From an uncultured Phascolarctobacterium sp. (GTDB lineage Bacteria > Bacillota > Negativicutes > Acidaminococcales > Acidaminococcaceae), in the NCBI GenBank assembly GCA_949299135.1, contig CASFZG010000010.1, positions 11,093 through 75,092 of the forward strand: a stretch of 64,000 nt of DNA. The letters run 5' to 3'. The notes under the pieces were generated by a model, which did no database searches, was not told where the DNA came from, and worked only from the letters and a program-made list of their open reading frames with translations. The translations under genes were made by a program, and so were the position numbers. Positions 1 to 64,000 of the stretch are shown one piece after another; position 1 is the stretch's first letter; the number at the start of each line of letters is the position of its first letter.

Positions 1-423
1 GCAGCAAACCGTATCCGGGATATCCGCCACGCGCTCTAAAAAGTCGATATGGGTAATATCATCCAGATTAATGGTCGCGTTCAGCTTGCGCGCCAGCTGA
101 AAATCCTCCGCCGGCGTATCGTTGGACGAAAACATAATCTCGTCGCCCTTAAAACCCACAGCGTCAGCCATAATCAGCTCGGTGTAAGACGAGCAGTCCG
201 CGCCGCATCCTTCTTCGTGCAGAATTTTTAAAATGCCCGGCGTCGGCGTAGCCTTAACCGCAAAATATTCCTTAAAGCCCTTGTTCCAGCTAAAAGCCTT
301 GTTTACACGGCGCGCGGTTTCGCGGATGCCTTTTTCATCATATAAATAAAACGGCGTCGCGTATTGGGACGCAATTTCTTCCAGTTTTTCCTTGGTAACA
401 AACGGTATTTTTTCAGCCATCAT
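1..423 (-). CDS. lysA: Diaminopimelate decarboxylase, N-terminal part (runs off the window start)
   Basis: Manual translation: MAEKIPFVTKEKLEEIASQYATPFYLYDEKGIR...FKEYFAVKATP...GADCSS..EL (fold-III PLP enzyme, FAVKA lysine motif). The start overlaps the upstream stop as TAATG. Missing from the ORF track because it is truncated. Confidence 0.85.
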   Translation of the reverse strand, partial: MMAEKIPFVTKEKLEEIASQYATPFYLYDEKGIRETARRVNKAFSWNKGFKEYFAVKATPTPGILKILHEEGCGADCSSYTELIMADAVGFKGDEIMFSSNDTPAEDFQLARKLNATINLDDITHIDFLERVADIPDTVCC

Positions 424-1121
424 TATTCACCTTTCTGCAATTCAATCAGTTTAATTTCGTTTTTCAGCGCGTCCTTAAACAAATCGACAAGGTTGCGCTT
501 GCAGGAATATAAACAGGTTGAATTGTCGCCGTCGTCCAAATCGCCCGTCAGCACCGTGTGCGAATCGGCAATAAGCCTGATTTGCGCCGACTGTTTTACG
601 GTGTTGTAGCAAATGGCACCCGGCAGTTGGAAATCACGCCCGGTAATAATTACCACCTTCAAGCCGCGGCTTAATGCTGTTTCAAGCTCGCTGCGCAAAA
701 GCTCCATCACAGCGGCGCTGGCCGATACGTAAATACGAGCCTGCGCGTTAAGCACCGTGTTTTGCAGTTTGCTGATGATTTCTGCATTGCCCTTGATGGT
801 AATATAACCTTCGGCTTCGTTCTGCACGCCCGGCAGCTCTTTTAAAAGTTCGTCGCGCTGCTCCGTAAGGCGGCGTATTTTGTTGTTGCAGAACTCCTCC
901 GGCGCTACCGGCGTGTAACGCGTCACTTTGCCTTCTTCCATTATATAGGCCGCGCCCTTTTCCACCAATCCGGCCAAAGCCGTATAAGTGTTGGAACGCG
1001 ATATACCAGTCTGCTTTGCGGCCTCGTAGCCCGTAAGGCGTCCGGCCTTGAGCAGTAGCAGGTATAAAGTTGCCTCCTGGCGTGTAAGGTTAAAGTGCAT
1101 CAAGCGTTCGGTGATTTCCAT
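423..1121 (-). CDS. TrmB-family transcriptional regulator
   Basis: N-terminal wHTH (LTRQEATLYLLLL...TGYEAAKQTGISRSNTYTAL..LVEKG) plus a TrmB C-terminal sugar-binding-like domain. The ATG at 1121 follows a GAGGGG RBS. Confidence 0.85.
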   Translation of the reverse strand: MEITERLMHFNLTRQEATLYLLLLKAGRLTGYEAAKQTGISRSNTYTALAGLVEKGAAYIMEEGKVTRYTPVAPEEFCNNKIRRLTEQRDELLKELPGVQNEAEGYITIKGNAEIISKLQNTVLNAQARIYVSASAAVMELLRSELETALSRGLKVVIITGRDFQLPGAICYNTVKQSAQIRLIADSHTVLTGDLDDGDNSTCLYSCKRNLVDLFKDALKNEIKLIELQKGE

Positions 1122-1269
1122 TCCCCTCATTCAGCCCCTTATATATTGTTCCTGTTCAAGAACACTATACTCTTTTTTCAAAAAGTTGTCAAGGGCTTAC
1201 TGAAAAAATATAAAAACAGCAGCGCCGCACATTATGCCGACACTGCTGTTCTTTTATTTCTCACAAGGC

Positions 1270-1533
1270 TTACGCAGATTTTTCTTCTTCGTCTTTATCA
1301 AGCTCTTTTTCTATCAGGGCATTTATTTCCGCAACGCTTAACGATTCTGTTCCGTCTTGTCTTTTATATTCTTCTTCAAGTATAACATTTGCAAGTTTTA
1401 AGACCTTGTCACGAGCCGCAAACGCTTTCGGATGCATTACTACAACTTCCGGCGTACCGTTTTTGGTAATATAAACAGGCTCACCGGTTCTGCGTGCCAA
1501 TTCAGCGATATATTTGTAATCAAAGCGCAGCAT
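1270..1533 (-). CDS. Phd/YefM-family antitoxin paralog (copy 2); homology extends upstream to an ATA at 1557
   Basis: IAELARRTGEPVYITKNGTPEVVVM is the Phd/YefM core. It aligns along its full length with the ORF at 1886-2152. Confidence 0.75.
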   Translation of the reverse strand: MLRFDYKYIAELARRTGEPVYITKNGTPEVVVMHPKAFAARDKVLKLANVILEEEYKRQDGTESLSVAEINALIEKELDKDEEEKSA

Positions 1534-1578
1534 CGTCGCCGGTTTTATATAAATTATCTTAAAATCCCCTTCCGACTT

Positions 1579-1896
1579 TTATCTTCTGGCAAAAATTTCA
1601 GGATATTCACTATCCTCGTGCGCAATGTGGTAAACATAAATTATGTCTTCTATCTTTTTGCAGATACAAATATATGCGCCGCTTCTGTAAAACCTGAAAT
1701 GGCGGCTGTTTAGCGGTTCGTACTTTATAACCTCTGCCGCCGGGTAAAACAATGCCAGTTCTTTCAAATCACGAATTATTTTTGTAATTATTTTATGCGC
1801 TTCCTCCTGCGGAATATTACGCCGCCAGTATGCGCAAATATTTTGCAAGTCATCGACTGCCCGCCGTAAAAATCTTACAGATGCCTTACCTGTCAT
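1579..1896 (-). CDS. RelE/ParE-superfamily toxin
   Basis: 105 aa, VRFLRRAVDDLQNI..Y......A.KII.KI...L..L..YP...FRFYRSGAYICI.K.....IYVYHIAH. Overlaps the upstream antitoxin. Confidence 0.75.
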   Translation of the reverse strand: MTGKASVRFLRRAVDDLQNICAYWRRNIPQEEAHKIITKIIRDLKELALFYPAAEVIKYEPLNSRHFRFYRSGAYICICKKIEDIIYVYHIAHEDSEYPEIFARR

Positions 1897-2152
1897 TAAA
1901 TTTTTTCAGCACAGCCTCCGCTTCTTCAATGCTTAAATCTCCCGCTTCCCGTAATCTTTCAAGATCCCCGCTTAACACAATATCAGAAAGCTTAATCACC
2001 TGTTCGCGCTCCTGAAACGCATCAAAATCCATCAAGACAAGTTCCGGAATATCTTTTCTGGTAATATAAACAGGCTCGCCGGTTTTACGTGCTAATTCAG
2101 CAATCCGGTTATAATCGGTGCGCAGACGTGTCGCCGGTTGAACTAAAGCCAT
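1886..2152 (-). CDS. Phd/YefM-family antitoxin (copy 1)
   Basis: QPATRLRTDYNRIAELARKTGEPVYITRKDIPELVLMDFDAF. A GGGAGG RBS precedes the ATG at 2152. Confidence 0.8.
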   Translation of the reverse strand: MALVQPATRLRTDYNRIAELARKTGEPVYITRKDIPELVLMDFDAFQEREQVIKLSDIVLSGDLERLREAGDLSIEEAEAVLKKFNDR

Positions 2153-2183
2153 GCCCATCCTCCCTTCTGTCATCAAAATTTCC

Positions 2184-2207
2184 TTCTCTGTCTTAATCGA
2201 CAGAGAA
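2184..2207. promoter_or_regulatory. Putative TA autorepression operator
   Basis: Perfect 9-bp inverted repeat TTCTCTGTC-ttaatc-GACAGAGAA just upstream of the antitoxin. Confidence 0.45.
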
Positions 2208-2373
2208 CAGGCAAGATTTTAACATGGATTCAATAGGTTTGTAAAGAGGTTTTATAAAAATTTTTATAAAATAACTCAGTATTTAGAGTCTTATTAACTA
2301 TTGTTTTGTGTTTTATAAAATATAATTAATGCTTTTGGTTGTACAAAAGCTCCTCTAATATTAAAAATTATAC

Positions 2374-2583
2374 TTGCTTTACTGTTTTAAATACATAAAA
2401 CACAGGATACAAAGAAAGCAAAAAAGTACACCCCCAAGCAGTACATATATCGTAAACAACCTAGCAACCATTCTCAATATCGGCCGCAGCTCGGTCTATA
2501 AACTGGTAAACTCCAGATTGTTCAAAGCAATACATATCTTCAAAAAGTCTTTTGAGGATTTGCTAAATGGGCAGAAGGGCTGA
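2374..2583 (+). pseudogene. Degenerate excisionase-like helix-turn-helix (HTH_17/Xis-type) gene
   Basis: TYIVNNLATILNIGRSSVYKLVNSRLFKAIHI-FKKSFEDLL resembles MerR-like Xis HTH proteins. It lacks the usual G..IRI segment and has no good RBS or start. Confidence 0.5.
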
Positions 2584-2680
2584 ACGAAAAAACTGAATTA
2601 AAAGTATAAGCGGCTGCAAAATAAACTCTGGCAGCCTCCTTATATTAAGCATTTACAAAACGTATATTTCCCATTTGTGT

Positions 2681-2709
2681 TTGCTGCTAAAAAGAACGTA
2701 TGATATAAA
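2681..2709 (+). promoter_or_regulatory. Sigma-A-type promoter of the methyltransferase operon
   Basis: TTGCTG-17 bp-TATAAA with an extended TG. Confidence 0.5.
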
Positions 2710-2744
2710 AATTATATTATTATTTGATGCCAGGAGGTGTAACC

Positions 2745-4178
2745 ATGCCATATAATGCAATAGATTTGTTTTCTGGATGCGGTGGAATGACAGAAGGTTT
2801 AATACACGCAGGTTTTCGTGTTATAGCTGCTGTTGAAATAGATAAATTTGCATCAGAAACCTATATAGCAAATCATAAACGGCATGGTGTAACACTATTT
2901 AAAACAGATATACGGAAACTTCAGCCGGAACAAATACATGCATTATTAGGTGGAGAGCCATTGCATTTGTTAGCTGGTTGCCCGCCGTGCCAAGGTTTTT
3001 CATCTCTTCGAAAAAAGAACAGAAAAAAATCATCAAAAGATTCGAGAAATAGTCTAATCTTAGAATATTATAGAATGGTTAAAGAACTTAAACCAATTTG
3101 TATAATGCTTGAAAATGTCCCCGGGATTGAAAATTATACTCTTTTTAAAAAAGTATTTTCTCAACTAAAAAAACTTAATTACAATCCGCAATACAAAATT
3201 GTAAATGTTGCGGACTATGGAGTTCCTCAAAGGAGAAAACGCCTAGTTATGACCGGGTCTTTGCTAGGCCCCATTGATATATCGGAAGGAAATTCCAGGC
3301 TTTTCACAGTTCGTGATTATATTGGAAATTTAGAAAATGTTGAAATGACAACCGACCCTGTTCATCGTCGGTATCCACACCACTCTGAAGCGGTAATGGA
3401 AAGAATCCGGCTTACTCCGCCTAATGGAGGAAGCCGACGAGATTTGCCGGATTGCTATACACTTAACTGTCATCGCAAAGAAGGTGTTGGATTTAACGAT
3501 ATATACGGAAGATTACGTTGGGATGATGTGTCTTCAACCATTACCGGCGGCTGTCTAAATCCCTCCAAAGGAAGATTTCTTCATCCAGAGGAAAATAGAT
3601 GCATTACTGCTAGAGAAGCAGCGCTTCTTCAAACTTTTAGGAAAACGTATATATTTCCGGAGGATATACCGCTTACACATCTATCGCTCATGATTGGAAA
3701 TGCACTTCCTCCGGTTTTTTGTGAAGCACAGTGTGCAAATATTCACAGAAAGTTAGATGAAATATTTATGTCTGATATTTTTGATGTAGATAAGCGATCC
3801 GAAATAATGAAGAAAATTAAAAATAAAAACACTACTCCTGAACTTTTTATCCGCAAAATATTAACATCGTTAGGATATAAATATCGCTTATCTACCAAAC
3901 AACTTAATTGTAAACCAGACATAATTTTTCCATCTAAAAAGAAAGTAATTTTTGTTAATGGATGCTTTTGGCACGGACATAATTGCAAACGAGGCTCTCT
4001 CCCAAAAACTAATCAAGAATTTTGGGAAAGCAAAATACATAAAAATATCATAAGAGATCAAAAAAATTATGAAGAATGCACGCAAAAAGGTTGGGACTAT
4101 TTAGTGATATGGCAATGTGAAATAAAGGTATCCAATGTTGAAAAATTGGAAAAACAACTTTCAAACTTCTTACAATAG
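2745..4178 (+). CDS. dcm-vsr: DNA (cytosine-5) methyltransferase fused in frame to a Vsr very-short-patch-repair endonuclease
   Basis: C5-MTase motifs: I DLFSGCGG, IV GCPPCQGFS, VI ENV, VIII QRRKR, IX ITAREAALLQTF, X IGNA. From Met at 3768, in the same frame: MSDIFDVDKRSEIM..IK.KNT.PEL...PDI.F...K.VIFVNGCFWHGH.C...PKTN.EFW..KI..N..RD...GW..LVIWQCE (Vsr). An AGGAGG RBS precedes 2745. Confidence 0.9.
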   Translation: MPYNAIDLFSGCGGMTEGLIHAGFRVIAAVEIDKFASETYIANHKRHGVTLFKTDIRKLQPEQIHALLGGEPLHLLAGCPPCQGFSSLRKKNRKKSSKDSRNSLILEYYRMVKELKPICIMLENVPGIENYTLFKKVFSQLKKLNYNPQYKIVNVADYGVPQRRKRLVMTGSLLGPIDISEGNSRLFTVRDYIGNLENVEMTTDPVHRRYPHHSEAVMERIRLTPPNGGSRRDLPDCYTLNCHRKEGVGFNDIYGRLRWDDVSSTITGGCLNPSKGRFLHPEENRCITAREAALLQTFRKTYIFPEDIPLTHLSLMIGNALPPVFCEAQCANIHRKLDEIFMSDIFDVDKRSEIMKKIKNKNTTPELFIRKILTSLGYKYRLSTKQLNCKPDIIFPSKKKVIFVNGCFWHGHNCKRGSLPKTNQEFWESKIHKNIIRDQKNYEECTQKGWDYLVIWQCEIKVSNVEKLEKQLSNFLQ

Positions 4179-4195
4179 CAGAAGGAGAGCACTTT

Positions 4196-6428
4196 ATGAC
4201 TAGCGCAAAAGTTTTAGAACAATATTTAACCGAAGAGCAACGGCTAGCTGTTCTTGACTCTCACAGAGATATTTTATGCTTGGCGAGGCGCAGATGTAAA
4301 TAATATTTTGAGTTTTCAAGAACGATATCCTGAAAGTAGTACCCACATTTTAAGCACAAATTTTCGAAGCACGGAGGCGATCGTTAAGACATCTGATGCA
4401 TTTATTCAGCAAGAGTTAAGTGCTGCTCGATATACCAAAAATCCCTCTTCCCATAGCGATGGAAACATACAAGATTTTCGATCTTTGTGGTTTGCTACAC
4501 GCGAAGATGAAGCATCTTGGGTTGCCCAAAGAATTCATGACCTTTTAGGTACAAAATATATAGAATATAACGCAGATGGAACAATAAGGGAAGAACGTGG
4601 ATTAACTCCTGCAGATTTCGCAGTGCTTTTTAGATCAATTAAACGGAGTTATAACCCTCAAAACCTTACCCATCGCCATGTCGAGTTTACAAATGCGCTT
4701 CGGGCAATGGGAGTTCCATATACTCTTGAAGCAGAAGGGGGAATTTTTGAACGTCCCCATGCTGTTGCAATACGCGATACTATGGAACTCCTACGTGAAC
4801 CTGCACCTACAAGAGAAAAAGTACGTTATCTGTTTGACCAAGAAATCTTGCCTAATTTTCCTCGTGCAGATTTTAATGAATTATCAAGAGTACTATCCGA
4901 CTGGAATTTACTCATACACACCCCCGCCGGAGGCGCTCGCAGAAAAGTTTACAAGAGTTACTTCATCAAATTTTGCAAGCATTTGGCTCCGAACGATACG
5001 ATTTTAGTGACATTGTTCTCCGTGATTTAGGAGTCTTTAGCAAAATAATTCTTGATATCGAAAAAGTATATGTAAAGCATAAACTCCCCGTCAAGATATC
5101 GGGAAATCCTAAATTTTCTGTCAAATATTGCTGAAACAGGATATGATGTAGGCACTATGGATGTTGTAGCCCGTCCTGATGCTGTTACAATATCTACGAT
5201 TCACAAAATGAAAGGATTGGAATATCCTGTTGTTTTCATCGTTGATGTTGTAAACCGCCGGTTTCCTGCAGACAAAAGTACTTACTCCAGGTGGCTGCCG
5301 GCAGAATTGATGAAAGAGCCTATACGGAGAGGAGCTTATTGCACGACACGTCAAGATGAAGCCAGACTATTTTATACAGCCATGACCCGGGCTAAACGCT
5401 TTTTGTATATTTCTGGAGCTGCTCAGCAACCAGATGCAAAAAGGCCTAAACGCCCCTCAGATTTTAAAGTACGCATTGATAATACGGGAATTTCAAGCGA
5501 TATAACTTTACCTGATAACCTTGAATATATTGACCAAAAACGCAGAATTGACGAAACAATATTGCCGACAAGCTATTCAGATATTAAGGAATATCTTATA
5601 TGTCCAATGGGTTACAAATTAAAAAAACTATTTGGATTTAATCCTGCTGTACCTGAATTGTTTGGATTCGGCTTAACTACGCATACAATTATTGAAAGGT
5701 TGCATCAGAAAAATCCCGGCAGGGCTCCTACGCCACAAGAGGTAACCGATTTGGTTGCATCCACTTTTCATCTTAAGCACATTTTCCAAAGCAATGATAC
5801 GCTCCATAATCCGGGTCCATATGAACGGGCATTTAACAGCGCTACAAAAATTGCTCAAAATTATGTCTCCTCTTTTGGACAAGACTTTGAAAGACTAAGA
5901 GAGGATGAGGCCAGATTTGAAATAACCATCGGACAAGCTATGGTCTCAGGAGCTATCGATTTATTGCTGAAACGAGATGAACATGGTAACATTTTGGATT
6001 CTCATGTCATTGACTTCAAATCTTTGGATGCGCCGGAAGATGATACACCAAATGATTGGATTGATTTATCGTTACAAGTTCAGCTATATGCCTATGCAGC
6101 CAATGAAGTCTTAGGCAAGAATGCAAAAACAGGATCAGTGCATTTATTAAAAGAACAGGATGTAAATGCAAGAGTTGATGTCCCAGTTACAGATTGTGCT
6201 ATATCTGCAGCTATTGATAATATTAACTGGGCCGTTGAACGCATACTAAAAAACGATTTTCCCATGCGGCCTTGCCGCAAAAAATGCGACCATTGTGATG
6301 TAAGACGAATCTGTCCCAAGGTTGCACAGAAATTTACTTCGGATGCGGTTCCCCCTCCTATACATGTTCCAACACAATCTGGTCAGGCTCAAATTAAGGC
6401 ATTTAGTGAGTTTGACGAGCAAGAATAG
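4196..6428 (+). pseudogene. UvrD/Rep (SF1A) helicase fused to a C-terminal PD-(D/E)xK RecB/AddB-type nuclease; disrupted
   Basis: The start MTSAKVLEQYLTEEQRLAVLDSHRDILCLA (Q-motif) jumps directly to YAWRGAD (motif III). Retained: LSTNFRS, AVLFRS, TIHKMKGLEYPVVF, EARLFYTAMTRAK. Nuclease motifs: SYSDI..Y..CP, GAIDLL, VIDFKS, QVQLYA, C..C..C.....C. Frameshifts at ~4950 and ~5075. Motifs I, Ia and II are absent. Confidence 0.85.
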
Positions 6429-6479
6429 CGAGTGTGTTTTAATTGTAATTCATTTTTGTTTATTTTATTCTTCTACAGC

Positions 6480-7064
6480 AGCCCCTTTCCAGGGGCTCTC
6501 TATTTTTTACTTACTTCTCAAACGGATCTACCAATTCTTTTAATACTAATTGATTATTAAGTTGGGCTTCCTGTAATTGTTCCGCTATGTAATTATTTAT
6601 TACTTTCTCGTTCCTCCTAACCCTATCTACTTAATAACCTTTACACCAAAACTATTTCTGCATTTATGTTTCAACTCCCTCATTTTTCATGTATCATCAA
6701 GCTGCTTTTCCCTTTGAGAAATCCCATAAACCACGATACTGCCATTTTAGGCGGTATTTCTACTACCCATATGCACATGATCAGGGCAAACTTCGGCTTC
6801 TATAATGTTTACGCCCTTTCATTTGCATAATTCTCTTAATATTTTACCTATTTCTAATTTCTTTTCTTCTATACTTTAGTGCAAACACTATATGGTATTT
6901 GCAGTTCTATTTTTTGTGTGATAAACTATGAATGTCTTTTATGACAAATTCCTCCTTTGATATTTTGCGATTGGCAGACCGCAAATTTATTTTATCAAAG
7001 GAAGAATTTTTATTACCTTTTCTTTATCGCTTAAGCTTTCCGGTACCCCGCGTCTAAAGCGAGG
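6480..7064 (-). mobile_element. Decayed IS200/IS605-family insertion sequence (IS200 type, tnpA only)
   Basis: A tnpA relic at 6511-6942 is flanked by hairpins AGCCCCT-ttcc-AGGGGCT (6480-6497) and CCCCGC-gtctaaa-GCGAGG (7046-7064). Confidence 0.8.
6511..6942 (-). pseudogene. tnpA: IS200-family Y1 (HUH) transposase pseudogene
   Basis: Manual translation across stops and frameshifts: (ATA)KDIHSLSHKK*NCKYHIVFALKYRRK..EI.KILRELCK*KGVNIIEAEVCPDHVHM.VEIPPKMAVSWFMGFLKGKSSLMIHEK...VDRVRRNEKVINNYIAEQL...KELVDPFEK*. Contains the HUH motif HVH and the catalytic Y. Confidence 0.85.
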
Positions 7065-7076
7065 TTTTCTATATAC

Positions 7077-7106
7077 AAAAATCCCCCGCTTTTAGCGGGG
7101 GATTTT
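7077..7106. terminator. Bidirectional intrinsic terminator
   Basis: AAAAATCCCCCGC-tttta-GCGGGGGATTTT. Confidence 0.75.
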
Positions 7107-7120
7107 GTTTTAACCGTAAA

Positions 7121-8518
7121 TTATACGTTGAATACTTTGCCCGGGTTCAGGATGCATTTCGGGTCAAGCGCTTTTTTGATGGCGCGCATCATTTTCATTT
7201 CCACGGGGTCGGTGTATTTTTCCATAGCAGGCAGCTTCTTCGCGCCGATGCCGTGTTCGCCGCTCAGGCGTCCGCCAAGGCTGTAAACATAGGCATATGC
7301 TTCGGCGTGGAATTCGCTGAGCTGTTTTTCCCATTCTTCGTCGCTCAAATCGCATTTCAGAATCTGGAAATGCAGGTTGCCGTCACCGGCATGAGCCAGG
7401 CACAGCAGCTTAAAGCTGTATTTTTTGGAAACTTCGTTCAAATGCTCAATGCATTCGGCAATTTTATCAACCGGCACAACAAGGTCGTCGGAGGTGCTGA
7501 TTAAGCTCAGCACACGGGTGGATTCCAGGCAGTTGCGGCGGATTTTCCAAACGCGTTCGTCTGCTTCCAGTACGTCAGTCGCTCCGCTGGCAGTGCAAAT
7601 TTCGTCCAGCTGTTCCATCTTGCTTTCCAGCTCATCCTCGCTAAAGGTTTCCACGGTAATAATTACATAGTAACCGTCTTCGTAATGCGGCAATTTCAGC
7701 TCGCTGTAATCGCTGGCGCTGCGCACAAAGCCGTTGTCCATAAATTCAACGCTGGTCGGGTTCAAACCGGCTTTAATCAAATTCGGCACAACGCCGATTG
7801 CTTTATCAAGTTCGGTAAAGATTGCCAGAATATCCAGCTTGTACGGGCACAGCGGCAAAAGTTTCAGGCTTGCTTTGGTGATAACGCCCAAAGTGCCTTC
7901 GCTGCCCATGATAAGCTGTTCAAGGCAATAACCGGTACTGTTCTTTTTCAGCGTCGAGCCGAGCGTTACGATATCGCCGGTCGGGGTAACGGCTTCGATA
8001 GAATAAACCTGATTGCGGGTCGTGCCGTAGCGCACAGCCTTGTTGCCGCCGGCATTGGTAGCGATGTTGCCGCCGATAAGGCAGCTGTCGGCGCTGCACG
8101 GATCGCCTGCGTACAAAAAGCCTTCTTTGTTGGCATATTCCTGAATTTCCAGCGTTCTGGCACCGGCTTCAACAACCATGTACATGCCTTCCTTGTTCAA
8201 CTCAAGGATTTTGTCCATGCGTTCCATCAGCATTACAATGCCGCCGCAAACGGGCACTGCGCCGCAGGATACGCTGGTACCGGCGCTGCGCGGGGTAACG
8301 GGCACGTCAAATTCGTTGGCAATTTTCATAACAGCCGCAACTTCTTCGGTGTTGGCCGGGGCAACTACAACCTCCGGCAGATGATGGTAGTGCGGGTCGG
8401 TTTCCTCGTCGGTTTTGTATCTGTCCAGAACTTCGGGGTCGGTCATTACGTTTTCACTGCCCACTGCTTTACGCAGAGCCTCCAATACTTCTTCGGTGAC
8501 CGGTTTGTAATTCATCAT
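7121..8518 (-). CDS. FAD-binding oxidoreductase (GlcD/D-lactate dehydrogenase-like, VAO family), paralog 2
   Basis: P.VVVAP...EEVA, RSAGTS..GA, GGNIATNAGG, GSEGTLGVIT, HAGDGNLH, SGEHGIG, DPKCILNPGK. Confidence 0.9.
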   Translation of the reverse strand: MMNYKPVTEEVLEALRKAVGSENVMTDPEVLDRYKTDEETDPHYHHLPEVVVAPANTEEVAAVMKIANEFDVPVTPRSAGTSVSCGAVPVCGGIVMLMERMDKILELNKEGMYMVVEAGARTLEIQEYANKEGFLYAGDPCSADSCLIGGNIATNAGGNKAVRYGTTRNQVYSIEAVTPTGDIVTLGSTLKKNSTGYCLEQLIMGSEGTLGVITKASLKLLPLCPYKLDILAIFTELDKAIGVVPNLIKAGLNPTSVEFMDNGFVRSASDYSELKLPHYEDGYYVIITVETFSEDELESKMEQLDEICTASGATDVLEADERVWKIRRNCLESTRVLSLISTSDDLVVPVDKIAECIEHLNEVSKKYSFKLLCLAHAGDGNLHFQILKCDLSDEEWEKQLSEFHAEAYAYVYSLGGRLSGEHGIGAKKLPAMEKYTDPVEMKMMRAIKKALDPKCILNPGKVFNV

Positions 8519-8549
8519 TTTCTCAAATCCTTTCTACTGTACTACAAAA

Positions 8550-9953
8550 TTAATCCATGTTAAAAATCTTGCCGGGGTTCAAAATGCATTTCGGGTCCAT
8601 TGCTTTTTTAATGGTACGCATTAAGTTCAGTTCGCCCGGGCGGGTATATTTTTCCATTTCTTTCAGCTTCTTCGCGCCGATGCCGTGTTCGCCCGCAAGG
8701 CGTCCGCCGATGCTGTAAGCGTAGGTATAAACCTCGTCGTGGAAAGCCTGTACGTTCTGTTCCCATTCTTCGTCGGTCAAATCGCATTTGCACAGTACAA
8801 TGTGCAGGTTGCCGTCGCCGACATGGGCGCAGATAAGCGGCGTAAACGGATATTTTTCGCCGGTTTTCATAACAAATTTAACCGCATCGGCAACTTTATC
8901 GCGCGGCACAACAACGTCGTCCGTCAGGGATACAAGGCTGATAAGGCGCACGCTTTCCTGGCAGTTGCGGCGCATTTTCCAGATGCGCTCGTCGGCTTCC
9001 AGCACTTCCACAGCGCCTGCTTCGGTGCAAAGCTCGTCAAGGCGTTCCATCTTCATATCCAGCTCGTCCTCGTTGTAGGTTTCAACGGTAACGATAACGT
9101 AAATGCCGTCCTCATAATGCGGCACGTTTTTGTATTCGCAGTAATCCGCAGTGGTGCGCACATATGTGTTGTCCATGTATTCAATGCTGGTCGGGTCAAT
9201 GCCCGCTTTTAAAAGCAGCGGTACAAGGTCAATAGCCTTGTCCGGGTCGGTAAACACGGCCACAAGGTCAAATTTGTACGGGCACAGCGGCAAAAGTTTC
9301 AAGGTAGCTTTGGTAATAATGCCCAGCGTGCCTTCGCTGCCCATAATCAGCTGCTCCAGGCAGTAACCGGTCGAGCATTTTTTCAAACGCGCGCCAACTT
9401 CAATAATTTCGCCCGTCGGGCTGACAAATTCAATTTCGTGTACCTGGTCGCGGGTAGTGCCGTAACGCACAGCTTTGTTGCCGCCCGCATTGGTTGCCAG
9501 GTTGCCGCCGATAAGGCAGCTGTCGGCGCTGCACGGGTCGCCTGCGTACAGATAGCCTGCTTCGTTGGCCATCTTTTGAATATCAATCGTCGGCACGCCT
9601 GCTTCCGTAACAAGGTACATGCCTTCGGTGTTCAGCTCCAGCACTTTGTTCAGACGTTCCATCAAAAGCACAATGCCGCCGTAAACCGGGATAGCGCCGT
9701 CGGCAAGGCTGGTGCCTGCACTGCGCACGGTTACAGGCACGTCAAATTTATTGGCAAGCTTCATAATTTCCGCAATTTCTTCGGCGTTAGCCGGTTTAAC
9801 AACAACTTCCGGCTTGTGGAACTTGCGGCAGTCGGTTTCCTCGTCGGTCTGATAGTGTTCCAATGTTTCGGCGTCATTCAGCACATATTCAGCGCCCACA
9901 ACGCCTTTTAATGCTTCAATTACTTCTTCGGTAACGGGAGCATAAGTTTTCAT
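8550..9953 (-). CDS. FAD-binding oxidoreductase (GlcD/D-lactate dehydrogenase-like), paralog 1
   Basis: Same motifs as the neighbour (GGNLATNAGG, GSEGTLGIIT, HVGDGNLH, GEHGIG). Tandem duplicate. Confidence 0.9.
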   Translation of the reverse strand: MKTYAPVTEEVIEALKGVVGAEYVLNDAETLEHYQTDEETDCRKFHKPEVVVKPANAEEIAEIMKLANKFDVPVTVRSAGTSLADGAIPVYGGIVLLMERLNKVLELNTEGMYLVTEAGVPTIDIQKMANEAGYLYAGDPCSADSCLIGGNLATNAGGNKAVRYGTTRDQVHEIEFVSPTGEIIEVGARLKKCSTGYCLEQLIMGSEGTLGIITKATLKLLPLCPYKFDLVAVFTDPDKAIDLVPLLLKAGIDPTSIEYMDNTYVRTTADYCEYKNVPHYEDGIYVIVTVETYNEDELDMKMERLDELCTEAGAVEVLEADERIWKMRRNCQESVRLISLVSLTDDVVVPRDKVADAVKFVMKTGEKYPFTPLICAHVGDGNLHIVLCKCDLTDEEWEQNVQAFHDEVYTYAYSIGGRLAGEHGIGAKKLKEMEKYTRPGELNLMRTIKKAMDPKCILNPGKIFNMD

Positions 9954-10113
9954 ACTTCATCATCCTTCCATAACTGCCCCGCACAGGCGGCGCAGGCAAA
10001 TACATATCTTTTATAATTATAATACAAAATTGCATAAATTACAAAAACGCTTACGCTGATAAAAACAAAAAATCCCTGCTGAAAAACAGGGATTTTAAAA
10101 ATTTTACTTAGTT

Positions 10114-11391
10114 TTAGAAATTGCGCTGGTAGCTGATGCCGATAATTTTGGTAAAGCTGTCGTGCGTGTGGGCGTGATGACCAGTTGTGTAAGGATCATC
10201 ATCACTAAATGCAAAACGCAAATCACCTACGTCCATCCAGCCCAGCGCCAGAGCTACGGTCTGGTCCTTATCGTTATAACGTGCGCCGATGGAATAGGTG
10301 CGGCGGTTGCCGGTCGGCACCATAAAGTCGCCGCCGTAATAAGGGATGGAAGATTCATCGTAAGCAAAACCGGCCATTACGGTATATTTATCGCTCAGCT
10401 TATGTTCAATACCGATAGCGTAACGCCAGCCGTCATCCCAATTCTTTGCATTAGGATGCATACCATCCATGCCACCAGTTCCACTTATCATTATATCAAG
10501 ATTTTTATAAGTGTCCCAGCCGGTACGCACGGCATTTAATTCCACACGGGTTTTATCATCAAACTTGTGGCTGTAACCGATATGCCAGGATTCCGGCAGC
10601 GTTACTTCGCCGTAAGCATCACCGGAAAGATCTGTAAACTTACCAGTAGAATTGCCATAAGCATCAGTTATAGGTACACCATAAGCATTAAAATCTGCTT
10701 CCATGGAATGTTTAATACGGCTGCGGTAAACTACGCCAATTTCGTTTTTATCATCAAAAGCATAGTTAGCAGCAGCATTCCAGCCCAAAGCATAGCTTTC
10801 ACCTTTGGTATGAGTAGGGGTTGTAACAAGAGGATTGTGAAGAGCATTTTTCTCCATGGTCAAACGCACATAGTTAACTTCCGCGCCAATAGCAGCGCTC
10901 CATTTGTCGTCAAATTTATGTGCAAAGGTCGGCGTAACACTCACGCCATCTAAGCGAGATACAAATGCGTTGGTAGAAACGGCAGAATCGCGTTCAAATT
11001 CAGACACCATGGCAAAGCGGCTGAATGCGCCGATGCCGAACCAGTCTTTATCATTCAACTTTTTTACATAGTAAGTACCCGGTGCAAAACCAAAATGCAC
11101 GCGGTTAGTACCACTATCAATAACAGTATCGGTTTCATCATATAAATCATATTCGCCGTGCGGGCTAAGGTAGGTTGCGCTTACCTTAAACGCCTCGCCA
11201 TCCACTTTAGTGATAGAAGCCGGGTTGTACGCCACGTTGGCAGCATCGCCTTCGGCAAACATGCGCGCCCCGCCCATGGCAACACCTTCCGCACTCCATT
11301 CGTTAATGGCAAAGCCTTCTGCACCCGCTATCTGCGGCACGCCCAAAGCGCACAGCACGCCCAGGGCAATCAGTTTGTTTTTAACTTTCAC
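10114..11391 (-). CDS. OmpP1/FadL/TodX-family outer-membrane transporter
   Basis: Signal peptide, then EGFAINEWSAEGVAMGGA...NPAS (FadL hatch), alternating beta-strands and a C-terminal Phe. Confidence 0.85.
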   Translation of the reverse strand: MKVKNKLIALGVLCALGVPQIAGAEGFAINEWSAEGVAMGGARMFAEGDAANVAYNPASITKVDGEAFKVSATYLSPHGEYDLYDETDTVIDSGTNRVHFGFAPGTYYVKKLNDKDWFGIGAFSRFAMVSEFERDSAVSTNAFVSRLDGVSVTPTFAHKFDDKWSAAIGAEVNYVRLTMEKNALHNPLVTTPTHTKGESYALGWNAAANYAFDDKNEIGVVYRSRIKHSMEADFNAYGVPITDAYGNSTGKFTDLSGDAYGEVTLPESWHIGYSHKFDDKTRVELNAVRTGWDTYKNLDIMISGTGGMDGMHPNAKNWDDGWRYAIGIEHKLSDKYTVMAGFAYDESSIPYYGGDFMVPTGNRRTYSIGARYNDKDQTVALALGWMDVGDLRFAFSDDDPYTTGHHAHTHDSFTKIIGISYQRNF

Positions 11392-11499
11392 GTTGTCACC
11401 TCATCAAATTATTAGTAGCTGGTACTATTGTAACATAAATGTGAACTTCTGGCTACTAAAAATAAAAACGCCCCTGCATAATGCAAGGGCGCCCGTCAA

Positions 11500-12237
11500 T
11501 CAGCCGTCAATGCCGCGGCGCAGCACAATGGGGCGCTGCTTTTCCCAAGGCATATACTGCACGGTGCTGCAAAATTCGTATGCTTTATAGCGTTTGGCGG
11601 CGTCGGTTTCTGCCGCAGCTTTTGCCAAATCGCGCTCGGCAATATCGTTGCGCGGGTAATATTTAAACGCTTCGGCGTAAATATCTGCTGCCTTAGCGTC
11701 GTCACCGGCGCTGTGCGCATCCTCGGCCAAAAACTTCAGCGCAAAATATTTATAAGGGTTCACGCCGTTTTTATCCTTTTCGGCTTCTACCATCTGCTGC
11801 GCTTCCGTAACAGCCTGTTCTTCCTTGCCTGCTTCGCGCAGCACAGTCAGGCGGCGGTAAAACATATCGCCGCGCGCGCAGCTGTGAAAGGTGTGCGTGT
11901 AAGCACGGGCAATGTCATAAGCCTGCTGCAAATAAGTCAGCGCCGCTTCTTCGCTTTTTGCCAGCTTCCACACAATTTCGGCAATGTCGCGCAGGCACAA
12001 AACTTTGTGTTCCGCCTCGCTCAAGCCGTATTCCGGGTCGTCGTCCATGTTCGGCTCAACCTCCACCACGGTGCTTAAAACGCGCATCGCGCTTTCGGTG
12101 TCGCCCATCCAGTACAGCGCACGCCCCACAATAGAGCGGCAGCGCCAGTCGTTATAATCCTGTATCATACCCACCGGCACGGGATATTCGCCGTTAGCCA
12201 GGCGGGATACATAACCCATCCATTCCTGCTGGTCCAT
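11500..12237 (-). CDS. Hypothetical helical (TPR-like) protein
   Basis: 245-aa ORF with an AAGGAGG RBS and Ala/Tyr-rich helical repeats. Confidence 0.65.
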   Translation of the reverse strand: MDQQEWMGYVSRLANGEYPVPVGMIQDYNDWRCRSIVGRALYWMGDTESAMRVLSTVVEVEPNMDDDPEYGLSEAEHKVLCLRDIAEIVWKLAKSEEAALTYLQQAYDIARAYTHTFHSCARGDMFYRRLTVLREAGKEEQAVTEAQQMVEAEKDKNGVNPYKYFALKFLAEDAHSAGDDAKAADIYAEAFKYYPRNDIAERDLAKAAAETDAAKRYKAYEFCSTVQYMPWEKQRPIVLRRGIDG

Positions 12238-12316
12238 ATTTTTACCTCCTTATATATAAACGCTTTTGTTATCGTTCAGCGGTTTAATTATACCATATAA
12301 TCAGCGGGGCTTAAAT

Positions 12317-12413
12317 AAAAAAAGGCTGCGGCTCACACCGAAAGATGTGCGCACAGCAGCCTAAAATAAGGGAAAGCGTCTGTCAGGCAATGCATAAAAA
12401 ATATCATTGCACA
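12317..12413 (-). ncRNA. Candidate small RNA (~95 nt)
   Basis: Perfect TTGACA(12448-12443)-17-TATAAT(12425-12420) promoter, followed ~55 nt after the start by a long GC stem-loop and U-tract (12362-12317). No RBS-linked ORF. Confidence 0.45.
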
Positions 12414-12532
12414 ATGCAAATTATACACTCCTGACAGAGATTTGTCAAGTTTTTCTGTAAATTATTAAAATTATTAACTTTTTGTAACATTTATTACCTT
12501 CTATAAGTATCCAAACGGACTAAAGGCAAAAT

Positions 12533-13702
12533 TTACTGTTCCTTTGCGGGCGATACTTCAGGGATTTCGCCTTTAACATCCTCCCACACCACAAAGTTGG
12601 CCTTGCTGAAGCCGTTGAACGTCGTCGCCGATGCGGAAGTATACGCGCCGCAGATAGGAACGAGGATTAAGTCGCCCTCCTCCTGGCGCACCGTCATTTT
12701 GCCGCGGAACATAATATCCAGCGAATCGCAGCTCGGCCCCGCAAAAGTTGCCGCCACCTGCTCGCCTTCCTTAAAGCTGATAAGCTTGAAATCCCACTGG
12801 TCAAACAACACGCCGGAAAAAGTCCCGTACAAGCCGTCGTCAAGGAAGTACCACGGCTGCCCGCCGCGTTCCGTCACGCCAATGACGCTGGTAATAAGGT
12901 TCACCGCCGTACCGCAGATAAAGCGCCCCGGTTCGCACCAGATTTCCACGCCCGGAAAGTCCTCATCAAGGCGCGCGTTAATTTGTTTAAGCATCTCCGC
13001 AAGGTTAAAACGCACCTTCGGTTCGGGGATAGGAAAACCCCCGCCGATATCCATAATGCGCAGCTGCATGCCGTTTGCCACAGCTTCTTCAAAAATTTCG
13101 CGCGCAATGTCCAGCGCGTTCAGATACGGGTCGGCGCTCGTCGTCTGGCTGCCTACATGGAAAGCAATGCCCGCAGCGTCAAGCCCCGCCGCTTTCGCCT
13201 TCTGCAAAAGCTCCAAAGCCTGCTCGCGGCCTGCGCCGAATTTTTTATTTAAGTCGACATGTGCCGAAGAATTATCTATCCTGATACGCAGGAGCGCCGT
13301 TGCACCCGGGCACTCACGCGCCATTTTATCTATCTCACCTGCGCTGTCAAAGGTCATCTTGCCTACACCGGCATTACGGCAGGCACGCAAACCGTTTACC
13401 GTTTTCATCGGATTGGCGTAAATCATCCTGCTGCCGTCCACGCCCAAAGAAGCAAGCTCCATAATCTCGCCGTCGGAAGCAACGTCAAAGTTAGAGCCGA
13501 GGTCACGCATCAGCTCCAGAATGCGCCTGTGGGGATTGGCCTTAATGGCGTAAAATACTTTAACGCGCGGCATATGAGTGCGCAGAAGGTTATAATTTTT
13601 TTCAATCTGCTCCAGCGAAAGCACGAGTAACGGCGTTCCGTATTTTTCTGCCAGTGCTTCAACCGCTGTCTGGTTTAACTGAAAATATTTTTCTTTTTTC
13701 AT
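12533..13702 (-). CDS. Fold-III PLP-dependent lysine/ornithine decarboxylase (eukaryotic ODC-like)
   Basis: FYAIKANP, FDVAS.GE, FHVGSQ, DIGGGF, EPGRF, GPSCDS.D, GAYT. About 390 aa, similar in size to the Selenomonas LDC/ODC. Confidence 0.85.
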   Translation of the reverse strand: MKKEKYFQLNQTAVEALAEKYGTPLLVLSLEQIEKNYNLLRTHMPRVKVFYAIKANPHRRILELMRDLGSNFDVASDGEIMELASLGVDGSRMIYANPMKTVNGLRACRNAGVGKMTFDSAGEIDKMARECPGATALLRIRIDNSSAHVDLNKKFGAGREQALELLQKAKAAGLDAAGIAFHVGSQTTSADPYLNALDIAREIFEEAVANGMQLRIMDIGGGFPIPEPKVRFNLAEMLKQINARLDEDFPGVEIWCEPGRFICGTAVNLITSVIGVTERGGQPWYFLDDGLYGTFSGVLFDQWDFKLISFKEGEQVAATFAGPSCDSLDIMFRGKMTVRQEEGDLILVPICGAYTSASATTFNGFSKANFVVWEDVKGEIPEVSPAKEQ

Positions 13703-13991
13703 ATCCACTCTCCCCTTGCCTATGCATTAATTAACGTATATGATTGTACCACAATTTTCAGAAAGTACAATAGGAAAATGAAAGAAATTACAAGTTTTTA
13801 AAGGAGTTTAAACCAAAACTAAAATAATCACGGATAGCGGCAAATTTAAGTGGAAAAATGCTGATTTTTTAGGATTTTTTCATCATAACGCCCCTATACA
13901 AAATATTGTGCCGCCAGCCAAAGCTAAGGACAAAATACGGCAAATAAAAAGGCCCTGCCTTTTAAGGGCAGAGCCATTAAGTTTAAACTGA

Positions 13992-15296
<1,305 letters not shown>

Positions 15297-15421
15297 TTAA
15301 ATAATACTATTATTGTAGCACAAACGACGGCAATATTAAAGTAAAACGGGAAAAAGGTTTTAATTAAATCGAATTTTTTAGCAAAACGCCGCAGGTTTTT
15401 AAAATTTTTTTACAAAAACAC

Positions 15422-15450
15422 TTGACGGGAGGCGCTAAAGCAGATATACT
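15422..15450 (+). promoter_or_regulatory. tRNA operon promoter
   Basis: TTGACG-17 bp-TATACT. Confidence 0.7.
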
Positions 15451-15478
15451 ATTTCTTGCACAGTTGCAAAACTTGCTT

Positions 15479-15554
15479 GGCCCATTAGCTCAGTTGGTAG
15501 AGCACCTGACTCTTAATCAGGGTGTCGTAGGTTCGAGGCCTACATGGGTCACCA
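15479..15554 (+). tRNA. tRNA-Lys(CTT)
   Basis: Cloverleaf: GGCCCAT/ATGGGTC acceptor, anticodon loop CTCTTAA, GTTCGAG T-loop, encoded CCA. Confidence 0.95.
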
Positions 15555-15557
15555 TGT

Positions 15558-15632
15558 GGCCGGTTGGTCAAGCGGTTAAGACACCGCCCTTTCACGGCGG
15601 TATCGGGGGTTCGATTCCCCCACCGGTCACCA
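15558..15632 (+). tRNA. tRNA-Glu(TTC)
   Basis: GGCCGGT/ACCGGTC acceptor, anticodon loop CTTTCAC, CCA end. Confidence 0.95.
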
Positions 15633-15635
15633 TAT

Positions 15636-15711
15636 GGGCGCTTAGCTCAGCTGGGAGAGCGTCTGCCTTACAAGCAGAATGTCAGCGGTTCGATCCCGTT
15701 AGCGCCCACCA
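15636..15711 (+). tRNA. tRNA-Val(TAC)
   Basis: GGGCGCT/AGCGCCC acceptor, anticodon loop CTTACAA, CCA end. Confidence 0.95.
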
Positions 15712-15727
15712 TTTCTTAACTTAATAC

Positions 15728-15804
15728 GGCCCGGTGGTTCAGTTGGTTAGAATGCCGCCCTGTCACGGCGGAGGTCGTGGGTTCGAGTCCCATCCGGGTC
15801 GCCA
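15728..15804 (+). tRNA. tRNA-Asp(GTC)
   Basis: GGCCCGG/CCGGGTC acceptor, anticodon loop CTGTCAC, CCA end. Confidence 0.95.
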
Positions 15805-15808
15805 TTAT

Positions 15809-15826
15809 GCCTCGGTAGCTCAGTTG
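15809..15826 (+). pseudogene. 5' fragment of a tRNA (probably tRNA-Phe)
   Basis: GCCTCGGTAGCTCAGTTG is an acceptor 5' strand plus the start of the D-arm, 4 nt after tRNA-Asp. No anticodon arm, T arm or 3' end follows. Confidence 0.6.
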
Positions 15827-15878
15827 ATTTTGTCTGTTACGCAAAAACCGGCAAGGTATACGCCCTGCCGGTTTATTT

Positions 15879-16472
15879 TTATGCTGCGTTTTGCGCACGC
15901 TCAACGCTTTTCATTTTCACCAGGTCCATTTTGGTTAAGCCCAAATCAATGTTGTCTTTCAGTTTGTAATCAATAATCGTGCCGTGCTCCAAATCAATTT
16001 CGCGCCCTTTAAAAAACATCCCGGAAAGCGGCACTACAAAGCCTATTGCCGTGCTTACTGCCATGTTGGCGTAGTTGATACCGCCTTTAATTTTTACGTC
16101 CTGCGGAAAGCTGACCGGTTTGCCGTTAGGCAGAAGCACGTCGTCCAGCTTAACGCGGATAACGGCGCTCTGGTTAAAAATGCGGCTGCCGTGCGCTTTG
16201 CGGATTACGCCTCCAAGCTCCGTCCCCTGCGGTATGATGACGATGTTTTCCACCGTCAGGTCATCCTTCAGCGTAAATTTAACGCGGTCGCCTTTTTTAT
16301 GCACGTTGCTGTCGAGCTTATCCACCAGTACAAGGTTTAAAACCGTGTCCTCCGGTATGTAGGCGTTGCCGGGCTCGACGTCTTTGATTTCTTCCGCCAG
16401 TGCGGCGTGTGCGTTAAAAAGCAGCAGGCATACCGTAAAAAGCACCGGCAGGTAAGTTTTTATCAGTTTCAT
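15879..16472 (-). CDS. Secreted hypothetical protein (TrbI/VirB10-like beta-domain resemblance)
   Basis: Signal peptide; IPEDT.L...L...LDS....GD.V.F.L..D..V....IIP.GT...G.I pattern. Confidence 0.6.
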   Translation of the reverse strand: MKLIKTYLPVLFTVCLLLFNAHAALAEEIKDVEPGNAYIPEDTVLNLVLVDKLDSNVHKKGDRVKFTLKDDLTVENIVIIPQGTELGGVIRKAHGSRIFNQSAVIRVKLDDVLLPNGKPVSFPQDVKIKGGINYANMAVSTAIGFVVPLSGMFFKGREIDLEHGTIIDYKLKDNIDLGLTKMDLVKMKSVERAQNAA

Positions 16473-16484
16473 GGCTTTGCTCCG

Positions 16485-17192
16485 TTATCTGTTCTGCATC
16501 AGTTTCGCGGCATAGCTGCGCATCTGCTCGTTAGCCTGGCGGGTAAAATCAGCCGGCGGCAAGGCAAAAGCAGTTTCCGCATCGACGGTGCTGCTCATCT
16601 CCACCACGTTAAAGCGCGGCAGAGTGTTTACTTCGTAGCCCAGCCAATCGGCAGTGCCTTTGGCAAAATAAAAATACATCACGCGCTCGCCCTGCGTCAT
16701 CATGTCGTAGTCCTCGCCGGTCAGGCTGCGGCCGCTTTGGGGGCGTTCGTTAAACCAGCTTACCAGCGTTTCGGCAAACGGCAGGCTCATGCCCGGCAGT
16801 TCCGGCAGCTCGTCATAGGTTTTGTTAACATAGTCAATAAAATACCAGCGCCCGCCTTTGGCAAAGGTGCAGTAATCGCGCAGCACTTTGCCTTCGCCGT
16901 CGGTGGTAACGCTGCGCTCGGCGTTAATGCCGTTCATTTCATTATATTCCGTGCGGATGTAACGAACCTTCTGCGCAGTCGTCAGTTTGGCGTAAGCATC
17001 GGGCTCCAGCACGTCCTTCATGTCGATGGTTTGCTGCACCACAAGATGCACCGGATGTTTATCGCTGTTTAAAGCGCCGCCCAAAAGCTCTATCGTGCGC
17101 TGGCCCGGGCCGAAATCCGCCGCTAAGGCGCAGGCAGCGTTAAAAATAAGCAGCGTGCAAACCGCCGCAAGGCTTAACAAAAATTTTTTCAT
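16485..17192 (-). CDS. Secreted hypothetical protein
   Basis: MKK signal peptide with an AxA cleavage site and a GAGGTG RBS. Confidence 0.65.
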   Translation of the reverse strand: MKKFLLSLAAVCTLLIFNAACALAADFGPGQRTIELLGGALNSDKHPVHLVVQQTIDMKDVLEPDAYAKLTTAQKVRYIRTEYNEMNGINAERSVTTDGEGKVLRDYCTFAKGGRWYFIDYVNKTYDELPELPGMSLPFAETLVSWFNERPQSGRSLTGEDYDMMTQGERVMYFYFAKGTADWLGYEVNTLPRFNVVEMSSTVDAETAFALPPADFTRQANEQMRSYAAKLMQNR

Positions 17193-17451
17193 GGCGTTCA
17201 CCTCATTTATAAGATAGTTTAATTATAACATATCCGTTGGGGATTGAAGGCTGTGATATTTTTGTAAAATTTTTTACAAAAGCGCCGCAAGATTTAGAAT
17301 TTTCTGCCAAATGCACTGTATACATTAAATAGTGTATACTTTTTCCTTGCCATTATGGCATTATATGGTATAATTAATTTTATAAGGCGAAGTAACGGTA
17401 TGGGAACAACATTACTTCGCGTAAAAATTTAAAAGAAAAGAGGTATTTCAC

Positions 17452-18765
17452 ATGACTGATGAAAACAAAAAAGTTGATGTGAAGGAAACAGCCGATTCCA
17501 TCATCCGCGAAACCAAGGCTAAATCCAACAACAGCCAGTTTGTTCTGTGGTTTGCGGCGCTGATTCTTGGTGCTGTTTTGGGCTGGATGGGTATCCCGGC
17601 TCTGAATGAATTCTTTAATTTCGTAGCAACCGTATTTACCCGTCTGTTCCAGTTTATTGCGGTTCCTACCATCGCGCTTGCGGTTATCACCACGCTGGCG
17701 GCACTTGGCGGTAACAAAGAAACCGGTATTATTTTTGCACACGCAGTTGTGTACACCTTACTTACTACATTTTTAGCCGCCTTTATCGGTTTGGGCCTGT
17801 ACCTGTACATTGCCCCGGATAACCTGCCGGCTGAAATCGTTAACGCAGGTTCCGACGTTGTTAAAGGACAGAGCGTAGCAGCTCTCAGCTACTATGACCA
17901 CATCCTCGGCGTTATCCCGAACAACGTACTTGCTCCGTTCCTTTCCGGCAACGTACTTTCCGTTATGCTTATTGCTGCTGCAGTTGGTCTGGCACTGGCT
18001 TTCATGCCGAAAACCGAAAACCGCGAAGCACTCCTTAAAATCATTCAGGGCGTTCAGGAACTGGCATTCACCCTTATCCGTGCTATCCTTTATGTTCTGC
18101 CGATTGGTATCGTTGCTTTCGCAGGCCAGCTTTCCGCACAGATTGAAGCAGGCGTAATCGTTGGCGCACTGGGCAAATACACCGCAGTTGTAATGCTCGG
18201 CAACGCTATTCAGTTCTTCATCGTTCTGCCGATTATCCTCATAATCCGCGGCCTTAACCCGATTTACGTTATGCGCCAGATGGGCCAGGCAATCGCTGTT
18301 GCACTCTTTACCAAGAGCTCTGCCGGTACCCTGCCTGTAACCCTGGCATGCTCCGAACAGAACCTGAAATGCAACCCGAAAGTTTCCCGCTTCGTACTGC
18401 CTATCTGCACCACCATCAACATGAATGGCTGCGCAGCTTTCATTCTGGTAACTTCCCTGTTCATTATGCAGAATGCCGGTTTTGAAATGACCATGACCAC
18501 CATGCTGACCTGGGTATGCATTGCAGTTCTTGCTGCAGTAGGCAACGCAGGCGTACCGATGGGCTGCTACTTCCTGACCCTCTCTCTGATGGCAGGCATT
18601 GGCGCACCGATTGGCTTAATGGGTATTATCCTTCCGATTTACACCATTATCGACATGATCGAAACCGCTGAAAACGTATGGTCCGACGCTTGCGTATGCG
18701 CAATGGTTGACCACGACCTTAAAGGCAAACTTTCCGACGACGGCGAAGTTCCGGCTGCTCTGTAA
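17452..18765 (+). CDS. Dicarboxylate/amino acid:cation symporter (DAACS, SstT/GltP-like)
   Basis: Multiple TM helices; ALFTKSSAGTLP, TTINMNG, GNAGVP, DM.ETA.NVWSD. Confidence 0.92.
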   Translation: MTDENKKVDVKETADSIIRETKAKSNNSQFVLWFAALILGAVLGWMGIPALNEFFNFVATVFTRLFQFIAVPTIALAVITTLAALGGNKETGIIFAHAVVYTLLTTFLAAFIGLGLYLYIAPDNLPAEIVNAGSDVVKGQSVAALSYYDHILGVIPNNVLAPFLSGNVLSVMLIAAAVGLALAFMPKTENREALLKIIQGVQELAFTLIRAILYVLPIGIVAFAGQLSAQIEAGVIVGALGKYTAVVMLGNAIQFFIVLPIILIIRGLNPIYVMRQMGQAIAVALFTKSSAGTLPVTLACSEQNLKCNPKVSRFVLPICTTINMNGCAAFILVTSLFIMQNAGFEMTMTTMLTWVCIAVLAAVGNAGVPMGCYFLTLSLMAGIGAPIGLMGIILPIYTIIDMIETAENVWSDACVCAMVDHDLKGKLSDDGEVPAAL

Positions 18766-18780
18766 TTTGCCATAATAAAC

Positions 18781-18816
18781 AAAAAGCACTCTGATTTTAA
18801 ATCAGGGTGCTTTTTT
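18781..18816. terminator. Bidirectional intrinsic terminator
   Basis: AAAAAGCACTCTGAT-tttaa-ATCAGGGTGCTTTTTT. Confidence 0.75.
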
Positions 18817-18832
18817 ATTGCCCAAAACTTTA

Positions 18833-19807
18833 TTAAAACCTGTCAAAAACGGAACGGCTGCCGCACTGCAAACTGCGGGCGGAATAATTCGCCAGCGGAA
18901 TGAAGGTTAAGCGCTGCGCTTCCGGGAACAGATAAAAGCCCGTGTACTGGTAGCCGCTGTGCTGCGTCAGCGTTAAGCGCACCATGCACGGCACGCCGCC
19001 GGATGTGCATTTAAACTGCATGTACTGCGAGTTCAGCCCCTGAAAGGTCTTGTACTCGCCCGCTTCCACCAGCGTTAAATTTTTCAGCTGCTCCGGCAGG
19101 CCGAGCGGCGTTACGTCCACCTGTTCGTAACTGTACTGCGGCGGCGCTTCAAATTCGGTTATCTCGATAACTTCTTCGGCAGGCGTGCCTTTGGCTTTAT
19201 CCGCAGGCAGCGTTATGTGCTTTGTTAGCGGTGCGGGCGGCGGCAGCTGTTTTTTGCCCGCCAGTGCCGCTTTAAAAACCTGCGGCGCATCACCAACAGC
19301 AGCGGCGTTAAAGCTCATCGCCACAGTGTCGCTCACGCCTCTGGCAATCATCGGCCCGCTTACGGGCAAGCCTGCCAGCAAATCGCTGCCGAACGCATAC
19401 GGAATCGCCAGGCTGTAAGCTGCGCCTTCTTTATTCACATAGTAAGTAAAATCAGTCGGTTTGGTTAAGTACCATTTTTCCTGCGGCGGCGTTATTTTAA
19501 CCGTTTTTCGCACTACGCGCGGTTCTTTTTTAACCTGCTGCGCAGTTTTTTCTTTGGCTTCGCCCTTCTGGGCGGATTTTACGTTCTGTGCGGTTTTTAC
19601 ATTGCCGTTTTGCACCTGCGTTTTATCTATAACCGGCGGCTTTTTGGCCGCTTCGCTGCTTTCTTTTGCTTCCGGCGCGTTCAGCTGCGCATTGACCGCT
19701 GCCAGCATATCAGACGTGATGGCGTTGGGCGCGTGCTGCACTTCTGCCGCCTGTACGCCGCCTGTCAACAGCAGGCACGCCGTTAAAATACCGATAGTTT
19801 TCTTCAT
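18833..19807 (-). CDS. Secreted hypothetical protein with a Lys/Ala/Gln-rich low-complexity N-terminus
   Basis: MKK signal peptide; lies directly after mnmA in the same operon. Confidence 0.6.
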   Translation of the reverse strand: MKKTIGILTACLLLTGGVQAAEVQHAPNAITSDMLAAVNAQLNAPEAKESSEAAKKPPVIDKTQVQNGNVKTAQNVKSAQKGEAKEKTAQQVKKEPRVVRKTVKITPPQEKWYLTKPTDFTYYVNKEGAAYSLAIPYAFGSDLLAGLPVSGPMIARGVSDTVAMSFNAAAVGDAPQVFKAALAGKKQLPPPAPLTKHITLPADKAKGTPAEEVIEITEFEAPPQYSYEQVDVTPLGLPEQLKNLTLVEAGEYKTFQGLNSQYMQFKCTSGGVPCMVRLTLTQHSGYQYTGFYLFPEAQRLTFIPLANYSARSLQCGSRSVFDRF

Positions 19808-19810
19808 GGT

Positions 19811-20889
<1,079 letters not shown>

Positions 20890-20893
<4 letters not shown>

Positions 20894-21480
20894 TGCTTTT
20901 CAAAACCGGCGCAGATTTCGTTAATCTTCGCTTCGTCCACACGCATGGCGGCAATGGTTTTTTCAAACAGCTCGTCCAGCGTCCAGCCAAGCATTTCCGC
21001 GCCCTGCGCGATAACCTCGCGGTGGCAGCCCGCAGCAAATTTTTTATCCTTAAACTTTTTCTTCAGCGATTTTACTTCCATATCGCTGACGCTTTTGGAC
21101 GGGCGCATTAAAGCCGCCGCGCCGATGAGGCCGGTCAGTTCGTCAGCCGCAAACAGCACCTTTTCCATCTGATGTTCCGGCGCAATATCCACGCATAAGC
21201 CGTAGCCGTGGCACGCCGTAGCGCGGATGAGTTTTTCGTCAATGCCGCGTTCGCGCATAATCTCCTGCGATTTTACGCAGTGCTGTTCCGGGTACATTTC
21301 AAAATCAAGGTCGTGCAGTAAACCTGCCAGCGCCCAAAAATCGGCTTCATCGCCGTAGCCAAGCTCATTGGCGTACCAGCGCATAACGCCCTCCACCGTC
21401 AGCGCATGGCGCAGATGAAACGGGTCCTTGTTATATTCATTTAATAATTCCCAGGCCTGTTCGCGTGTTAAGTTCTCCAT
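20890..21480 (-). CDS. HD-superfamily (HDIG-type) hydrolase
   Basis: H.L.VE..M, GLLHDLD, H.., LFAADELTG, KKKFKDK.FA. Confidence 0.85.
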
Positions 21481-21524
21481 AAAAAATTCCTCCCAGATAT
21501 TTATCGCAAAAGTTTTAAACGGCT

Positions 21525-21956
21525 TTATTTACAGCAGCATTTTTCGTCCTGCCACTGCATTAAATCGGCCAGCGTGATGTTATCGACGACGCCGTTAATC
21601 GCGTTACCGATGCGCCGCCACACCTCCGTCGTTACGCAGTCGTCCACGCGCGGGCAGCTTGCCGGATGCACCGACGCCGCACACGCTACCGGGGCAAGGT
21701 CGCCCTCCAGCACGCGCAGAATCTCGCCCACCGTGCAGGCTTCCGGTTCCTTTGCCAGTTTATAACCGCCCTGCGCGCCGCGGGCGCTTACCACCAGCCC
21801 CGCCTTGCTTAAACGGCTGATAATCTGCTCCAGATACTTGTCCGAAATATCCTGCCGCAGCGAAATTTCCTTAACCGGAGTGTAGCCGTATTGATGATTG
21901 TTTGCCAAATCGAGCATTAAGCGCAAAGCGTAACGCCCCTTAGTTGAAATCTTCAT
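21525..21956 (-). CDS. Rrf2-family regulator (IscR/CymR-like, three conserved Cys)
   Basis: MKISTKGRYALR.M.DLA, YLEQI...L...GLV.S.RGA.GGY.L, C.....C....C. Confidence 0.92.
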   Translation of the reverse strand: MKISTKGRYALRLMLDLANNHQYGYTPVKEISLRQDISDKYLEQIISRLSKAGLVVSARGAQGGYKLAKEPEACTVGEILRVLEGDLAPVACAASVHPASCPRVDDCVTTEVWRRIGNAINGVVDNITLADLMQWQDEKCCCK

Positions 21957-22141
21957 GCCCAAACTCCTTTCGTAAAAATATTTTACTACTAACGCAGTAG
22001 GAATTCAATAAAAACTTGTTTTTTCACCATCCCGCCCACGGCGGATAAAATAAAAAATTAACGGTTTTTTATTTTGGCTGTATGTGTTAAAATAAAAGCA
22101 TAAATTTCATTTAAAAAAACTATAAGCCGGAGGCGTTGACA

Positions 22142-22489
22142 ATGGAAAATAAAGAAAACATGGATATTGAAAAAGAGTTTCAGCATTATCTTGATATTTT
22201 TAAAAAGGACAAGGAGCTTGGCAAGGCGTTGAGCCTTGTTTCCTTCCCGGCGCTGTTCAACGATAAATTTTTGCAGGAGCACAGCAAATTCACTTCGCTG
22301 AACGATCTGGTCATCCGCAGCGGCTTCGGCATTATGAACCTGCTGGAGGTTGAAAACGTAAACCAGGAAAAATGGAACGCTTACATTGCCAAAAACAGCA
22401 ACTGCACCACCTGGTACGAGTTTGGCAAGCTGGCGATGATTGAATGGATGAAAGCCAAAATTGAGGAAGTAAAAAACGCAGCCAACTGA
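22142..22489 (+). CDS. Conserved hypothetical protein
   Basis: GGAGG RBS; LFND.FL..HS.F.S..DL...SGF pattern. Confidence 0.6.
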   Translation: MENKENMDIEKEFQHYLDIFKKDKELGKALSLVSFPALFNDKFLQEHSKFTSLNDLVIRSGFGIMNLLEVENVNQEKWNAYIAKNSNCTTWYEFGKLAMIEWMKAKIEEVKNAAN

Positions 22490-22520
22490 TTTAAATCCGG
22501 CGGAAAGGATGTGAACCCGC

Positions 22521-23462
22521 GTGGATATTGTACTGCATGCGTTTGAAGGCGTTTTTACCGTCAGCCTGATGGTGCTGGCAGGCTATTACCTTGGCAGCCA
22601 CCACTGGTTTTCGGACGAAAGCCTGAACCTGATTTCCAAACTGATTACCAAAATCTGTCTGCCGTTATATATGATTGTCAATTTAACGGAAACGCTGACG
22701 CACGACACGGTTATCCAGATGAGCAGCGGCCTGCCGGTCGCCGTTTCGTCGATGATTATCTGCTTTATCGTGGGCCAGCTTGTTGTGCGCTTTGCCAATA
22801 TCCCCAGGGGAAGGCGCGGCGTTCTGGCAGCAGTATTTTTTGTTACCAACACAATTTTAATCGGCCTGCCGTTATCAACGGAATTGTTCGGCACCAAATG
22901 CATACCGTTTGTGCTGGTTTACTACATGGCCAACACTGTAGTGTTCTGGGTTGTAGCGGCGCATATCATCGCCGTGGACGGCAGCGAAAAAGTACCGCCG
23001 CTGTTTAGCCTGCAAACCTTAAAGCACATTATTAACCCGCCGCTGGCCGGTTTTGCCATCGGTTTTACGCTGGTGATGCTGGAGCTGCATCTGCCGCACC
23101 CGCTGCTCGTTTCGTTCCGCTACATGGGCAACATGACGACGCCGCTGGCGATGCTGTTTATCGGCGCGGTTGTCAGCAACGCGGACTGGAGCAAAATCCA
23201 TTTTGACCGCATGATTTTGCTGGCGCTGTTCGGGCGCTTTGTTGTGTGCCCGCTGGGCATTATTTTAATGGCGCCGCTGGTTGGCATACCGCCCTTGATG
23301 ACGCAGGTATTTACCATTCAGGCAGCCATGCCTGCGCCTTCCGTTTTGCCGGTGCTTGCCAAAAACTACGGCGCAGATTACGAATATGCGGCGACGCTGA
23401 CGGTTGTTACCACCGTGCTGGCGATTGTTGTTATGCCGTTTTATATGTGGGTTGTTTCGTAA
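22521..23462 (+). CDS. AEC (auxin efflux carrier/malate permease) family transporter
   Basis: About 10 TM helices; N....GLPL..LFG, NPPL.G, GN.TTPLAML.IG, MP.P......A..YG.D. Confidence 0.9.
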   Translation: MDIVLHAFEGVFTVSLMVLAGYYLGSHHWFSDESLNLISKLITKICLPLYMIVNLTETLTHDTVIQMSSGLPVAVSSMIICFIVGQLVVRFANIPRGRRGVLAAVFFVTNTILIGLPLSTELFGTKCIPFVLVYYMANTVVFWVVAAHIIAVDGSEKVPPLFSLQTLKHIINPPLAGFAIGFTLVMLELHLPHPLLVSFRYMGNMTTPLAMLFIGAVVSNADWSKIHFDRMILLALFGRFVVCPLGIILMAPLVGIPPLMTQVFTIQAAMPAPSVLPVLAKNYGADYEYAATLTVVTTVLAIVVMPFYMWVVS

Positions 23463-23546
23463 GCGTTTGCCTTTTTAGATATTTTACGAACAAATTTTCA
23501 TAAATATGCTTGACAAAATGTGATGTTCGTTTTATTATATTTATAA

Positions 23547-23560
23547 CGAACAGATGTTTT
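23547..23560 (+). promoter_or_regulatory. LexA (SOS/Cheo) box upstream of the yneA-like gene
   Basis: CGAACAGATGTTTT matches the Firmicute CGAAC-N4-GTTY consensus. A weaker copy, CGAACAAATTTTCA, is at 23487, and a TTGACA -35 is at 23510. Confidence 0.65.
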
Positions 23561-23579
23561 GAAAGGCAGTTGATTATTT

Positions 23580-23894
23580 ATGAAAAAGCTTATAACTGTA
23601 ATTATGGCAAGCCTTTTATTATACAGCGGCTATGTTTTGGGCACCTGCGCCGCAGCTGATGAAGTTTACACCACCAAAACCGTAACCGTGTACAGCGGTG
23701 ACACCATGTGGGATATTGCCTCCCGCTGGACGGAGGACGGCGAGGACGTGCGCGCGGTTATCTACCGCATTTGCGAAGCCAACGGGCTGGCAAGCACCGA
23801 CTTGCAGCCGGGGCAGAAAATTATCGTGCCGGTGCGCGTACAGCTTAACGATGCCAACATGATGCTTGCCGAAGCAGCGAACAACCATTTATAA
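23580..23894 (+). CDS. LysM-domain membrane protein, YneA-like SOS cell-division inhibitor
   Basis: N-terminal TM plus a LysM domain (V.SGDTMWDIA.......I...N.L....LQPGQ.I.VP), with an upstream SOS box. Confidence 0.7.
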   Translation: MKKLITVIMASLLLYSGYVLGTCAAADEVYTTKTVTVYSGDTMWDIASRWTEDGEDVRAVIYRICEANGLASTDLQPGQKIIVPVRVQLNDANMMLAEAANNHL

Positions 23895-23940
23895 AAAGCC
23901 AAACAAAAAGAGGACTGATAATTTTATCAGCCCTCTTTTT

Positions 23941-25131
23941 TTATTTCTGCTGCCATTTGCCGGTCAGCACTTTTAAGTAGTTTACTTTATCCGTATCACC
24001 TTCGGTGCTTATCAGCAGCACGCAGGAGCTTTCGTTTAAGCCTAACGCCTCACGCAGCGGCGCAAGCTCATGCTCCGTCATAATAGCGTCCAGCACGCCA
24101 GCCGTTACCGCTCCCGATTCGCCGGAAACCACCCGCGCGTCACCAGCCGGCGGCTTACCCAAAAGGCACATGCCGCGCGCCGCGTATTCGTCGCTGCACG
24201 CCACAAACGCCGACGCAAAATTATCGATTATATCCCAGCTTACCGTGCAAGGCTCGCCGCAGCAAAGCCCCGCCATCATGCTGTCCATTTTGCCGCCGAC
24301 CTTGTGGATTTGCCCGTCGCCCGCTGCCGCCGTTTTATACAGGCACGCCGCCTTATCCGGCTCGCAGATAACCGTAACCGGCGTTTTACCGCCCCACAGA
24401 GCAGCAAAATAACCAAGCACAGCGCCCGCCATGCTGCCAACGCCCGCCTGCAAAAACAAATGCGTCGGCACTTCACCGTTAAGCTGCGCGGCAATCTCCT
24501 GCGCCATCGTTGTATAGCCCTGCATAATCCACGTAGGTATTTCCTCGTAGCCCGGCCACGCAGTGTCCTGCACCATCACCCAGCCGTGCTTTTTGCTCAT
24601 GGCGTAAGCAAGGCGCACCGCGCTGTCATAATTAAATTTGGTAATCTCCGCTTCTGCGCCCAGCGCGCGGATGTTGTTCAAGCGTTCCAAACTGCTGCCT
24701 TCCGGCAGATATACAACCGCCTTGTGCCCCAAAAGCTTTGCCGCCCATGCCACGCCGCGCCCGTGATTGCCGTCTGTCGCCGTTACAAAGGTAATCCGCC
24801 CCAGCTTTTGGCGGGCTTCATCACTGCGCAGAATGTTAAAAGCGTTTTCATCCACCGGTATGCCCAGTTTGCCGCACAGATATCTGGCAATGGCGTAGCT
24901 GCCGCCCAGCGCTTTAAAAGCGTTCAGCCCAAAGCGTTTGCTTTCGTCCTTAACCCATATTTTGCTAACACTAATTTTTTGCGCCCATGCAGGCAAATTT
25001 ACCAGCGGCGTTGCCGCATAGCCTTCAATGCCGCTGTGGAACTTCTGCGCCATATCCGCTTGCGCAGGCGTTACGCTTTGCAGCCCCGCCTCACTGCGCG
25101 CACCTTTATGAAGTACATAATCAAATGCCAT
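23941..25131 (-). CDS. dpaL: Diaminopropionate ammonia-lyase
   Basis: KDES.RFGLNAFKALGGSYA, TATDGNHGRGVAW, QDTAW.GYE.IP..IMQGY, QAGVGSMA, SGESGA, STEGDTD. Confidence 0.92.
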   Translation of the reverse strand: MAFDYVLHKGARSEAGLQSVTPAQADMAQKFHSGIEGYAATPLVNLPAWAQKISVSKIWVKDESKRFGLNAFKALGGSYAIARYLCGKLGIPVDENAFNILRSDEARQKLGRITFVTATDGNHGRGVAWAAKLLGHKAVVYLPEGSSLERLNNIRALGAEAEITKFNYDSAVRLAYAMSKKHGWVMVQDTAWPGYEEIPTWIMQGYTTMAQEIAAQLNGEVPTHLFLQAGVGSMAGAVLGYFAALWGGKTPVTVICEPDKAACLYKTAAAGDGQIHKVGGKMDSMMAGLCCGEPCTVSWDIIDNFASAFVACSDEYAARGMCLLGKPPAGDARVVSGESGAVTAGVLDAIMTEHELAPLREALGLNESSCVLLISTEGDTDKVNYLKVLTGKWQQK

Positions 25132-25199
25132 AATCCACCCCGTATACCAAAACGGCACAGCCTTTAAAGCTGTGCCGTTGTTATTAAGTTAAGCCAATC

Positions 25200-26483
25200 T
25201 TAAAACAGTTTTTTCAAAACCATGGTCTGTTCGCGGTCCGGGCCGACGGAAACAATGCCGATTTCCACGCCTGCCACTTCGCTCATGCGTTTTAAATATT
25301 TTTTGCAGTTTTCCGGCAGGTCCTCATATTTGCGGATACCGCTGATGTCGGTCATCCAGCCTTCAAACTCCTCGTAAACCGGTTCAACCTGACCCAATAC
25401 CTTCAAGCTGGCCGGAATTTGTTTAATTTCTTCGCCGTTCAGCTTATAGCCGACGCACATTTTAATAACCGGCAGGTCGTCCAGAATATCCAGACGGGTT
25501 ACGGCAAGGCAGTCAAGGCTGTTAACGCGCGCGCTGTATTTCAGCATAAATGCATCCAGCCAGCCGCAGCGGCGCGGACGGCCGGTAACGGTGCCGTATT
25601 CGTGTCCGCGTTCACGCAGCATATCGCCGTCAGCGTTCAGCTGCTCGCAAACAAACGGGCCTTCGCCTACGCGGGTGGTGTAAGCCTTAACAACGCCAAC
25701 CACATGGTTGATGCACAGCGGGCCAACGCCGCTGCCGGTTGCCGCATTGGCAGCAGTCGGGTTAGAGCTGGTTACATACGGGTAGGTGCCGTGGTCAATA
25801 TCAAGGAAGGTTGCCTGCGCGCCTTCAAACAGCACGTTTTTGCCTGCCTCAAACACTTCGCCCAAAACTACGCCGGTGTCGCAAACATGCGGGCGCAGTT
25901 CTTCGGCATAAGCCAGGTATTCTTTTAAAACAGTGTCATAGTCAAACGGTTCAGCGCCGTAAATTTTGGTAATAATGGCGTTTTTAGCCTCAAGGTTTAC
26001 GCGCAGCTTTTCGGCAAAGGTGTCGGGCTCCATTAAATCGCATACGCGGATGCCGGTGCGGGCCACCTTATCCATATAGCAGGGGCCGATGCCACCTTTG
26101 GTGGTGCCGATTTTATGGTCGCCGAGCGCTGCTTCCTGCAATTCATCAAGGCGCATGTGATAAGGCATTACCACATGGCTGCGGTCAGAAATAAGCAGGT
26201 TGCTGCAATCAATGCCCTGCTCCTTCATGCCGGCAATTTCTGCCAGCACAACAGCCGGGTTAATAACAACGCCGTTGCCCAAAATGTTAATTTTATCTTT
26301 GTACAAAACGCCGGAGGGCAACAGGCGCAGCTTGTAGGCAACATCGTCTACAACAACGGTGTGCCCTGCGTTAGAGCCGCCGGAATAACGCACAACGGCG
26401 TCAGCCTTCTGAGCCAGGTAATCAACAATCTTGCCTTTGCCTTCATCGCCCCACTGGGCGCCGATAACTACAACAGATGACAT
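25200..26483 (-). CDS. purA: Adenylosuccinate synthetase
   Basis: GAQWGDEGKGK, GG.NAGHT, IGTTKGGIGP, EGAQ...LDID.GTYPYVTSS, TVTGRPRRCGW. Confidence 0.98.
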   Translation of the reverse strand: MSSVVVIGAQWGDEGKGKIVDYLAQKADAVVRYSGGSNAGHTVVVDDVAYKLRLLPSGVLYKDKINILGNGVVINPAVVLAEIAGMKEQGIDCSNLLISDRSHVVMPYHMRLDELQEAALGDHKIGTTKGGIGPCYMDKVARTGIRVCDLMEPDTFAEKLRVNLEAKNAIITKIYGAEPFDYDTVLKEYLAYAEELRPHVCDTGVVLGEVFEAGKNVLFEGAQATFLDIDHGTYPYVTSSNPTAANAATGSGVGPLCINHVVGVVKAYTTRVGEGPFVCEQLNADGDMLRERGHEYGTVTGRPRRCGWLDAFMLKYSARVNSLDCLAVTRLDILDDLPVIKMCVGYKLNGEEIKQIPASLKVLGQVEPVYEEFEGWMTDISGIRKYEDLPENCKKYLKRMSEVAGVEIGIVSVGPDREQTMVLKKLF

Positions 26484-26503
26484 AACAATCTCTCCTTATA
26501 TAA

Positions 26504-27796
26504 TCATAATCCGAAGCGTGCCATAATAAGGTCTATATTACGCAGCATCGGCCTGGGGTCAAAGCAGTGCTCAATTTCTTCATCGGTAAGGTATTTTTTA
26601 ATATCGGGGTCGTGCTCAACATTGGTTTTAAAGTCTGCGCCTTCCAGCCAGCGCGCCATAGCGTTGCGCTGAACCCATTTATAAGCGTCTTCGCGCAGCA
26701 CGCCTTTGGTTACCAGGGCAATCAAAAGGTTCTGGCTGAAGATAAGGCCGCCTGTTTTGTTCATGTTGGCAATCATGGCGTCCGGGTAAACTAAAAGTTT
26801 ATCCACAATGTTGATGAATTTGCGCAGCATATGGTCAAGCGCAATGGTAGCGTCCGGCAAAATAACCCTTTCTACGGAAGAATGGGAAATATCGCGTTCG
26901 TGCCACAGGGTAACGTCCTCCAGTGCGGCAACGGCGTAACCGCGCAGCAGCCTTGCCATACCGGAAATTTTTTCGCAGGTAATCGGGTTGCGTTTATGCG
27001 GCATTGCGGAGCTGCCTTTCTGCCCCGGGGCAAAATATTCTTCCGCCTCGCGGATATCGGTGCGCTGCAAATTGCGGATTTCGGTTGCCATTTTTTCCAG
27101 CGAAGAGCCGATAATGGCAATGGTGGTTAAATAATCGGCGTGGCGGTCGCGCTGAATAACCTGGGTTGCCAGACGTGCAGCCTTAATGCCGAGCTTTTCG
27201 CAAACATATTCTTCCACAAACGGGTCGATGTTGGAATAGGTGCCAACCGCGCCGGAAAGCTTGCCGACGGAGATGAACTCGCGCGCCTGTTTTAAGCGTT
27301 CCATATTGCGTTCGGTTTCGTCCATCCACAGTGCAAATTTCAGGCCGAAAGTCATCGGTTCGGCGTGAATGCCGTGGGTGCGGCCAATCATAATGGTGTG
27401 CTTGTGTTCTGCGGCGCGGCGTTTTAAAACCTCGTGCAGTTTTTCAAGTAAGCCCATTAAAATATCGGCAGACTGTTGCATCATTACGCCCATAGCGGTG
27501 TCCTTAACGTCGCTGCTGGTTAAGCCCTTATGGATGTACTTGGAAGCGTCGCCGACATATTCAGCCACATTGGTTAAAAAGGCGATAATGTCGTGGTTGG
27601 TAACTGCCTCAATTTCTTTAATGCGCTCAATGCGGAAATCAGCCTTCGTCTGAATATCGTGCAAAGCGTCGTCCGGCACAATGCCGAGCTTGTTCATAGC
27701 CTCGCAGGCTAAAATTTCCACCTTCAGCATAGTGCGGAATTCATTTTCCAGCGTCCAGATATGGCCCATTTCCGGACTGGTATAACGTTCAATCAT
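26504..27796 (-). CDS. purB: Adenylosuccinate lyase
   Basis: MIERY, HKGLTSSD, GRTHGIHAEP, GSSAMPHKRNP, WHERDISHSSVER. Confidence 0.98.
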   Translation of the reverse strand: MIERYTSPEMGHIWTLENEFRTMLKVEILACEAMNKLGIVPDDALHDIQTKADFRIERIKEIEAVTNHDIIAFLTNVAEYVGDASKYIHKGLTSSDVKDTAMGVMMQQSADILMGLLEKLHEVLKRRAAEHKHTIMIGRTHGIHAEPMTFGLKFALWMDETERNMERLKQAREFISVGKLSGAVGTYSNIDPFVEEYVCEKLGIKAARLATQVIQRDRHADYLTTIAIIGSSLEKMATEIRNLQRTDIREAEEYFAPGQKGSSAMPHKRNPITCEKISGMARLLRGYAVAALEDVTLWHERDISHSSVERVILPDATIALDHMLRKFINIVDKLLVYPDAMIANMNKTGGLIFSQNLLIALVTKGVLREDAYKWVQRNAMARWLEGADFKTNVEHDPDIKKYLTDEEIEHCFDPRPMLRNIDLIMARFGL

Positions 27797-27974
27797 TTTT
27801 TTGCCCCCCATACGGTTTTTTACAATAAGAAACAGGAAGAAGCCTCCTTTGTGCCCTTCCTTAACGACAAAACTTATTATCCTCTTTTATCATACCATTT
27901 ATAACACATAACCGCAAGGCTATACGTGTTTTTTGTAAAAATATTCCTTGCGAAAAACAAAACGGCACCGCCGA

Positions 27975-29108
27975 TTAAACAGTGCCGCCGTAATAAAACA
28001 GGTACAGTGCATACAGCGCCGCCAGAAATATTAAGTTATCCACGGTAAAAATCGCTAAATACTGCCGCCTTAAATGCGGATATTTTGCCGCCACCTGCTT
28101 GTAGGAGATAAGGCTTGCCATCGACGCTATCAGCGTGCCCAGCCCGCCCATGTTGGTGCCCACGATGAGCGCTGCGTAATTATCGCTGTAACCGCTAAGC
28201 AGCATCGCCGCCGGCACATTGCTGATAACCTGGCTGACGAGGACGCTTATCAGTACCTCGTTGCCCGTTAAAATGCTGCCGATAAAATCGTGCAGGCTGC
28301 CGATGTGGTTCATGTTGCCGACGAAAATAAAAAAGAATAAAAATGTAAGCAAAAGCGAATAATCAATCTGTGCAAACAGCTTTTTATTTTTGTACAGCAG
28401 CGCCGCCGTAACAACTGCCAGAAGTACAAGGTGCGGCACAAAATGCGCCACCGTTAAAACGCACAGCGTAAACAGCACAAGGTAAAACGCCACGGCGCGT
28501 TTGTCGTTAAGCTGCTCCGTGCGCATATCAAGCTGCAAATGCTCCTCCGGGTAAAACACAACCACAATCACCGTCAGCATAAACGCCGCAAGCCCGGTAT
28601 ACAGCCACATCAGCTCCAAAAAATCGGGCACGCCCATGCCGGAAAGCGAAAACAGATACAAATTCTGCGGGTTGCCAATCGGCGTAAACATGCTGCCAAG
28701 GTTCGCGGCAATCGTCATCAGCGTTATCGTGCCGCACATTTTATCCGTCAGGTTAATCATTTCCAAAATCATAATGCCAAAGGGCACAAAGGTAATGAGC
28801 GAAACGTCGTTAGTGATGAACATGCTGCTGATAAAACACAAAAACACCAGCGTAAACACAATGCCGCGGCGCGTTTTTACCTTAATTAAAATGCGGCTGC
28901 CGATAAACTGCAAAAAATTCTGTCCGCGCAGCCCTTCAATAATCAGCATCAGGCAAAACAGCATTATCAGCGTGTTAAAATCAATATAGCGCAGGTATTG
29001 CAGGCTCGGCGGCTCAATCAGGCAGCTTAAAAGCGCCAGCACCAGCGATACGCTTAAAACGGCGTCGCCGCGCAGATAATTTTTAATTTTTTGCGCCACC
29101 TGCTTCAC
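27975..29108 (-). CDS. SLC13/ArsB/CitM (IT superfamily) permease; start approximate
   Basis: SMFITND, AANLGS..TPIGNPQN, SQVISNVPAA, GTN.GG.GTLIAS.A. Confidence 0.85.
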   Translation of the reverse strand: MKQVAQKIKNYLRGDAVLSVSLVLALLSCLIEPPSLQYLRYIDFNTLIMLFCLMLIIEGLRGQNFLQFIGSRILIKVKTRRGIVFTLVFLCFISSMFITNDVSLITFVPFGIMILEMINLTDKMCGTITLMTIAANLGSMFTPIGNPQNLYLFSLSGMGVPDFLELMWLYTGLAAFMLTVIVVVFYPEEHLQLDMRTEQLNDKRAVAFYLVLFTLCVLTVAHFVPHLVLLAVVTAALLYKNKKLFAQIDYSLLLTFLFFFIFVGNMNHIGSLHDFIGSILTGNEVLISVLVSQVISNVPAAMLLSGYSDNYAALIVGTNMGGLGTLIASMASLISYKQVAAKYPHLRRQYLAIFTVDNLIFLAALYALYLFYYGGTV

Positions 29109-29323
29109 CCTTTCCGCCCACGGCGATGTAATTTCTGATACATTGTACCACAAATCGGCGGCGATAAAAACGCCTTTGCCAAAATTTTGGCGTGTATTTT
29201 TATTTAATTACTTTTGTTGACATGATTATTTAATAGAGTTACACTAATATCAATATATTAAATATAAAACGGCAGATTTTTAAATGCCGTTACAAAATTA
29301 CTTTGCATTGTGAGGGAAAGCTT

Positions 29324-30184
29324 ATGCAAAAAAATGTCGGCGCAAGGCTGATGTTCAGCGCGGCGATGGTTATCTTCGGCACGCTGGGCGTTTTTACAAG
29401 GAATATCGACGTTACAAGCGGCGAACTGGCGCTGTACCGTGCCGTACTGGCGACGGCGCTTATCGTCGCGTATCTTTTGCTGTTCAATAAAGGCGGGCTG
29501 GGTTTAAAATCCGCCGGGCGCGAGCTGCCGCTTTTATTAGCCTCCGGCATCGCCATGGGCATTAACTGGATTTTGCTGTTTCAGGCGTACCGCTACACTA
29601 CAATTTCCGCAGCAACGCTGAGCTATTACTTTGCCCCCGTCATCGTCACCGTCGCGTCGCCGCTGCTGTTCCGCGAGCGGCTGACCGTCAAACAGATTAT
29701 CTGTTTTGTCATGTCCACGCTGGGTTTAGTGATGATTATCGGCCTTGGCGGTAATGAAAACGCCAATCTGACGGGTATTTTCTTCGGGCTGGGCGCGGCA
29801 GTATTTTACGCCACTGTTATTTTGCTCAACAAATTTATTAAAAACGTCGCCGGAATCCAGCGCACCGTTTTGCAGCTGCTGGCCGCCGTCGTTACCCTTC
29901 TGCCGTATGTGCTGTACAGCAGCGGCATTAACCTCAGCCGGCTGGACGGCACCGGCTGGGCGTGCCTTTTAACCGTCGGCCTGTTCCACACCGGCGTTAC
30001 CTATTGTTTGTATTTCTCCTCGCTGAAGGATTTAACCGGGCAGCAGGCAGCAATTTTAAGCTACATCGACCCGCTCGTTGCCGTCTGCATCTCCGTCCTG
30101 CTTCTGGGCGAACCGATGACCGTAACCCAGCTCATCGGCGGCGCGTTGATACTTGGCTTTACACTGTGGAATGAGAAGGAGTAG
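29324..30184 (+). CDS. DMT/EamA-family transporter
   Basis: 10 TM helices in two repeats; A..LSY..P and G..LILG. Confidence 0.9.
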   Translation: MQKNVGARLMFSAAMVIFGTLGVFTRNIDVTSGELALYRAVLATALIVAYLLLFNKGGLGLKSAGRELPLLLASGIAMGINWILLFQAYRYTTISAATLSYYFAPVIVTVASPLLFRERLTVKQIICFVMSTLGLVMIIGLGGNENANLTGIFFGLGAAVFYATVILLNKFIKNVAGIQRTVLQLLAAVVTLLPYVLYSSGINLSRLDGTGWACLLTVGLFHTGVTYCLYFSSLKDLTGQQAAILSYIDPLVAVCISVLLLGEPMTVTQLIGGALILGFTLWNEKE

Positions 30185-30189
30185 AAATT

Positions 30190-30346
30190 AAACAGGTAAG
30201 GATATGTACTGTAAGGCGACAGTCAAAAACTACGGCGGCTAAATTTAAGGCATTATCCTTCGGGAGTCCGGCCGCGCAGCCCGGACGGAATCGGAGGAGC
30301 CGTAGCATTTTTGCCGAGCCGTAATAGTGCATATCCGTACCTGTTT
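30190..30346 (-). ncRNA. ssrS: Probable 6S RNA (rod-shaped structured RNA)
   Basis: Nested pairings: AAACAGGTA/TACCTGTTT, GGATATGTACT/AGTGCATATCC, CTACGGC/GCCGTAG, GTCCGG/CCGGAC, with a large asymmetric internal bubble. A minus-strand promoter TTGTAG(30379-30374)-17-TATAAC(30356-30351) sits immediately upstream. Confidence 0.6.
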
Positions 30347-30364
30347 TGAAGTTATAACCAAAAC

Positions 30365-30396
30365 AACCCGCCACTACAAACGGCGGGTTATTTTTT
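30365..30396 (-). terminator. Intrinsic terminator-like hairpin overlapping the ncRNA promoter
   Basis: AACCCGCC-actacaaac-GGCGGGTT-ATTTTTT. Confidence 0.6.
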
Positions 30397-31069
30397 ATCT
30401 CGTCAATATCCAGTTAACACCGGCAGCGCTGCGGCTGATAATATCACGGTAATGCCCGCCGGAGTTCAGCTCATAAAAAGCATCTATGCCGAGGCTTTGG
30501 CAGTGCGCAAAAATCGCCTCTGTACAATCCTGCACCGTTTTAAGGTAAGCATTGCGCGCTTTGCACTCCCTGTCGCCCAGCGAAAAATACAAATGCTGCG
30601 GCAGCGCCGCCATTTTATTTGCCAGCGCAAAATCTTTAAACTGCGGATACCACAGCGAACCGCTCATGCTCGCCGCACGGCTGAACAAATTCGTTTTGTA
30701 CAACGCATACACCGTAAACAAACCGGCCAGCGAATACCCCGCCAGGCCGCGCCACAAAACCTGCCCCGGCACATACGCTTCTGCCTGCGGCATAATGCGC
30801 TCCGTCAGCGTTTTTAAATATTCACCCGCACCGCCGGTAAACATCTCGCTGTATTTAAACAAATTACCCGCCGCCCACGGCGATAACTCCGCTTCCCAGT
30901 TCAACCCGCTGATTGTCACCAACGTAAAATCCGGACAGTCCAGTTTCTTTAAAGCGTTATAAGCATCGCCGCCGTCGTCGTTGTACGTCGTTAAATATAC
31001 CACCGGCTTATCTTCCGCCAAAGCAGGATAAACGGTTACTTTTTTGTTGTCGACAGTAAAGCTAAACAT
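30395..31069 (-). CDS. Alpha/beta-hydrolase (putative esterase)
   Basis: GYSLAG nucleophile elbow, S.SGSLW, GD.E, GGH. Confidence 0.85.
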   Translation of the reverse strand: MFSFTVDNKKVTVYPALAEDKPVVYLTTYNDDGGDAYNALKKLDCPDFTLVTISGLNWEAELSPWAAGNLFKYSEMFTGGAGEYLKTLTERIMPQAEAYVPGQVLWRGLAGYSLAGLFTVYALYKTNLFSRAASMSGSLWYPQFKDFALANKMAALPQHLYFSLGDRECKARNAYLKTVQDCTEAIFAHCQSLGIDAFYELNSGGHYRDIISRSAAGVNWILTR

Positions 31070-31098
31070 GATAATGCCTCGATTATTATCCATCTTTT

Positions 31099-32202
31099 TT
31101 AGTCATAACAATTATCATACTCTTTTTTATATTTTGTTAAATAATATTCTAAAATTTCTAATCGTTTGTTATACAAAGTATCATTATTTTCTCTTTGTTC
31201 AATTACTTTTATTTTGTTATTAATCTTTTGAATTTTATCTGCATACTTTTTTCTGTTTTCACTATAATGAAAACTAATAACCCTACATTTCTCTTTACTT
31301 ACTCTCAATAAATTATGATTAGGATTTGTTAAAACATGTTCTATCATCGTTATAAATTTATCTTTGCTAACTTTGTTTTCTTTAAAATCAAAATCTGCTA
31401 TTGTTGCACAAATATAATCTGCAATTCTATTATAGTTATCATAAAATAAATTTTTATCTTTAAATAATTGAGGTGCCGGTAAACCTGCTGTATGTTTTCC
31501 CAATACCATTAAATTTTTTAGTACATTTCTCGTTTCCCATTCATAATGCAAATAATAAAAAAGATTATTTCTATGAACATTATAAAAAATTGAATATACA
31601 CCATCAAAAGCTGTTGTCATATTATCTCTATCAGAAAACCAACCAAAAGCATCGAATAATTTCCCAAAAACAACAGTAAATTTATATTCCATATAGGCAG
31701 CAAAAAAAGCCAGATAAAATATTCTATCAAGAAGCGTTATATTAAAATTTTTCTTTTTCATTTCTTCACGCAAAATTATTATTTTCTTTTTTTCTGGATT
31801 TTGTAAATTTGTCAATAATTCTTCTAAATATGTTTCTATTTGATTTTTTGAAATTGATGCTATCAATTCTTTTTCGTTATCAAGAATAAACGAAACGCTA
31901 AACACCATGTTTGAATTAAATATTTTAATTTTATCTTCATTAATAGTTCTTGTATGTTTTATGTCTTTTTTAATTTTTGAGCCTATCGTTCTGCTTAATG
32001 GTATAAGATATCTTTCAGCTGGAATCAAAACAAAAGTGTAAGTCTTATTAACTTTATCAAAAGAATAATCACTATACATACACCATTTGGGGATGTCTTT
32101 ATGTTTAGAACAAAAAAACATTAAATTAAAATATATTGGCATAAATATCCTGTCAAGATATTTAATTTTTTCTATAAATTCAAATCTTACTTCTTCATTC
32201 AT
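31099..32202 (-). CDS. AT-rich hypothetical protein, possible RNase H-fold (DUF3800-like) nuclease
   Basis: 367-aa ORF with spaced acidic motifs MYSDYS, WFSDRD and RIADYI. The fold call is inference. Confidence 0.55.
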   Translation of the reverse strand: MNEEVRFEFIEKIKYLDRIFMPIYFNLMFFCSKHKDIPKWCMYSDYSFDKVNKTYTFVLIPAERYLIPLSRTIGSKIKKDIKHTRTINEDKIKIFNSNMVFSVSFILDNEKELIASISKNQIETYLEELLTNLQNPEKKKIIILREEMKKKNFNITLLDRIFYLAFFAAYMEYKFTVVFGKLFDAFGWFSDRDNMTTAFDGVYSIFYNVHRNNLFYYLHYEWETRNVLKNLMVLGKHTAGLPAPQLFKDKNLFYDNYNRIADYICATIADFDFKENKVSKDKFITMIEHVLTNPNHNLLRVSKEKCRVISFHYSENRKKYADKIQKINNKIKVIEQRENNDTLYNKRLEILEYYLTKYKKEYDNCYD

Positions 32203-32893
32203 TCAAAGAACCTTTCTGCATATGCTCTTTTAATTTTTTAGTAATTTCTACATAAAGATTTTCAATTTTTTCTTTTGACTCTTTTAAGCCATTCAAATAC
32301 TCTTCTATATTTTCATGTTTTTGATTTCGTGAATCAGCATATTTAATTTTAAAATCAAACAATTCACTATAAAGTTCTTGTGACAGGTTAAATATCTCAT
32401 CAGGAATATATAGTTGATTTTCCAAAGCAAAATTATGAGCAATACTGGTAGAGTTTTCTGCTAAATTATTATTAATGATTGTCATTAGGTTATTAAGCTC
32501 ATCAACTGCACGATTTTTATAGTCTGAATCATAATAACTTAAAATTTTAGTTCGTGTTGCATCTAATATTTTTAATTCTTGCCTATCCATCCATTCAACA
32601 ATATCTTGACGGCTATATGTTGAAAAATCGGGCCAAGATTGCAACCCTACTAAATATAAATTTCTCGCTTTAGCTTCACCATATAACTGATGAAATTTTA
32701 AAAATACTTCATGCTGTTTTTGAGTATATAACTTAAAATTATATTCTAATTTTGCAAACTCATATTTACGCCGCGTTAATTCTTGTTGAATAATTCCGTC
32801 AACAATTTTAGGAAGAAAATATTTTTCAAAAACATAAAATAATAAAACGAAAACTCCCAATGAGCTAAGCAGACTATTTATAACGAATTCCAT
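32195..32893 (-). CDS. AT-rich hypothetical protein with an N-terminal TM helix and coiled coils
   Basis: VINSLLSSLGVFVLLFYVF hydrophobic stretch, then a helical charged region. Overlaps the downstream ORF by 8 bp. Confidence 0.6.
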   Translation of the reverse strand: MEFVINSLLSSLGVFVLLFYVFEKYFLPKIVDGIIQQELTRRKYEFAKLEYNFKLYTQKQHEVFLKFHQLYGEAKARNLYLVGLQSWPDFSTYSRQDIVEWMDRQELKILDATRTKILSYYDSDYKNRAVDELNNLMTIINNNLAENSTSIAHNFALENQLYIPDEIFNLSQELYSELFDFKIKYADSRNQKHENIEEYLNGLKESKEKIENLYVEITKKLKEHMQKGSLNE

Positions 32894-32983
32894 ATTATCA
32901 CCAGCATCTTAGTATAAAAATCTTTAAAATACACTTATTAATTTCAATTTTTCCATTACTCATTTCTAAAACTAAACTATGAC

Positions 32984-33021
32984 TTTCTAAGACTAAATAA
33001 CTTTTTATTTAGTCTTAGAAA
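32984..33021. repeat. Perfect 16-bp AT-rich inverted repeat
   Basis: TTTCTAAGACTAAATA-actttt-TATTTAGTCTTAGAAA. A degenerate direct copy, TTTCTAAAACTAAACTA, is at ~32963. Confidence 0.9.
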
Positions 33022-33034
33022 TAACACAAAATAT

Positions 33035-34447
33035 TTACCCTTTCAACTTATCACACAACGGTAAAATTTCTTCTAATTTATTAACGATACGTTTTTGCTC
33101 AGCAAGTGGGGGCAAAGGAATAAGAACTTTCACTATATTTGATACAGCTAATCCTGGCTGCGCTGTGGCCGTTGCGTATTGATTTAAATTTAATGCTTTA
33201 ATAAAAAACGAACTCCATATAACGTCTGTAAGATTATAATGGTCAACAACAACGGCATGTTCCGTTGCATAAAAATCGCCTTCGGCTATATTAACATTTC
33301 CACATAAAGCACCCTGCCTTCCGATTATGGCATACTTTCCTTGCCTATTATAATTGGAAACATAACCTCTAATTCCATTGCCACCATAACATAAATACTT
33401 ATGTTTTTTATCCTGATCTTCGAAAATATTAGAAGATGTTATATTTTTTCCGGCTTGTAATGTAAAAACTTCCCCCAGCCTCACCCACTTCCAGCTATCG
33501 GGAATTTCAAACGGCTTTTCGTCGTCGGTAATTGCGGGCAGGGGTTTTTCTTTTTTTATTTTGCCTGCTTTGATGAGGTTTTGTTTTTTGGCTTGTATTT
33601 GTTTATAAAGGTCTTCCGCATTGCCTTCCTCCGGGCATTGAGAAACAAGCCTGCCTTGTATGGCAAGCTGCAATACGGATTTTTGCAAATCAACGGGAAA
33701 GCGTTTATTAAGCTGCTGCAATTCGTTGTAGGCTTTTTCGTAGCGTTCAACGTATGGCAACAGTTTTTCTATTTTAGCAACGATACGTTTTTGTTCGGCG
33801 AGCGGAGGGAGCGGTAATAGATAATTTCTTAAATATTTTAGAGAAACAAATGATTGCACTCCACCACTTGCTTTCTTTTTCATTGTATCTTGCTCCTTTT
33901 GCAAATACCAAAAAAGATACAGCATATCAAAAAGCTTGCAATCTATTACCTTGAATAAAGCCATATTTTTAATACAAAATTCTCTATCTTTTTTTACTAA
34001 AACAGGATTACCGATTGTACCAATCATTGCAAAAAGTATATCTCCTGTATCAACAGCAGAACGTATATTAATATTTCTTGCGTCTTCAATAGAGATTAAT
34101 TTTGCCGTTTCGAAATCAATAGTATTATTTATTAAATTTTTACTAGTTACAAGTGGTATCCCATTAATTACATATTTAGGCGTATCGTGCGTTCCATCAC
34201 GCACATCTAATATTTCATATAACCTCACCCATTTCCAACTATTGGGAATTTCAAACGGTTTTTCGTCGTCGGTAATTGCGGGCAGGGGTTTTTCTTTTTT
34301 TATTTTGCCCGCTTTGATGAGGTTTTGCTTTTCGGCTTGTATCTGGTTATAAAGTTCTTCGGCTGTGCCTTCTTCCGCATGCTGCGGCACAAGTTTGCCC
34401 TGTATGGCAAGCTGCAAAATGCTGTTTTTAAGTTCCTGCGGCGTCAT
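33035..34447 (-). CDS. hsdS: Type I R-M specificity subunit
   Basis: Two TRDs, each preceded by EKPFEIP.SWKWVRL and followed by LPPLAEQKRIV. N-terminus is SILQLAIQGKLVPQ. Confidence 0.95.
   Translation of the reverse strand: MTPQELKNSILQLAIQGKLVPQHAEEGTAEELYNQIQAEKQNLIKAGKIKKEKPLPAITDDEKPFEIPNSWKWVRLYEILDVRDGTHDTPKYVINGIPLVTSKNLINNTIDFETAKLISIEDARNINIRSAVDTGDILFAMIGTIGNPVLVKKDREFCIKNMALFKVIDCKLFDMLYLFWYLQKEQDTMKKKASGGVQSFVSLKYLRNYLLPLPPLAEQKRIVAKIEKLLPYVERYEKAYNELQQLNKRFPVDLQKSVLQLAIQGRLVSQCPEEGNAEDLYKQIQAKKQNLIKAGKIKKEKPLPAITDDEKPFEIPDSWKWVRLGEVFTLQAGKNITSSNIFEDQDKKHKYLCYGGNGIRGYVSNYNRQGKYAIIGRQGALCGNVNIAEGDFYATEHAVVVDHYNLTDVIWSSFFIKALNLNQYATATAQPGLAVSNIVKVLIPLPPLAEQKRIVNKLEEILPLCDKLKG
33500..34327. 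repeat. 84-bp direct repeat inside hsdS (33500-33583 and 34244-34327; 2 mismatches)
   Basis: GGGAATTTCAAACGG(C/T)TTTTCGTCGTCGGTAATTGCGGGCAGGGG...GAGGTTTTG. Confidence 0.9.
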
Positions 34448-35922
34448 TTTCCCGCCTCCGTAAGCAGCGCATTTATTTCAGCCAGCACGCGGTCTATTTC
34501 GGCGTTCAGCGATGCGCGCTGTTCCTGATATCGCTGTATTAAATCCATAGGGTCGAGTATTTCTTCTTCTTCATGCGGGTAGCCGCACAAATCAAGGTTA
34601 TAACCAAAATCTTCCGCCAGCTGTTTTACCGTATATTTTTTAGCTTTGTCAAAACCGTCTTCCGCAATTTCGGTGCGGTTATCCCACCAATCTATTACCG
34701 GGGCAAAATGTTCCAGCTTCATGGGTTTTGTTTTGCTGAAATGTTTATAGCCTTCGGGCATGTCAAGGCGGTAAAACCATGTTTCTTCGGTAGGGTGGGT
34801 GTTATCAAAAAATAAAATGTTAGTGGTTATGCTTGTATAGGGCGCAAAAACACTACCCGGCATACGGATTACTGTATGCAGGTTAAATTCGTCCAGCAAT
34901 TTCTTTTTAATATTCACTTTAGCGTTATCTGTGCCGAACAAAAAGCCGTCCGGCAAAATTACGGCAGCCCTGCCATCCCGCTTAAGGCGGTACATAATAA
35001 CGGACATAAACAAATCTGCCGTTTCGCTGCTGGCAAGGTCAGCGGGGAAATTGCTTTTTATTTCATTTTTCTCACTGCCGCCATAGGGCGGATTCATCAG
35101 CACCACATCAAATGCGTCGTCTTCGGTATAGTTAAGAACTTTATGGCGCAAGCTGTTATCATGGTAAACACATGGATTATCGACATCATGCAAAAGCAGG
35201 TTGGTTATACAAAGCATGTAAGGAAACTGCTTTTTCTCGATGCCGTAAATGGAGTTGCTGTATGCTTTGTTGTCATCGGTTGTTAGTATTTGCTTTTTCA
35301 GCTCTTTAAGCCAACTTGTTAAAAAACCGCCTGTACCGCAGGCAAAGTCAGCCATTTTTTCGCCGATTTTGGGTTTAATCATCTGTGCCATAAAATCGGT
35401 TACAGCACGCGGGGTGTAAAATTCGCCGGAAGAACCTGCGCTTTGCAGTTCTTTTAATATGGTTTCGTAAATTTCGCCAAATGCATGAATTTCGTTATAG
35501 TCGCTCAGGTTAAGCTCATCTATTACGTTAATAACCTGCCGAAGCAATACGCCGTCTTTCATGTAGTTGTTGGCGTCGGCAAAGGTGGTTTGCACAATGG
35601 CTTTGTTTACCGGTGTATCTTTGGTAATTTCCAGCTTTTTAAGCGTGGGGAACAAGGTGTTGTTGACAAAATCAAGCAACTGTTCACCCGTCATGGCTTT
35701 GCCGGATTTATCATCGGCTGCCCAGTTTGCCCAACGGCAGTTTTCGGGGATGATTGATTTATAATTATCGTCATCAAATTCCCAATCCTGCTCTTTAGCG
35801 TCGTAGACTTTTAAAAATAAAAGCCAGGTAATCTGTTCTATACGTTGGGCATCGCCGTTAATGCCTGCATCGTTGCGCATAATGTCGCGCAGCCTTTTAA
35901 CAAATCCGGTTAAATTGCTCAT
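34444..35922 (-). CDS. hsdM: Type I R-M methyltransferase (m6A)
   Basis: SGEFYTPR, DFACGTGGFL (SAM motif I), MNPPYGG (motif IV), VILPDGFLFG. Confidence 0.97.
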   Translation of the reverse strand: MSNLTGFVKRLRDIMRNDAGINGDAQRIEQITWLLFLKVYDAKEQDWEFDDDNYKSIIPENCRWANWAADDKSGKAMTGEQLLDFVNNTLFPTLKKLEITKDTPVNKAIVQTTFADANNYMKDGVLLRQVINVIDELNLSDYNEIHAFGEIYETILKELQSAGSSGEFYTPRAVTDFMAQMIKPKIGEKMADFACGTGGFLTSWLKELKKQILTTDDNKAYSNSIYGIEKKQFPYMLCITNLLLHDVDNPCVYHDNSLRHKVLNYTEDDAFDVVLMNPPYGGSEKNEIKSNFPADLASSETADLFMSVIMYRLKRDGRAAVILPDGFLFGTDNAKVNIKKKLLDEFNLHTVIRMPGSVFAPYTSITTNILFFDNTHPTEETWFYRLDMPEGYKHFSKTKPMKLEHFAPVIDWWDNRTEIAEDGFDKAKKYTVKQLAEDFGYNLDLCGYPHEEEEILDPMDLIQRYQEQRASLNAEIDRVLAEINALLTEAGK

Positions 35923-35925
35923 TTA

Positions 35926-38271
35926 TTATCCTACCTCGTCCGTGTAAATTTCGTTTTCAAGTTCCTGCACCGCTTTTAAGTAAGCCTCTTTACTTCCAAA
36001 ATAATTGTTAGTAATTATTTGAGGTTTACCGTATTTTACAAACGGGTCAAGTTTTAAAATTTCTGTGCCTTCAATTTCCTGAATGCCGGTGTTCATATAT
36101 TTATCAAGCAACGCGTCTAAAATCTCCCGCGCGGGGCCGCTGTATTTATTTAAAAAGTCACGCTTTTTAACATTGTTGGCGCGTTCTTTGCGGGTTAAAG
36201 GCTTTTTATCAAACGCCAAATGGCAGATGAAATCAAAATCGTCAACGTCAGCCATGTTCTGGTCTGCCTTTAACTGCTCAAGGTCAATGCCGTTTTTCTC
36301 AAGCAGTTTGTTGATAGCATTTTTGCCTTCTTTGTTTGCTCTCCATTGCCTGATAAATTTATCCAGCGACGCATATTCGCCGATAATATTGCTTTTTGTA
36401 TAGTCAACAATGCTTTCCTGCCGCAGCAGTTTGCCGTTGGCATCATAAACCGATACAGTTTTATGTATTATTTCTACTTTGCAGCCGTCCGGGTTTATGA
36501 TGGGTTTAGGCAAGTACGGCAGCGGCGGGTCTTTAATAATACCACCGCCTTCATTTTCGCCGTGTTCCGGGTAAGCGCCCGGCTTTTTAGGGGTAAAGCT
36601 TTCGTCAATTTCAATCGGTCCGTCCCAATCAGGATCGGCAAAAAGGCGCGTTACATTGCGGAAATCCATTACCACAAAGTGTGTTTTTCCTTCTTTGGGG
36701 CGCAGGCGTGTACCGCGGCCGATAATTTGTTTAAACTCTGTCATGCTGCCAATCATTTCATCAAGTACAATCAGCTTGGTCATTTTGCAATCAGCGCCGG
36801 TGCTGAGCAGCTTGGACGTTGTAGCAATCACCGGATATTTTGCGCTGACTGAGATAAAATAATCCAGCTTGCTTTTGCCGTATTCATCGCTGCCGGTAAT
36901 GCGCACAATGTAGTCGTCGTGGTCTTTGGTTATATCGCTGTTTAAGTTTACCAATGCCTGGCGCATACGTTCCGCAGCGTCTTCCGTTGGGCAAAAAACA
37001 ATAGTTTTTGCCATGCGGTCGGTACTTTTAAGGTAGTTGGTAATTTCAGCGGCAACCTGCATAATGCGGTCTTCGATAATAATGTTATAATCGTAATCAC
37101 TGTTGTTATAAATGCGGTCTTCTATCTCGTTGCCGAAAATATCTTTTTGCCCTTTGAACGGACGCCAGCCATCACCAATGTTGGTGGTAATGTTTATAAC
37201 CTTAAATGGAGCAAGGAAGCCGTCTTCGATACCTTCCTTCAGGCTGTAGGTATAAACCGGTTCGCCAAAGTAGCTTAAATTGGAAACATATTTAGTTTCT
37301 TTCGGCGTTGCCGTCATGCCTATCTGCGTAGCAGAATCAAAATATTCCAAAATTCTGCGCCAGCGGCTTTCTTCCTTGGCAGAACCGCGATGACATTCGT
37401 CAACAATGATTAAATCAAAAAAGTCCGGCGTAAACAGCTTACGAAAATGTTCTTCGTCATTATCGCCAACCAGCTGCTGATAAAGCGAAAAATAAACCTG
37501 ATGAGAGGTTATGGTTGTTTTATCATCTTTGGCGACATTGATTTTATGGATAACGCTTTTCAGCGGCGCAAAATCCTGTTGAATGGACTGGTCAACAAGG
37601 ATATTGCGGTCGGCAAGGTATAAAATTTTGCGTTTTAATTTGCTTTTAAGCAGACGGTAAACAATTTGGAACGCCGTATAAGTTTTACCCGTGCCGGTTG
37701 CCATAACCAGCAAAATACGGTTTTGCCCTTTGGCAATAGCGTCCAAAGTGCGGTTAACGGCAATGCGCTGATAATAACGCGGCGGGTAAGTAGTCTGGCT
37801 GGTGTAATAGGGCTGGTTTATCAATGTTTCCTGCTCGGCATTTAAACCGCGCCCCTGTTTATATCTGGCAATAAGTTCTGCACGGCTGGGGAATTCGTTT
37901 AATTTTAATATGCGCTCTTTTCCCGTTAAAAAGTCGTGTTCGGCAAAGCCATCACCGTTAGAACTGTACGCAAATGGTACGTCCAGCATTTTTGCATACG
38001 CCATCGCCTGCTGCAAGCCGCAAGAAATTCCCTTTTTGTTGTCTTTGGCTTCGACAACGGCAATGGGATTATTGGCGTTGATATACAGCAGGTAATCTGC
38101 CCGTTTGGCAGAGCCGCGGTTGACGATGTTGCCTTTTAAATTGTACTGGCCGTCGGTAATCTGCGTTTCCATGGTAATGCTTTCCGCATCCCATTTGGCT
38201 TCTATTGCCGGAGTTATATAACGGCGTTTGATGTCTTCTTCACTCATATCTTTTTTGGAAAAGGGATTCAT
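35926..38271 (-). CDS. hsdR: Type I R-M restriction subunit (EcoAI/EcoEI-like)
   Basis: RADYLL..VVEAK nuclease motif, MATGTGKT, DECHR, TATP, LSTG.D, QIIGRGTR, EcoEI-type C-terminus. An AGGAGG RBS precedes 38271. Confidence 0.96.
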   Translation of the reverse strand: MNPFSKKDMSEEDIKRRYITPAIEAKWDAESITMETQITDGQYNLKGNIVNRGSAKRADYLLYINANNPIAVVEAKDNKKGISCGLQQAMAYAKMLDVPFAYSSNGDGFAEHDFLTGKERILKLNEFPSRAELIARYKQGRGLNAEQETLINQPYYTSQTTYPPRYYQRIAVNRTLDAIAKGQNRILLVMATGTGKTYTAFQIVYRLLKSKLKRKILYLADRNILVDQSIQQDFAPLKSVIHKINVAKDDKTTITSHQVYFSLYQQLVGDNDEEHFRKLFTPDFFDLIIVDECHRGSAKEESRWRRILEYFDSATQIGMTATPKETKYVSNLSYFGEPVYTYSLKEGIEDGFLAPFKVINITTNIGDGWRPFKGQKDIFGNEIEDRIYNNSDYDYNIIIEDRIMQVAAEITNYLKSTDRMAKTIVFCPTEDAAERMRQALVNLNSDITKDHDDYIVRITGSDEYGKSKLDYFISVSAKYPVIATTSKLLSTGADCKMTKLIVLDEMIGSMTEFKQIIGRGTRLRPKEGKTHFVVMDFRNVTRLFADPDWDGPIEIDESFTPKKPGAYPEHGENEGGGIIKDPPLPYLPKPIINPDGCKVEIIHKTVSVYDANGKLLRQESIVDYTKSNIIGEYASLDKFIRQWRANKEGKNAINKLLEKNGIDLEQLKADQNMADVDDFDFICHLAFDKKPLTRKERANNVKKRDFLNKYSGPAREILDALLDKYMNTGIQEIEGTEILKLDPFVKYGKPQIITNNYFGSKEAYLKAVQELENEIYTDEVG

Positions 38272-38451
38272 AAACTGCCCCTCCTTTGCGCATATTAAGC
38301 AGAACTTTGCCTGTAAAAATTTTGCCTTATTATTATAATTATAGCATAATACAAGGTTATTATAAATCGCTTTATTGATGAAAGGAAAAAGCAAATCATT
38401 TACAGCTATAGTGCTTAAAATTTGCCTTTTGTCACTAAATATGATACTATA

Positions 38452-38473
38452 ATGATATCAAATATAATATCAT
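38452..38473. promoter_or_regulatory. Putative HicB operator
   Basis: ATGATAT-caaatata-ATATCAT inverted repeat overlapping TATAAT-like boxes upstream of hicA. Confidence 0.45.
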
Positions 38474-38493
38474 TTTTGAAAGGGATTCAGCCC

Positions 38494-38729
38494 GTGGGCA
38501 AATTGAAAAACGCTTAAGAGCATTATCCGAAGGAAAAGATTTACCATGGACTAAAGTAGTAACATTACTTAAACATTACGGCGCTAACGTGCAAACACCA
38601 AACAGTGGCAGCCATTTTAAAGTGTTTATAAAAGGCAAACCGCCTTTGATTATACCCGTACACAATGGAAGAATTAAAAAAGTTTATGCAGCAAAAATTG
38701 CAGAGTATTTAAATGAATTTATCAATTAA
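38494..38729 (+). pseudogene. hicA: HicA mRNA-interferase toxin, frameshifted near its start
   Basis: GTG GGC AAA TTG AAA AAC GCT TAA stops after 7 codons. The shifted frame reads RLRALSEGKDLPW..V..LLKHYG.....NSGSHFKV.......IIPVHNGRIKKVYA..I, with the HicA GSH and IPVH motifs. Not in the ORF track. Confidence 0.8.
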
Positions 38730-38745
38730 CATGATTGTGGGGTGA

Positions 38746-39147
38746 ATGGAAATGAAAAATTTTACCGAAAAATTACAGTACTATATGAGTTTAAATTATC
38801 CGTCACAGATAACAAAAATTGACGAAGCCGATGGCGGCGGCTTTTTAATTGAAGTGCCGATGTTAAAAGGCTGCATGAGCGACGGCGAAACAGTTGAAGA
38901 AGCATATAACAATCTTGAAGAAGCAAAAAAAGAATGGTTTACTTACATGCTGGAAAATAATCTGGCTATTCCCGAACCTGCTGATGCTTCTTACAGCGGC
39001 AGATTTATGGTACGCATACCAAAAACCTTACATAAAATCATTACCGAACAATCTAAACGCGAAGGTTTAAGTTTAAATCAATACGTATCCAATGTTTTAG
39101 CTTACGCCGCAGGGCAGCGCACAGTTTTATCAACTAAAAAGAATTAA
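38746..39147 (+). CDS. hicB: HicB-family antitoxin with a C-terminal ribbon-helix-helix
   Basis: GGF.IEVP.L.GC.SDGET.EEA..NL.EA; YSGRF.VRIPKTLH......KREG.SLNQYV. Confidence 0.92.
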   Translation: MEMKNFTEKLQYYMSLNYPSQITKIDEADGGGFLIEVPMLKGCMSDGETVEEAYNNLEEAKKEWFTYMLENNLAIPEPADASYSGRFMVRIPKTLHKIITEQSKREGLSLNQYVSNVLAYAAGQRTVLSTKKN

Positions 39148-39224
39148 AATACAAAAAGTCGGCAACTGATTTTTACATCAGTACCGGCTTTTTTATTTTG
39201 TTTAGTTTTACAAATTTTACTACG

Positions 39225-40319
39225 TTATTTGCCAAAGTAAGCGGCAATGGTTTTCATGCGGCTGCTTTGCTGAACGTGGAAAGGGCAGCGTCTGTCGCAG
39301 TGCCCACAACCAATGCAGTCCGATGCGTGTTTTTCCAGCTTGGCATAGTGGTCTGCCGCCATGCTGTCGCCGATAACTGCCAAATCGTAGTATTTGTTGA
39401 TAAGGCCGATGTTTAATCCTGCCGGGCAGGGCTGGCAATGGTTGCAGTATACGCAGGTACCGGTAACATCCTTCGGCGTAAAGGTGCCGATAACGGAGTA
39501 ATCACGTTCTTCCGCACCTGCTTCAAAAAAGCCAAGCAGATGTTTAACCTCGGCCACGCTGTGTACGCCGGGCAAAACAGTCAGCACGCCGGGTTTATCC
39601 AGCGCGTACTGAATGCACTGGTAATGCGTCAGCGCCTTGCCGAACGGAGAAGTATCGGCGTTTAAAAGCTGCCCTCCGGAAAACGGTTTCATTACCGAAA
39701 TGCCAATGCCTTCCGCTTCACAGCGGCGGTACAACGCCATGCGCTCGCTGGCACTGCCGACAGCATACTCTCCCTGCTGATAATCATAACCCGCGTTGAT
39801 GGAAAACATCAGCTGGTCAACAAGTCTGGTATCAAGCACTTTGTTGACAACCGGCGGCGTATGCGACGACATGCCGATATGGCGCACAACGCCCTGCGCT
39901 TTCAACTTCAGCAGGTAATCAAGCACACCATTTTTCAGATAGTCCTGCCAGTCTTTTATGGTGTCGATGCAATGAATAAAGCCGTAATCAATGTAATCGG
40001 TTTTCAGCTCCCGCATCTGCCAGTCAACTTGGCGTTTAATAGTGTCAAGGTTAGTCGTCCAGCCGTATTCGCCGGTTTCGTAGTTAGCGCCAAAATGCAC
40101 CTGATAAAACATCTCGCCGCGCACATCGGCCAAAGCCTTGCCCGCGTAGCCAAAAGTCGACGCGCCCGCCGTGGCAAAGTCCATGTAGTTAATGCCGTGT
40201 TCATGCGCGTAAGTTAAAGCCGCCACCGCTTCTTTTTCCGGCGCTTCGCAGATATAGCTTGAGCCGAGCCCGATAACGCTTATTTTGTCGCCTGTTTTGC
40301 GGTTAGTCCTGTATTCCAA
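39225..40319 (-). CDS. Aldo/keto reductase with a C-terminal 4Fe-4S dicluster
   Basis: GINY.D.A, L.TDYID, GIS.MKPF.GG, CVYCNHCQPCP, CIGCGHC..RCP. Confidence 0.9.
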   Translation of the reverse strand: MEYRTNRKTGDKISVIGLGSSYICEAPEKEAVAALTYAHEHGINYMDFATAGASTFGYAGKALADVRGEMFYQVHFGANYETGEYGWTTNLDTIKRQVDWQMRELKTDYIDYGFIHCIDTIKDWQDYLKNGVLDYLLKLKAQGVVRHIGMSSHTPPVVNKVLDTRLVDQLMFSINAGYDYQQGEYAVGSASERMALYRRCEAEGIGISVMKPFSGGQLLNADTSPFGKALTHYQCIQYALDKPGVLTVLPGVHSVAEVKHLLGFFEAGAEERDYSVIGTFTPKDVTGTCVYCNHCQPCPAGLNIGLINKYYDLAVIGDSMAADHYAKLEKHASDCIGCGHCDRRCPFHVQQSSRMKTIAAYFGK

Positions 40320-40501
40320 GTTTATCCCTCCCTGTATATTCTGTAACCTTCTTATAATTACATCATATCCTTGGAGTTAAGACTGTGTCAACAAATAAAC
40401 ACCGCTTATTTTTCACCTGCCGTTAGAATTTTCTGTTGCGTTCAATAACAAAGTTATTTACGCGGCGGCGCGATTATTTTACAATAAAATCAGGTGATGA
40501 T

Positions 40502-41317
40502 ATGCAGAATATTTTTGGGCAAAATTTACTGAACCGCCGCAAAGCCCTGGGGATGACGCAGGAGCAACTGGCGGCAAAATTAAAGGTCAGCTTTCAGGCG
40601 GTGAGCAAATGGGAGCGCGGCGAAACATTGCCGGATATTAAGCTGCTGCCCGCTCTTGCGTCGCAGCTTGGCACATCTGCCGACAGCCTTTTAGGCTACG
40701 AGGGCGCGGCACCCGCCACAATTTACGAAGAACGCTACCGCACGCAGGAATTATACTGGGGCGGCGAGCCAAACGAAATGTGCTACGATATTTTACGGCT
40801 GCTGCCGCCAACGCGCCCGCTGAAAGTGCTGGACATCGGCTGCGGTGAAGGCAAGGATATGCTGTTCTTGGCGCGCTGTGGTTATTTAACAACAGGTTTT
40901 GACATCGCCGCGAGCGGCATAACCAAAGCTAAAAATTTTGCGGCCAAAGCCAGATTAAATGCTGAATTTTTCCGCGCCGATATGTTGAGCTATACACCCA
41001 CGGAGGAGTTTGACATTTTATTTGCCAGCGGTGTGCTGCATTACCTGCCACCGCAAAAACGCCGCAGCATTATAGCGGCTTACCAAAGCAAAATGCCGCG
41101 CGGCAGCCTGTGCGCGCTGAATGTATTTGTAGACAAGCCATTTATTAAAATGCCGCCGGACGAAGAAATTGACGGCGCCTACTGGCAAAGCGGCGAGCTG
41201 TTTACGTTGTTCAGCGATTGGAAGTTTCACCGCTGTGAACAGGTAATTTTTGATTGCAACAGCGGTGGCGTACCGCATCAGCACTGCATGGATATTTTGA
41301 TAGCGCAAAAAATGTAA
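40502..41317 (+). CDS. XRE-type HTH fused to a class I SAM-dependent methyltransferase (TehB-like)
   Basis: RK..GMTQEQLA.KL.VS.QAVSKWERG...PD, then VLDIGCGEG. Confidence 0.85.
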   Translation: MQNIFGQNLLNRRKALGMTQEQLAAKLKVSFQAVSKWERGETLPDIKLLPALASQLGTSADSLLGYEGAAPATIYEERYRTQELYWGGEPNEMCYDILRLLPPTRPLKVLDIGCGEGKDMLFLARCGYLTTGFDIAASGITKAKNFAAKARLNAEFFRADMLSYTPTEEFDILFASGVLHYLPPQKRRSIIAAYQSKMPRGSLCALNVFVDKPFIKMPPDEEIDGAYWQSGELFTLFSDWKFHRCEQVIFDCNSGGVPHQHCMDILIAQKM

Positions 41318-41361
41318 ACAAAAAGGACGGTAAGCTTTAAAAGCCTATCGTCCTTTGTTTT

Positions 41362-41952
41362 TTATTCACGCCAGATAACGGTGTCATCCCATGGTTTACG
41401 CGGGCGCGGCGCTGGCGCTTCATCGGGGTAGCCCAAAGCAAAGGCGGCAAACAGTTCGCCGCCGCAGTTAAGCCATTCGCACAGTTCGCGGTAAGCAAAA
41501 TAAATATCGCAAATCCACAAACCGCAAAGCCCATACTCTACCGCCGCCAGCGACATATTTTCCACAGCAGCGCCGACGGATTGGGCGTTGCAAATTTCAA
41601 ACACGCGGTTTTCAGCGTTCTGCGGCGTAAGTAAATCCAGCCCCAGCGGGTTAACCACAAAAATTACCACGGGCGCCTGCCGCATAATGGCAAGCGTGTT
41701 GTGCGCACCGGCTATGTACTGTGCACTTTCCGGCAGCAGCGGCTCGTTTGCCTCACGCTGCAAGCCGCGTTCCATTGCCGCCAGTGCTTCGGCTTTTGCC
41801 GCGCCGGTTGTTACCACAAACTGCCATGGCTGCCTGTTTTTGGATGACGGCGCTAAAATTCCCGCCCGCAAAACTTCTTCAATAATATTGCGCGGCACTT
41901 CCGTAGTTTTAAATTTGCGTATGCTGCGCCTTGCGGCGATAGCGTCAAGCAT
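41362..41952 (-). CDS. Nitroreductase-family protein
   Basis: I..RRSIRKF, APS.KN.QPW.F, LGYP. Confidence 0.92.
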   Translation of the reverse strand: MLDAIAARRSIRKFKTTEVPRNIIEEVLRAGILAPSSKNRQPWQFVVTTGAAKAEALAAMERGLQREANEPLLPESAQYIAGAHNTLAIMRQAPVVIFVVNPLGLDLLTPQNAENRVFEICNAQSVGAAVENMSLAAVEYGLCGLWICDIYFAYRELCEWLNCGGELFAAFALGYPDEAPAPRPRKPWDDTVIWRE

Positions 41953-42565
41953 TTTCTTCCTCCGTCAGTAAATCCGACAGCGTTTCAATAATCTGCCGTA
42001 AAATTTTAGTGGTTTCTTCCAGCGGCAGGGCAAGGTTTTCGTCAAACACCATCTGCGGAAGCAGCGGTACATGTACAAAGCCTGTTTTAACATTGGTGCC
42101 GCTGAAATGATGCAATGCCATGTAAAAAATGTCGTTGCACACATAGCCGCCGGTGCAGTACCCCAAATGCACGGGGCAGCCCGCTTTTTGCAGGCGTGTT
42201 ACCAGCTTGTGCACGGGTATGGTGGCAAAATACGCCGCCGGTGCGCCGGGCACAACCGGCTCGCCCCAGGGCATTAAGCCTTTGTTGTCCTCCAGCAGCG
42301 CGTCGCGCAGGTTAACGGCAACGCAGTCCGCATGCAGGCGGGTGCTGCCGCTGTCCATGCCCGTCATTAAAATAACGTCCGGCTTTACGCGCTCCGCTTC
42401 TTCAATCAGCAAACGCCCCGCCGTTTCGTAAATATTGGGCAGAATCAATCTGGTTACGGCAAAGCTGCCGATATTATCCGGCAGCGCACGCACCGCTTCC
42501 CACGATGGGTTGATGTTGTAATGCGCAAACGGGTCAAAGCCCGTCAGTAACAGCTTTTTCATCAT
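41945..42565 (-). CDS. pcp: Pyroglutamyl-peptidase I
   Basis: LLTGFDPF....NPSWEAV, PAAYF.T.P, G.YVCN, GF.HVP. Confidence 0.9.
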   Translation of the reverse strand: MMKKLLLTGFDPFAHYNINPSWEAVRALPDNIGSFAVTRLILPNIYETAGRLLIEEAERVKPDVILMTGMDSGSTRLHADCVAVNLRDALLEDNKGLMPWGEPVVPGAPAAYFATIPVHKLVTRLQKAGCPVHLGYCTGGYVCNDIFYMALHHFSGTNVKTGFVHVPLLPQMVFDENLALPLEETTKILRQIIETLSDLLTEEENA

Positions 42566-43743
42566 TTTGCCATGCGGTAAATTGCTTCCATGTCGTTAAT
42601 ATCCAGCGCCTTAAAGCCGCCGATGGTGCGGGTATTTTTAAAGCTGCATTTATAGGCCAGCTCTTTAATCTGCCCGTCGGTCAGGTGGATATTCATGTCG
42701 CTGATTTTCGTCGGCATGCCGATGCTGCGGAAGAATGCTTCCATTGCTTCAATGCCTTCCAGCGCAATTTTTTCTTCGTCGCCAGCGGTGTAAGGAATGC
42801 CGAACACGTTAACGGCCAGCTGCGCAAAACGTGCCGGGTTGGCGGGCATTACATAGCGCGCCCAGCTGCCCCAAACTGCCGCCAAACCTGCGCCGTGCGC
42901 GATATCAAACATGCCGCCCAGCTCATGCTCCAGCTGATGGCAGGCCCAATCGCCCAAAGTGCGGTCGCCGGTGATATCGTTGTGGGATAAAGTGCCGCTC
43001 CACATAATTTCGGCGCGCGCGTCATAGTCAGACGGATTTTTAAGCGCGATTTTGACGTTGCGCATAACGTTTTTAATCAGCGTTTCGGCAATGCCGTCCG
43101 TTAAATTAAGCTGCTTAACATTGGGCTTAACAAAAAAGCGTTCCAGGCTGTGCACAATAATATCCGTGCAGCCGCTTGCCGTCTGGTATGCAGGCAGTGT
43201 GTAAGTCAGTTCCGGGTTCATAACGGCAAATTTGCAGTACGCATACGGCGAATAAGCGCCGCGTTTCAGCCAGCCGTCTTCGTTGGTGATAATGCTGGCG
43301 TTGCTCATCTCGCTGCCCGCAGCAGCAATGGTCAGCACCGTGCCGATAGGCAGGCACGCCGCCGGAGTTTTGCCGGTGTAGTAATCCCACACGTCGCCGT
43401 CGTTGGTCAGGCCGTAGCCGATAGCCTTGGCGCTGTCGATAACGCTGCCACCGCCAACTGCCAGAATAAAATCGACGCCCTCTTTTTTACCCAGTTCAAT
43501 GCCTTCGTAAACTTTGCTGAGTCGCGGGTTCGGCACAACGCCGCCCAGTTCAACGTGGCTGATGCCTGCAGCATCCAGCGACGCGCAGATTTTATCAAGC
43601 AGACCGCTTTTTTTAGCGCTGTGCCCGCCGTAATGGATAAGCACTTTTTTTGCGCCCTGTTCTTTGCACAATTCGCCCACGCGCGCTTCCGTGCCGCGGC
43701 CGAAAATTACTTTTGTCGGTGCCAAATATTGAAAAAATTCCAT
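42562..43743 (-). CDS. Iron-containing alcohol (butanol) dehydrogenase
   Basis: GGV.PNP, AVGGGSVID.AK, T.AAAGSE, H.LEH, HG.GLA. Confidence 0.92.
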   Translation of the reverse strand: MEFFQYLAPTKVIFGRGTEARVGELCKEQGAKKVLIHYGGHSAKKSGLLDKICASLDAAGISHVELGGVVPNPRLSKVYEGIELGKKEGVDFILAVGGGSVIDSAKAIGYGLTNDGDVWDYYTGKTPAACLPIGTVLTIAAAGSEMSNASIITNEDGWLKRGAYSPYAYCKFAVMNPELTYTLPAYQTASGCTDIIVHSLERFFVKPNVKQLNLTDGIAETLIKNVMRNVKIALKNPSDYDARAEIMWSGTLSHNDITGDRTLGDWACHQLEHELGGMFDIAHGAGLAAVWGSWARYVMPANPARFAQLAVNVFGIPYTAGDEEKIALEGIEAMEAFFRSIGMPTKISDMNIHLTDGQIKELAYKCSFKNTRTIGGFKALDINDMEAIYRMAK

Positions 43744-43892
43744 TTGTTTCAGCTCCTTTTTAATGCTATACTCTTATGGTACGACAAAACCGGCGGCGTG
43801 TAAATATGCGCCAAAAAGTTTTACAATAAGCAGGCGTTTATAAAAAAATGGCGAAGATAATAGTACTGTAAGTTTTTAAAGGAGGTTTTACT

Positions 43893-44324
43893 ATGCAGGG
43901 CAAAAAATATATAGCTATGGCGCTGGTTTGTGGCTTTGTGCTTGGCAGCAGCACCGCGCCGGTACAGGCAGGCATTTTGGGCACGGTATTAAAAGGCGGC
44001 GCTATCGGCGTTTTGGTTAACCAGTTTGACGACCAGCTTAACAGCGCCATCAACACCTTAACGGGCAAATACGCTGTCAGCAGCGATTACGCCACCAAGG
44101 TTGTGCCGGTAATTACCGTCGGCGACGGCAGCTACGCCGGTGCGGCACAGGTCAGCGGCCCGCACGCACAGGTTGAAAAATGCAAGGCTGCCCTTTTGAT
44201 TGAAGCCTCGTTTTTCGGCAGTTTCCGCGCCAAAGCGCTGATACCGATTGACAAGGTGGACATTACCGACGTTAACCGCGTGCAGGGCGTTGGCGTATCG
44301 GCACAGATTGACGTAAAACTTTAA
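43893..44324 (+). CDS. Secreted hypothetical protein
   Basis: Signal peptide; TKVVPVITVG...GAAQV.GP pattern. Confidence 0.65.
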   Translation: MQGKKYIAMALVCGFVLGSSTAPVQAGILGTVLKGGAIGVLVNQFDDQLNSAINTLTGKYAVSSDYATKVVPVITVGDGSYAGAAQVSGPHAQVEKCKAALLIEASFFGSFRAKALIPIDKVDITDVNRVQGVGVSAQIDVKL

Positions 44325-44336
44325 TGGAGAAAACTT

Positions 44337-45044
44337 GTGACGGCAGCAGATTTTATCAAAAAGCTACAATTATATAACAAGCCTTCGGTGTTTAACCCGT
44401 GGCAGGATTACGACCCCGAGTGCGACATCGGGCCGGAAGCCCCTGTTATCCGCGCGGCAAATTTGCAGCGTTACCTTGAGCTGCGCAAAAACGCGCACTT
44501 TTTGTTCATCGCCGAAGGGCTGGGTTACCAGGGTGGGCATTTCAGCGGCATGGCCATGACGAGCGAGCGTATTTTGCTGGGCTGCCACCCGGACGTAAAC
44601 CCGCAGGCCGTGCTGGGCGACTGGGATTACAAACGCACCAGCAACCCCAACAGCGCGAGCCTGAACCGCACGCAGAAGCTGTACGGCTTTAACGAGCCGA
44701 CGGCGACGGTGATGTGGAACACGATTGCGCGGCACGAGCTTTCGCCTTACGACACGGTTTTATGGAACATTTTTCCGTTCCATCCTTATAAAGAAGGCAA
44801 TATTTTAAGCAACCGCACGCCTACCGGCGAGGAGCTGGACGTCGGCATTGAGTACGCAAGGATGCTGATGCAGCTCATTCCCGGCATGAAGGTTGTTGCC
44901 ATCGGGCGCAAATCACAGCAGACGCTGGGCAAATATGGCGTAGCGTGCGACTGCGTGCCGCACCCTTCCATGGGCGGCGCCAATGCGTTTAAAGCGGCGG
45001 TAGCGGCGCTGTTTGCCGCGCAGGGCGGTGAAGCAAATGGCTAA
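44337..45044 (+). CDS. Uracil-DNA glycosylase superfamily protein
   Basis: VFNPW, AEGLGYQGG.FSG...TSE (motif A), EPTAT..W, WN.FPFHP, NRTP, PHPS.GG (motif B). Confidence 0.85.
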   Translation: MTAADFIKKLQLYNKPSVFNPWQDYDPECDIGPEAPVIRAANLQRYLELRKNAHFLFIAEGLGYQGGHFSGMAMTSERILLGCHPDVNPQAVLGDWDYKRTSNPNSASLNRTQKLYGFNEPTATVMWNTIARHELSPYDTVLWNIFPFHPYKEGNILSNRTPTGEELDVGIEYARMLMQLIPGMKVVAIGRKSQQTLGKYGVACDCVPHPSMGGANAFKAAVAALFAAQGGEANG

Positions 45045-45819
45045 AACTGATTTTACGCGCGACCAGACCATCAACATCGCCGTTAAAATCGGCAAAATCC
45101 TGCTGAAAAGCGGCGCGGAAACCTACCGCGTCGAGGACACCATCTCGCGCTGCTGCCTTGTACACGGCTACGAGGTTGACCCATTTGTAACGCCGACCGT
45201 TATCATTTTGGGCAACGAGGACACCGACAGCTTTATCCGCGTAAGCCGCATTGGCTACCGCAGCACCAATTTAAGCCTCATCAGCGAAATGAACACCATG
45301 TCCTATAACTTCCACAAGTGGGATAAAAGTTACGAAGAAACCTGCGCGTGGCTTGAGAAAAAATGGCGGCAGCCTGCGCCTTACGGCAAGTGGGCTGTGT
45401 GCCTTGCTTCCGGCATCGGCTCGGCGGCGTTTGCGGCCATGCTGGGCGGCAACAGCCACGATTTTATTGCGGCCTTTGTAACGGGCGGCATGGCAATGGT
45501 AGTGCTTAAGCAAATTGCGGGCTACCACCCCAGCGCCTTTTGGGAAAACGCCATCGCGGGCGTGGCTATCGGCGCGGTTGCACTGCTCTGCTGCGCTATG
45601 AGCGTGCAGTGTACGATGGAAAAAATCATCGTAGGCGCACTGATGCCTTTCGTGCCGGGCGTGCCGTTCTGCAACGGGCTGCGTGACTACATGGCAGGCA
45701 ATTTGATGAGCGGCAACTCGCGTATCGCGGAAGCGCTGCTGTTTGCGTCGTCTATCGCCATCGGCATCGCGTTTGTGCTGCGCGTATGGTTCATCTGGGG
45801 GTGGGATTTATGGAAATGA
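45037..45819 (+). CDS. Threonine/serine exporter ThrE family (YjjP-like)
   Basis: LLKSGAETYRVEDT, MP.VPGV...N..RD...G...SG. Confidence 0.9.
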   Translation: MAKTDFTRDQTINIAVKIGKILLKSGAETYRVEDTISRCCLVHGYEVDPFVTPTVIILGNEDTDSFIRVSRIGYRSTNLSLISEMNTMSYNFHKWDKSYEETCAWLEKKWRQPAPYGKWAVCLASGIGSAAFAAMLGGNSHDFIAAFVTGGMAMVVLKQIAGYHPSAFWENAIAGVAIGAVALLCCAMSVQCTMEKIIVGALMPFVPGVPFCNGLRDYMAGNLMSGNSRIAEALLFASSIAIGIAFVLRVWFIWGWDLWK

Positions 45820-46301
45820 TTACCGCCTTTTTCTTTGCCTCCCTCGCGACCATGGCCTTTGCCATTCTGTTTCAGGCGCCGAAAAAAGTTGTGCTTATCG
45901 ACGGCATTATCGGCGCTATCGGGTGGGTGGTGTTCATCTACCTGCGGCATGAACTTGGCTACACCTCGTTCGTGTCCAATTTTACGGCGACAATTTCTCT
46001 GGCGCTGGCCAGCGAATTAAGCTCGCGCATCTTCAAGCAGCCGGTAACGGTGTTTGTTATCCCGGGCATTGTGCCGCTGGTGCCGGGGCTCGGCATTTAT
46101 CAGGGCATGTTTGCCATTATCAACAACGATTACAACAACGGCACTTCCATTTTACTGACAGCCATGACGGACTCCGTCGCCATCGCTATCGGCGTGATGC
46201 TGGTATCCAGCCTGTTCCGCGTCATTAAAGTACGCCGCTTCATGCTGCAATACCGCCGCTCCAAACGCCAGATGGAAATGAAAGTAAAGGGTAAGAAGTA
46301 A
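45816..46301 (+). CDS. Threonine/serine exporter ThrE_2 (YjjB-like)
   Basis: FAILFQAP, P.TVF.IPGIVPLVPG..Y; ATGA overlap with the upstream gene. Confidence 0.9.
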   Translation: MITAFFFASLATMAFAILFQAPKKVVLIDGIIGAIGWVVFIYLRHELGYTSFVSNFTATISLALASELSSRIFKQPVTVFVIPGIVPLVPGLGIYQGMFAIINNDYNNGTSILLTAMTDSVAIAIGVMLVSSLFRVIKVRRFMLQYRRSKRQMEMKVKGKK

Positions 46302-46367
46302 AAGCACGGCCCTTCTTCCTTGCCAAGATAGACGGGCTGTGCTATAATTATTACTGCAATTTAATAT

Positions 46368-46442
46368 GCGGGTGTAGTTCAGTGGTAGAACAATAGCTTC
46401 CCAAGCTATGTGTCGCGAGTTCGAGTCTCGTCACCCGCTCCA
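46368..46442 (+). tRNA. tRNA-Gly(CCC)
   Basis: GCGGGTG/CACCCGC acceptor, anticodon loop TTCCCAA, GTTCGAG T-loop, CCA end. Confidence 0.95.
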
Positions 46443-46450
46443 GCATTTAT

Positions 46451-46482
46451 GCCGCTTTCCGGATTTGGAAAGCGGCTTTTTT
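46451..46482 (+). terminator. Intrinsic terminator after tRNA-Gly
   Basis: GCCGCTTTCC-ggattt-GGAAAGCGGC-TTTTTT. Confidence 0.85.
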
Positions 46483-46661
46483 ATTTGCTTTGGTGCTTGT
46501 CAGGTGCTTATTTTATAACAGAACCATTACATACACCATACCCGTATGGGTATTGTATTTTATTAGCAAAAGTATTTTAAATAATATCTATTTGCAATAA
46601 GTGTTAAAACAATGTATAATAAGCAGGAAAGTTTAAACATTTTTCCAAAGGAGCTGATTTT

Positions 46662-47627
46662 GTGAGCGATACTTTAACTGTCTGCGGGCTGACGGTTGAG
46701 CGCGGTGCCAAACTGCGCACGATGTTGCCCGTTCCCGGTACGGATATAGAAATTCCCTTAACGATCATCAACGGCGCACATGACGGAGCAACGCTGTTGG
46801 TAACGGCGGGCATCCACGGCGGCGAATACCCCGGCATTGCCGCTGCCATGGAGCTGGGGCGCGAGCTTGACCCACAGGATATCTGCGGCAGCCTGATTAT
46901 GCTGCATCCTGTTAATATTCAGGGCTTCTGGGCGCGCCGCGAGTTCATTGTGCCGGAGGACGGCAAAAATTTAAACCGCGTGTTCCCCGGCGACCCGCAA
47001 GGCACGTTGTCCGAAAAAATTGCGTATTTAATCAGCAGCGAGCTGTTCCCGCTGGTGGATTTTTACGTTGACCTGCACAGCGGCGATATTCACGAAAGCC
47101 TGCACCCCTATGTTTATTACCCCGGCCAGCCGACGGAGGAACTGGCAGCCAAAGCGCGCAGCGTTGCCAAAGTGCTGAACGTGGAATACATGGTGCGCTC
47201 CATGGCGACGGGCGGAGCTTACAACTATGCCGCTTCCGCCGGACTGCCTTCCATTTTGATTGAACGCGGCGGCGCAGGGCTGTGCCTGCACGAAGATATC
47301 GAAGAATACAAGTCCGATTTAAGGAATATCCTGCGCAAGCTGAAATTACTGGACGAACCGGTTAAGCCGCGCCGCTACATTCCGCGCGATGTGACGGACA
47401 TTATTTACCTTGAAGCGATGGAAACAGGCTGCTGGCTGCACCACATCCACAGCGGCGATTTTGTGCACGAAGGCCAGATTTTAGGACGTACCACCGATTT
47501 GTTCGGCGAAACGCTGACAACTTATTATGCACAGCAGAGCGGCATTGTGCTGTATGTCTGCCCGGCGCTGGCCGCACCCAAAGGTACCGTGCTTTTGGCA
47601 TACGGCAAAATTCACAACGACGATTAA
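46662..47627 (+). CDS. Succinylglutamate desuccinylase/aspartoacylase (M14-like) family protein
   Basis: AGIHGGEY, DGKNLNRVFPG, DLHSG, IE.G, C-terminal lipoyl-like domain. Confidence 0.9.
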   Translation: MSDTLTVCGLTVERGAKLRTMLPVPGTDIEIPLTIINGAHDGATLLVTAGIHGGEYPGIAAAMELGRELDPQDICGSLIMLHPVNIQGFWARREFIVPEDGKNLNRVFPGDPQGTLSEKIAYLISSELFPLVDFYVDLHSGDIHESLHPYVYYPGQPTEELAAKARSVAKVLNVEYMVRSMATGGAYNYAASAGLPSILIERGGAGLCLHEDIEEYKSDLRNILRKLKLLDEPVKPRRYIPRDVTDIIYLEAMETGCWLHHIHSGDFVHEGQILGRTTDLFGETLTTYYAQQSGIVLYVCPALAAPKGTVLLAYGKIHNDD

Positions 47628-47682
47628 CTTATAAAGCAAAAAGAAGCAATCCACATCGGACTGCTTCTTTTTTTATTTTACA

Positions 47683-48816
47683 TTATTTAATTTTAATCAG
47701 TTCGTAGCTGCGCGTGCCCATGCCGATTTTTTCAGCGTGTGCAAGGCAGGCTTTCCATTCGGATTCCGGCGTAATGTTGTGGAAGTGGTCATGCTTGGCG
47801 GCTTCTGCCGGGTCAGCGGCGATATGCTCTGCCAGCAGGGAGTTTTCCAGCACAGGCGCGGCGTTTACCAAATCGGCGCAGGCCTGGTCAAGCGCAACCG
47901 GGTCGAACGATGCCAGCATACCGATATCCGGCACAACCGGCGCGTCGTTTTCGGCGTGGCAGTCGCAGTACGGCGATACATCGACAATCAGGCTGATGTG
48001 GAAGTGCGGCCTGCCTGCCAGAATTGCCCACGCATATTCCGCCATGCGTTTGTTCAGCATTTCCATGCTGGCGCTGGCTTCCGGCGGGTTCACGGCATCC
48101 ATCGGGCACGCACCGATGCAGCGCCCGCAGCCGACGCATTTATCCCAGTCGATGTGCGCTTTTTTGTTTTCAATCACCGGCGCTCCGTGAGCGCAGATAC
48201 GCTCGCAGGCATGGCAGCCGATACATTTGCTTTGGTCAACCTGCGGTTTGCCGTCGTGGTGCATTTCCATTTTGCCGGCACGTGAACCGCCGCCCATGCC
48301 GATGTTTTTAATCGCGCCGCCGAAACCGGCAGCTTCGTGCCCTTTAAAATGCGACAGGCTGATAATGATATCGGCGTCCATCAGCGCCTTACCGATTTTT
48401 GCTTCTTTAACCACTTCACCGTTGGGCACGGGCACATAAGCCTCGTCGGTGCCCTTCAAGCCGTCGGCAATAATAACATGGCAGCCAGTGGAAAAGGGGC
48501 TGAAGCCGTTTTCATAAGCGGAAGTGATATGTTCCAGCGCGTGTTTGCGGCGGCCAACGTACAAAGTGTTGCAGTCCGTCAAAAACGGCATGCCGCCCAA
48601 CTCCTTCACAACGTCCGCCACAGCCTTGGCGTAGTTGGGGCGCAAGTAAGAAACATTGCCCGGTTCGCCAAAGTGAATTTTAATGGCGGCAAACTTTTTA
48701 TTAAAATCAATGTTGCCGATACCGGCAGCCTTAATCAGCTTAGCCAGCTTGCCGGGCAGGCTCAGCCCGCCGTAGCCGGTGCGCATGTCAGTAAAATAAA
48801 CCTTTGCTTTCTCCAT
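47683..48816 (-). CDS. DUF362 domain protein with a 4Fe-4S ferredoxin domain
   Basis: KIHFGE.GN, TDCNTLY.G.R, SHFKGH...GFGGAIKN.GMG, CIGC..C...C, C.GCGRC...CP. Confidence 0.88.
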   Translation of the reverse strand: MEKAKVYFTDMRTGYGGLSLPGKLAKLIKAAGIGNIDFNKKFAAIKIHFGEPGNVSYLRPNYAKAVADVVKELGGMPFLTDCNTLYVGRRKHALEHITSAYENGFSPFSTGCHVIIADGLKGTDEAYVPVPNGEVVKEAKIGKALMDADIIISLSHFKGHEAAGFGGAIKNIGMGGGSRAGKMEMHHDGKPQVDQSKCIGCHACERICAHGAPVIENKKAHIDWDKCVGCGRCIGACPMDAVNPPEASASMEMLNKRMAEYAWAILAGRPHFHISLIVDVSPYCDCHAENDAPVVPDIGMLASFDPVALDQACADLVNAAPVLENSLLAEHIAADPAEAAKHDHFHNITPESEWKACLAHAEKIGMGTRSYELIKIK

Positions 48817-48884
48817 AAAATCATCCCTCCATGATTATGTAAAAGTAAATATTCGCTGTGCATGTGCTGCACTTATTAATTTAA

Positions 48885-49703
48885 TTATATCAGCCCCGGC
48901 AAAAATATACCATCCTCGTAAACATCGGGCTTGCCCAGATGGCGGCTGGGCACAAAGCTGCCATGGCAGTCGCTGCCGCCGCTGATGAGCATGCCTTCCG
49001 TGCGGCAGTGCGTTAATAAAAGCTGCGTGTCCTGTTCGCTGTGGCCGGAATGGTAACATTCAAACCCGTCGAACGGTTCTTCAATCAGCTCCACCAAGGT
49101 CTGCGCCAGCCCCGGGCCGTGGAAGCTGCTTGCCGCATGGGCACACAAAGCAACGCCGCCCGCGCCGTGGATAGCGTCAATAACCTCGCGGATACTCGGA
49201 AAAATCGGAAAGCCCAAATCGTGTTCTTTGGTAAAAATGCGCTGAAAGAAATCATTAACGCCGGTGCACAAGCCCTTATCAATTAAATACGCCAGCGATT
49301 TCCAGCCGCCGCGCCTGCGGTCGTAGGTGTAATTTTTAAATTCCTTAAAATCCAGCGGCCAGCCCTGTTTGATTAACAGCTGCACGCTGTCGTCGTCCTT
49401 CTGCTCCAGCAGATGCGTGTTGTGCGCCAGCAGTTCCTGCAAGGGCTTATTGGCAAGGTCAATGCCGTAGCCCAAAATATGGAAGGAAATATCGTCCTTC
49501 GTCGAGCAGACCTCCACGCCCGGCACACATTTTATGCCGCGCTCACCTGCAAGGCGCACGGTTTCCGCCACGTTGGCGGTGCTGTCGTGGTCGGTAACGG
49601 CAATAATGCCAAGCCCCGCGCCCACCGCTGCGTCCACCAAATCCTGCGGCGTCCACGTGCCGTCGCTGGCCGTGCTGTGGATATGCAAATCAACCTTTCT
49701 CAT
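48885..49703 (-). CDS. PHP-domain metal-dependent phosphoesterase
   Basis: DLHIHSTASDG, TDHD, HILGY, AH, GGSDCHG. Confidence 0.92.
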   Translation of the reverse strand: MRKVDLHIHSTASDGTWTPQDLVDAAVGAGLGIIAVTDHDSTANVAETVRLAGERGIKCVPGVEVCSTKDDISFHILGYGIDLANKPLQELLAHNTHLLEQKDDDSVQLLIKQGWPLDFKEFKNYTYDRRRGGWKSLAYLIDKGLCTGVNDFFQRIFTKEHDLGFPIFPSIREVIDAIHGAGGVALCAHAASSFHGPGLAQTLVELIEEPFDGFECYHSGHSEQDTQLLLTHCRTEGMLISGGSDCHGSFVPSRHLGKPDVYEDGIFLPGLI

Positions 49704-50556
49704 GTTCTTTCACCTCGTGGTGATGGCAGCACGCAACTGGCGGCGCTGCCTCCTCTTTTGCAAAGCTCTGCCTTAAGCAGCTTAAAATAAACAGCACCGT
49801 GCCGGTCAGCACAATCGTGCCGCCGGGGGCAAGGTCGGCGTAATAAGACACCGTCAGCCCCACCGTTACGGTGATAATGCCGTAAACAATACCGCCGATA
49901 ATTGTACCGGCAAAGCTGCGCGCCGACTGCAAGGCGCAGGCAACGGGGATAACCATCATTGCCGATACCAGCAGCAGCCCGACGATACGCATGGACAGCG
50001 CTACCGTCAGCGCCGTTAAAACAGCCAGCCACACATTCAGCTTACCAGCTGGCAGCCCCGCCACGCGCGCCGATGTTTCATCAAAAGTAATATATTGCAG
50101 CGGGCGGTAAAACATCACCGTAAAGGCGCAGGCAAACAGCCCCAGCACCGCCACAACCCATAAATCGCTTGCGCTGATGGTCATTAAGCTGCCGAACAGG
50201 ATGCTGCTTAAATTAAAGCCGCCCATACGGTTCATACTGCTGAAAATTACCGCCAGCCCGATGCCGCTGTAAAAGAAAATCGCCAGCACCATTTCAGAAA
50301 AAGTATCCAGCCTGCTGCGTACCTTTTCAATTACCAGCGCACCCAAAACGGTTGCCAGCGCCGCGCTCAGCACCGGCTGCGCACCCAACAACGCGCCGCC
50401 CGCCACTCCGGCAAAGGCAATATGCCCCAAGCCGTCGCCAATCATCGACTGGCGCCGCAGCACCAGAAAGCTGCCTATAAGCGGGCAGATGACGGCGACA
50501 ATCAGCCCCGCCAGCCACGCCCTTTGCATAAATCCTGCGGAAAACATTTCTAACAT
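49690..50556 (-). CDS. znuB: Zn/Mn ABC transporter permease
   Basis: LVLRRQSMIGD.L.H....G, LFGS, VG.LLVSA...IP...A. Confidence 0.88.
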   Translation of the reverse strand: MLEMFSAGFMQRAWLAGLIVAVICPLIGSFLVLRRQSMIGDGLGHIAFAGVAGGALLGAQPVLSAALATVLGALVIEKVRSRLDTFSEMVLAIFFYSGIGLAVIFSSMNRMGGFNLSSILFGSLMTISASDLWVVAVLGLFACAFTVMFYRPLQYITFDETSARVAGLPAGKLNVWLAVLTALTVALSMRIVGLLLVSAMMVIPVACALQSARSFAGTIIGGIVYGIITVTVGLTVSYYADLAPGGTIVLTGTVLFILSCLRQSFAKEEAAPPVACCHHHEVKEHEKG

Positions 50557-50567
50557 TCAGCTTACCT

Positions 50568-51287
50568 CTATCTGTAAAAATAACCGTGCTTGTGCCTGTG
50601 CACCAGCGCCTGCTGCACGCCGCCCCAAAAACAGATGTTGTGGTCAAGGCACAGCGCGTTTTTGCACACCTTCGCCGCCAGCTCCAAATCATGCGACACC
50701 ATTACAATCGTCACGCCCTGTTTGCGGTTAATCTCGCCCAGCATCGTGTACAATTCTTCCTTCGCGTCCGGGTCAACGCCGGTCGCCGGTTCATCCAGCA
50801 GCAAAAGCTCCGGGCTGCGCACCATGGCTCTCGCCAGATATACGCGCTGCTGCTGCCCACCGGACAACTCGCCTATTTTGCGGTGCGCCAGCTCCTTCAG
50901 CGAAAAGCGTTCCATAATATCGTCAACCGCCGCCTTATCCTCGCGCGAGTAATGCTGAAACATGCTGCCGCCGCTTAAACGCCCCAGCGAAACCACTTCG
51001 CGCACGCTGATGGGGAACGCCCTGTGCTGGCGCGCCGGGTTCTGCGGCACATAGCCGATTTTATCCCACGCCGTGAAATGCTCGCGGTCCTGCCCGAAGA
51101 TGGTAATGCTGCCCTGCATGGGTTTTAAAATGCCTGCAAGCAAGCGTAGCAGCGTACTTTTGCCCGCGCCGTTCGGACCGATGACAGCGACAAAATCACC
51201 CTTTTCAATTTGCAGCGACAGGTCGTTTAAAATCCAGCCTTCGCCGTAGCTGTAACCAAGTTTGTCTATTTCAATTACCGTTTTCAT
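50568..51287 (-). CDS. znuC: Zn/Mn ABC transporter ATPase
   Basis: GPNGAGKS, YVPQ, LSGGQQQR, LLLDEP, His-rich C-terminus. Confidence 0.9.
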   Translation of the reverse strand: MKTVIEIDKLGYSYGEGWILNDLSLQIEKGDFVAVIGPNGAGKSTLLRLLAGILKPMQGSITIFGQDREHFTAWDKIGYVPQNPARQHRAFPISVREVVSLGRLSGGSMFQHYSREDKAAVDDIMERFSLKELAHRKIGELSGGQQQRVYLARAMVRSPELLLLDEPATGVDPDAKEELYTMLGEINRKQGVTIVMVSHDLELAAKVCKNALCLDHNICFWGGVQQALVHRHKHGYFYR

Positions 51288-51288
51288 C

Positions 51289-52173
51289 TTATTTACCGTT
51301 CAGCGCAGTATTAAGGTTTTCAATATTGCGCTCCATAATTTTTAAATAATCATCGCCGTTTTGGCGGCCTGCTTCGCTCAAGCCCTCCAATGGGTCCAGC
51401 ACCAAAGTTTCCGCACCGGCTGCCTGCGCTATCGTTTCGGCAATGCGCGGGCTGACCAGCGTTTCAAAAAACACGTATTTAATGCCGTCCGCCTGCATAA
51501 TGCCAAGCAGTTTGTTCAGCGCTGCGGGCGACGGCTCTGCCTGCGGCGATAAACCCATGATTGATTCCTGCCGCAAACCATAATCCGCCGCTAAATGCCC
51601 AAAGGCCGCGTGCGTGGTTATGAAGGTTTTTATTTTGGCGTTTTGCGCCACTGCCGTAAGTTTTTTGTCCAACGCATTTATTTTGGCGATATACTCCGCC
51701 GCGTTCTGTTTATATTCTGCCGCGTGTTCCGGGTCGGCCTTTACAAAAGCATCGCGCACTGCCGCAACTTCAACCGCCGCTTTACGCGGGCTTAACCAAA
51801 AATGCGGGTCGGTTTTATCAAGCTGCTGCATAAAGGGCTGCCCCGCTTCCACCGCCTGCACGCCGTCATCAGCCACGGCTGCAACGGCAGGCTGCGCCCA
51901 CGGCTCAACGCCGCCGTTATACACAAACACTTTGGCTTTTGCCAGCCGCGTCAAATCACGCGCACTCGGCTCCCAGTCGTGCGGCTCAATGCCGTCGCCA
52001 ATCATGGTGTAAACCGTCACTCTGTCGCCGCCGACGGCACGCGCAAATTCCGCCATCGGGTAAAAGCTGGCCGCCACCTGCATTTTGCCATCCGCGGAAG
52101 CGCCCTGCTGCCCGCCGCAGCCAAAGCACAGCAGCGCCAGCGCAAACAAAAGCGCCGTTAAAAATTTATTCAT
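51289..52173 (-). CDS. znuA: Zn/Mn ABC transporter lipoprotein SBP (AdcA/ZnuA-like)
   Basis: Lipobox FGC, EPHDWEPS, DPHFWLSP, H.AFG..A..YGL, L.PLE. Confidence 0.88.
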   Translation of the reverse strand: MNKFLTALLFALALLCFGCGGQQGASADGKMQVAASFYPMAEFARAVGGDRVTVYTMIGDGIEPHDWEPSARDLTRLAKAKVFVYNGGVEPWAQPAVAAVADDGVQAVEAGQPFMQQLDKTDPHFWLSPRKAAVEVAAVRDAFVKADPEHAAEYKQNAAEYIAKINALDKKLTAVAQNAKIKTFITTHAAFGHLAADYGLRQESIMGLSPQAEPSPAALNKLLGIMQADGIKYVFFETLVSPRIAETIAQAAGAETLVLDPLEGLSEAGRQNGDDYLKIMERNIENLNTALNGK

Positions 52174-52280
52174 TGCAAGCTCCTTCAATAATATTGCCGC
52201 AAATTTATTGCAACTTAATGTACATCATGCGGCAATAGGTATATAATAAACCTATATAACTAAAATAGGAAGTGTTTTTT

Positions 52281-52928
52281 ATGAAACTGAACCTGAACAA
52301 AAGCCAGATTGCAACTTTTGATATAGACGCACAGCAGACTTTTACGCCGCTGTGTCCGGACGAACTGCCCGTTGCCGGCGGTGACGGAATTGCCGCCGAG
52401 CTTAATGCGCAGGCGCAGTTTGCTTCGCTGCGTGTCGCCTCGCGTGATGCGCACAGCCCCAAGGCCGTGTGGATTGCAAATGATGAACATGCGCCGCTGA
52501 CGCCTGTTACCAGTTACGCCGACAGCGATTTATACTGGCCGAGCCACGCCATTGTCGGCACCAAAGGTTTTGAATTCATCCCGGGGCTTGACCCCAAAGC
52601 CTATGCCTTTCAGGTTTACAAAGGCATTGAACCGGACAAGCACCCCTACGGTGCGTGCTACCACGATTTAAAGGACACGCTTTCGACAGGCGTGATTGAA
52701 TTTTTGCAGAGCCGCGGCATTAAAGCCGTTATCTGCGGCGGGCTTGCCACCGATTACTGCGTTAAAAACACGGTGCTGCAATTAGTGCGCGCCGGTTTTA
52801 CGGTTATCCTTAACCTTGCAGCCTGCCGCGGCATTGCGCCGGATACCGTTGCCGCCGCCCTTGACGAGATGCGCAGCGCAGGCGTTATTATTATTAACAG
52901 CAACGCAGAGCTTAAAGAGCTGCTGTAG
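52281..52928 (+). CDS. pncA: Nicotinamidase/pyrazinamidase (isochorismatase family)
   Basis: IDAQ..F, D.H, WP.H...GT.G, YKG, GLATDYCV..T. Confidence 0.85.
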   Translation: MKLNLNKSQIATFDIDAQQTFTPLCPDELPVAGGDGIAAELNAQAQFASLRVASRDAHSPKAVWIANDEHAPLTPVTSYADSDLYWPSHAIVGTKGFEFIPGLDPKAYAFQVYKGIEPDKHPYGACYHDLKDTLSTGVIEFLQSRGIKAVICGGLATDYCVKNTVLQLVRAGFTVILNLAACRGIAPDTVAAALDEMRSAGVIIINSNAELKELL

Positions 52929-53546
52929 TTAAACCGGCACTTCCACAAATTCGGTGCTGACTTCGTCAAGCTCGACCGTGCGGTTCAGCGCCGCCGTCAG
53001 CCATTCTTCGGCTTCGGTTTTCTGCTCGCGCTTCATGTACAGCAAAATCTGTACGCGCTCGCCGTATTCCGCACCGCTGACGGTAAAAATGCTTTGGTTG
53101 TACAGCTTGTTCATAATGCGTCCGGCTTCACCCGGAGGCGCGCTCAAGCTGAACACCGTCATTTCCACGCGGCGCGCAAGACCTGCTGCTTCCACGGCGC
53201 TGACAACGCTGTTTGTGTAGGCGCGTACCAAACCGCCAGCACCAAGCTTAATGCCGCCAAAGTAACGTGTTACCACCGCCGCCACGCCGGTTAAGTTTTT
53301 TTTGCGCAAAACTTCCAGCATCGGTATACCGGCCGTACCGCTCGGCTCGCCGTCGTCGCTGGACCTTTGCTGCATATCGTTTATAATATAGGCAGAGCAG
53401 TTATGCGTTGCGTCCCAAAATTCTTTTTTGGTGCTTTTGATAAAATCCTGCGCTTCCGCTTCGCTGCTTACCTTTTTCAGCGTACAGATGAACCGCGATT
53501 TTTCAATCACGATTTCCGTACGGCAATCCTTCTGTATCGTTTGCAT
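52929..53546 (-). CDS. yigZ: YigZ/IMPACT family protein
   Basis: KSRFI, ATHNCSAY, DDGEPSGTAG.P.L, VVTRYFGGIKLGAGGLVRAY. Confidence 0.95.
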   Translation of the reverse strand: MQTIQKDCRTEIVIEKSRFICTLKKVSSEAEAQDFIKSTKKEFWDATHNCSAYIINDMQQRSSDDGEPSGTAGIPMLEVLRKKNLTGVAAVVTRYFGGIKLGAGGLVRAYTNSVVSAVEAAGLARRVEMTVFSLSAPPGEAGRIMNKLYNQSIFTVSGAEYGERVQILLYMKREQKTEAEEWLTAALNRTVELDEVSTEFVEVPV

Positions 53547-53631
53547 AACAAACTCCTTTCCTAAATAATTATATCATAACGGCAAAGCTTTTATTAACAT
53601 TGCCGCAAAACTTCTTCCCCGCTTTACGGAG

Positions 53632-55950
53632 GTGAAGCACTTGACTCATTTAGTTCCGCTCATCAGCGACCTGGCCCTGATTTTAACACTGGCGGGCCTT
53701 GCGACAATTTTATGTAAAAAATTCAACCAGCCGCTTATTTTAGGTTACATGCTGGCAGGCTTTCTGGCCAGCCCGCACTTTACGCTGCTGCCCAACGTCA
53801 TCGACGGCGACAGCATCACCATCTGGGCGGATATCGGCGTTATCTTCATTTTGTTCGACCTGGGGCTGGATTACAACTTCAATAAAATAAAAAGCACCGC
53901 CAACACAGCCATTATCGCCGCCGTAGCGGAATTTACCGGTATTGCCTGCCTGGGTTTTGCATGCGCGCAGCTTTTGGGCTGGAGCGTTACCGACAGTATT
54001 TTTACCGGCTGCATGCTGACGATGAGCAGCACCGCCGTAGTCAGCAAAACGCTGGGCGAGCTGAACCTTTTGAAAAAAGCCTTTGCGCCGATTGCTTTCG
54101 GCATTCTGGTGCTGGAGGATATCTCCGGCATTATCATGATGGTTGTGCTCTCCACCGTCGCCGCCGCGGGCAGCGCCATTTCCGCAGCTTCCATGCTGCA
54201 AAGCATCGGGCTGCTGGTGTTCTTTTTAATCATCTGCTTCATCATCGGCATTTACTTTTTGCCCAGCTTTTTTAAAAAGACCCGCAAATATTTTAATGAT
54301 GAAATGCTGCTCACCGTATCGCTGGGCCTGTGTCTCAGCATGGTGGTGCTCGCCTCGCACATGGGCTTCAGCTCCGCGCTGGGCGCGTTTTTAATGGGCA
54401 CGCTGCTTTCGGGCACGGTGTACACCAAACGCACCAAGGTTTTGCTGGAGCCTGTTAAAAATCTGTTCTCCGGCATTTTCTTCGTATCAGTCGGCATGAT
54501 GGTTGACCCCACCGTCGTCAGCGGCAACCTGCTCACCATCATCGCGCTTTCCGTTACGCTGATTTTTGGCAAATGCCTTTTCACGTCGCTCGGCGTCATG
54601 TTATCCGGCCAACCGCTTAAAACCAGTATGCAGTGCGGCTTTGCGCTGACGCAGCTGGGCGAATTCGCCTTCATCGTCGCCAGCATCGGTGCGGGCTACG
54701 GCTTAACCAGCAGCTTTTTGTACCCGGTGTTCGTCGCCGTTTCCGTCGTTACTATTTTCTTTACACCGCATGTGCTGCTTAACGCGGGCAAGGCTTACCG
54801 CCGCCTGCTGCGCAGCCTGCCTAAAAAAACTGCCGTGATGCTGATTGAGGCGCACCGCGATAACAAAGGCAACGAAAAGCAATCCGAATGGACTAATTTT
54901 TTGCAGATTTACTTTACGCGCATTGTTGTTTACGCCGTAATTTTAATTTTTATTTCCTACATGGGCACGAATATGATTTTGCCCTACTGCCAAAACTATT
55001 TGCAGGCACCGGTCAGCAATTTTACCGCTGCCGCAGTGACACTGCTGCTGATGCTGCCGTTTTTGACGGCGCTTATGGTAAGCCGACTTGGCAGGCGCGA
55101 CCTTGTTGCCGGGCTGTGGTTCCAGAAACGCAGCAACCGCCCGCTGATTCTGGTCTTGATGTTCGTTAAGGTTGCCATCGGTATGTTCTTCATCATGCAG
55201 GTGTTCACCTCCATGCTGGGGCTGCACATCATCGTCGCCATTATCGCTGCGCTGGTGCTGGCCAAATTCATCTACTCGTCCGATTATCTCGTCAGCCGTT
55301 ACCTGCAAATCGAATCGCAGTTTTTAATTAACCTCAACGCCGAAAATCTGGCAGCAGCCGCGCAAAAACGTGCGTCGGCAAGGCACGGCATGTGGCTGGA
55401 CGAACAGCTTTACACCTGCGGCTACGAAATTACCGAAAGCTCGCCATGGGTTGGCTGGAGCATAAGGCGGCTTGATGTACACCGCATTTATAAAATTTTC
55501 GTTATCGAAATTCACAACAGCCACGGCTATATGCCGATACCTTCCGGGCATACGGTGTTGCGCGCGGGCGACAGGCTTTTGATTACCGCGCCGCTGAACG
55601 TACTGCGCACCTTTGACGCCGCCATTAAAAACATGGGGTTGGGACTGAACAAAATCAGCGAAACAGTAACACTGCACCAATTTTTGCAGCAGGAAACCGC
55701 CAACCGCAAAGAGCACGACCAGCTTTTGTGCTACGCCATGCCGGTAACATCGGCATCGCCGCTGGCACGCAGCACGCTGAAAAAATCCGACACTTTCTCC
55801 AAGGGCAAATGGCTGGCGCTGGGGCTGGAACGCGGTAACTACACCATCCTCGACCCGGACGCATCGTTCGTCATCAACAACGGCGACATCCTCTGGATTA
55901 TCGGCAGCAGGCAAATGATAAGCCAGCTGTTTAAAAACGATACGCTGTAA
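53632..55950 (+). CDS. CPA2 cation:proton antiporter with C-terminal RCK_C (TrkA-C) domains
   Basis: About 13 TM helices with MSSTA, L..ED, LGAF..G, FF..VG, Q.GEF.F, plus RCK_C repeats. Confidence 0.9.
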   Translation: MKHLTHLVPLISDLALILTLAGLATILCKKFNQPLILGYMLAGFLASPHFTLLPNVIDGDSITIWADIGVIFILFDLGLDYNFNKIKSTANTAIIAAVAEFTGIACLGFACAQLLGWSVTDSIFTGCMLTMSSTAVVSKTLGELNLLKKAFAPIAFGILVLEDISGIIMMVVLSTVAAAGSAISAASMLQSIGLLVFFLIICFIIGIYFLPSFFKKTRKYFNDEMLLTVSLGLCLSMVVLASHMGFSSALGAFLMGTLLSGTVYTKRTKVLLEPVKNLFSGIFFVSVGMMVDPTVVSGNLLTIIALSVTLIFGKCLFTSLGVMLSGQPLKTSMQCGFALTQLGEFAFIVASIGAGYGLTSSFLYPVFVAVSVVTIFFTPHVLLNAGKAYRRLLRSLPKKTAVMLIEAHRDNKGNEKQSEWTNFLQIYFTRIVVYAVILIFISYMGTNMILPYCQNYLQAPVSNFTAAAVTLLLMLPFLTALMVSRLGRRDLVAGLWFQKRSNRPLILVLMFVKVAIGMFFIMQVFTSMLGLHIIVAIIAALVLAKFIYSSDYLVSRYLQIESQFLINLNAENLAAAAQKRASARHGMWLDEQLYTCGYEITESSPWVGWSIRRLDVHRIYKIFVIEIHNSHGYMPIPSGHTVLRAGDRLLITAPLNVLRTFDAAIKNMGLGLNKISETVTLHQFLQQETANRKEHDQLLCYAMPVTSASPLARSTLKKSDTFSKGKWLALGLERGNYTILDPDASFVINNGDILWIIGSRQMISQLFKNDTL

Positions 55951-55953
55951 ACT

Positions 55954-55985
55954 AAAAAATCCCCCGCTTTTAAGTGGGGGATTTT
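55954..55985. terminator. Bidirectional terminator, near-identical to the one at 7077-7106
   Basis: AAAAAATCCCCCGC-tttta-AGTGGGGGATTTT between convergent genes. Confidence 0.75.
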
Positions 55986-55989
55986 ATTT

Positions 55990-58029
55990 TTAAAACGCAT
56001 AGCTTGCCTGTAAGCTTACGCTTGCGCCTTCGCGCTCGCCGGCATAGCCGCGCAGGTTCAGGTCAATGCTCCACGGGCTATCGGTCGAAGGTTTGTAATT
56101 TACGCCTGCTTCCGCCATGTAGCTGCTGCCTTTCAGGCTCTGCTCCGGTGCGTCCAGCCCTGCCGCACGCATTTGGGCCTCACCGTTAAACTCATATTCG
56201 TAAGCCAATCCGTAATAAGCGCTGAACTTATCTGCCTCATTGGTGTTTACCCTCGCGCCTATGCGCAGACGGTCACTGGTAACGCCGTCAAAACTAAATT
56301 CATCACCGGCAACGGTAAAGCTGTCGCCTTCGGTATAAGTATGGAAGAATTTGCCATACACATCAAGGCTGCTACCTTTGCCCAGCGGTATAACCTGCCC
56401 CATGCCGATATGCGCGCCGTAATAGTTGGCATCGCTTTCATAGCCGTAGGTATTCGTACCGTCGCTTAAAGCATTGCTCATTTCGCTTTTCAGCATACCG
56501 GCACGCAGGCTCGCTTCGGTATAAACGCCGTGCGCATTTTGGTAACGCGCCGCCGCACCGCTGCCGTTATAAACAAGGCTGCCGTCGCCGCGGAAAAACT
56601 CATCGTTAAAGCTGTTGTAAGTACGGTAATTGCCGCTGCCGTTTTCGTAAAACACACCCCAGCTGAACTCATCGCCGCTGTTAAACCGCGCCGCGTTGCC
56701 GACGCCTGCAATCGTGCTCCAGCCGTTGATTTTGATATCGCTGTTCACATCATATTTGCCGGCGTTGCCGTGTACGGCGGCAAATGTTTTAACGCCATAG
56801 CTGCCGTCGCGGCTTAAAGCGTCCAGGCTGTCGATGATTAAATCCGTGCCCTGATTGACAAACGCCGCTGCAACTGCGCGGTTTTCGGCGACAAGTTTGG
56901 TTTGTTTTGCCGTATGCAGGCCGGTGATTTTATAAACAAGCTGCCCGTTTTCCATAACGGCTTCTCCGTCGCCTTCCGCCGCCACGCCTGCCGTAAAGCC
57001 GCCGGAGCGGATTTCGGAAGCGTTAACGTCCAACTTGTTATCGTCAGCTTTGATTAAAGTAATTTCGTCATTAACGTCGATGTCTTTGCTGTCGTTAAAA
57101 TGAATATAGTCAGCTTCGACATGCGACGCGTTTAATTTGCTGTGTTCACCGTCGGCGATATCCATAATGATTTCATTATCCTGCCAGTCAAGGTTTTCAA
57201 ATTTTACAGTATCAAAATTGTTGATGCTCTGCACATTACCTCGCCAGCCGTCAATTGTAAGGGTGTTGGCATAAGCTTTAGTTTTTATATCCGTGCTGTT
57301 TTCATCAGCATATCCATACAGATTTGCATTAGATATATCGGCATTACCGCTGATAATTATTTCATTACGTGCCATTTCTGCATTAATGTTTGTTCCCCTG
57401 AAATCTGCATTTGCAGCATAAACATTACCACTAACTTCGGCATTACCACCAATCAACACTATGTTTTCATTTGCCGTTCCTGTAACAAAATGTGCATTAT
57501 GATTACCGAGTATATAACCACCGGTAATACCTGCGTTTATTATTCCTCCGGTTACTTTAACAATATTATTATCAGCATGCACCTCTGAATTTTCGTTATA
57601 TGTATTTGCAAAACCGCCAACAGCAGAATAATATCCAAAATCTTTGTAGCCAATTTCACCGCCGGATATATTAACTCTATTGCCAGATGCTTCTACATTA
57701 TTCCCTTGTGCCTGCCCGCCAATAACTGCAAAATGCACTTTGCCGCTATTTATATTTACAATATTTTTATCAGCAACAGCTGTTTCTTTGTTAAAAACCA
57801 ACCCACCAAATAAATTCTGGGCTTCTCCACCTTTCATATTTATTTCACCCTGCTCTGCTTTTTGCGCAGCTTTTATACCATATACGACTTCATAAACATC
57901 CCCATTATTTACCTCTGCACCACCAAATTGCGTGCCATCCAAATCCTGCGCCTGTACCTGCGGCATTACGCCGGTTAAAAGTAAGCCCATCAGCGCGCCC
58001 ATCGTTAAAAATCTATATTGTTTTTTCAT
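55990..58029 (-). CDS. Autotransporter (type Va) with a G/N-rich beta-helical passenger
   Basis: Signal peptide, GG/N.V.I.GG repeats, linker ENR...AAFVNQG.D, and a C-terminal beta-barrel ending in YAF. Confidence 0.85.
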   Translation of the reverse strand: MKKQYRFLTMGALMGLLLTGVMPQVQAQDLDGTQFGGAEVNNGDVYEVVYGIKAAQKAEQGEINMKGGEAQNLFGGLVFNKETAVADKNIVNINSGKVHFAVIGGQAQGNNVEASGNRVNISGGEIGYKDFGYYSAVGGFANTYNENSEVHADNNIVKVTGGIINAGITGGYILGNHNAHFVTGTANENIVLIGGNAEVSGNVYAANADFRGTNINAEMARNEIIISGNADISNANLYGYADENSTDIKTKAYANTLTIDGWRGNVQSINNFDTVKFENLDWQDNEIIMDIADGEHSKLNASHVEADYIHFNDSKDIDVNDEITLIKADDNKLDVNASEIRSGGFTAGVAAEGDGEAVMENGQLVYKITGLHTAKQTKLVAENRAVAAAFVNQGTDLIIDSLDALSRDGSYGVKTFAAVHGNAGKYDVNSDIKINGWSTIAGVGNAARFNSGDEFSWGVFYENGSGNYRTYNSFNDEFFRGDGSLVYNGSGAAARYQNAHGVYTEASLRAGMLKSEMSNALSDGTNTYGYESDANYYGAHIGMGQVIPLGKGSSLDVYGKFFHTYTEGDSFTVAGDEFSFDGVTSDRLRIGARVNTNEADKFSAYYGLAYEYEFNGEAQMRAAGLDAPEQSLKGSSYMAEAGVNYKPSTDSPWSIDLNLRGYAGEREGASVSLQASYAF

Positions 58030-58049
58030 TTTAACACCTCTTTTCCGGT

Positions 58050-58185
58050 AAAAAAAGAAAACATCTCCTTCAATAACGTAACTTTGAAGGAGATGTCTTA
58101 GTTATAAAATATATCCGACTAAGTTTGTATTTAGTTGTTTCCCTGTCTATGATTTAATTATACGCTATCTCAAAGCAAATAGCAA
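58050..58185 (-). promoter_or_regulatory. Autotransporter promoter and leader containing an intrinsic terminator (candidate attenuator)
   Basis: TTGCTA(58185-58180)-17-TATAAT(58162-58157). A 13-bp perfect stem, ACATCTCCTTCAA/TTGAAGGAGATGT (58061-58096), and a U-tract lie about 20 nt before the ATG. Confidence 0.6.
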
Positions 58186-58435
58186 ATTTCTACCAATTTT
58201 ATAGGAATTATTTTTGTAAAGGTAGTTACACAATCGGCGGTATTTCACAAAGAAATCACTTCTGCCTCCGCCAAAATGATTTTTTATCCGCTTTTTGGCG
58301 TTTTAAAGTGCCGTTCACAAAATGTATACATTTTAAGCTGATATAAATTTTGTTACAACTCTTGCTATGTAAAGAACATAAGTATATAATATTTTTATAG
58401 TTATTCCGCTTAGTTTGAAAGGAGCAACAAAATTT

Positions 58436-59119
58436 ATGGAAAAAATTTACGAAGGCAAAACCAAAACCGTTTTCCAGCTTGAAAACGGCAACGTACTGTT
58501 AAAATTTAAAGATGACTGCACCGGTAAAGACGGTGTGTTCGACCCGGGCGAAAACAGCATCGGCCTGACCATCGACGGCATCGGCAAAGCTAACCTCGAA
58601 ACCTCTATCCACTTCTTTGAAATCCTTAAAAAAGAAGGCATTAAAACCCATTATGTAAGCGCTGATATCGACAACGCTACCATGGAAGTTCTGCCCTGCA
58701 AAGTATTCGGCAAAGGCCTTGAAGTTATCTGCCGCTTAAAAGCAACCGGCAGCTTCATCCGCCGTTACGGCGATTATATTGCCGACGGCACCGCTATTGA
58801 AGGCGGCTATGTTGAAACCACCTTCAAAGACGACGCTAAAGGCGATCCGCTGGTTACCGAAGACGCTCTCGTTGTACTGGGCGTTATGAGCCACGAAGAC
58901 TACAAGAGCCTGAAAGAACAGACCCTGAAAATTACCAAAATCGTTGCTGCAGACCTGGCTAAACTCGGCCTTGACCTGTACGACATCAAATTTGAATTTG
59001 GTTACCACAACGGCGAAGTAATCCTCATCGACGAAATCGCCAGCGGCAACATGCGCGTTTACAAAGACGGCAAATATGTTGACCCTGTAACCTTAACTTC
59101 CATCATTTTAGGCAAATAA
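58436..59119 (+). CDS. purC: Phosphoribosylaminoimidazole-succinocarboxamide (SAICAR) synthase
   Basis: IYEGKTK, LKFKDD, LEVICR..ATGS..RRY, E.TFKDD..GDP, D.KFEFG, ILIDEI...NMR. Confidence 0.88.
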
Positions 59120-59221
59120 TTAACGCCAAAAATTTAACGGCAGCTTTATGGCTGCCGTTTTTTATATCTGCCAAAGCAAAAGTTAAAGCCTGCACAGTGC
59201 GTGCAGGCTTTTGTTATTTAC

Positions 59222-59722
59222 TTAGCGTACGTTGTAGCGGAGTTCTTTTTCAAGTACTGCGCCGGTTTCAGGGTTCAGTACCATTTCGCCGCGGAGTTCC
59301 GGGGTCACGAATTTCAGTTCATATTCGTACAGGCCGTCGTCCATATCAAGTTTTACTTTGTGGAAGCTTGCGTTGGGGTATTCGCTGGTTACTACTGCCT
59401 GTGCATCTGCTGCGGAGAGCACGATGTTGCGGCTGCCCATTGCCATCTCGGCTTCCATTTTATATTCTTTAACCGCCTGGGTGAATTTGCTTACTTCTAC
59501 TTCGTAGCTGGTTACGGTAGTGCTGTCGAAGAATTTGAATTCATATTCGTCGAAGTCTTCCTGAGTGCCTACGTGGGTTGCACTGGCTGGTACAAGTTTA
59601 GCTGCCATGCTTTGAGCGTCTGCCATGGTGAAGCCTGCTGCGAAAGCAGTTGCGCTGATGGTTAAGGTAGAGATTGCTGCTACTGCGAGAGCGGTTAATT
59701 TTTTACCGGTGAGTTTTAACAT
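59222..59722 (-). CDS. Secreted PepSY-domain protein (two repeats)
   Basis: Signal peptide; D.DEYEFKF and KVKLD.DDGLYEYEL.F...E.V...ETG.VL. Confidence 0.75.
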   Translation of the reverse strand: MLKLTGKKLTALAVAAISTLTISATAFAAGFTMADAQSMAAKLVPASATHVGTQEDFDEYEFKFFDSTTVTSYEVEVSKFTQAVKEYKMEAEMAMGSRNIVLSAADAQAVVTSEYPNASFHKVKLDMDDGLYEYELKFVTPELRGEMVLNPETGAVLEKELRYNVR

Positions 59723-59895
59723 TTTGTGTTCCTCCTTTTATTTTAAGGTCTGTCCTTATTGCTTTTTTAAGGTGTTCCCTTATCTTTGTCTTAATTATAG
59801 CTGAGAAAGATTAAAGAAAAATTAAAAGAAAAAAGTTTTTAAAAATTATTTTAAAAATTCCGGTATGTTATAATAATGCTATAAGGAGGTGCCTT

Positions 59896-60570
59896 ATGAG
59901 GATTTTAATTGTTGAAGACGAGCCGGATTTACTGGACGCCTTAAAAAAACAGCTGCAAAGCAGCGGTTATAGTGTGGATGCCTGCGGCGACGGGATTGAT
60001 GCGGAGCATTACCTGCAAATGGCAAGCTACGACGCCGTGGTGCTTGATATTATGCTGCCCGGCATCGACGGGCTGGAACTTTTAAAAAGAATGCGTGCCA
60101 ATGGCGACAGCACCCATGTTTTGCTGCTGACGGCTCTGGACAGTTTGGAAAATAAAGTGCGCGGGCTGGACGCCGGTGCAGATGATTACCTTGTCAAACC
60201 CTTTGCGTTTGACGAGCTTCTGGCACGCCTGCGCGTGCTGGTGCGCCGCCGCACGGGGCAGACCACCAACGTGCTGGAATATGCCGGGTTAACCATGGAT
60301 TTAAACAGCCGCACCGTTATCCGCGAAGGAAAGGAAATCACCCTGTCCTCCAAGGAATTCGCCGTGCTGGAATATCTTTTGCGCAATCAGGGGCGCGTCC
60401 TCTCGCGCGAAAAAATAGAAAACCATGTCTGGAATTACGATTTCGAAGGCGGTTCCAACGTCGTCGACGTTTACATCCGCTACCTGCGTAAAAAAATTGA
60501 CGCGGGCTTTGATAAAAAATTACTGCATACCATCCGCGGCGCGGGTTACGTTCTGAAGGAGGAAAAATGA
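59896..60570 (+). CDS. OmpR-family response regulator
   Basis: ILIVEDE, LDIMLPG.DG, LLLTA, GADDYL.KPF...EL.AR, NVVDVYI.YLR.KI, TIRG.GY. Confidence 0.97.
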   Translation: MRILIVEDEPDLLDALKKQLQSSGYSVDACGDGIDAEHYLQMASYDAVVLDIMLPGIDGLELLKRMRANGDSTHVLLLTALDSLENKVRGLDAGADDYLVKPFAFDELLARLRVLVRRRTGQTTNVLEYAGLTMDLNSRTVIREGKEITLSSKEFAVLEYLLRNQGRVLSREKIENHVWNYDFEGGSNVVDVYIRYLRKKIDAGFDKKLLHTIRGAGYVLKEEK

Positions 60571-61928
60571 AAGCTCTTTCCGTAAAAATGAAGGTAACGC
60601 TGTGGTACACCGGCCTGATAATGGCGGTTTTAAGCGTTATTTTTGCCGCCGTGCTGTACGCCGCCGACGACGTGCTGCTGCTTAATTTGCAGGACGACCT
60701 TGAAAACGAGGTTTACGGCAACGCCAGCAGCCTTGAACTGCGGCGCGACGGCAGCCTGCGCCTTGACGACCTGGACTTTCTGCATGACGGCGTAATGCTG
60801 GCGGTGTATGACGCAGGCGGCAGTTTAATTGCCGGGCTGACGCCGGTGCAGCTGCCGCAGACGGAATTTAAATCCGAACTGTTGCAGACCGTCACCAGCG
60901 GCAGCCAGACCTGGTACGTTTTTGACCTTTATATGAAGCTTGCCGGTATGCCGGGCGGCGTGTGGCTGCGCGGTACCACGTCATTAAGCAGCATTTACGC
61001 CACGCGCGATGAGATTTTGCTGCAATGCGCGCTGCTGTTCCCGTTTTTAATCCTGCTCTCCGGCTTCGGCGGCTACCTTCTCACCAAAAAAGCACTCAAG
61101 CCCGTGCGGCAGATAACGGCGGCGGCCGAACGCATCGGCAGCGGAAGCGATTTATCACAGCGCATTGACCTGCACAACGCCGACCGCGAAATGATGGAAT
61201 TGTCGCAAACCTTCGACAGCATGTTCTCGCGTCTGGAAAAATCTTTCGACGCCGAGCGCCAGTTTACCGCCGACGCCTCGCACGAACTGCGCACACCGAC
61301 GGCCGTCATCATTGCGCAGGCGGAATACGCCTTGCAGCACGCCAAAGCGGATGAAAAAGACGAAGCACTGCAAAAAATTCTGGCGCAGGCAAAAAAAATG
61401 TCGCGCCTGTTGGCGCAGCTGTTAATGCTGGCACGCGCCGACGCGAACAAAATACAGTTTGAAATTGAAAAATTTGATTTCAGCGAGCTGGCGGAAATTG
61501 TGCTGGAAGAAACCGAACAGCTTGCCGCGGACAAAAACATTACCGTTAAAAGCAATATTGAGCCGGGCGTTGAAGTTGAAGGCGACCAGACGCTTTTGAT
61601 GCGCCTGCTGCTGAACCTTCTGGACAACGCCGTTAAATACACAGGCGTTGGCGGCGAAGTTAGCTTTACCCTGCGCAAAACGGCTGACAGCGTTATCTGC
61701 GCCGTACGCGATACGGGCTGCGGCATTGCGCCGGAAGAATTGCCGAAAATCTGGCGGCGCTTCTACCAGTCGGACGGCAACCGCGGGCAAAGCGGCGCGG
61801 GGCTGGGCCTCAGCATGGTGCAGTGGATTGCAAACCTGCACGGCGGCACGGTCAGTGTAGAAAGCACCCCCGGCAAAGGCAGCACCTTTACCTTCACCAT
61901 GCCGTTGAAACCTAACTGCAAAGCATAA
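60567..61928 (+). CDS. Sensor histidine kinase (HAMP-HisKA-HATPase)
   Basis: Two TM helices; F.ADASHELRTP, NL.DNA.KY, D.G.GI, G.GLGL...I...HGG. Confidence 0.97.
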   Translation: MKALSVKMKVTLWYTGLIMAVLSVIFAAVLYAADDVLLLNLQDDLENEVYGNASSLELRRDGSLRLDDLDFLHDGVMLAVYDAGGSLIAGLTPVQLPQTEFKSELLQTVTSGSQTWYVFDLYMKLAGMPGGVWLRGTTSLSSIYATRDEILLQCALLFPFLILLSGFGGYLLTKKALKPVRQITAAAERIGSGSDLSQRIDLHNADREMMELSQTFDSMFSRLEKSFDAERQFTADASHELRTPTAVIIAQAEYALQHAKADEKDEALQKILAQAKKMSRLLAQLLMLARADANKIQFEIEKFDFSELAEIVLEETEQLAADKNITVKSNIEPGVEVEGDQTLLMRLLLNLLDNAVKYTGVGGEVSFTLRKTADSVICAVRDTGCGIAPEELPKIWRRFYQSDGNRGQSGAGLGLSMVQWIANLHGGTVSVESTPGKGSTFTFTMPLKPNCKA

Positions 61929-61985
61929 ACACAAACTAAAACGGACAGAAAGCGTTAAGCTCTCTGCCCGTTTTTTATTGCCTTT

Positions 61986-63011
61986 TTATTTTTGTTCTAT
62001 GCCTGCGTTTTGCCAGCGCGCAATAACTTCAGCCTTCTGCCCTGCCGTCCAGCTTAAATCGTCCACCGGCGTCAGCAGCTTACCCGTGTATTTGTCACGT
62101 AAATCGTCATCAGCTGCGGAACTGATGCTCCAGATAAGCTGGTGCCCTGTTGCGCCGACAATTTCCGCCGCGCGCCGCGATAACAAGTAATCAATAAACT
62201 TACCTGCCGTCGCCTGATTTTTACCGTTCAGCACCGCCGCACCGCTGATAAGGTTTTTGTTGCCATCATTCGGCAGCGTGGCAAACAGGTTCTGCTCGCT
62301 GCGCTCCAAAAGCAACGCCAGCGAAAGCGGCACAACCGCCACAGTTTTATAGCCCATGCGCACTTCGTCAATGGTTTCCTGCAAGTTGACAAAATATTCC
62401 GGACGCTGCCTGTTCAACGCCGTCGCATATTCCATAGCTGCTTTTTCGCCCTTTAACTGCCACAATGCCGTCATCATGCCGTAGCCTGCGCCGCCGTTTT
62501 TCGGGTTGGGCAATGCCAGTTCAAATTTTAATTCATCCGCCAGCAAATCCTGCCAGCTTTCCGGCGCGTACAAACCAAAATAATGCAGGTTCTGCTTGTT
62601 GCTTAAAAAACCGATGTGGTCGATATAAAGCGCCGTCCACAGCCAGTTGTTCTGACGGAACTCCGCCGGTACGGCATACGCTTCCTCCGGCTGGTAACTT
62701 ACCAGTAAGCCCCGCTCCGCCGCCAGATAAAACTCCTCAACCGTGCCGCCCAGCCACACATCGCTGCCGCTGTTCGCCAAAAACTTAAAGCGGTTATCCA
62801 CACTCCCCGGCGGAAGCGGCACAACCTCTGCCTCAATCCCGCTGGCAGCGGTAAAATCATCCGCCAATGCGCGCGCCAAATGCGGCGGCATGCTGATACA
62901 GATTTTTACCTGCTCTTTATTTTTAACTTCGTTTTCTGCTGCTGCCGGTTGTTTTTGCCACACCGACAGCACGCACAGCGCCGCACACAGCAGCGCCAGG
63001 ATTTTTTTCAT
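61986..63011 (-). CDS. ABC transporter substrate-binding protein (Fe3+/phosphonate/polyamine cluster)
   Basis: Signal peptide; DVW.GG, PESW.DLL, L..PNP...G.G, A..F.D.LLS. Confidence 0.75.
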   Translation of the reverse strand: MKKILALLCAALCVLSVWQKQPAAAENEVKNKEQVKICISMPPHLARALADDFTAASGIEAEVVPLPPGSVDNRFKFLANSGSDVWLGGTVEEFYLAAERGLLVSYQPEEAYAVPAEFRQNNWLWTALYIDHIGFLSNKQNLHYFGLYAPESWQDLLADELKFELALPNPKNGGAGYGMMTALWQLKGEKAAMEYATALNRQRPEYFVNLQETIDEVRMGYKTVAVVPLSLALLLERSEQNLFATLPNDGNKNLISGAAVLNGKNQATAGKFIDYLLSRRAAEIVGATGHQLIWSISSAADDDLRDKYTGKLLTPVDDLSWTAGQKAEVIARWQNAGIEQK

Positions 63012-63110
63012 AGCATACCTCACTTGGGCAATTTTCTTCTATTATACCACAGCCGCCGATTAAACAAAAATCCCGGGCATTTTACTTGCCCGGGAAATAA
63101 TTTTGCAATT

Positions 63111-64000
63111 TTACTCGCGGTCAAAAACCATAATCTTGTCAAAGTCAAGGTAAACGGTTTCGCCGTCGTTAAATTCTTTCAGGTCTGCGCCTTTTACGAT
63201 AACGCGGATTTCATGGTGCTTGCACTGCACGCGGTAATCCACGGCGTCGCCAAGATAGAAGCGGTGCGTCAGCTTGCCTTCAATGGTGCCGCCGCTGCGG
63301 GACATCCTGATGTTTTCCGGACGTACGGCAATGGTAGCGCTGCCAGTAACGCCGCTGGTGTTCGGGAAGGATACGCCGGTGCCGCTGATATATACGCGGT
63401 CGCCCTGTACTTCGCCTTCCACAAAGTTTACAAGGCCGATAAAGTCGGCAACCATCTTGTTGGCCGGATTGCGGTAAATTTCGTACGGCGTGCCGATTTG
63501 CTGAATAACGCCGCGGCTCATAACAACAACGCGGTCACTCATAGTCATTGCTTCAGACTGGTCATGCGTTACATAAATAACGGTAATGCCCAGTTCCTTC
63601 TGAATAGAAGAAATTTCAAAGCGCATGCTTTCGCGCAGCTTGGCATCAAGGTTGGACAAAGGTTCGTCCAAAAGCAGAAGGCCGGGGCGCATTACCAGCG
63701 CACGCGCCAGTGCAACACGCTGCTGCTGGCCACCGGAAAGCTGATGCGGATAACGGCTGCCGTACTCGTCAAGATGAACGAGTTTCAGCATTTCTGCAAC
63801 TCTTGCAGCGCGTTCTTCTTTGGGAACTTTTTGAATTTTAAGCGGATATGCAACGTTTTCGGTAACAGTCATGTGCGGCCATACGGCATAAGACTGGAAA
63901 ACCATACCGATATCGCGTTTTTCGGGCGGCACGAAAGTATTTTTTATATGCGAGCTTACGCAGTGGTCGCCGATATAAATTTCGCCTTCGGTTGCCCTTT
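63111..64000 (-). CDS. ABC transporter ATPase (FbpC/PotA-like; the 5' end is outside the window)
   Basis: PPEKRDIGMVFQSYAVWPHM.V.ENVAY, LSGGQQQRVALARAL, LLDEPLSNLDAKLR, TOBE domain. The frame stays open to the window edge. Confidence 0.93.
   Translation of the reverse strand, partial: RATEGEIYIGDHCVSSHIKNTFVPPEKRDIGMVFQSYAVWPHMTVTENVAYPLKIQKVPKEERAARVAEMLKLVHLDEYGSRYPHQLSGGQQQRVALARALVMRPGLLLLDEPLSNLDAKLRESMRFEISSIQKELGITVIYVTHDQSEAMTMSDRVVVMSRGVIQQIGTPYEIYRNPANKMVADFIGLVNFVEGEVQGDRVYISGTGVSFPNTSGVTGSATIAVRPENIRMSRSGGTIEGKLTHRFYLGDAVDYRVQCKHHEIRVIVKGADLKEFNDGETVYLDFDKIMVFDRE

Follow-up and report, generated by a model that had tools for sequence, protein, structure and literature searches.

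The locus described here is best explained, with some confidence, as a two-gene cassette that spreads horizontally and has decayed in this copy; a C5 methylase fused to Vsr is paired in it with a helicase-nuclease, and when intact it would on balance act as a methylation-gated, ATP-driven DNA-degrading defence. In the window (the whole 64,000-nt stretch of DNA that was analysed), the methylase gene is preserved and the helicase-nuclease gene is broken. The features of the locus are as follows.

2674–2744, + strand: conserved 5' leader of the cassette, with the ribosome-binding site AGGAGG at 2732–2737; DNA similarity to the cassettes of L004–L007 begins at 2674 (87% identity).
2745–4178, + strand: intact fusion gene whose product joins a C5 cytosine DNA methyltransferase (aa 1 to ~340) to a Vsr endonuclease for T:G mismatches (aa ~343–477), from Pfam, NCBIfam and the alignment with L004.
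4179–4195, + strand: intergenic spacer of 17 nt with AGGAG at 4183–4187; the same 17-nt spacing is found in L004–L011.
4196–4272, + strand: 5' remnant of the helicase-nuclease pseudogene, codons 1–26, ending just before Walker A; its translation, MTSAKVLEQYLTEEQRLAVLDSHRDI, aligns with residues 1–26 of the 976-aa homologues.
4273–4284, + strand: junction of a 701-bp deletion, with imperfect 12-nt microhomology repeats and a frame shift; two BLAST segments against L004 overlap here.
4285–4950, + strand: second-frame segment of the pseudogene, with motif III (YAWRGAD), motif IV (STNFRST) and the 2B region (Pfam UvrD_C, 4.8e-08; alignment).
4951–5074, + strand: third-frame segment of the pseudogene, at whose end a single inserted base (an additional A, position 5074) restores the previous frame (alignment).
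5075–6428, + strand: 3' part of the pseudogene, with motifs V–VI followed by a Cas4/AddB-like PD-(D/E)xK nuclease with a four-Cys signature of the Fe-S type (Pfam).
6480–6497, + strand: terminator-like hairpin and T-run after the operon, with a 7-bp stem (5 G-C pairs) and the tail CTCTATTTTT.

The methylase-Vsr gene agrees with the original prediction. Its 477-aa reading frame runs from the ATG at 2745, behind AGGAGG, to a TAG stop at 4176–4178, and its product matched the Pfam families DNA_methylase (PF00145, 1.4e-56, aa 4–329) and Vsr (PF03852, 1.8e-28, aa 343–416) and scored above the NCBIfam cut-offs for both dcm (TIGR00675) and vsr (TIGR00632). The motifs DLFSGCGG, GCPPCQGFS, ENVPG and FVNGCFWHGHNC were all found. 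The protein is 92% identical to the 477-aa protein of L004 and collinear with it without gaps, with a dN/dS of 0.06. Matches in the PDB cover the catalytic core of the methylase only, and PADLOC returned generic MTase_II, DruM and DrmMII matches for it. An uninformative promoter scan gave 26 matches, against 17 expected.

The helicase-nuclease gene starts where it had been placed, with an ATG at 4196, exactly 17 nt past the methylase-Vsr stop and behind its own AGGAG, and its frame ends after 26 codons. The two BLAST segments that overlap at the junction correspond to L004 4359–4370 and 5060–5071, and relative to the intact homologues the 701-bp deletion has removed codons ~27–260, and with them helicase motifs I (Walker A), Ia and II. 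A further 4 bp (ATCC) are deleted directly after 4950, and the surviving helicase motifs III–VI and the nuclease are scattered over three frames. The 3' part of the pseudogene matched UvrD_C (1.2e-17), PDDEXK_1 (1.7e-21) and Cas_Cas4 (0.0019), and its longest open reading frame (5157–6428, 423 aa) spans the end of UvrD_C and PDDEXK_1, with the nuclease signatures GAIDLL, VIDFKS and QVQLYA and four Cys (ICPMGY; CDHCDVRRIC). The family-invariant D, D/K and Q..Y residues and the four Cys are all kept. The idea of a partner combining SF1A motifs with a PD-(D/E)xK nuclease stands for the nuclease and its four Cys, but not for a complete set of SF1A motifs, since I, Ia and II have been lost and the reading frame is disrupted. 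Because the ATPase motifs are gone, the cassette of this genome cannot work. The dN/dS of the remnants is 0.04–0.11, similar to that of the methylase, which points to recent inactivation, and the gene is, as read from its sequence, a dead, recent pseudogene beside an intact methylase-nickase. Expression of the 423-aa reading frame as a stand-alone nuclease was considered and judged unlikely, since the sole AGGA lies 17 nt before its ATG, and in the intact gene this ATG encodes an internal Met.

The lesions are genuine rather than assembly errors. An intact allele, ~98% identical, is present on contigs collinear with window positions 1149–7261 from three metagenome runs (gut or chicken); the ~701 nt deleted in the window are found on contigs of X5, X7 and X8, and the intact form of the helicase-nuclease was found in X5, X7, X8 and X9. 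The dead allele occurs in three further metagenome runs, X1 and X2 among them. As the source genome is a 40-contig draft, it could be supposed that the breaks are assembly or sequencing errors in a gene that is intact in the organism; this is extremely improbable, because the independent X1 and X2 contigs share all three lesions of the window while differing from it at 27–34 other positions, and because the intact form is also seen separately. Both alleles thus exist as DNA.

In the intact homologues, which reach 92% identity, PF00580, PF13361 and PF12705 are found in one chain of 976 aa. The AlphaFold2 model of the helicase-nuclease (pLDDT 86, pTM 0.83) matches UvrD/PcrA, AddA, RecB and AdnB, and its top full-length structural matches are end-processing helicase-nucleases. 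Neither the model nor the structural comparison revealed a recognisable extra domain, be it for site recognition or for sensing 5mC, and a PDB sequence search found nothing solved closer than PcrA and UvrD. The NCBIfam scores were 148 bits for AddA (cut-off 708) and 110 bits for RecB (cut-off 696). PADLOC gave partial matches to GajB, to an RT-associated helicase and to Cas4.

The association of the two genes extends well beyond this genome. A contig search with generic UvrD peptide patterns returned mostly housekeeping PcrA/UvrD, with helicase-nuclease fusions at ~11 of 80 loci, and for this reason contexts were sampled one protein at a time. Among the 17 distinct contexts so collected, which are a sample and not a census, from Bacillota, Nitrospirales, Dehalococcoidales, Azonexus and one Thermoplasmata archaeon, a C5 methylase adjoins the helicase-nuclease in 16, and Vsr, fused or adjacent, is present in 12; in the other five (L012, L015, L017, L100 and L101) it was not found within ~7 kb. 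The adjacency expected for intact homologues was therefore recovered, and the operon claimed for the window represents a conserved operon-like module. A separate restriction endonuclease, whose constant presence would have spoken against the pair, is missing in most contexts, and L101 is the only one with an HNH enzyme. The identities of methylase and helicase-nuclease drop in step (83/81–86, 72/71–73, 59/55–59 and 48/38–40%), and the partner methylases have a homologous TRD throughout. Because they form one co-diverging lineage in all contexts, a specific partnership is favoured over a generic add-on.

At least nine contexts have the pair by itself, flanked by unrelated genes and travelling as a unit of two genes; lone pairs of this kind occur on mobile elements. 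Across the contexts, neighbours typical of defence islands and mobile elements were found: serine recombinases, TnpV, RepA_N, ParB, ABC-3C, a CARF-kinase candidate, DrmA (734 and 810 bits), DrmB (255 bits), a weak DrmE match, type III Mod/Res and the HNH enzyme. Three times independently (the window, L112 and L113) the helicase-nuclease is broken beside an intact methylase-Vsr, a pattern that resembles the fate of restriction genes. In L006 (6x coverage), a nonsense codon lies in the methylase and the helicase-nuclease is intact, which, if real, would be unexpected for a toxic restriction partner.

The similarity of the window to other copies at the DNA level spans 2674–6423, and the mobile unit is, from this extent, the two genes only. 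The helicase-nuclease family was not found in 40 relatives and was found in 2 of 400 genomes of the phylum; it has about 100 representatives at E≤1e-30. Synteny with genomes of the same genus gave no left border for the island: homology resumes at window position 7077, and the sequence to the left of it maps to other contigs of the relatives (C8 and C12), a rearrangement or a large variable region and not a clean insertion.

Although the original prediction put the system forward as a candidate for an undescribed one, the neighbourhood is known. Hudaiberdiev, Shmakov, Wolf, Terns, Makarova and Koonin (2017; BMC Evol Biol 17:232; PMC5704561) describe a UvrD-Cas4 fusion, in which a Cas4-like nuclease (pfam12705) is joined to a UvrD-like helicase of SF1, beside the cytosine methylase Dcm and often Vsr, for which they predict a defence role; the fusion is also placed beside type III Mod/Res, and an ancillary role is suggested. 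All the elements of that neighbourhood are found here: the fusion (intact in the homologues and decayed in the window), the adjacent C5 methylase and a frequent, though not obligatory, Vsr. The window differs in having methylase and Vsr on a single polypeptide and a helicase-nuclease reduced to a pseudogene. The paper contains no experiment, nor do its passages cited here mention lockstep co-divergence with the methylase, embedding in DISARM-like loci or a two-gene mobile unit, and no experiments on any family member were found in the literature searched.

Comparison with other systems supports the claim that the pair matches no known layout insofar as no PADLOC 2.0 system model fits it; the claim does not extend to all relatives, as homologous pairs lie inside DrmA/DrmB/DrmE loci and a Mod/Res locus. 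Type III R-M (Mod2Res, e.g. EcoP15I) also joins a methyltransferase to one ATP-dependent helicase-nuclease subunit that lacks its own specificity, with the PD-(D/E)xK nuclease carried by the motor subunit. However, type III Mod methylates N6/N4 and carries a TRD of its own, and Res is SF2 helicase-like; neither is found in the window cassette, where the methylase is of the C5 type (PF00145) and the motor is SF1A UvrD-like with a Cas4-type Fe-S nuclease. DISARM class 2 (DrmE, DrmA, DrmB, DrmC and DrmMII) likewise sets a self-marking C5 methylase beside helicase and nuclease effectors, but the window and most cassettes are without DrmA, DrmB and DrmE, and the nuclease is not the PLD-type DrmC. 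No DrmA was found in the whole genome or among the ORFs at window positions 1–12 kb, and solely in L096 and L100 is the homologous pair inside DISARM class 2-like loci, with matches to DrmA, DrmB (DUF1998) and DrmE.

AddAB, RecBCD and AdnAB share the UvrD-like SF1A motor and the C-terminal RecB-family nuclease, and the four-Cys signature is AddB/Cas4-like; unlike them, the helicase-nuclease is a single chain, with no gene for a partner subunit, and is sporadic, mobile and methylase-linked, not housekeeping, with profile scores far below the cut-offs. In Gabija, GajB is a UvrD-like helicase, and the PADLOC GajB models cover the helicase core only, but GajB has no fused nuclease, Gabija has no methylase, and no GajA (OLD-family ATPase-TOPRIM nuclease) was found beside the window cassette, where Phd/ParE antitoxin-toxin genes, an HTH ORF and an IS remnant lie instead. 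No other ORF lies inside the conserved cassette at 2674–6423, as would be needed for type II R-M, and the reported absence of a type II restriction endonuclease, McrBC and HsdR was confirmed within the cassette. A functional R-M system has modification and nuclease/motor both potentially active: in the window, the stretch from Walker A to motif II is gone and there are three breaks in the frame, whereas in the intact allele of other strains both components are potentially active.

For the intact cassette, we envisage that the C5 methylase would set 5mC on a fixed target motif and so mark host DNA, while the Vsr nickase would repair the T:G mismatches arising from deamination of 5mC. The second gene would produce a 976-aa single chain with an overall shape like AddA, RecB or AdnB, in which an SF1A motor of the UvrD/PcrA type stands in front of a Cas4/AddB-type Fe-S PD-(D/E)xK nuclease. 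This chain may load at nicks or ends of unmarked DNA and then unwind and degrade it, driven by ATP. Since the helicase-nuclease has no DNA-recognition domain of its own, target recognition must come from a partner or neighbour: presumably the co-evolving methylase or the Vsr domain fused to it, in the way that type III Res relies on Mod, or a nuclease encoded nearby (DISARM, type III Res, HNH). In the strain studied here, the microhomology deletion took the ATPase motifs, with the two small indels arising before or after, and left an orphan methylase-nickase.

Several readings of the intact pair have to be weighed. It is possible, and we propose it tentatively, that the cassette is an autonomous ATP-dependent R-M system outside types I–IV, in which the C5 methylase would provide both self-mark and recognition and the SF1 Fe-S helicase-nuclease would processively destroy unmarked DNA; in a more speculative variant, the 5mC motif would be a Chi-like 'self' signal that turns the nuclease off. 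What speaks for defence is the mobile and defence-island contexts, the co-divergence, the repeated loss of the helicase-nuclease and the prediction made in the 2017 paper (PMC5704561). The presence of a repair nickase in 12 of 17 contexts, however, suits a repair role equally well. The pair would then be a self-contained very-short-patch repair kit that restricts nothing: the mobile methylase creates a burden of C-to-T mutations, a nick made by Vsr on the 5' side of the mismatched T lets the helicase-nuclease load, unwind and degrade the T strand, and a polymerase refills the gap, with helicase and exonuclease in one chain, comparable to UvrD plus exonucleases in MutHLS repair. In E. coli, VSP repair uses Pol I. 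Such a kit would account for a partner that is strictly a C5 and not an N6 methylase within the clade (16 of 17 contexts), for the missing recognition domain, expected if Vsr provides the entry nick, and for the tolerated loss of the helicase-nuclease while the methylase-Vsr stays under purifying selection; moreover, in mismatch repair UvrD unwinds from a nick (Iyer et al. 2008). We nevertheless regard it as rather unlikely, because five contexts have no Vsr within ~7 kb, the pair recurs inside bona fide defence loci (DISARM, type III, HNH), a processive RecB/AddA-like nuclease seems too much for a patch of a few nucleotides, and a more distant clade of the same fusion stands beside type III Mod/Res with an N6/N4 methylase (L019; see also PMC5704561).

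The other nucleases present in some loci (HNH, Res, DISARM) also raise the question of whether the pair is accessory rather than autonomous. As a non-autonomous 'executioner', it would turn repairable cuts made by a different system that is sensitive to methylation (DISARM, type III Res, an HNH enzyme or host enzymes) into full degradation, much as RecBCD does after restriction, and the two genes alone would protect little or not at all. Its embedding in DrmA/DrmB, DrmE/DrmA, Mod/Res/Vsr and HNH loci is consistent with this, as are the modelled fold, which is that of end-processing enzymes, and the ancillary role suggested in the 2017 paper (PMC5704561). This is unlikely, given the contexts in which the pair travels alone and the single methylase lineage that accompanies it everywhere. 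Vsr acting as a general nickase on unmethylated sites was kept as a lead and not counted as evidence; the Caulobacter VsrA study supports genotoxicity only at mismatches when methylation is absent.

The module of methylase(-Vsr) and helicase-nuclease is therefore real, and methylation-gated DNA-degrading defence is probably its role. As a compact cassette, the Dcm(-Vsr)/UvrD-Cas4 pair is spread across distant phyla, and it was predicted as a defence component in 2017 (PMC5704561). To this we add a two-gene mobile unit, a single methylase lineage whose divergence parallels that of the helicase-nuclease all the way from Bacillota to an archaeon, repeated embedding in DISARM-like, type III and HNH loci, and one gut species in which the same locus holds either an intact allele or one that was inactivated only recently. 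Because this natural allele pair is available and the cassette is short, a new restriction system and a portable kit for repairing methylation damage can be directly told apart by experiment. For this genome the practical upshot is modest, namely an orphan 5mC methylase-nickase with no working nuclease partner.

Dcm and Vsr also occur together with an ATPase/helicase effector in the MORC/paraMORC neighbourhoods, which were likewise predicted to be R-M-like (Iyer, Abhiman, Aravind 2008; PMC2292703), although those neighbourhoods have a GHKL ATPase (with SF2 helicases) as their effector and not a UvrD-Cas4 helicase-nuclease. A locus of this MORC/paraMORC-Dcm-Vsr type is present elsewhere in this genome (L111).

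The cassette in the window pairs a C5-MTase-Vsr gene with a downstream helicase-nuclease gene, which is RecB/AddA-like and, when intact, encodes 976 aa. Its features are as follows.

2745–4178, + strand: MTase-Vsr open reading frame, 477 aa, with the RBS AGGAGG upstream
4196, + strand: start (ATG) of the helicase-nuclease pseudogene, 17 nt past the MTase-Vsr stop, with AGGAG ahead
4273–4284, + strand: junction of a 701-bp deletion, between two imperfect 12-nt repeats
after 4950, + strand: 4-bp deletion (ATCC)
5074, + strand: 1-bp insertion (A)
6480–6497: terminator-like hairpin downstream of the pseudogene

Residues 1–340 of the MTase-Vsr protein are a C5 cytosine methyltransferase (Pfam PF00145, 1.4e-56; TIGR00675 above cut-off) and residues 343–477 a complete Vsr mismatch endonuclease (PF03852, 1.8e-28; TIGR00632, 139 bits vs. 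a cut-off of 98). The protein is collinear, without gaps, with a 477-aa homologue of 92% identity (dN/dS = 0.06), and retains the catalytic motifs DLFSGCGG, GCPPCQGFS, ENVPG and FVNGCFWHGHNC; judged from its sequence, this gene looks functional. The frame opened by the ATG at 4196, by contrast, closes after 26 codons, and comparison with intact homologues revealed the three lesions listed. The 701-bp deletion takes out codons ~27–260, with Walker A (GSGKS), motif Ia and motif II (DEYQD), and shifts the frame; helicase motifs III–VI are left, together with a complete Cas4/AddB-like PD-(D/E)xK nuclease (PF12705, 1.7e-21). The window locus is dead. The original prediction correctly described the 17-nt spacing, the AGGAG and the nuclease signatures (GAIDLL, VIDFKS, QVQLYA and four Cys), all of which the remnant bears, but its SF1A helicase was overstated, because the ATPase core, from Walker A through motif II, is gone. 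After the Fe-S cysteines there is also a conserved tail (residues 944–976 of the reference protein P0002 in alignment A3; window 6330–6425), modelled at pLDDT ~90, in which F948, P954 and P960 are invariant and F971-S972 near-invariant ('..KAFSEF..'); it may be a partner-binding peptide.

The alleles were surveyed in Logan contigs from public runs. The identical three lesions were present in runs X1, X2 and X4 (one study), and the X1 and X2 contigs differ from the window at 27–34 further positions; the lesions are real. An intact allele, ~98% identical, was found in runs X5, X7, X8 and X9 (three studies, of chicken, bird and gut metagenomes); it has both stretches lost from the window, the ~701 nt and the ATCC, and not the extra A. 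From 1149, the X5 contig is collinear with the window to 6867 and the X7 contig to 7261, and they therefore represent the same locus. Against an intact copy, the pseudogene segments (87–89% identical) gave dN/dS of 0.04–0.11, with no detectable relaxation of selection. Because both alleles occupy one locus and no such relaxation is detectable, the inactivation is a young polymorphism inside one species, in which intact and dead alleles constitute a natural experiment.

Read through, the pseudogene remnants match many 976-aa proteins (identity up to 92%), each with UvrD-helicase, AAA_19, UvrD_C and PDDEXK_1 domains in a single chain. Their NCBIfam scores fall far under the equivalog cut-offs for AddA, RecB and PcrA, and the helicase-nuclease is therefore no housekeeping enzyme. 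In an AlphaFold2 model of an intact member (42-sequence alignment; pLDDT 86, pTM 0.83), the chain consists entirely of motor and nuclease; in Foldseek searches against the PDB, the motor matched UvrD/PcrA and the whole chain AddA, RecB and AdnA/AdnB. No extra DNA-recognition or modified-base-binding domain was visible in the model or these searches.

The linkage supposed by the original prediction was borne out among intact homologues: a C5 methylase directly adjoins the helicase-nuclease in 16 of 17 distinct genomic contexts, and Vsr, either MTase-fused or a separate neighbour, is found in 12. In the exception (L013), the sequence stops 230 bp past a downstream vsr. These contexts range over Bacillota, Nitrospirales, Dehalococcoidales, Azonexus, a deltaproteobacterium and a Thermoplasmata archaeon. 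The partner methylases form a single lineage with a target-recognition region homologous throughout, and identity to the reference drops in parallel for methylase and helicase-nuclease (81–86/83%, 71–73/72%, 55–59/59% and 38–40/48%), which is, at the sequence level, the signature of a specific, long-standing partnership. None of the 40 relatives' genomes searched has the family, and it occurs in 2 of the 400 other genomes examined from the phylum. The close clade, the one linked to Dcm, is small: among 1.8 billion library representatives it comprises just a few full-length clusters at 50% identity. Beyond it lies a larger clade at 30–36% identity. In one locus of a more distant set (L019, 29% identity), the helicase-nuclease adjoins a type III Mod/Res pair.

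DNA similarity of the window to other copies is confined to 2674–6423, so the moving unit is the two genes; the cassette segment has 35–42% G+C vs. ~50% in the flanks. Stand-alone cassettes neighbour serine recombinases, TnpV, RepA_N, ParB and IS elements, as well as toxin-antitoxin genes, ABC-3C systems, a CARF-kinase candidate and Schlafen/Fic-like genes. The CARF-kinase candidate, beside an intact cassette (L098, 11259–14870), is a 1203-aa CARF/kinase/AAA protein and candidate defence gene (PADLOC PDLC01925, 1404 bits), and ABC-3C systems lie beside intact cassettes in L099 (2224–5115; CTD10/MC6/DUF2326) and L097 (9565–12792; CTD6/MC2/AAA_23). Four larger defence loci contain the pair as an integral part.

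L096: DrmA (734 bits) and DrmB (255 bits), followed by MTase-Vsr and helicase-nuclease
L100: helicase-nuclease and MTase, followed by DrmE (weak match) and DrmA (810 bits)
L097: helicase-nuclease and MTase, followed by type III Mod and Res and then Vsr
L101: helicase-nuclease between MTase and HNH REase

DrmA was not found in the window's genome.

Hudaiberdiev et al. (2017; PMC5704561) described exactly such a fusion, named UvrD-Cas4; they showed it to be monophyletic and to recur in two conserved contexts, one with type III Mod/Res, the other with Dcm and, in several loci, Vsr. They concluded that multiple defence systems include UvrD-Cas4, its role probably ancillary. The original prediction had presented 2745–6428 as a candidate undescribed R-M-like defence system; the conserved MTase/helicase-nuclease partnership stands, while a working copy in the window does not, nor does the undescribed status, given the published Dcm (and Vsr) context. 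The window copy adds one decayed member to a kind of system that comparative genomics had described before. In the literature searched, we found no second paper using the term UvrD-Cas4 and no experimental study of the UvrD-Cas4/Dcm cassette, and in PADLOC 2.0 no dedicated model for it. The locus is dead and the idea not new; the system is compact and widespread.

For intact cassettes, the best-supported reading, which we favour somewhat, is that the methylase would mark host DNA and the helicase-nuclease, as a RecB/AddA-like processive degrader, would destroy unmarked DNA. It is supported by the close spacing of the two genes in M-before-R order, by the mobility and the defence-island neighbours, by the co-divergence of the partners and by three independent cases (window, L112 and L113) in which the helicase-nuclease is broken while the MTase-Vsr next to it is intact. 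Because the helicase-nuclease has no recognition module, specificity would have to come from the MTase that co-evolves with it or from the Vsr domain of that MTase, on the model of Mod and Res in type III systems, or from breaks made by a neighbouring nuclease. A methylation-gated role for Vsr is conceivable, since in a Caulobacter study the Vsr-like nuclease VsrA turns genotoxic once cognate methylation is absent. Against methylation-gated degradation stand the lack of experimental support in the literature searched, the absence of a visible sensing domain and L006, a metagenome contig of low (6x) coverage in which the MTase (1113–2546) carries a nonsense codon while the helicase-nuclease downstream is intact. 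A cluster of substitutions immediately ahead of the catalytic PCQ motif accompanies the nonsense codon; if this is no assembly error, it speaks against toxicity of the nuclease.

In the main rival reading, which we consider unlikely, the cassette would be a portable kit for very-short-patch repair, with Vsr making the nick and the helicase-nuclease carrying out the excision. This would account for the strict pairing with C5 methylases and for how often Vsr is present; it leaves unexplained the five Vsr-less contexts and the presence of the pair within DISARM and type III loci. That the helicase-nuclease is a non-autonomous accessory for break processing seems rather improbable.

Directly upstream of the cassette lies a Phd/YefM-ParE-Phd/YefM trio (1270–2176, − strand; Pfam 4.8e-09, 7.5e-06 and 1.2e-06). 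Outside the conserved cassette, a 69-aa ORF (2374–2583, + strand) with a weak HTH_17 (excisionase-type) match under the Pfam cut-off may be a mobile-element remnant. Downstream is a decayed IS200/IS605-family tnpA (6540–6960, − strand; repeat end to 7081), whose motifs KYHIVFALKYRRK, CPDHVHM, IPPKMAVSWFMGFLKGKSSLMIHEK and FWCKGY are scattered over three frames, with stops; the last ~140–180 bp of this element (6900–7081) repeat at contig ends in the window's genome and same-genus genomes. Synteny with the latter starts at 7077, and they keep the tandem paralogues at 7121–8518 and 8550–9953 (− strand; ~466 aa each, ~73% DNA identity).

The window's genome (G000) has a second Dcm and Vsr locus, L111 (contig C8, 4500–16500), with four ORFs, all on the − strand: 1650–2069, 3240–4355, 4292–5371 and 5388–7529. 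It encodes a 712-aa GHKL (HATPase_c_3, MORC-like) ATPase, a C5 MTase (37% identity to that of the window), a separate Vsr and a 358-aa protein with no Pfam match. The arrangement is that of the MORC-Dcm-Vsr context in Iyer et al. (2008), and the locus sits on a synteny break relative to a same-genus genome.
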